Shown: positions 1 through 21,513 of the stretch, piece after piece
Layout of the letters: each line of letters starts with the position of its first letter
Position numbering within the stretch: position 1 is the first letter of the stretch
From: Promethearchaeota archaeon Loki_b32
GTDB taxonomy: Archaea > Asgardarchaeota > Lokiarchaeia > Sigyniarchaeales > SOKP01
DNA: 21,513 nucleotides
Assembly: GCA_005223125.1 (NCBI GenBank)
Contig: NJBH01000049.1
Location: 1-21,513, forward strand
Direction of reading: 5' to 3'
The notes under the pieces: model-generated
The model's input: only the letters and a program-made list of their open reading frames with translations
What the model was told of the DNA's origin: nothing
The model's database searches: none
Position numbers and translations under genes: made by a program

Positions 1-1
1 G

Positions 2-268
2 TTAGGAGTAGAAAATATTAGTAAGGATCTTCGTAATAAAAAAAAGAAAAAATAAAAACGATATAAAAAGTCTAAAAAGGACTACAAAAAAGCAAAAAAG
101 GAATATAAAAAAGCGAGGAAGGAGTATTTAAATAAGAAAGGTAAATCTGTAAAAAGAAGAGTAGAATATCAAAAAAAACGCTCTCAATATCGAAAGAAAA
201 AGGCAGAGTATAAGAAACAGAGGGAAAAGAAAAAGGATGAATTAGTTACTAAAATTCGGGTAACGTAA
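2..268 (+). pseudogene. 3' end of a gene entering from the left edge, encoding a Lys/Arg-rich heptad tail, with an in-frame TAA at 53-55
   Basis: Manual frame +2 translation: LGVENISKDLRNKKKKK*KRYKKSKKDYKKAKKEYKKARKEYLNKKGKSVKRRVEYQKKRSQYRKKKAEYKKQREKKKDELVTKIRVT* (final TAA 266-268). No ATG follows the internal stop. Not in the ORF track. Confidence 0.5.
62..124 (+). repeat. Degenerate 21-nt x3 coding repeat (YKKSKKD/YKKAKKE/YKKARKE)
   Basis: Units tataaaaagtctaaaaaggac, tacaaaaaagcaaaaaaggaa, tataaaaaagcgaggaaggag. A second heptad set (YQKKRSQ/YRKKKAE/YKKQREK) lies at about 167-229. Confidence 0.6.
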
Positions 269-290
269 AGATATTATATATCTGTTAAAC

Positions 291-1397
291 TCAGTCTTTA
301 ATTTCTTCTTTCTCTTCTTGTTCTTTATTAAATTCTTCAACTTTTTTCATAACAGATTCAGATGGTGTTGCTGGTAAAGGTATTTTTTCAAAGACTTCAA
401 TAAATTTAACATCATCAATTTCATCAGCCATATGAGATTGCAGATCCATAGCGAGCCCAAATTTAACGTATGTAAGATTCTGAAAAAGAAACATTTTTGG
501 AATTGTTATTTCAAGAGTCTTACTCTTAGGAATATAACTTACTTGAAATTCAGAAATACTTTCTTGTGGGATTCCTTTGTTAATCATGAAATATTCTATT
601 TTTTCATTGAAATCTTCTATTTTATCTATTATTTCTAAATTATAATCTAAATTTTGCCCCGCTAAAGGATGATTATAATCTACAATTACTCTTCCTTGCA
701 AAACATTAGTTACATTCCCTCTTTGAGTTTGTCCTTGAGTTTGTTTAACAAATTCTTGGCCAATTTCAGGGTTTTTTCCCTCATTTAATCTCCTAAATTT
801 GGCAATACCAATTCTTTCAATCTTTTGGGGATCTCGTTTTCCAAAGGCTTTAGTGGGGGGTATCCTTACAGATTTTTTTTCAAAAAAGTTCATTTCTTTG
901 ATTGTTTCAGTAAGACCTTCATTTACAAAACCTGGTTTTCCTACTATAACAAATTCAGGTGTGTAGAATCCTTGTTTAGCCTTATTTTCATCATATATCC
1001 TCGCTTTTTTAGCATCTTCTTCTGATGACACTCTAAAAATTTTACCTTTCTGGGTTCGAGCAGTTATTTTTACAAGGATGAAATCTCCATCTTCTACTTT
1101 GTTCCCTTGTAATTTTGCCTTCTTCTCCTCTAGTTTTTTGATCTCTTCTTGGATTTTCTTCTCTTCCTCATCTTCTTCCTTCTCAGTTAGTTCTGTTTCC
1201 CCTTCTTTAGTTTCTGGTTGTAGTAATTCTTTTGCACTTTTAATAATTTTTTCAGCTGTGGCTTTCCCAATTCCTTTTAGCTCAGTTAAATCTTCTAATT
1301 TAGAGTTTGCTAGTTTTTCAACTGAATCTATACCAGCTTCTTTTAATGTGTCAACTTTTTTACCAAGACCTTTGACATCTTCTAATTTAAGAGACAT
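291..1397 (-). CDS. Long-type archaeal FKBP peptidyl-prolyl isomerase/chaperone (SlyD-like) with N-terminal helix-hairpin-helix domain
   Basis: FKBP/SlyD motifs GDFILV, IPPTKAFGKRD and VDYNHPLAG. Two HhH motifs at the N-terminus (VKGLG, LKGIGKATAEKI) followed by an acidic linker. Confidence 0.88.
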   Translation of the reverse strand: MSLKLEDVKGLGKKVDTLKEAGIDSVEKLANSKLEDLTELKGIGKATAEKIIKSAKELLQPETKEGETELTEKEEDEEEKKIQEEIKKLEEKKAKLQGNKVEDGDFILVKITARTQKGKIFRVSSEEDAKKARIYDENKAKQGFYTPEFVIVGKPGFVNEGLTETIKEMNFFEKKSVRIPPTKAFGKRDPQKIERIGIAKFRRLNEGKNPEIGQEFVKQTQGQTQRGNVTNVLQGRVIVDYNHPLAGQNLDYNLEIIDKIEDFNEKIEYFMINKGIPQESISEFQVSYIPKSKTLEITIPKMFLFQNLTYVKFGLAMDLQSHMADEIDDVKFIEVFEKIPLPATPSESVMKKVEEFNKEQEEKEEIKD

Positions 1398-1737
1398 TTC
1401 AACTCAATTATATTTACTTTTAAAAGTAGAGTCATAAAAAGTTAAGTTTTACAATATATGATTACTTATAGATTTTTCTAAAATAAAGAATTCCTTATGA
1501 TACAGGCTCAAATAATATTCCTAATTTTTGAATATATGTTTTTACTTTATACATTTCCTCAGAAGTGAGTCGTCTATTTATTTCTTCATAATTAAAAGCT
1601 TTATATTCCGGCCTGAACTATTTGGTGAAAAATTTTACCTTAAAAAAAATTGCTAAAATGTATGAAGTAAACTATGATATATTAAAAAGATGAGAAAAAT
1701 TGGATTGAAAGGCAGCTAATTTAATATTCATTAATTA

Positions 1738-2850
1738 TTAGGACACAGGTCTCCAAAGAATTCCTAATTTATCTGCATAATTTCTAGCTTCTTGCATTTC
1801 TTGTGAAGTAGGTCTGCGGTTTATCTCAGAATATTCAAATGCGTGAAATTCTGGTCTGAACTGCCCCATTATATTCATAACAGCTTTGGGAAGTTCTTTA
1901 GCCACAAAATCTAATATAGGTTTAGAACAGCATTCAACATGGTTTGGCATGACCAAATGTCTAATACAGATTTCTCCACTTCCTTCATCATGTATTCTTT
2001 TATGATTTCTGGTAATGACATCGAAGTAATTATCTATACCAGAGTATTTCTTTCCACATTTATTATTTCCATACTTCCAATCTGGCAGCCAGAAATCCAT
2101 AAAATCTATTATTAAAGATAGAGATTTTTCTGTTAAATACAGATTTGAATTCCACAGCTGACATATATTAGATTTTTGGAATTTTAGGCTCCCCACTATA
2201 GTGTGAATGTTTGGAATGGGATCTCCCCCCACATAATTTATGTTTATTGCTCCCTTATCAACAAGTTTTTCAGCAATGGCTGCTAATTGGATAGTATTAA
2301 CTTTCTGTGCCACATCTTCAATATCTTTTCTTCCTTTCCATGCTTGAGAGATATCATAATTTTGACAAAAAACACAACCAAAATTACATCCCTGAAAAAA
2401 AATTGTACCACTTGGGATCAATACTGGTTCTTCACCCATATGAAGGAAAGCAGATGATACAAATGAATCTTTAGAAATCAAACAGAATCCTTTTTCACCA
2501 CTAATTCGATTTGCTTCACATTGCCTTTCACAGAAAATACATTTCATTAAGTATTTAATTGCAATTGTTTCAGCGAGTGTTATATAATTAATTTCATGGA
2601 CAACTCGGTTTTTCAAATCCAATGGATCTTCGTTTAGAAGTTCATTAAATTCATTTGACTTTTCTTTCAATAATCCCTCAAGCTTTTCTATAGGATCACT
2701 TAGTTTAAAATTACATTTTATGCTTTTAGCAATCAAATATCTTGCTAAATGTGTCCCATCAATAATCCCCCTATATTTTGAGTATCTTTTAAGTATTTCT
2801 TCATCTTTCCAGACGATTGAGGCATCGGATCTTAGAATTCTAAAAACCAT
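1738..2850 (-). CDS. Radical SAM protein, PflX-like (PFL-activating enzyme-related)
   Basis: CxxxCxxC within SGTIFFQGCNFGCVFCQNYDIS. Also CIFCERQC..NR..GEKGFC, HMGEEP, VGGDP and RHLVMP, typical of the PflX family. Confidence 0.88.
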   Translation of the reverse strand: MVFRILRSDASIVWKDEEILKRYSKYRGIIDGTHLARYLIAKSIKCNFKLSDPIEKLEGLLKEKSNEFNELLNEDPLDLKNRVVHEINYITLAETIAIKYLMKCIFCERQCEANRISGEKGFCLISKDSFVSSAFLHMGEEPVLIPSGTIFFQGCNFGCVFCQNYDISQAWKGRKDIEDVAQKVNTIQLAAIAEKLVDKGAININYVGGDPIPNIHTIVGSLKFQKSNICQLWNSNLYLTEKSLSLIIDFMDFWLPDWKYGNNKCGKKYSGIDNYFDVITRNHKRIHDEGSGEICIRHLVMPNHVECCSKPILDFVAKELPKAVMNIMGQFRPEFHAFEYSEINRRPTSQEMQEARNYADKLGILWRPVS

Positions 2851-2875
2851 AATAAAAAAGATTAAAGTTTATACA

Positions 2876-3604
2876 CTAAATCTCAAAAGATAGCCATTCG
2901 ATAATATTAGATAAAAATTTAAGATTATCTCCAGCATCTAATCCAAAATCATCCTCTAAAAGCCAATCTGATGAGCCAATAGTGACACATCTGCCGTTAA
3001 AGAATTCAGAAACAACGCATATAGGTACAGGTCCAAGCGCTCCAATTTCATTGTCCGAATAATATCTAAATTCAGCTTTTTCAGAAGTTATAATTAAATC
3101 TTCTACTTCTTCTTCTGTAAGTGTAAAAAAGGTGCAATTAGGTAAGACTACTTCTGTAATCCCTTCTGTTATAGGATGTTTAAATAATTCTGTTATTAAT
3201 ACATTCTTTTTTTTAACAAGGTAATTTGAGGGAGCTTCTTGAATAACTCCATTCCAAAATCTCCGAACACCAGTCATCTTATATAAGACTCTAATAGATC
3301 CAAGTTTCATGGGTACATCATTATCTCCACCTTCTCCACTGGTTAATAACAATCCTCCACCTTCTCCAATGAATTTTTTAATAGCTCGTAATTCCTTTTG
3401 TGTAAACTTATCTCCTTTCCCATCTTTTGAATGTTTAATATTTCCAATGAATAATATATCATATTCTTCAAGCATATCAAATTCTATTGGTCCTTCATTT
3501 TTATCAATGTAACTAATTTCAAAATCATCTTCACCTAAAGCGAACTCTGGAAACTCTTCTAATTTTTCTTTATGAGATAAATCCACAATGATTTCGTATG
3601 GCAT
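2876..3604 (-). CDS. GIFT-domain (GldG/IFT52-like, class I glutamine amidotransferase-like fold) protein
   Basis: KFTQKELRAIKKFIGEGGGLLLTSGEGGD, HPITEGI and GRCVTIGSSDWL...DNLKFLSNIIEWL match the IFT52-N/GldG/DUF4350 pattern as I recall it. No signal peptide. Confidence 0.65.
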   Translation of the reverse strand: MPYEIIVDLSHKEKLEEFPEFALGEDDFEISYIDKNEGPIEFDMLEEYDILFIGNIKHSKDGKGDKFTQKELRAIKKFIGEGGGLLLTSGEGGDNDVPMKLGSIRVLYKMTGVRRFWNGVIQEAPSNYLVKKKNVLITELFKHPITEGITEVVLPNCTFFTLTEEEVEDLIITSEKAEFRYYSDNEIGALGPVPICVVSEFFNGRCVTIGSSDWLLEDDFGLDAGDNLKFLSNIIEWLSFEI

Positions 3605-3842
3605 ATTAATAAACCGCTCTATTCTTATTTTCTATTGATTAATTCCGATTTTGACTAATAATTCCAAGATCCATTCAGAGAAAATCCTTCTATCTTAAGA
3701 ATATATAATTTGTTTTTATAAAATTATGCTATTACTATTATTAAATATTTTCTTTTAAATTTTGTTAAATGAAAATACGGATAGATAAAACTTAAATAAG
3801 AGGAAAATTAGTTTTTGTGTCAAAAGGAAAGAATAGGTTATA

Positions 3843-4535
3843 TTATATCGAAATAAATTCTCGTTCAGCTTCACCCTCTTTCTTAACTGTTACTAGCTCA
3901 ATGCCATTTCCTGAAGCCATATCTCTAATGATTGATGAAGTTACCGCTTTTTTTACGATTTCTTTACCTTCTTCAATAGTTAAATTATCTTTAAATCTTG
4001 CTTCTAAAACACCATATGAGAAATTTTGCCCACTTCCCACTGCACAATATTTTTCAGGTAAAATTGAACCATAAGCACTAATATCTAAAAGAACAGGACC
4101 TTCTTCTTCTGTGACTCCGCCTAATATGAGCCCTACTTCATAAGGAAACATCTTATTTTGATATAGAATATTTGACAATAATTTGGCAGCAGATTTTACT
4201 AGTATTGGTTTACCATCATGTGCCAATTCATATATGGTAGTTTCGGCTCTTAAAATATCAACAAGGAACTGGTTATCAGCTACTCCTCCGGCGGTAGTGA
4301 TCCAGAGATGATTCTGAATTTTATACACCTTTTTAGAAGTTTTGCTTGCTATAAAATAACCCATTGTAGCTCTCTTATCTGTTCCTAAAATAACTGCATC
4401 TTTAGTTGTCAAACCTACTGTTGTTGTCCCTGTTTTAAAAGTTTGAATATCGGTATGTTGACTTTTTGATATTTTTATCTCAGAATTTATAGTGAAATCA
4501 GAGGCAGTTGGTTTTAATAAATCTTCTTTTCTCAT
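3843..4535 (-). CDS. psmB: Proteasome subunit beta (20S, Thr protease)
   Basis: KTG|TTTVG processing site after a 36-aa propeptide. Thr1, Asp17 and Lys33 fall at canonical spacing; GSG and RDMASG motifs present. Confidence 0.96.
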   Translation of the reverse strand: MRKEDLLKPTASDFTINSEIKISKSQHTDIQTFKTGTTTVGLTTKDAVILGTDKRATMGYFIASKTSKKVYKIQNHLWITTAGGVADNQFLVDILRAETTIYELAHDGKPILVKSAAKLLSNILYQNKMFPYEVGLILGGVTEEEGPVLLDISAYGSILPEKYCAVGSGQNFSYGVLEARFKDNLTIEEGKEIVKKAVTSSIIRDMASGNGIELVTVKKEGEAEREFISI

Positions 4536-4631
4536 AATTTCATTAAAGAACTCTTGTTTTTATAATTTTTTTTAATTTTTTATTAATTTTTTTAAGACTT
4601 AATCAATTAATTAGTATACCAATTTTAAATT

Positions 4632-5825
4632 ATGAACTTAAATATGTATGATGTTATAATCTCAGGAGCTGGTCCTGCGGGTTCCAAATGTGCTGAAGTT
4701 TTAGCAAAAAGTGGGTTTAAAGTTGCGTTAATCGAAAAAAATACACAATGGAGAAAACCTTGTGGAGGTGCTGTAAGTTCAAGAATTTTTAAGTATTACC
4801 CTCAAATTCGTAAGTTAAATTTTCATAAAATTACTGGAATGATCATGTATTCAAGTGATTATAATAAATTAAAATATAGTTGGGAAGGGATTAAACATCA
4901 TTCAATAAATGTAGATCGCTTGATATTTGATAATTATGTAAGAAATGTAGCTATTGATGTTGGAGCAGAGTTATTCGATAAAAATATTTCTTATGATTTT
5001 ATAATTAAATATAATAATAGAATTGGAATAAAAACGAAAACTTCCTCAGGAACTAAAGAATATTTAGGAAAAATAATTATAATAGCTGATGGAATGAGTT
5101 CCAAATTGGCAATAAAGTCAGATTTAAGGGATAAATGGAAAATTGAAGAATTAGGTTTGGTAAAATGCGCAATAATGGAAGGAAAAAACAATTTAGACAA
5201 AGATTGTATGTCTACTTTTTTTAAACCTTATAAAGGATATGCGTGGATATTTCCCTTAGGTGAGGAAAGATTTAATATTGGTTGTGGTACATTTGGAGAA
5301 GATAATTTAAATTTAAATCTGAATCAGCTATACTTGGAATTCATAAATGATCCAAATATTAAGAAACTTCTCCCCAAATCAAATTATAAGGAAATTTGGA
5401 AAGGTGCTTATCCAGTACCCACACAAGGTGTAAATGATGAGAGTTTATATGGAGAGAATATTTTACTTATTGGTGATGCAGCTGGTTTTGTTTCTCCTAT
5501 AAGTGGTGAAGGAATCCATGCTGGTATAGTCTCTGGAAATATTGCTGCTGAAACTGCAATTAGTGCATTAGAAAATGATAACATTTCAAATCTAACTCTA
5601 AAAAGTTACAAAACACACCAATATATCAAGAAAATTATCAGAAATTTCAAAATGAAACGTTCTATTGTTGATTTTTTTTTTGAAAATAAAGGTTACAACT
5701 TTTCCAATATGCTTAAATTGGCTAATAAAGATTCATACATTAAAGAGAAAGTAATAAACATGTTTTTATATAATCAACCTCTTACTAAAGAATTACTCTT
5801 AAGAATAAAATCTACTAATGAATAA
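4632..5825 (+). CDS. Geranylgeranyl reductase family FAD-dependent oxidoreductase
   Basis: GAGPAG Rossmann motif, KPCGG, ADG, GYAWIFP and GDAAGFVSPISGEGI. Confidence 0.9.
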   Translation: MNLNMYDVIISGAGPAGSKCAEVLAKSGFKVALIEKNTQWRKPCGGAVSSRIFKYYPQIRKLNFHKITGMIMYSSDYNKLKYSWEGIKHHSINVDRLIFDNYVRNVAIDVGAELFDKNISYDFIIKYNNRIGIKTKTSSGTKEYLGKIIIIADGMSSKLAIKSDLRDKWKIEELGLVKCAIMEGKNNLDKDCMSTFFKPYKGYAWIFPLGEERFNIGCGTFGEDNLNLNLNQLYLEFINDPNIKKLLPKSNYKEIWKGAYPVPTQGVNDESLYGENILLIGDAAGFVSPISGEGIHAGIVSGNIAAETAISALENDNISNLTLKSYKTHQYIKKIIRNFKMKRSIVDFFFENKGYNFSNMLKLANKDSYIKEKVINMFLYNQPLTKELLLRIKSTNE

Positions 5826-5839
5826 ATTCTAATTTTAAG

Positions 5840-6778
5840 ATGTCCTCAGAATTAATTGGGTATATTTTAACTCTTGATGCAATATTTACATGGGCTTTAG
5901 CATCATTAGTCTATAAGTGGGGTCTTGGAAAAACCGAACCAAAAGCTAATTTGTTTTTTAGATTATGTTGTACTAGCCTTGGAACCTTCATATTCTCTTT
6001 AATATTTGGTAATTATCTTATTCTAAGAAATTTAAATAATTCAGAAGTACTTGCCTATTTAATTGCATGTTTAATATCAGGATTAAGCGTCACTATTGGA
6101 GATTTATTATATTATATGTCATTAAAAAAAATAGATGCTTCACGTACATATCCTCTTGTGCAAATTTCACTACTTTTTGTAATTTTCTTCTCTATTTTCT
6201 TGTTCAATGAAGAAATAACATGTTCAATTGTATTAGGTGGTACCTTAATACTTTCTAGTGTTTTTATTTTAAGTATAAGGGATAAATCTGAAAAAATTAA
6301 TGTAAAAAGAAGTCTAAAGGAAAGAATTTCGGAAGATTTAATTATTGGTGTTTTGTTAGCAATTGGAACAGCATTTTTTTGGGCAATCGCTTATGTTTCA
6401 TTTAACCAAGCTAGGATTTTAACTGGAGATGTGTTTATATCTAATTTCTTTAGAGTGGGTTTTGGAATGATCGCGATAGCAGTATTAGGGATATTTCAAC
6501 GTGAATATTATGCAGGATTTAAAAAGGAAAATAGAATCAACTTAAAATATTTTTTATACATTGGAATAGCAGGGATGTTATCTTTAGGTTTCGCAGACGC
6601 TATATATATTAAAGCTGCAGAAATCAATGGATTAATCTTAACATCCACATTTACAGCTAATACACCTATGGTTCAACAGATTCTTTCAATTCTAATTTTA
6701 AAAGAAAAGTTTCGTAAAAGGTTTATAGTTGCTATAATTCTCATTATAATTGGTAATTATGTAATTTTGTTTTTATGA
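5840..6778 (+). CDS. DMT superfamily (EamA) transporter
   Basis: About 10 hydrophobic helices in two repeats ending FLFNEEI and ILILKEKF. Starts 14 nt after the GGR stop, so probably co-transcribed. Confidence 0.88.
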   Translation: MSSELIGYILTLDAIFTWALASLVYKWGLGKTEPKANLFFRLCCTSLGTFIFSLIFGNYLILRNLNNSEVLAYLIACLISGLSVTIGDLLYYMSLKKIDASRTYPLVQISLLFVIFFSIFLFNEEITCSIVLGGTLILSSVFILSIRDKSEKINVKRSLKERISEDLIIGVLLAIGTAFFWAIAYVSFNQARILTGDVFISNFFRVGFGMIAIAVLGIFQREYYAGFKKENRINLKYFLYIGIAGMLSLGFADAIYIKAAEINGLILTSTFTANTPMVQQILSILILKEKFRKRFIVAIILIIIGNYVILFL

Positions 6779-6922
6779 AAGAAGTCATTCATTAGTTTTT
6801 TCGATAAATTGATTTTTTTTAATATCTTGAATTATTAGAATATTATATGGAGATAATTAAAAATAAAGGAAATAATTATATTATTTAATAGATAAAAATT
6901 ATTGTTTTTGAAGTGAGAAATT

Positions 6923-7606
6923 ATGTTACTTGAAGGAATAATAGACAAAAATAAGATAAAAGCTGATAATTATATTACTGTTTTGATAATTGCTAGTTTT
7001 TTACTCTTTGCTGTACTTTTTAACTTAGAGGCAGTTTTATCCGTTATTGTCTATCCTTTTGCATGTTTAGCAATTTATGGCGTTTTAAAAATTATCGGCG
7101 CTCTAAATAAAAGAAATAATATTACTCATGGAAGGCTTAATAAGATTCTATTAGGAATTATTTTTATAATATTTTCAATATTATTCTTGTGGTTTTTTTT
7201 ATCACAACCTAATGTTACATCTCATAGAATAATAGCTTTAATCACATTTCCGATGATAATTGTTGCGTGTGCTGGTATTATAAAAGGATATATAATTAAG
7301 ATCTACTCGTTAAAACAAAGAATAATGAATATAATCATCGGGTTTATTACATTTATAATTAATTTATTAGTTTTGTTTAATATTTTGAATAATTTTTTAT
7401 TTAATATTTTGAATAATTTTTTATTTAATATTGTTGTACTTTCCCTAACACTATTAATCAACATTTTTAGCAGAGCAGCATTATACTTGAGTGAATTTGG
7501 ATTATCTATTATGCATATAAAAAATCTTAAACTCTTCTTATATATTATCTCAGATTACTTAGTTATGATTGATAGTAATGGCAACTTAGTATTAAATAAG
7601 TTGTAA
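6923..7606 (+). CDS. Multi-pass membrane protein (about 6 TM; possibly HdeD/DUF308-like)
   Basis: Paired hydrophobic helices separated by short basic loops. No catalytic motif recognised. Confidence 0.6.
   Translation: MLLEGIIDKNKIKADNYITVLIIASFLLFAVLFNLEAVLSVIVYPFACLAIYGVLKIIGALNKRNNITHGRLNKILLGIIFIIFSILFLWFFLSQPNVTSHRIIALITFPMIIVACAGIIKGYIIKIYSLKQRIMNIIIGFITFIINLLVLFNILNNFLFNILNNFLFNIVVLSLTLLINIFSRAALYLSEFGLSIMHIKNLKLFLYIISDYLVMIDSNGNLVLNKL
7376..7432 (+). repeat. Perfect in-frame 24-nt tandem repeat (about 2.4 copies)
   Basis: tttaatattttgaataatttttta at 7376-7399 and 7400-7423, plus tttaatatt at 7424-7432. Encodes FNILNNFL-FNILNNFL-FNI. Confidence 0.9.
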
Positions 7607-7694
7607 ATAACAAATAATAAAATTAATATCAGAACTTACAACTTAATTTAGTGTATTACTAAAGATTTTAATTAATAAAAAAATTGACACAATT

Positions 7695-8810
7695 ATGACT
7701 GATATTCATTTTAATAAAGAGAAAGGTTCGCAATTGAAGTTATTTACTCCTGGTCCTGTTCATGTTCCCGAAAGAGTTCTCAAAGAAATGGCAAAACCAA
7801 ATGATACTCATAGATCTAAACCTTACTCAGAAATGCATCAAATGGCAGCAGAAGGCCTTCAAAAGCTATTATATACTAATAACGAGTGTTTAATTTTTAC
7901 ATCAAGTGCAACTGGGATAATGGAAGCTTGTGTGAGAAATTTGATCAAAGATGATGAAAAAGCGTTGTTTTTTTCAATTGGAGCTTTTGGAGATCGTTGG
8001 TATGAAATAGGAGTGAGAAACGGGAAAATTTCAGTTAAACAAGGAGTAGAATGGGGAAAAGCTATAACTCCCGAAGTTGCACAAGAAGCCTTAAGCAAGG
8101 ATAAATATTCTGTTGTTTTAATTCAAACGAACGAAACATCTACCGGTGTTTATAATCCAATTGATGAATTAGCTCCAATAATTAAAGATTCAGGTGCTTT
8201 AATGTGTGTGGATGCTACTTCTTCCATGGCAGGGGTAAAATTGGAAGTCGATAAATCGGATATTGATATTTGTTTAGCATCTGTTCAAAAATGTTTTGCA
8301 TTACCCCCAGGATTAGCGGTATGTTCTGTTTCTGATGCTGCTATTGAAAAAGCTGAACAAGTGAAAAATAGAGGGTTATATTTTGATTTAATTGCTTTGA
8401 AAAAAAGACATGTTGCTAAACATCAGACTCCAACAACACCACCAATTCCACAGATAAGAGGTTTAACTGCACAATTAGAATACATACTAAATGAAGAGGG
8501 CTTAGAGAAAAGGTTTGAAAGACATGAGAAACTAGGAAAACGAACTCGAACATGGGTTCAAGAAAATAACCTTGAAATGTTCCCTGAAAAAGGTTATGAA
8601 TCAAATACAGTATCTACTATTAAAAATTCTTTAGATCTTGATATTCCAAAAATGGTTTCTATGCTCCTTGATAAAGGTTACCGAATTGTTAATGGATATG
8701 GGCAACTTGTAAATAAAACCTTTCGGATTGGTCATATGGGGGAAATTCAACTTAAGGATCTTGAAGAGATGCTAAATGATCTTACTGATATTATAAATGA
8801 GTTAAAGTAA
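7695..8810 (+). CDS. Class V PLP aminotransferase (serine:pyruvate / archaeal phosphoserine aminotransferase-like)
   Basis: FTPGP, HRS, NETSTG, VDATSS, ASVQKCFALPPGL (PLP lysine) and FRIGHMG motifs. Adjacent to the serA-like gene. Confidence 0.9.
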   Translation: MTDIHFNKEKGSQLKLFTPGPVHVPERVLKEMAKPNDTHRSKPYSEMHQMAAEGLQKLLYTNNECLIFTSSATGIMEACVRNLIKDDEKALFFSIGAFGDRWYEIGVRNGKISVKQGVEWGKAITPEVAQEALSKDKYSVVLIQTNETSTGVYNPIDELAPIIKDSGALMCVDATSSMAGVKLEVDKSDIDICLASVQKCFALPPGLAVCSVSDAAIEKAEQVKNRGLYFDLIALKKRHVAKHQTPTTPPIPQIRGLTAQLEYILNEEGLEKRFERHEKLGKRTRTWVQENNLEMFPEKGYESNTVSTIKNSLDLDIPKMVSMLLDKGYRIVNGYGQLVNKTFRIGHMGEIQLKDLEEMLNDLTDIINELK

Positions 8811-8965
8811 AATTGATATCTTGGATATCGAATAACCTATTTTTTTTAATTTATAATTATATTTTCTAAGAGAAATTAGCAATTCAAATATCAAAAAATC
8901 TTTAAAGATTTGTAGACTACAAAAAAATATTCAAGATAATTAAATTCACTAAATGTGATTAAGAG

Positions 8966-9898
8966 ATGAAAATATTAATAAGCGATAAGTTGCAAGAGGA
9001 AGGAATAAAAATATTTGAAGATAATGGATTTGAAGTTGTAAAAAACTTTACAATTACTAAAGATGAATTGAAGCAGGAAATTGGAGATTACGACGGAATT
9101 GTAATTCGTTCAAGAACAAAGTTAACTGATGATGTATTAGAAAATGCTAAGAACCTTAAAGTGATTGGAAGAGCTGGAGTTGGATTAGATAATGTGGATA
9201 GGAAAAAAGCAGCTGAAATGAATATAGAAGTTTTAAATACTCCTGAAGCTCCCGCCGTTTCAGTCGCGGAATTTGCACTAGGATTAATGTTAGCACTAGC
9301 AAGAAAAATTTCTTATGCAGATCGTACGACCCATGAAGGGCAATGGAATAAAAGTGATTGCTTAGGATATACTCTTAATGGAAAAAAACTTGGGTTGGTA
9401 GGTTTTGGAAATATTGCAAAACACTTAGCAAAAATTTCAATTGCAATAGGGATGGATGTTGGAGTTTATTCTAGATTTAGTAAAGGTCAAGTAGCTATTG
9501 ATGAGGCTAAAAAAATCGGATGTTCCATTTATTCCTCTGTTGAAGATTTATTAAAAGAAGCGCAAATTATTTCATTACATCTTCCTTCTTCACCTCAAAC
9601 TGAAAATATAATGAATGAAGAGCGAATTAACTTAATGCGAAAAGATGCTATACTTATAAATACAGCAAGAGGTAATTTAATTGACAACAAAGCTTTACTA
9701 AAGGCATTGAAGAATAAAGATATCGCAGGGGCAGCCCTAGATGTTTATCGTGAAGAACCACTAAAGGATCAAGAATTAATCGACTGGAGAGAAAACTTAA
9801 TTCTTACACCTCATATTGCTAGCCAATCAATTGAAAACCAAACTGCTGCTGCTACGATGATAGCAGAAAAAATGTCTAATTTTCTAAAAAATAACTAA
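8966..9898 (+). CDS. serA: D-3-phosphoglycerate dehydrogenase-like D-2-hydroxyacid dehydrogenase (short form, no ACT domain)
   Basis: IRSRT, GRAGVGLDNVD, GFGNIA, INTARG, ALDVYREEP and TPHIA give the Arg/Glu/His catalytic set. Substrate is uncertain (see findings). Confidence 0.8.
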   Translation: MKILISDKLQEEGIKIFEDNGFEVVKNFTITKDELKQEIGDYDGIVIRSRTKLTDDVLENAKNLKVIGRAGVGLDNVDRKKAAEMNIEVLNTPEAPAVSVAEFALGLMLALARKISYADRTTHEGQWNKSDCLGYTLNGKKLGLVGFGNIAKHLAKISIAIGMDVGVYSRFSKGQVAIDEAKKIGCSIYSSVEDLLKEAQIISLHLPSSPQTENIMNEERINLMRKDAILINTARGNLIDNKALLKALKNKDIAGAALDVYREEPLKDQELIDWRENLILTPHIASQSIENQTAAATMIAEKMSNFLKNN

Positions 9899-10083
9899 TA
9901 ATATTATTTTTTTCTTATTCTCCTAAATCATGTAAAACAAATCCTGAGAGGACTCTACCTTTTTAAATCTAGATCTCTTATAGGTGCAGTGTTGATAATA
10001 AGAATCTTGGATAATAAGATTTATCATATTATACAATCAAGAATTAGAAAGAAAATAAAAATTTTTAAATTAGGTTAATTATT

Positions 10084-11505
10084 ATGTTGAATAATAATAT
10101 CTCCTATAACATACTACCAAAAATGAGATTTTGTATGAGCTTAAGGAGTAAGCGAATATATTTCATTCTATTAATATCTCAATTAATATTTATCTCGTTG
10201 ATATCTGATTTTATGGTAAATACAAGAATCCTCATTAAAGGAAATTATAGGAGTGAAAAAACGGAGAAACTTAATCTTTCCGTCAACCAAAGTTCTTGGA
10301 CCCGAACTTGGAACCATTTCGGATTTGAACATGGTTTAGCTGTAGAAGTAGACAACGTAAATAACGTTTATGTTGGTGCTATATCTGAATACACTAGATC
10401 AGACTCTAAATATTTATGTCTTCTGAAATATAATAGTTCAGGAGATTTAATATGGGAAAGAATTTGGAGGAGTGGAAGTACAGGTCATAATTATATCACG
10501 ATAGCAGGACTTGCCATTGATTCTTCTAATAATATATACATAGCTGGAACTGAAGGATCCAACAGAGAAAGTGTAGATATGATACTAATTAGATATGATG
10601 TCTTTGGAAATAAAATTTGGAACATTAGTTGGGGAGGAGATGGTATAGATGAATGTATAGATATCAAAATAGATTTGAAAGGTGATATTTTCCTCGTAGG
10701 TGAAACTGAAAATTCTACATCAGGTTTAACGGATATTACGGTTGTTCAATTTGATAGCACTGGAACAGAAATTTGTAATTTTACTTTAGAATATATTAGA
10801 ATTGATGAAGTTTCTACCCTCGAAATAGATTCAGCTGATAATATTTATATTGGAGGGGCATATAAAAATGATGCTACTCTTATAAAATTAAATTCTTCTG
10901 GTTTTTTTCAATGGGATTATACATTATGGTATTTAGATTCATTTTCTAAAATATTAATTGATTCTTTAAATAATATTATAGTTTCAAGTTTACGAACATT
11001 ACATAAATTTAATAGTTCAGGAACACAGTTATGGAATTCTACATACACAGGACCCGGCTTTGGGTATGTTTCTTTAACCACTGATTCATCTAATGATATT
11101 TATGTTGGTCAAAGTAAAGTAGTAAAATGCGTTAGTAATAGTTTTTTTGTATTAACTGGGTGTATTTGTACTAATATTTTTTTAATAAAATATAATAGTG
11201 AGGGAGATATTATTTGGGAAAAAAGATTTACTGGATGTTCTGATGACTATGTTGCAGATTTAACTTTTGATTCCTTAGGAAATTTATATGTATGCGGAAC
11301 ATTAAGGAGTAAAGGAGGGTGTGATAAAATGATCTGGGATGTCCTTTTATTAAAGAATCCGGAAGAATATCGTGGGCAATGCTTTATATTTTACTGGGAT
11401 TTATTTTTAGTCATTCTTATTCCTTCTATTATAATTCTAGCACTTATAGTAATATATCTTAGGAAAAGACGAAAAGACGAAAATACTAAAATCAAAATTT
11501 TTTAA
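10084..11505 (+). CDS. Surface-exposed beta-propeller (SBBP-repeat-like) protein with C-terminal membrane anchor
   Basis: Repeated D(S)xxN(I/L)Y(V/I)xG and KYNSxGxxxW blades, an N-terminal hydrophobic segment, and a C-terminal TM helix followed by RKRRK. The true start may be a later Met (e.g. 10135). Confidence 0.8.
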   Translation: MLNNNISYNILPKMRFCMSLRSKRIYFILLISQLIFISLISDFMVNTRILIKGNYRSEKTEKLNLSVNQSSWTRTWNHFGFEHGLAVEVDNVNNVYVGAISEYTRSDSKYLCLLKYNSSGDLIWERIWRSGSTGHNYITIAGLAIDSSNNIYIAGTEGSNRESVDMILIRYDVFGNKIWNISWGGDGIDECIDIKIDLKGDIFLVGETENSTSGLTDITVVQFDSTGTEICNFTLEYIRIDEVSTLEIDSADNIYIGGAYKNDATLIKLNSSGFFQWDYTLWYLDSFSKILIDSLNNIIVSSLRTLHKFNSSGTQLWNSTYTGPGFGYVSLTTDSSNDIYVGQSKVVKCVSNSFFVLTGCICTNIFLIKYNSEGDIIWEKRFTGCSDDYVADLTFDSLGNLYVCGTLRSKGGCDKMIWDVLLLKNPEEYRGQCFIFYWDLFLVILIPSIIILALIVIYLRKRRKDENTKIKIF

Positions 11506-11533
11506 AATAAGTGTATTAATATTTTTTTTATTA

Positions 11534-12730
11534 TTATTCCAGATCGTGCAAAATTAATCCTGAAAGAACCTTTGGGTCGAACCAAGTTGATTTTGGAGGC
11601 ATAACTCCTCCTTTATCTGCTATTAATTCTAAATCTCTGATATCTACTGGATATAAATTAACAAATAAATCATTTCCTTTCTCTGTGACATATTTCTCCA
11701 TTTCTTTGGGATCTTGTGAACCTCCTACAAAGAAGATATTCTCATCAGAACGAGGGTCTTTAATACCTAAAATGGGTTCCAAAACTTTATCTTGAAGAAT
11801 AGCAACATCTAAGCTATCTCGTTTAGTTTTAAATTTTTTGTTTTTGACTAATAACTTATACCACGTACCTTTTAGACAAATAGCAATCTCATTTTTCTTT
11901 CCAGGGTTAAATGAGTTCTTCATTAAAACGATTTCGAAATAGCTTTCTAAATTTTTTAGAAAATCATTTTCTTTTATTGATAATTTCCTAATTACCCGAT
12001 TATATGGTAAAATACGGATTTGATCATCTGATGCTACATATGTTAATAGATTTTGCCAAGGAGCATCTTTATTTTTATCTGAAACAATTTTTTGCAATTT
12101 AATTTTACGATATTCTGCAGCACTAGCAGCTCTATGATGTCCATCTGCGATATATAACTTTTCTTTTCTAAATAAATCCTCCAATTTTTGAATTACTTTG
12201 GGATCAGTTTCTTGCCATAGAAGATGGCGATATCCATACTTCTGGAAATCAAATTTAGGTTTTTCTTTTTTAATCCTTTCAATCAGAGCATTAATTTTAT
12301 TGTTAGCTTTGAAAACCGTCCAAACCAAGCCTGCTGCAACATTTGAAGATACAATATGATTTGTTCGATCTTTAAGTGGTTTTTCTCTTGTATGTTCATG
12401 CTTTACAATATTTCCTTCTTCATAATCCTGAAGGGCAACACCAATTATTAATCCTTGATGACTAAAACTAGCTGATTCTTGTCGATACACAAAAACACAT
12501 GGATTATGTTCCTTCTCTAATATTTTTTTTTCTTTGAAATTTTTATAGGCATTAGCAGCATTGTGATAAATTGCATCACCTTCTCCATCGGGTAAAATAA
12601 GGTGTATTAACGAATTTGAATTTCTCTTTAACTCCTGCTCTTCTTCTTTACTAATTATATCATATGGACTAGTACAGAATTCTTCTGGATTGATAGGAAT
12701 ATAGGGCTTTAGTGGAGATATCAATACCAT
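11534..12730 (-). CDS. DUF1015 family protein (ParB/Srx-like core)
   Basis: SPYDII, HEHT, YIADGHHR, ILPYNR and the C-terminal MPPKSTWFDPK signature. Confidence 0.9.
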   Translation of the reverse strand: MVLISPLKPYIPINPEEFCTSPYDIISKEEEQELKRNSNSLIHLILPDGEGDAIYHNAANAYKNFKEKKILEKEHNPCVFVYRQESASFSHQGLIIGVALQDYEEGNIVKHEHTREKPLKDRTNHIVSSNVAAGLVWTVFKANNKINALIERIKKEKPKFDFQKYGYRHLLWQETDPKVIQKLEDLFRKEKLYIADGHHRAASAAEYRKIKLQKIVSDKNKDAPWQNLLTYVASDDQIRILPYNRVIRKLSIKENDFLKNLESYFEIVLMKNSFNPGKKNEIAICLKGTWYKLLVKNKKFKTKRDSLDVAILQDKVLEPILGIKDPRSDENIFFVGGSQDPKEMEKYVTEKGNDLFVNLYPVDIRDLELIADKGGVMPPKSTWFDPKVLSGLILHDLE

Positions 12731-12934
12731 GATATAAATTAAAACATTTAAGCATATAAATTAATTTCTAAAATATAAAATGTATTCTAAGGATAAAGAT
12801 GGCTTTTTATTTCGAAAATTATTTAAAACTAATTTATCTTAATAGTTATAAGTTTTGAGTAAAAAAATTAATAAATTTTTTTTCTATATAAAAATCATTA
12901 ACAATATTAAATTAAAATTAAGAGTAAATAGATA

Positions 12935-13933
12935 ATGCCTAAAGATTTAAAAGATATGTTAGACAATATCGAATCCAGCGAAAAAGCTACCGCGCAGTTA
13001 ACGGCAAAAGTTGACAAACTAACTGCATTAGCAGAAAGACAAAAACGTATTATAAGTGAACAAGAAGGAATCATAGAGAATCAAAAAAGTAAGATCTCTA
13101 AAATGTCAGACATACCCGAAGATATTCTTGAATTAAAAGAACTAATCGGAGAACAACGGCATCGCATTAATGAAAAGGAACTTGAATTAGAATATGCGAA
13201 AGGCGAAATAGCTCAATCTCAAAGAGAGCTAGAATTAGTAAAAAAACAAATTGTCCCTTCTCAAAATAAATTAGAAGAAGCTTATGAAACGATGGGTAAT
13301 TTAAGGACTGAATTAGCTGAGAAAAATTCAGAATTAATCTTAAAAAAAGAAGTTATGAAAAATCAGGAAAATAAAATAAAAGAATTAGAAGCATTTACTG
13401 ATAAATTCAAAGAAGAAGAGGTTAAGATAATCAAAGAAATGGAAGAAAAATATAGAAAAGAGACACAAGAATTAAAAACTGAGATTAATAAACTTGATAC
13501 CTTCTTAATGGATAGTAAACTTACTTCTACAGAAAAATCTTCAGCCGCAAAAGATGCAACTTCAAGACTCGAAAATATGAAGGCGAAATTTGATGAATTA
13601 GTTAATAAAGTTGAAGAATTAGGTGATAAAAATAGAGATGCAAATGAGGAAATTAAGCGTTTGAATAAAGAGTTTGAAGAGAATAAGAATTTCCAAAGAG
13701 ACAATATATATAAAATAAAATTTTATGATAAATTACAGCCGTTAATGGAAAAAGATCCTCTCTTTAAAACTTTCTTAATTGTCGAAGAAGTAGGGGGAAT
13801 TACTTTAGAAGATCTCAAAAATGCTCTTGGTATACCAACAGTTACCGTAAAAAAGAATATTCAACAGTTAGAAGATATTGGTCTTATCATAACTGATGAT
13901 AAAGGCAAAATTGTTGTTAAAAAAGAAGAATAA
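12935..13933 (+). CDS. Long coiled-coil protein with C-terminal winged helix-turn-helix
   Basis: About 260 aa of E/K-rich heptads followed by ITLEDLKNALGIPTVTVKKNIQQLEDIGLIITDDKGKIV (wHTH plus beta hairpin). Confidence 0.75.
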   Translation: MPKDLKDMLDNIESSEKATAQLTAKVDKLTALAERQKRIISEQEGIIENQKSKISKMSDIPEDILELKELIGEQRHRINEKELELEYAKGEIAQSQRELELVKKQIVPSQNKLEEAYETMGNLRTELAEKNSELILKKEVMKNQENKIKELEAFTDKFKEEEVKIIKEMEEKYRKETQELKTEINKLDTFLMDSKLTSTEKSSAAKDATSRLENMKAKFDELVNKVEELGDKNRDANEEIKRLNKEFEENKNFQRDNIYKIKFYDKLQPLMEKDPLFKTFLIVEEVGGITLEDLKNALGIPTVTVKKNIQQLEDIGLIITDDKGKIVVKKEE

Positions 13934-14265
13934 CCAAAATCTTCTAAATTTATAGTTTAAAAATTGAATTTTTGAATCTTACTCCTTGAGATATTGAATA
14001 AAAAATTAAGTATTAAGTAAAGAGCTTTAAACTTTAGCCAATTGTTCATATAGACTTTAAGAAAAAAGACTGTTAAGATATTTAGTTAGTCTCTTAATTT
14101 AATTGCTTTGTGAGTAAAAATTTAGATTTAAGTGTATAGTTTATTATTATCATGAAGTAAAAAGTAATAAATATAGTGACTCTATTATTAAGATTAAGGA
14201 AAATTCTTAGGATTCATAAGAATCAAAAAAAATTAAATCTCAAGAACATGAAGGAAAATTATGAA

Positions 14266-14272
14266 GGGGTGA
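14266..14272 (+). promoter_or_regulatory. Shine-Dalgarno-like GGGGTGA upstream of the longin gene
   Basis: Resembles the archaeal GGAGGTGA consensus and ends 11 nt before the ATG at 14284. Confidence 0.4.
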
Positions 14273-14283
14273 ATGTGGTTTAA

Positions 14284-14661
14284 ATGCCCGTTGGAATATT
14301 AGTGATAAGGTGGGACAATGAAATTGGACCTATCAATGAAGGTTTTTATCCCGATACCTTGAAGATTACGAATAATCTGCTCACCCAAGTGTATTCGAGT
14401 CACAGGTATCAAAGTCTTCACCCAGGATTCGCATCTATAAGTTTAAAGAATAACAAGGTCGTTTCCTTTTTCTCTGGAGTCGGACAAGACTTTATCTCGG
14501 TAGAGAACTATGTAGTTGCGCTTCTGCTGAGACGAGACGAAAAGCCCGGTAAATACCGTGAAATCTTAAAGACAATCGCAGCAGAAATACTAGAAAAAAT
14601 TCCAGATGAAAAGTATAAAGAAGTCTTGCCAAGCTTATATGAGCAATTGGCAAGAATTTAG
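14284..14661 (+). CDS. Stand-alone longin / uDENN-like domain protein (eukaryotic signature protein)
   Basis: 125 aa. N-terminal GILVIRWDNEIGP...FYP matches the (F/W)DxxxGP..P start of uDENN/NPRL2-type longins. Predicted beta-beta-alpha-beta-beta-beta-alpha-alpha order. Confidence 0.7.
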   Translation: MPVGILVIRWDNEIGPINEGFYPDTLKITNNLLTQVYSSHRYQSLHPGFASISLKNNKVVSFFSGVGQDFISVENYVVALLLRRDEKPGKYREILKTIAAEILEKIPDEKYKEVLPSLYEQLARI

Positions 14662-14856
14662 TAATAAAAGTAGAATCTTTTACTTATTTCTTTTTATTTT
14701 TATACCTGCAATATCTAACCATTAATACAAATTGAATCCCTAATATAATTAAACCTAAGAAAAAATTTAAATTAAAATTATAACTTTGAATTATTAGTAC
14801 CCTTAAAAGCTTGGAATTATGATTTCTAAAAATAATTTGGCTAAAACTTAAAAGTT

Positions 14857-15001
14857 GGAGAGGTTACCGAGCATGGTCAAAGCCATTTTACACCAAAATG
14901 GGTCAAGACTATAGGTGCTGGACTTAAGATCCAGTGGCAAATATTCAGTTTATAACTGAATAGCCAAAAGGCCTTCGGGAGTTCGAATCTCCCCTTCTCC
15001 A
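14857..15001 (+). tRNA. tRNA-Leu(UAA) with two non-canonical introns (14881-14912 and 14941-14968)
   Basis: Acceptor GGAGAGG (14857-63) pairs with CTTCTCC (14994-15000), discriminator A. Anticodon arm CTGGA-CTTAAGA-TCCAG with TAA at 14925-27. T arm GGGAG-TTCGAAT-CTCCC. Removing the 32-nt and 28-nt inserts gives an 85-nt type II tRNA with D arm ACCGAGCATGGTCAAAGGT and variable arm GGC-AAAG-GCC. CCA is not encoded. Confidence 0.93.
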
Positions 15002-15318
15002 CATATTTATAAACACAATTGACCTTATCTGTATATAACCATAATATTTTTTATTTAAATAAATCCGAGACCTTAAAAAGATAAGAATTATAATTTGTTT
15101 TAAATTATATCGCTGAAAAAAAACTATGAAAGTTGAATACACAAGAGAAATTAATAAAGAAAAATGTATATTGCATTCTGAAAATAAAAAGTTTTTAATG
15201 AGTGTTGAACAAAGAGAGGTTAACTTAAGTTTCAATAAAAAAAAATATATAAAATGTAAAATTAAGCTCTGTTGCAAATACTCATTTACTATGGGAACTC
15301 AGTACCGATTATTAAGCA

Positions 15319-18300
15319 TTATCTTGTGCTCTGAATAAATAATCTTTCTTTGCTCTGTTCTTTTTCCCATTTTTTACGCTCAGAACGCAACTTGAACAAA
15401 TCTATATCTTTAAATATCAAAAATTCTTCTTTTGCTGGTATGATTCGCTCAGTCCGGTCTTTTTCCGGAGTATAAATAAGAGACTCTCCAAATTCCCCAA
15501 TATTGGCAAAAAATGAGTACGCATAAATAGATCTACGGGCATCAAAGTGAGCTGCTTTAAAATCGGCTGTGACTGGTGTGAACGCAGGATTCAGAATTAT
15601 ATCAATCGGAGGTTCGAAATTTTTTAATTCTACTCTTAAATCCATATCAAGAAAGTCTCGACAAATAACAATAACTATTCTACCATATTCTGTATTACAT
15701 ATGATCGTTTTCCGTGGTAGACTGCTAACTTCTATTCCTTCTTTAAAACGTTTTCCTTCTCCAGTACCAATAATTGCGGGGATATGTTTTTCTTGTTCCC
15801 AAAGAATACCCTCCGGTCCAAAAACTATACTAATATTTCGGTGTGTTTCTAGGTCATGAAAAGATCCTGGAACTATATACATCTCATACAATTTGGCTTG
15901 ATCTCCAATCTCTTCCAAAAGTTCTCCATAATTCAAATCAATAGTCATTTCTGGGAAGAGTAAGATATTGACACCCTCATTGTGCGCTTTTTCAATCATA
16001 GATTTGACTTTAGTTCTTACTTCCTCAACTTTGTTCTCTCTTATACAAAGAAGACCTGAAGATTTCATTTCGAATAGTTCTTTCATGATATCTCCGGTCT
16101 CAGATACACCTATTTGAGCAATACCAACTCTACATTCTCTTTTTTGAATTTTAGGATATTCTTTAAACAGATCTCTATAGATTAATTCATACTTCTTTTT
16201 ATCCATTCTTTCTATTTCAATACGCCTTTCTGCATCGCTGAACTGACGGGCTTCACTTAATCGAGGAGATTGACTACTTTCAAGTGGACAAGAAGGAGCA
16301 ACTATACCCATAATACTTCGGGAAATTGAGGGTTCTTTTATCGTGCTTAAAGCTGAAAAAAGAATTGATTCTTCCTTCTCAACCCTATTCAATCGATCTT
16401 GAACTTCTTTCTCCTTGTCTTTATACCCCGCTTTACCAAATAATTCTACCGCAGATTTTAAATACTTCGCACCTATTCCTAAAAGATTTCCTTTTTCCTG
16501 AAGATCTCTTTCTTCATCAGCTCTGATTAGGTGCCATGCCGCGTCAAAATATATTGAAGTTGCTTGAGACCAGTCAGCTCCTCTTTCAAAGCCTCCTTTT
16601 TCATATAAAGTAGCGGCTTTACTAAGTGTTACCTTAACTTTCGGGTATAATTCTTTTTTAATGTTTATTTCAATGGATTCATCAAATTTACAGCCATATT
16701 CAAGCGCTTGGCAAAAAGTTGAATTCCCAGAAGATAGTAATTTTAACTTTGTATCTGTGAAAAAATCACTGGCTTTTGCAAACAACGCTGCTGCTTCGGA
16801 AAATCTGTACGGATCATCATATTTTTCAGCAAGTTCCATATTTTCCCAAGCTCTGCACAGATAATAAACAGCTTCTAATTCCTTTCGTTCTCGTTTAATT
16901 TTAAATAAAATACATATATCTCTGAATTGAGAAGATGCAAGCGCAAATTTTTCTGCAGCTGCAATATGTTCACCTTGTTTTCCTAATATCCTTGCTTCTT
17001 CAAGGTTTATTCTCGCGTCACAATGATTCACCCTTACTTGAGCGATTTTTTCAAATTTATTAATTCTCTCTTTTTCAAATTTTTCTCTTGATCGCTGATG
17101 GGATTTTAATAATGTTTTAATTGCTTTTTCAAAGATTTTTCCTGTCTCTTTAAAACTTTCTATGGCTTTTTCGTGCTTTTCTTGTTTACTCAGTTGCTCT
17201 GCTTCTTCCAATGATATCCATCCAGAATAATAAGATGCTTCATAACCGTAACTTGGTAATTCTATTAGTATATCATAAGCTTTCTTATAAAATTCCCTAG
17301 CTTGTATATGATTTTCTCGTATATGAAACGATTTAGCTTCTTCAATAAATTTCCAAGCCTTTACATAATTAAATTTCTCATTGACTCTATTTTTGAGAAG
17401 TTTATATTTTATCATTTTCAGTGACTTATTATATGCTTCCTGAGCTTTCTTATAATTTTCTGCAGAAAGCCTAAAATTACCCAATCGATCTTCTATACGA
17501 GCTATATATTGATAACTTGCGGCTTCATAAGAAGAATATCTTCTATCAACACTTTCTTTTATTGTGTGGAGAAAAATTTCCCGTGCTTGATTTAAAATAG
17601 TAGTTTCTCCCGTTATAATTCCTAATTCCTCAAATAATAGTCCAAGCCTCATTTGATCCCCAATAGTGCCACCACGAGATAACATAGCGTAATTAATTGA
17701 TTTTTTTTGGGCATTTATTGCCTTTTTGAGGTGTGTGATCCTGTCTTCCTTCTTTTTAGCGATATCTGCAAGAGTTTTATAAGCCTTATAAAGACTAGTA
17801 TAACCACCAGCCTGAGGAAATCCTCCCTCATATTTCAATCCGAATTTTTCTGCCTGTTTTGCGTGTTGAAGCATAATTTGGGCATATTCTCCTTGTTTTG
17901 TTTTTGATTCCGTAAGATAAATAAGTTGAGAGTAAGCAAATATCAAACCTTGGTACAACCAACCTATAATATTAGGGTAATTAGGTGCACTCATCGCTTC
18001 TTTTACATGTTGGATCCCTTTTTCAGCATAGATTTTGCGTTGTGCAGTAGTAAAAATACTCATTTGGGAAGAAGTAGTATAGTAAATTGCAGGTAATACA
18101 TTTGCCATAGAGCGATTAATACTATAAGAATGTGCATAGATCTTCCCTAATTCCAGACAGTCTTTGATGTCATTAAGAATTCTCTTCTGTAGATAATTAA
18201 TTCTACCACTAAAAAGTGCAAAATAATCTATGAAAAACAGACACACAAGTATATAACATTTACTTTTCGTTTTTCTGGCAAAATTTAAAGCTTTCTCTAG

Positions 18301-19152
18301 TAATTCTATTCCCTTATCAAGATATTCATCTTGTTCTCTTTCATCTTCTACGAATTGATATCCAAAACCGCAATACCAAATCCCTTTTACCGAGTAAACT
18401 AGATTGAGAGCATAAGGATCATCTAAATTATCAATTATCGCCAAACTTTTATTACATTTTCCAAAGAATTTCTTTATGGTTTCCTTAATATAGTCATTTT
18501 TCTTAAAGTCTTTGTTACACAATAAATTGAAACCAATCATAAGTTCCATATTCAATGACTCAGACAAAATCTGAATATTTCCAATCTTTCTTGAAATCTC
18601 CCAAGCTTTAATAGCAGATTCTCCTCCTTGTTGGGCAACCCGGTTATATTCTTCTTGATTAATCTTATAACCCATGAGGAGATCTGAAACTGACGCTATA
18701 CGGCACATTAATCTCGCAAAACTCTCTTTATCACCCTCCTTGGAATAAATTTCACTTGCTTCACTGAAAAGTTTAATAGCTTGATGATATGCCTTCTGAC
18801 CTTCCATATCAGAAGTTGCGAGAAACCCACTTGTAAAAAACATTTCTGCTTCGCATTCAAGCTCCATAGATCTATTTCCAAGCTGTTTAAAGAGATTCAT
18901 TGCTTCTTTGTAGGCTTCAACAGCACTTTTAATCTGGTTAATATATTCCTCAACTGTATCTATTGTATCAGCAGCTCTGGCGTGAGCATATCCAAGATTT
19001 TTATTATTTTCAGCAGCTTTCTCGACTAATTTTTTATCCATATAAAAGTTAACTGCTTGTTTATATAATTTAACTGCGTCTAACCAATTGTAAGCTTTCT
19101 CCTCTTCTCGTGCCTTCTCTAATAAGGTTTCTTCGCTTTGTTCTAAAGTCAT
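15319..19152 (-). CDS. Giant TPR/SNAP-like alpha-solenoid protein fused to a C-terminal carbon-nitrogen hydrolase (nitrilase superfamily) domain
   Basis: About 950 aa of helical TPR-like repeats. The C-terminal ~270 aa carry RVGIAQ, LLFPE (E1068), QEKH (K1122), VICRDF (C1164), FFAN and GES, i.e. an intact Glu-Lys-Cys triad. Confidence 0.85.
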   Translation of the reverse strand: MTLEQSEETLLEKAREEEKAYNWLDAVKLYKQAVNFYMDKKLVEKAAENNKNLGYAHARAADTIDTVEEYINQIKSAVEAYKEAMNLFKQLGNRSMELECEAEMFFTSGFLATSDMEGQKAYHQAIKLFSEASEIYSKEGDKESFARLMCRIASVSDLLMGYKINQEEYNRVAQQGGESAIKAWEISRKIGNIQILSESLNMELMIGFNLLCNKDFKKNDYIKETIKKFFGKCNKSLAIIDNLDDPYALNLVYSVKGIWYCGFGYQFVEDEREQDEYLDKGIELLEKALNFARKTKSKCYILVCLFFIDYFALFSGRINYLQKRILNDIKDCLELGKIYAHSYSINRSMANVLPAIYYTTSSQMSIFTTAQRKIYAEKGIQHVKEAMSAPNYPNIIGWLYQGLIFAYSQLIYLTESKTKQGEYAQIMLQHAKQAEKFGLKYEGGFPQAGGYTSLYKAYKTLADIAKKKEDRITHLKKAINAQKKSINYAMLSRGGTIGDQMRLGLLFEELGIITGETTILNQAREIFLHTIKESVDRRYSSYEAASYQYIARIEDRLGNFRLSAENYKKAQEAYNKSLKMIKYKLLKNRVNEKFNYVKAWKFIEEAKSFHIRENHIQAREFYKKAYDILIELPSYGYEASYYSGWISLEEAEQLSKQEKHEKAIESFKETGKIFEKAIKTLLKSHQRSREKFEKERINKFEKIAQVRVNHCDARINLEEARILGKQGEHIAAAEKFALASSQFRDICILFKIKRERKELEAVYYLCRAWENMELAEKYDDPYRFSEAAALFAKASDFFTDTKLKLLSSGNSTFCQALEYGCKFDESIEINIKKELYPKVKVTLSKAATLYEKGGFERGADWSQATSIYFDAAWHLIRADEERDLQEKGNLLGIGAKYLKSAVELFGKAGYKDKEKEVQDRLNRVEKEESILFSALSTIKEPSISRSIMGIVAPSCPLESSQSPRLSEARQFSDAERRIEIERMDKKKYELIYRDLFKEYPKIQKRECRVGIAQIGVSETGDIMKELFEMKSSGLLCIRENKVEEVRTKVKSMIEKAHNEGVNILLFPEMTIDLNYGELLEEIGDQAKLYEMYIVPGSFHDLETHRNISIVFGPEGILWEQEKHIPAIIGTGEGKRFKEGIEVSSLPRKTIICNTEYGRIVIVICRDFLDMDLRVELKNFEPPIDIILNPAFTPVTADFKAAHFDARRSIYAYSFFANIGEFGESLIYTPEKDRTERIIPAKEEFLIFKDIDLFKLRSERKKWEKEQSKERLFIQSTR

Positions 19153-19249
19153 TTAGGATCATTTATTGAATAATTCTTGTTTTATTTCGATCATAACTAT
19201 TTACTATTAATTACTTTGAATGATTAATAAACATATAGTTCGATTTAAA

Positions 19250-20473
19250 ATGTTTTACTTTTTCTCAGAAGAATGATCTCTTCCCAATTCAAAATATTTT
19301 AATGATTTAGGAAATTTTGTTTGATATTATTGAAATTTAGATCTTCATAAAACAATTACCGACGGTTATGAGCTTCAGTTCCAGCTTACCGATGAAGAAG
19401 GGCAGTCTATACCAAGTCAACCGGTATGGATCGAGATCGGATGGAAACCAAAAGCGGGACTTAATTATAAGATTATCGATTGGGAAGATGAAGATGGTAA
19501 TTACTTGAATTCCGGAGCACTCGGCACCGCATGGTTTATGAACCAAGGACAAGAAGTATGTCGCGGTCCAGGAGAAGAAGGAATTTTATCACGAATGTTT
19601 ACCAAACCTGAAACTTGGGAATATTTAGATCCAGAAACAGAAGAAACTGGTGAATATTCCAGTTATTATTATAATTATCAAATGACCGATGAGATGGGAC
19701 GTGTAAACTTTGACATTTCATTTAATGAAGATTATATTGGAGAACATCATAGAATTTTTGATGAGTCTGTATTTTCTAGCGGAAGTATTACGTTTGATGA
19801 ATTAGAAGATTATCGGTTATATATTCGCGTGTGGCACACCCCTATCTTTGATATTGGTTATATGGCATTAAGTAATACAGATGACCTATTATGCTCTCAA
19901 GAAAATAATGCATTTGATTTTTCCAGAATTTCTGAATTTAACAATTACAGTTTAGAAAATACGGTATTTTACAGCGGAAGTTATGCTGAAGGGTTGATTA
20001 ACTTATATCCCGAAGATGTTATGCTTGGAGTACCAGATCTTTTGGTATATCAATACGGCTCGGAGTTAAATGATAACAATAACTTAAGAAAACCATGATT
20101 AATATTAGGATCTGTTTACATTGCATTAGCATTTGGAATTTTATTCAACTGGCTTACACTCGCTATGATTTTTGTATTAGAACCTTTACCGGATAGATTA
20201 ATCTTTAATTTTATAAATTTTCATGGGATTGTCGATCCTTATACTATGAATAGAATTATGGATATTAGTACTTCGATTTATCCTCATGAACAAACAATTT
20301 ATTACGCCGTAGCATTTGGATCCTTTGGTGCAGTTACAGATTTATTTATAGCTATATGGTATTTAGTGAATAGAGTACCGTTTAGCCCTAAAATGGGATT
20401 CTCACTTTTAATTGGAGGAGTAATGGTAGGAATTTTATTAGGATTTACGACTTGTCTACCATTTTTTCTATAA
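19250..20473 (+). pseudogene. Single reading frame interrupted by TGA codons: acidic extracellular-type fragment followed by a 3-TM segment (likely degraded or mosaic gene)
   Basis: ORFs 19505-20098 and 20165-20473 share a frame and are separated by one TGA (20096-98). The frame is open back to 19334, with further TGAs at 19331, 19322 and 19274 after an ATG at 19250. Confidence 0.5.
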
Positions 20474-20559
20474 TTTATGTCTTATTTGATTTAATTTCAA
20501 AATTTTTAAATAAGTAAAAAAAACTTTAATGTCAAACCCCACTCACTCGACAAAATAGA

Positions 20560-21513
20560 TTAGGACATCTCTAGTTGAGTCAAATTAATTTTGAATTGGG
20601 TAAAGTTTCCCGTGTCTTTTTCTCTAATTCTCCACGTTCGTCTTATTGTTGCGTATTGTGCGTTAAATTCTTTCCTGTAGGCTTCAATAAGTGGGGTTTC
20701 GCACGCTAACAGCACACTTGTAACTTTTTTTTTCGTAAAATCGATATCTAATAACTGGACATGCAGTCCTCCGTGGTTCAGAAACGCTCTTGCAACGTTT
20801 TCACGGCCCAATAGGGCTTTAAAATGGTGCTTACTACGGTGAAACAGCTGCTTTTTGGCGTTATTGGTAAACTCTAATTCCTCGACATCATAAGCTATGT
20901 ATAATCCTTCACTATAAGAATTTACTAACCGAATCCATTGTTGCCATATTTCCTCGCAGCTTAATTTGAAAGAAGGTTGTTGCCATTTGATGTTCTGAGG
21001 ATTAGATTCCAATTTTCTCCTTTTCAAGCGGCTCTGGAGTTTGTACACCCATTTTTTCACTTCTTTCTCGATTTGAGAAGATTTTTTCTCCCTTTTTGCC
21101 AAAATCTTACGAATCTGCTGAAAATCTGGTATCAAGGAGGTTATCTCCTCTCGTAAATGACGATTCTCTCTAAGTAAATTCTTTAATGCTGCAAGAAGAG
21201 TGTTCAGTGTACGAGAAACTTTCGGAGTGAACTCCATTTCCCCGAATTGTTCCAATCGTGACACAACATACTCTAAATTCGCATATGCTTCGATTCCCGG
21301 AAACATGTCAAATCGAACACCACGCGTGGAGATGGCACATTTCAGCTCCTCGCTAATGGGATGAAACAACTTGTATAACTTGTTTGAATCGGTGTATTTA
21401 CTATTATAGACAATTGAGAGTTGTTTTACAGATTTCCGAAGAATTTTCTTGAGATGCGAATCTTTCGAAGCAATGGGCTCGGCAACGTGGTTAAGGAAGT
21501 GGTACTGGCAATA
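20560..21513 (-). mobile_element. DDE transposase of an insertion sequence (CxxH type), 5' part outside the window
   Basis: The frame stays open to the window edge (YCQYHFLNHVAEP...), giving the CxxH motif seen in IS256/ISL3/IS66/Mutator-like transposases. A TNN..x.LF...K motif is present, and the region is visibly more GC-rich than the core genes. IS family not assigned. Confidence 0.78.

Follow-up and report, generated by a model that had tools for sequence, protein, structure and literature searches.

A 145-nt gene for tRNA-Leu(UAA) occupies positions 14857-15001 (+ strand) of the window, the whole 21,513-nt stretch of DNA that was analyzed, and is made up of three exons and two introns. 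Exon 1 (14857..14880, +; 24 nt) supplies the 5' strand of the acceptor stem, U8-U9, the 5' strand of the D stem, and the D-loop as far as A21, and it ends in GGTCAA. Intron 1 (14881..14912, +; 32 nt) lies at D-loop position 21/22, and its boundary slides by 1 nt (A↓A, with the arrow marking the cut). Exon 2 (14913..14940, +; 28 nt) contains the 3' strand of the D stem, G26, the complete anticodon arm, and the first half of the variable arm, with GGCAA at its 3' end. Intron 2 (14941..14968, +; 28 nt) is located in the variable-arm loop and is of the helix-bulge-helix type. Exon 3 (14969..15001, +; 33 nt) provides the second half of the variable arm, the T arm (GGGAG TTCGAAT CTCCC), the 3' strand of the acceptor stem, and the discriminator A73; CCA is not encoded. 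The anticodon loop in exon 2 is CUUAAGA (CTTAAGA in DNA) with the anticodon UAA. This loop is contiguous, and therefore the 37/38 intron is absent, as the original prediction had it.

Both inserts were excised in silico, and ARAGORN identified the product as tRNA-Leu(taa), 85 nt in length, with the standard cloverleaf of a class II tRNA. This result bears out the proposal that the 145-nt gene becomes tRNA-Leu(UAA) on removal of 32 nt at 21/22 and 28 nt from the variable arm. The product has the class II Leu(UAA) features of a 7-bp acceptor stem, an anticodon loop of the form YU-UAA-RA, a long variable arm, a TTCRANN T loop, and A73. The predicted spliced junctions are GGTCAA joined to AGGTGCTGG at intron 1 and GTGGCAA joined to AGGCCTTC at intron 2. 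Standard annotation had been expected to miss the gene: in its unspliced form ARAGORN called no tRNA anywhere in the window, and Rfam gave no tRNA match in the window at the gathering score. A whole-genome search with RF00005 returned only a partial match to the 3' two thirds of the gene (14914-15001; 26.5 bits vs a cut-off of 29). A permissive Rfam search of 14600-15100 (E up to 1) returned only tRNA-like fragments, one tmRNA match, and one match to a plastid 3' UTR model. Group I and group II self-splicing introns were ruled out because the inserts are only 32 and 28 nt and no Rfam intron family was found at E up to 1. A split or permuted tRNA gene of the Nanoarchaeum or Caldivirga type was ruled out because the three exons are collinear within 145 nt.

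A chance control was performed by removing up to two segments bounded by a 4-bp helix resembling that of a bulge-helix-bulge (BHB) motif and asking ARAGORN for a full-length tRNA. The control set consisted of 60 gene copies whose interior was shuffled while the acceptor ends were left as they are, and 60 145-mers drawn at random from the genome. A full-length tRNA was recovered from 0 of 60 shuffled copies and 0 of 60 random 145-mers (about 357,000 products). The real gene given the same treatment produced a tRNA in 77 of 2,142 products.

A conserved block precedes the gene at 14755..14815 (+), was aligned over 28 orthologous loci, and includes CCCTTAAAAGC at 14800-14810. The block contains the invariant run AAAATTTAAATTAAAATTATAACTTTGA followed by GTYACCCTTAAAAGCTTAG, and over the 28 loci it is much better conserved than the leader after it. 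The distance from the block to the tRNA is about 28 to 70 nt. A TTAAAAG motif is found about 25 nt before the mature 5' end in two relatives, L033 and L085. The block probably comprises a putative promoter (TATA-like) region plus something else. The idea that it is a promoter common to tRNA genes was rejected because the block is unique in the genome. On the opposite strand, a 110-aa ORF with a TTG start (14945-15277, -) runs antisense over exon 3 and intron 2 and is probably spurious. The gene is adjoined by a 1277-aa protein (15319-19152, -) that has weak Pfam matches (SNAP, TPR_12, MIT) in its N-terminal half.

Splice motifs and folding of the precursor

The motifs were scored against the canonical geometry of 4 exon bases, 2 exon bases, the cut, and 1 intron base on the 5' side and 4 intron bases, 2 intron bases, the cut, and 1 exon base on the 3' side. 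Both introns have the BHB-type core, a 4-bp central helix and, in symmetrical positions, cuts that follow the second base of a 3-nt strand. Neither has the strict hBHBh' form, which consists of two true 3-nt bulges and outer helices of at least 2 bp. Both motifs are relaxed and not strict BHB motifs. The 4-bp helices and 3-nt strands described in the original prediction are present, but the strands are only partly true bulges.

Intron 2 has the central helix UGGC/GCCA (4 of 4 pairs) and the strands AA↓A and AA↓A. Its 5' bulge is clean, and the inner hairpin, of 9 bp, directly adjoins both strands. At the 3' cut the AAA strand is unpaired and the exon-side outer helix is 0, which gives the HBh' form. 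In 12 orthologous copies, 86.5% of cells are paired compared to 27-46% when the partner is slid by 1-3 columns, and 6 of the 9 inner-helix pairs have changed on both sides. Intron 2 is 28 nt long in every ortholog that has one. In the unconstrained fold, the GCC of intron 2 pairs with a GGC of the 3' exon and the central helix is not formed.

The central helix of intron 1 is GGUC/GACU (4 of 4 pairs, one of them G-U), and its strands are AA↓A and AU↓A. Intron 1 exists in several forms, and the short form (32-33 nt) is present in this genome and in about 17 other distinct genes. It consists of the hairpin CCAUUUU/AAAAUGG, then an unpaired GUCAA, and then the GACU that pairs with the exon GGUC. 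The hairpin shows compensatory change, being CCAUUUU/AAAAUGG here and CUUUAAA/UUUAAGG in L033. The long form found in relatives (49-53 nt) has a 6-bp inner helix, UUGAYC/GGGUCAA, that adjoins the central helix and creates a proper 5' bulge. The short form keeps GGGUCAA and has lost its pairing partner, the 5' strand of the inner helix, and therefore both intron 1 cut sites fall in internal loops. The 5' cut lies in a 4x5 internal loop closed by the CCAUUUU/AAAAUGG hairpin, and the 3' cut lies on the 3-nt side of a 6x3 internal loop between the central helix and the D stem. The short form scores 0 for the inner helix and 1 for the outer helix. The mini form of L065, at 16 nt, is a simple bulge-helix-loop. 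Short, long, and mini forms all share the central helix GGUC/GACY and the 3' strand AU↓A. The segment GGGUCAAGACUAU of the short form is nearly invariant over many species and repeats the D-loop sequence UGGUCAA, but the fraction of variable columns in intron 1 as a whole is, by eye, about that of the exons, and extra conservation of the intron is not claimed. The short form of intron 1 is a looser substrate than the characterized HBh' and hBH forms.

The precursor fold has a z score of -4.5 vs shuffles. A fold containing all of the cloverleaf helices and both central helices has an energy of -49.1 kcal/mol compared to a minimum of -50.6 kcal/mol, a cost of 1.5 kcal/mol. In the minimum-energy fold, the central helix of intron 1 is extended over the 3' cut.

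Orthologs and the predicted junctions

A BLAST search of 40 related genomes together with a pattern scan of public genomes yielded 31 distinct orthologous genes; the locus L090, taken from the wrong strand, was left out. With the inserts removed, all 31 became an 85-nt Leu(UAA) in ARAGORN. Stem covariation was examined in an alignment of 30 orthologous sequences of exactly 85 nt. Acceptor pairs 3-82, 4-81, 5-80, and 7-78 change on both sides with 0 unpaired cells, as do T-stem pairs 62-76 (GC, UA, AU) and 64-74. Because the acceptor pairs link exon 1 with exon 3, selection acts on the spliced molecule, across both introns.

Intron 2 is missing exactly at the predicted junction in six orthologs of the same genus (L028, L031, L032, L035, L036, and L080), so the variable-arm junction foreseen in the original prediction occurs as contiguous sequence. 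The orthologs that lack intron 2 read GTGGC(AA/GC)AGGCC, and most of them read GTGGCAAAGGCC. The D-loop junction GGTCAAAGG is uninterrupted in another Asgard family. Of 19 genomes of that family, 14 have the uninterrupted junction GGTCAAAGGCG before a UAA anticodon arm, as against 0 of 25 in the gene's own family. One gene with the uninterrupted D-loop junction, L106, instead has an intron near position 8/9. There are intron-less relatives at each site, and therefore both predicted junctions exist as contiguous DNA.

All same-genus orthologs examined have the 21/22 intron, and so do members of families f2 and f4 of the order (L040-L042, L046). A search pattern limited to inserts of 12-42 nt at 21/22, and hence blind to the longer intron forms, matched 34 of 68 genomes of the same family and 0 of 232 sampled genomes of the other families of the phylum, a sample that does not include f4. 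The 21/22 intron of Leu(UAA) seems to be fixed in the genus and widespread in the family and order rather than a recent gain. Over the relatives, the Leu(UAA) gene has one to four introns at a minimum of six or seven sites, in mosaic combinations. The ortholog at L037:1443-1664 (G022, same genus) is 222 nt long and has four introns, in the D-loop, at 43/44, in the variable loop, and in the T-loop. L085 combines the intron 1 type of L033 with the intron 2 type of the present gene. NCBI labels were considered as evidence for conservation across classes and rejected: the genes from records labeled Hodarchaeota, Thorarchaeota, and Hermodarchaeota (L054, L058, L060, L053) are identical or near-identical to those of genomes placed in the same genus by GTDB. 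The submitter labels of those public MAG records look unreliable.

Splicing enzymes, codon demand, and the other tRNA genes

The genome encodes two proteins of the PF01974 family. The alpha EndA (C18:184174-184782; 202 aa) has the catalytic alpha chain of A. pernix as its best match (3p1z_B, E 2e-35). In it the Tyr and Lys are retained, as is the His that is mutated in 3ajv, and lysine K60 of its N-terminal loop aligns with A. pernix K44, making this a crenarchaeal-type loop. The second protein (C2:78428-79045; 205 aa) gives a match to M. jannaschii EndA, but an Asp substitutes for the catalytic His and it lacks the loop; it is predicted to be the structural beta subunit. Broad specificity is conferred by this loop, of which K44 is the conserved residue, and an alpha-beta EndA that has the loop has been reported for Asgard archaea (Kaneta et al. 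2018, PMC5829648). The encoded EndA, with alpha and beta subunits and the loop lysine, is predicted to be of the broad-specificity type, in line with the original prediction. Both splice motifs are relaxed, and therefore a broad-specificity EndA would be needed. RtcB is also encoded (568 bits).

The genome has a GC content of 29.9%, and same-genus records are labeled Promethearchaeia or Promethearchaeota, which agrees with its earlier description as AT-rich and Asgard-like. UUA had been called a very frequent leucine codon; in 1,237 long ORFs it accounts for 50.4% of Leu codons and 49 per 1000 codons, and it ranks fifth in usage among codons. The proposed check for a sole Leu(UAA) gene found no other copy, intron-less copies included, in the draft genome, which is 95.5% complete. 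The pattern YTTAARN with any 5-bp stem occurs at 33 genome sites, and a T arm lies downstream only at the present gene. The other leucine genes are CAG and UAG, both intron-less, a second UAG copy, and GAG. The second Leu(UAG) gene (C48:141435-141551, -) has a 32-nt D-loop intron with the same 21/22 site and GGUC/GACU helix as Leu(UAA), a likeness that could reflect shared ancestry or transfer between isoacceptors. No other genomic copies of introns 1 and 2 were found by blastn-short against the genome, and therefore there is no sign of recent transposition within it.

ARAGORN finds 11 intron-less tRNAs in the whole genome (95.5% complete), and about 42 tRNA loci were recovered when acceptor pairing together with a T arm served as the anchor. 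Nine of the anchored loci are uninterrupted and about 33 of 42 (about three quarters) are interrupted. Some 15 are 102-182 nt long although their T arm is intact, and in about 18 the T loop (TTCRA...) contains an insert of roughly 30 nt, which makes it the most frequent intron site of the genome (examples are C4:20616-20778, C27:43896-43999, and C37:65917-66021). About 15 of the anchored loci are long enough for at least two introns. The Leu(UAA) gene is typical of its genome.

A splice-and-scan pipeline labeled two further loci 'Leu taa', and neither is a second Leu(UAA) gene. Manual reading showed that C48:118159-118320 (-) is Leu(CAA), whose anticodon has an intron immediately before it and another immediately after it; ARAGORN misreads this 162-nt gene as 'tRNA-Stop(tta)' with a 78-nt intron. 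Manual reading and comparison with relatives showed that C57:25989-26170 (+) is a class I Ile(UAU) with three introns. This Ile(UAU) gene (L089:101-282) is 182 nt long and has two D-loop inserts, one of them missing from some relatives, and an insert of about 55 nt at 38/39; query positions 48-155, including the long insert, are about 80% conserved over the genus. The pipeline miscalled these two loci, and therefore its anticodon calls are unreliable and it was used for rough counts only.

Processing of the transcript and relation to known systems

The locus at 14857-15001 (+) is very probably a functional single-copy tRNA-Leu(UAA) gene from which EndA removes two introns and RtcB joins the exons. 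The gene anatomy, the contiguous junctions, the selection on the spliced cloverleaf, the encoded enzymes, and the codon demand are shown by the analysis; the excision itself and the exact bonds are inferred. The gene would be transcribed to a precursor of about 145 nt plus the leader. The alpha2-beta2 EndA would then cut out the 32-nt intron at D-loop 21/22 and the 28-nt intron in the variable-arm loop, each cut falling after the second base of the 3-nt strand beside the 4-bp exon-intron central helix. RtcB would join the three exons to give an 85-nt class II tRNA predicted to decode UUA, and UUG by wobble. The gene almost certainly requires double splicing.

The point at which another course could be imagined is the D-loop insert, which might be processed in a functional gene at bonds shifted by one to a few nucleotides, or through a conformer that is not BHB-like or a cofactor. 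The short form lacks an inner helix (inner 0, outer 1), its junction is ambiguous by 1 nt (A↓A), and the minimum-energy fold pairs A17-U56 and U18-A55 over the 3' cut of intron 1. The automatic pipeline also chose a different D-arm excision that likewise yielded Leu(taa). Against these points, relatives reading TTTGGTC do not conserve the two extra A-U pairs, and the GGUC/GACY helix with its AU↓A strand is the same in the short, long, and mini (16-nt) forms. The GGTCAAAGG D-loop that another Asgard family has uninterrupted is restored by the 21/22 junction alone. Processing by such another route is accordingly judged improbable.

Retention of one or both inserts, either in a decaying pseudogene or in a tRNA with an enlarged D-loop or variable arm, is less probable still and would be a considerable surprise. 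In its favor, some D-arm insertions without canonical motifs may not be introns (Goswami et al. preprint, bioRxiv 10.64898/2026.10.13.758758). Retention is hard to reconcile with the only Leu(UAA) gene found, serving the fifth most used codon, and with exons that stay perfectly paired, with compensatory changes, in 30 orthologs while the inserts are present in some and missing from others, with boundaries exact in length. Nor would a standard L-shaped tRNA accommodate 32 extra nt in its D-loop and 28 at the end of its variable arm.

The original prediction held that multi-intron tRNAs are best described in the Thermoproteales, but they have been published for Asgard archaea too (PMC11291895; bioRxiv 10.64898/2026.10.13.758758). 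In Atabeyarchaeia and Freyarchaeia, 92-95% of the tRNA genes contain introns, frequently non-canonical ones, and multiple introns occur in more than half of the genes (Valentin-Alvarado et al. 2024, PMC11291895). A survey of 90 Asgard genomes found up to five intervening sequences per gene, with a mean of 0.91 per gene in the non-focal families (Goswami et al. 2026 preprint, bioRxiv 10.64898/2026.10.13.758758). That survey describes repeated gains of Asgard tRNA introns with enrichment at BHB-compatible sites, a substantial minority without a canonical motif, above all in the D arm, and D-arm insertions that are systematically missed by tRNAscan-SE. The present case is likewise an Asgard genome with many such genes, and this gene has two introns outside 37/38. 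It resembles the multi-intron genes of Atabeyarchaeia and Freyarchaeia/Jordiarchaeia (PMC11291895, bioRxiv 10.64898/2026.10.13.758758) in having at least two short (about 20-35 nt) non-canonical introns that are gained and lost among close relatives, D-arm inserts missed by standard callers, BHB-compatible sites, and an alpha/beta EndA as a permissive background. It differs from the published focal Asgard families in belonging to a Loki-type (Promethearchaeia) genome; the main text of the Goswami preprint (bioRxiv 10.64898/2026.10.13.758758) contains neither 'Lokiarchae' nor 'Promethe'.

The gene also resembles those of Thermoproteales, as described in the work of Sugahara et al. (2008, Mol Biol Evol 25:2709) in the form cited in PMC11291895, with up to several BHB-type introns per gene at D-arm, variable-region, and T-arm sites and a heterotetrameric EndA with the crenarchaeal-specific loop. 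Unlike Thermoproteales, it belongs to a different phylum and to a mesophile-like genome of 30% GC in which T-loop introns of about 30 nt dominate (about 18 loci). Intron 2 is a textbook HBh' motif like the relaxed substrates of the A. pernix-type (alpha-beta)2 EndA (Hirata 2011 and Okuda 2011, to the extent that they are cited in PMC5829648). The alignment of K60 with A. pernix K44 likens the alpha EndA, at the level of sequence, to the enzyme that accepts relaxed substrates (HBh', hBH, and bulge-helix-loop). Intron 1 is unlike the assayed relaxed BHB substrates in that its short form has no true bulge at either cut.

The short form of intron 1 lacks a proper bulge, yet it is kept in many species. 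A speculative and rather unlikely proposal is that the Loki-type EndA accepts this form with neither cut in a true bulge, and that the retained GGGUCAA might stand in for the D-loop (with GG as the T-loop contact) while G18-G19 are locked in the central helix, so that the precursor would stay L-shaped for recognition. If the short form is spliced efficiently, the substrate accepted would be looser than any assayed BHB variant and the EndA more permissive than any assayed enzyme. Short-form intron 1 is a natural test substrate for how relaxed the Asgard EndA is. The finding leaves the known splicing mechanism unchanged. The one Leu(UAA) decoder that was found for the genome's most used leucine codon is missed by ARAGORN and Rfam; therefore, automated annotation would make the tRNA set look incomplete. 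Heavily interrupted Asgard tRNA genes are already known, and this Leu(UAA) gene is a further member that adds a Loki-type example to the picture of intron-riddled tRNA genes in Asgard archaea.

Follow-up and report, generated by a model that had tools for sequence, protein, structure and literature searches.

A TPR-type solenoid fused to a divergent nitrilase in the lokiarchaeial genome Loki_b32 looks like an undescribed one-protein sensor-effector

The solenoid-nitrilase gene and its surroundings

The stretch of DNA analysed here (the window; 21,513 nucleotides of contig NJBH01000049.1 from Promethearchaeota archaeon Loki_b32) carries on its reverse strand an intact open reading frame encoding 1277 residues (Table 1), with coordinates and length in agreement with an initial annotation of the same DNA. 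That annotation had described a giant TPR solenoid joined by a Ser/Pro linker to a nitrilase, an architecture which the reading frame, AlphaFold2 modelling and Foldseek searches bear out. Our literature search, like the annotation before it, came upon no published description of such a protein, and the gene looks like an undescribed one-protein sensor-effector. It is present in a single copy in the Loki_b32 genome; 764 homologs of the protein were found, most of them comprising ∼1275 residues.

The gene had also been placed next to a tRNA, and a tRNA-Leu(TAA) is indeed called at 14857-15001 (+) once two inserts are removed; with the inserts in place, neither ARAGORN nor Rfam detects it. The tRNA gene is convergent with the solenoid-nitrilase gene and lies 317 bp from the stop codon of the latter. 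Regarding the insertion sequence that had been noted nearby, positions 20525-21513 recur with 97% identity on contig C24, with end fragments on several other contigs, and constitute a multi-copy element. No transposase family was matched, and NCBIfam applied to the ORF of the element gave nothing useful. The solenoid-nitrilase gene lies between the tRNA gene and this element.

Upstream of the gene we find a conserved element which is nearly invariant before paralogs of only 55–57% protein identity, as well as before a variant encoding a TIR domain (see below), and which is unique in the Loki_b32 genome. It comprises a BRE/TATA-like box (19243-19258 (-)) and, within 19205-19234, an imperfect inverted repeat (TATTAATCATT, 3 nt, AGTAATTAATA). 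Because RNAalifold found no convincing fold (only −3 kcal/mol and one 6-bp hairpin), a structured RNA leader was rejected and the element is read as a candidate DNA promoter and operator. A regulon marked by its 13-mer core was likewise rejected: the three other exact matches in the genome are all located inside coding sequence.

The initial annotation had proposed to score proximity to defence islands. By this measure a defence role gained no support: the neighbourhoods of family members are mostly metabolic and without a conserved neighbour, and PADLOC applied to 150 neighbouring ORFs yielded only generic cross-matches and no defence island. In a single-protein scan, no close relatives were found on viral contigs.

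Table 1. Coordinates of the solenoid-nitrilase gene, its encoded regions and its upstream element in the window.
Feature	Position	Strand	Basis
Whole gene (encoding a single protein with solenoid, linker and nitrilase)	15319..19152	(-)	1277 codons + stop 15319-15321
TPR-type α-solenoid scaffold, aa 1-937	16342..19152	(-)	AlphaFold2 all-helical; Foldseek TPR scaffolds; weak Pfam
Most variable scaffold stretch, aa 121-350, candidate ligand-recognition zone	18103..18792	(-)	Paralog identity, dN/dS
Conserved last third of scaffold, aa 701-937	16342..17052	(-)	Paralog identity and invariant residues
Conserved Ser/Pro linker, aa 938-972, ending at module-swap breakpoint	16237..16341	(-)	Invariant residues; low pLDDT; end of DNA homology
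Nitrilase-superfamily module, aa 985-1277	15322..16200	(-)	AlphaFold2, Foldseek, PADLOC, PDB profile, catalytic residues
Glu1068 codon	15949-15951	(-)	
Lys1122 codon	15787-15789	(-)	
Glu1138 (second Glu) codon	15739-15741	(-)	
Cys1164 codon	15661-15663	(-)	
C-terminal hexapeptide F-I-Q-S-T-R, aa 1272-1277, clade hallmark	15322..15339	(-)	Clade alignment
Conserved upstream element, candidate promoter and operator	19205..19258	(-)	Conservation upstream of paralogs and TIR variant

Solenoid, linker and nitrilase module

In the AlphaFold2 model, residues 7-937 form ∼38 paired helices (all α; pLDDT 87.7), and both the model and the Foldseek matches show helix-turn-helix repeats arranged as a superhelix, as is characteristic of TPR proteins. 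The best-matching folds are the large TPR scaffolds Ctr9, Ski3, IFT-A and LGN, while Pfam matches in the N-terminal region (SNAP, TPR_12 and MIT) are weak; SNAP scores 27.1 bits (above its cut-off of 25) and TPR_12 26.7 bits (just below its cut-off of 30.1). The closest structural matches, Ctr9, Ski3 and the IFT-A protein TTC21B, have E-values of 4e-11 to 1e-8 but low TM-scores (0.2–0.35) and only ∼12% sequence identity. The likeness to these eukaryotic giants is generic to the repeat class and implies no functional link.

The solenoid does not vary uniformly: its front third is the fastest-varying part and its rear third is conserved. Among paralog pairs less than 65% identical overall, mean identity in the variable zone (aa 121-350) is 36%, compared with 73% in the nitrilase; dN/dS is 0.3–0.43 in this zone and 0.08–0.14 in the nitrilase. 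In no region of the gene does dN/dS exceed 1, so that diversifying selection is unsupported. Residues 701-937 retain 67% identity among diverged paralogs and include many invariant residues. Conservation extends into the linker, where 37 of 37 paralogs share P941, S944, S946, G949, I950, P953, E958, S960 and S962. The same segment is disordered in the AlphaFold2 model (pLDDT 25–50) and undocked, and the model hence lends autoinhibition no structural support.

The nitrilase domain is modelled with high confidence (pLDDT 94.4) as a four-layer α-β-β-α sandwich; Foldseek finds 213 PDB structures that match it at E≤0.001, the best being Nit2 (E=3e-16). The Glu1068-Lys1122-Cys1164 triad reported initially is intact and conserved in relatives, and is joined by a second Glu at position 1138; each of the four residues is at least 90% conserved over 48 aligned relatives. 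Since the domain itself falls below the gathering score of Pfam CN_hydrolase (PF00795; 14.1 bits, E=0.03, versus 23.2 bits) while many close homologs pass it, its clade is a divergent member of the nitrilase superfamily.

Within this superfamily, several lines of evidence place the domain closer to the DRT1 effector than to metabolic nitrilases: (i) the PADLOC profile RTasNitrilase matches aa 1002-1238 (E=3.2e-11), (ii) a PDB profile search ranks DRT1 first (9yfd, E=2.8e-17, compared with 2.6e-12 for Nit2), (iii) the two stand-alone CN hydrolases of the genome score 133 and 105 bits on Pfam, as opposed to 14 for the fused domain, and (iv) these two enzymes are found across the tree from the fused clade (SH-like support 99). 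By profile, the nearest characterised relative is the abortive-infection effector nitrilase of DRT1, a proximity judged by E-values, the tree comparison having used the genome's own CN hydrolases. Nta1 is absent among the 41 PDB sequences matched by the nitrilase profile at E≤0.01.

All 37 representatives of the clade end exactly in the hexapeptide FIQSTR, allowing for no more than one conservative substitution, and each of its positions is 92–100% conserved. Residues 1274-1277 have pLDDT values below 50 in the monomer model. A complex predicted from two copies of the nitrilase module scored 0.37, relative to a mark of 0.42, and counts neither for nor against self-association.

A patchy family with exchangeable ends and heads

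The initial annotation had suspected an Asgard TPR family with swappable C-terminal effectors, and such a family indeed exists. Near-identical scaffolds carry, after the linker, either a nitrilase, a TIR domain, a Cys-rich zinc finger or a roadblock-like module. TIR ends occur in five proteins (P0035 is Pfam-confirmed, and the other four were recognised by eye from their C-terminal sequence), zinc fingers in five and roadblock-like ends in three; NCBIfam gave no useful match for these alternative modules. The DNA of one TIR variant is 84% identical through aa 972, where homology stops (16238); computed by window, identity is 71–94% through aa 957.

The nitrilase, in turn, is not confined to solenoids. 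The same clade is fused to kinase, AAA_16, classical TPR and α/β-hydrolase domains, to ectodomain-TM receptors (comprising a signal peptide, a β-helix/PKD ectodomain, a TM helix and a cytosolic nitrilase) and to an Arf/Ras-like GTPase; in more distant relatives, the fusion partners are HEAT, LRR and nSTAND3. The GTPase form is represented by 880-residue relatives which match aa 680-1277, that is, rear scaffold plus nitrilase, and whose head consists of a roadblock and a small GTPase, with the Arf/Ras-like GTPase at the N-terminus; it occurs about once per genome in nine genomes. Many sensor architectures thus exchange the nitrilase module as a unit. In Asgard archaea, this DRT1-type module is a widely reused output domain, found behind solenoids and kinases as well as small GTPases and membrane receptors, and interchangeable with TIR.

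Within the genus, genomes contain from zero to at least seven full-length copies, often in tandem arrays, the longest of five; fragmentary copies and copies interrupted by stop codons also occur. Two of 24 genomes of the genus, which are 95–97% complete, yielded no family member. In the order, 3 of 10 other genera sampled have it, there only as weak matches to the nitrilase domain. Across the phylum its distribution is patchy: 41 of 68 genomes in family f1, 9 of 76 in f11, 7 of 21 in f26 and 2 of the 135 remaining genomes (27 families). No family member shares synteny with the window.

The homology unit is self-contained, consisting of promoter/operator and ORF and stopping exactly at the stop codon; neither terminal repeats nor an integrase tied to it were found. 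Because dS is mosaic along the gene, recombination is indicated within it, and the family evolves as a self-contained cassette with mosaic divergence. The initial annotation would have yielded to a nitrilase nested among housekeeping amidases, in a gene single-copy, syntenic and invariant in architecture across its lineage; we find no such nesting, varying copy number, no shared synteny and several architectures. Since copy number varies, distribution is patchy and synteny is not shared, the gene does not appear to be housekeeping.

Known systems and possible function

It was only recently, in bacterial DRT1, that nitrilase domains were recognised as immune effectors. Proteins of this type (UG1; class 3 UG/Abi RT-nitrilases) share with the Asgard protein (i) a nitrilase located C-terminal to an α-helical repeat region in one large polypeptide, (ii) intact catalytic residues and (iii) a conserved extreme C-terminus. 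However, Pfam and NCBIfam reveal no reverse transcriptase domain in the 1277-residue protein, the N-terminal part of which is all α-helical and TPR-type; its host is archaeal, and DNA-adduct regulation is inapplicable; its nearest sequence relatives are repeat-fused nitrilases (HEAT, LRR) and not RT fusions; and the FIQSTR tail is specific to its own clade. In DRT1, the nitrilase acts as an abortive-infection effector which requires oligomerisation, its extreme C-terminus forms a lid over the neighbouring active site, and its substrate is unknown (PMC13275509).

STAND/NLR-like systems (Avs/AVAST type) likewise combine a repeat sensor with an exchangeable effector in one protein, with TIR as an alternative effector and with variable copy number and patchy distribution, and AAA_16 and nSTAND3 ATPases are among the fusion partners of nitrilases related to the module. 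Known NLR-like systems are, however, defined by their STAND ATPase, whereas Pfam and NCBIfam detect no P-loop NTPase (NACHT, NB-ARC or AAA_16 type) in the Asgard protein; moreover, its effector is C-terminal to the repeats and not N-terminal to an ATPase, and its family lacks a defence-island context. Metabolic nitrilases (Nit2 ω-amidase, β-ureidopropionase, Pyrococcus amidase) share the sandwich fold and the Glu-Lys-Cys chemistry, but structure-aligned identity is only 11–19%, and the Asgard module is located behind a 980-residue scaffold, scores below the Pfam cut-off and belongs to a clade separate from the two stand-alone enzymes of the genome.

On balance we consider the chances about even that the protein is a ligand-gated single-polypeptide sensor-effector, most likely an immune-like or conflict surveillance protein. 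A ligand, probably a protein or peptide, would bind to the variable part of the solenoid and thereby switch the conserved rear part of the scaffold, together with the linker, to another state. The nitrilase modules might then self-associate, as the activity of DRT1 and other nitrilases requires, and, if the analogy with the C-terminal lid of DRT1 holds, the active site of one module may be completed by the invariant FIQSTR tail of its neighbour. The active enzyme would hydrolyse an amide or nitrile bond, more probably one in an essential metabolite than one in a protein, and would thereby either arrest the cell or make a signal; the shared operator would hold transcription. The lack of an NTPase switch, unlike in known STAND receptors, speaks against this reading. 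If these proteins are receptors, the closest prokaryotic relatives of eukaryotes possess a large unexplored sensor-effector repertoire devoid of the STAND ATPase. More specifically, and only tentatively, one may speculate about an NTPase-free class of Asgard innate-immune receptors, in which a hypervariable solenoid senses viral proteins directly and triggers a plug-in effector, either TIR or a nitrilase. The latter would be a novel immune weapon acting by the destruction of an essential metabolite that bears an amide, and small GTPases and membrane receptors would make use of this output cassette as well. Eukaryote-like modular receptor-effector signalling would then already have been present in archaeal relatives of eukaryotes. 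Being small, confidently folded (as predicted) and marked by the diagnostic FIQSTR tail, the isolated module offers a handle on what defence-type nitrilases hydrolyse.

A possible, though rather doubtful, alternative is a non-immune signalling receptor belonging to a general input-output toolkit of Asgard cells. Its solenoid (in relatives, an ectodomain, a kinase or a small GTPase) would respond to a cue from the cell or the environment, and the nitrilase would generate or degrade a small-molecule signal. The ectodomain-TM forms with their cytosolic nitrilase would fit such a role, as would the roadblock and Arf/Ras-like GTPase head on the same rear scaffold and nitrilase, the low-copy occurrence of that form, and the conserved candidate operator, which suggests ordinary transcriptional control. 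Roadblock-like and zinc finger ends and the small-GTPase form also resemble signalling parts more than killing parts, and they speak against an immune role, as do the metabolic neighbourhoods, dN/dS below 1 in all regions and the lack of relatives on viral contigs. However, both enzymatic outputs, TIR and DRT1-type nitrilase, are best known as immune effectors, and copy numbers from zero to many within one genus, with common arrays, fragments and mosaicism, are unusual for core signalling.

It is improbable that the protein is a scaffolded housekeeping enzyme, the solenoid of which recruits protein substrates or partners for deamidation (as by the N-degron amidase Nta1) or metabolite repair (as by Nit1/Nit2). 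The giant TPR scaffolds Ctr9 and Ski3 do serve as assembly platforms, and the fold with its intact catalytic residues is structurally like Nit2, but the family is missing from some near-complete genomes of the genus, multi-copy in others and reduced to weak matches elsewhere in the order; in addition, the same scaffold carries TIR or non-enzymatic modules instead, the nitrilase module is far from the ordinary CN hydrolases of the genome, and Nta1 is not among its profile matches. Very improbable is a selfish, addiction-type cassette or an intracellular polymorphic toxin of kin conflict, spreading by recombination with the nitrilase simply as toxin: the self-contained homology unit, module swapping, mosaicism and the position between tRNA gene and repeat element would suit it, but neither a cognate immunity or antitoxin gene nor any conserved neighbour accompanies the family, the solenoid forms have neither secretion signal nor delivery domain, and terminal repeats, integrase and viral-contig copies are likewise missing.

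Among the family loci, one has an MNT/HEPN pair nearby, and a PhoU-like gene flanks family arrays in other genomes, the nearest Loki_b32 relative of which is only 32% identical.

Fold of the solenoid scaffold and of the nitrilase module

The initial annotation had described a single ORF encoding TPR-like repeats, a Ser/Pro linker and a C-N hydrolase domain, and our analysis recovered all of these elements as the ORF itself, a helical TPR-type model, the linker and a nitrilase fold. Pfam matches in the first 600 residues are weak (SNAP, 27.1 bits; TPR_12, 26.7 bits; and MIT). The structure model of residues 1–985, based on 37 paralogs (pLDDT 87.7), is all helical between residues 7 and 937 (∼38 helices), shows no hidden NTPase or other globular domain within this modelled helical region, and finds its top structural matches among the giant TPR scaffolds Ctr9, Ski3, IFT-A subunits and LGN. 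The linker (residues 938–972) is modelled as disordered (pLDDT 25–50), and nine of its positions are invariant across paralogs with an overall identity below 50%. A docking of the linker as a plug in the scaffold is not supported by this model.

For the nitrilase module, the Pfam match to CN_hydrolase is sub-threshold (14.1 bits; E=0.03; residues 1040–1166), and the PADLOC model for RT-associated nitrilases covers residues 1002–1238 (E=3.2e-11). An AlphaFold2 model of residues 985–1277, for which 48 aligned relatives were used, attains a pLDDT of 94.4 and is recognized by Foldseek as a nitrilase fold (213 matches at E≤0.001; Nit2 ranks first with E=3e-16). The triad Glu1068-Lys1122-Cys1164 is indeed intact, as had been claimed with the same residue numbering: each residue, and likewise a second Glu at position 1138, is conserved at ≥90%.

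An exhaustive HMMER search with the module yielded 48 representatives at E<1e-30, followed by the next match at ∼1e-12. This tight clade forms a single branch in the FastTree tree (SH-like support 99), on the far side of which lie the two stand-alone CN hydrolases of the window's genome (133 and 105 Pfam bits), and 37/37 of its representatives have the C-terminus F-I-Q-S-T-R, none with more than one conservative substitution. In more remote relatives, the fusion partners are HEAT repeats, LRRs or an nSTAND3 ATPase. The sole characterised close relative is the nitrilase of the bacterial anti-phage system DRT1, an abortive-infection effector which requires oligomerisation and in which conserved C-terminal residues, lying over a neighbouring active site, act as a gate (PMC13275509).

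Module exchange, mosaicism and copy number

Swappable C-terminal effectors had been proposed for an Asgard TPR family, and four alternative end modules are in fact found behind the same conserved linker and scaffold. The majority module is the nitrilase; the others are TIR_2 in five proteins (P0035 by Pfam, E=4.7e-14; those at loci L038, L040, L042 and L045 by eye from C-terminal sequences), a zinc finger rich in Cys that contains three CxxC pairs, likewise in five proteins, and a roadblock/longin-like module of ∼140 residues in three proteins, for which an Atlas lead (0.90–0.91) is the sole basis. The TIR variant P0035 and the window gene share 84% DNA identity over the aligned stretch to residue 972 (71–94% by window up to residue 957), where homology breaks off, marking the swap breakpoint. 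One zinc-finger variant retains a remnant of the nitrilase module's first strand.

Conversely, the nitrilase clade is carried by other architectures, the modules of which interleave at short distances within the tree. N-terminal partners include a protein kinase, an AAA_16 ATPase, classical TPR_12 arrays and an alpha/beta-hydrolase, the latter also in the myxobacterium Sandaracinus amylolyticus (P0161, WP_053232411.1; C-terminus FVQSTR); since this bacterial protein falls in the clade, the module is not restricted to Asgard archaea. Receptor-like members combine a signal peptide and a beta-helix/PKD ectodomain with a TM helix immediately before the nitrilase. In P0145, P0147 and P0149, from Promethearchaeota/Lokiarchaeota bins, a long beta-helix/NosD (plus PKD) ectodomain precedes one TM helix, and the FIQSTR-type nitrilase follows on the cytosolic side. 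A form of ∼880 residues joins a roadblock-like and Arf/Ras-like small-GTPase head (GTPase: Atlas 0.98, TM 0.91) to the solenoid's last third, linker and nitrilase. It occurs about once per genome in nine genomes of the genus (L019:3668-6310 in G023, and similar ORFs; 62–64% identity), and was not found in the window's genome.

Paralog pairs below 65% identity share 36% of residues 121–350, 67% of residues 701–937 and 73% of the nitrilase. Among closer copies, dN/dS (Nei-Gojobori) is 0.3–0.43 in the front third and 0.06–0.14 in the nitrilase and, in most pairs, the rear scaffold. Values of dS are strongly mosaic: against one partner, dS is 0.10 for residues 701–937 and 0.80 for the nitrilase, and against another the low-dS block stops at residue 700, which indicates recombination or gene conversion among copies.

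A word-indexed search returned 764 homologs, nearly all of them 1265–1295 residues long and from Asgard metagenome bins, which align full-length with 54–85% identity. The window's genome (95.5% complete) holds a single copy, and 24 species genomes of the same GTDB genus hold from zero (two genomes, 95–97% complete) to at least seven full-length copies, in part as tandem arrays (e.g., five co-oriented genes at G016:C1:154.8-173.6 kb), along with copies containing internal stop codons and short fragments adjoining intact genes. In a survey of 300 genomes across the phylum, the family is present in 41/68, 9/76 and 7/21 genomes of families f1, f11 and f26, and in 2/135 genomes of the remaining 27 families, both matches being weak and partial. 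NCBI/JGI annotation lists members only as hypothetical or predicted amidohydrolase/TPR proteins, and full-text literature searches revealed no publication in which a TPR-nitrilase family of Asgard archaea is described.

Candidate function

We assign about an even chance to an immune-like, ligand-gated sensor-effector, a reading that fits the TIR interchange, the variable front and conserved back, the copy-number turnover and the mosaicism. The main rival, a signalling toolkit unrelated to immunity, is a tentative possibility: the membrane-receptor and small-GTPase forms and the non-enzymatic end modules argue for it, as do the metabolic neighbourhoods of the family at the loci examined, the exclusively generic PADLOC cross-hits among 150 neighbouring ORFs, and dN/dS, which exceeds 1 in no region of the closer copies. 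A housekeeping amidase, for which the initial annotation would have expected a single-copy, syntenic gene of invariant architecture nested in a housekeeping clade, is improbable, being contradicted by the family distribution (zero to at least seven full-length copies per genome in the genus) and by the module swaps. That the gene is a selfish toxin cassette is very improbable, as it comes without any immunity partner or delivery part.

Gene surroundings and upstream element

Coordinates of the gene, its neighbours and related features in other genomes
Feature	Position	Strand	Remark
tRNA-Leu(TAA)	14857-15001	+	ARAGORN, after removal of two inserts
Solenoid-nitrilase ORF	15319-19152	-	1277 codons
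Multi-copy repeat element	20525-21513		copy at G000:C24:53860-54848, 97% identical
Leader with core GGGCAAAYTAAATAGATCCTATTTTAA	L013:4650-4789 and L013:8715-8853		G016 array
296-aa AbrB/MazE-like gene	L014:3951-4841, L017:326-1216, L018:43-885, L034:11842-12732		74-96% identical between genomes

The tRNA reported beside the gene is called on the plus strand, convergent to the ORF (317 bp from tRNA end to stop codon). ARAGORN and Rfam find no tRNA in the window as the sequence stands; the call requires removal of two inserts, one of ∼32 nt in the region of the D-arm and the other, of ∼28 nt, in the variable arm. The suggested IS holds as a multi-copy element, within which the contig terminates. 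Its terminal 170 bp recur at contig ends as well as on contigs C65, C53 and C10, and its 317-aa ORF matches no Pfam or NCBIfam family and no transposase family. Broken-looking frames lie between the gene's promoter and this element (19211-20473; 20090-20474 is 67% identical to G000:C61:83724-84111). The other neighbours are ordinary (DUF1015, serA-like and serC-like genes, a beta-propeller protein). P0003, an 85% identical homolog, is immediately followed downstream by a toxin-antitoxin pair of the MNT/HEPN type (Polbeta plus HepT-like; L032:14285-15113), the only defence-type neighbour among the loci examined.

None of the window's neighbours, tRNA included, recurs beside the closest homologs (73–85% identity). 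DNA homology with these has one boundary precisely at the stop codon and the other 110–200 bp upstream of the ATG. What is conserved is therefore a self-contained cassette, made up of promoter and ORF. In four other genomes, the 296-aa gene with an AbrB/MazE-like N-terminus is convergent to the last gene of family arrays and marks one recurrent chromosomal site; its closest relative in the window's genome is only 32% identical.

Some 75 bp located 30–110 bp upstream of the ATG are nearly invariant among paralogs with only 55–57% protein identity, are conserved also in the TIR variant, and occur once in the window's genome. They contain a BRE/TATA-like box, AAAACATTATAAAT, and, ∼10 bp downstream of it, an imperfect inverted repeat (TATTAATCATT, 3 nt, AGTAATTAATA), and yield no convincing RNA structure. 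We read this element as a candidate promoter with operator. The first two of the five genes in the G016 array share a conserved leader with core GGGCAAAYTAAATAGATCCTATTTTAA; since it is unlike the window's element, sub-lineages of the family possess distinct upstream elements.
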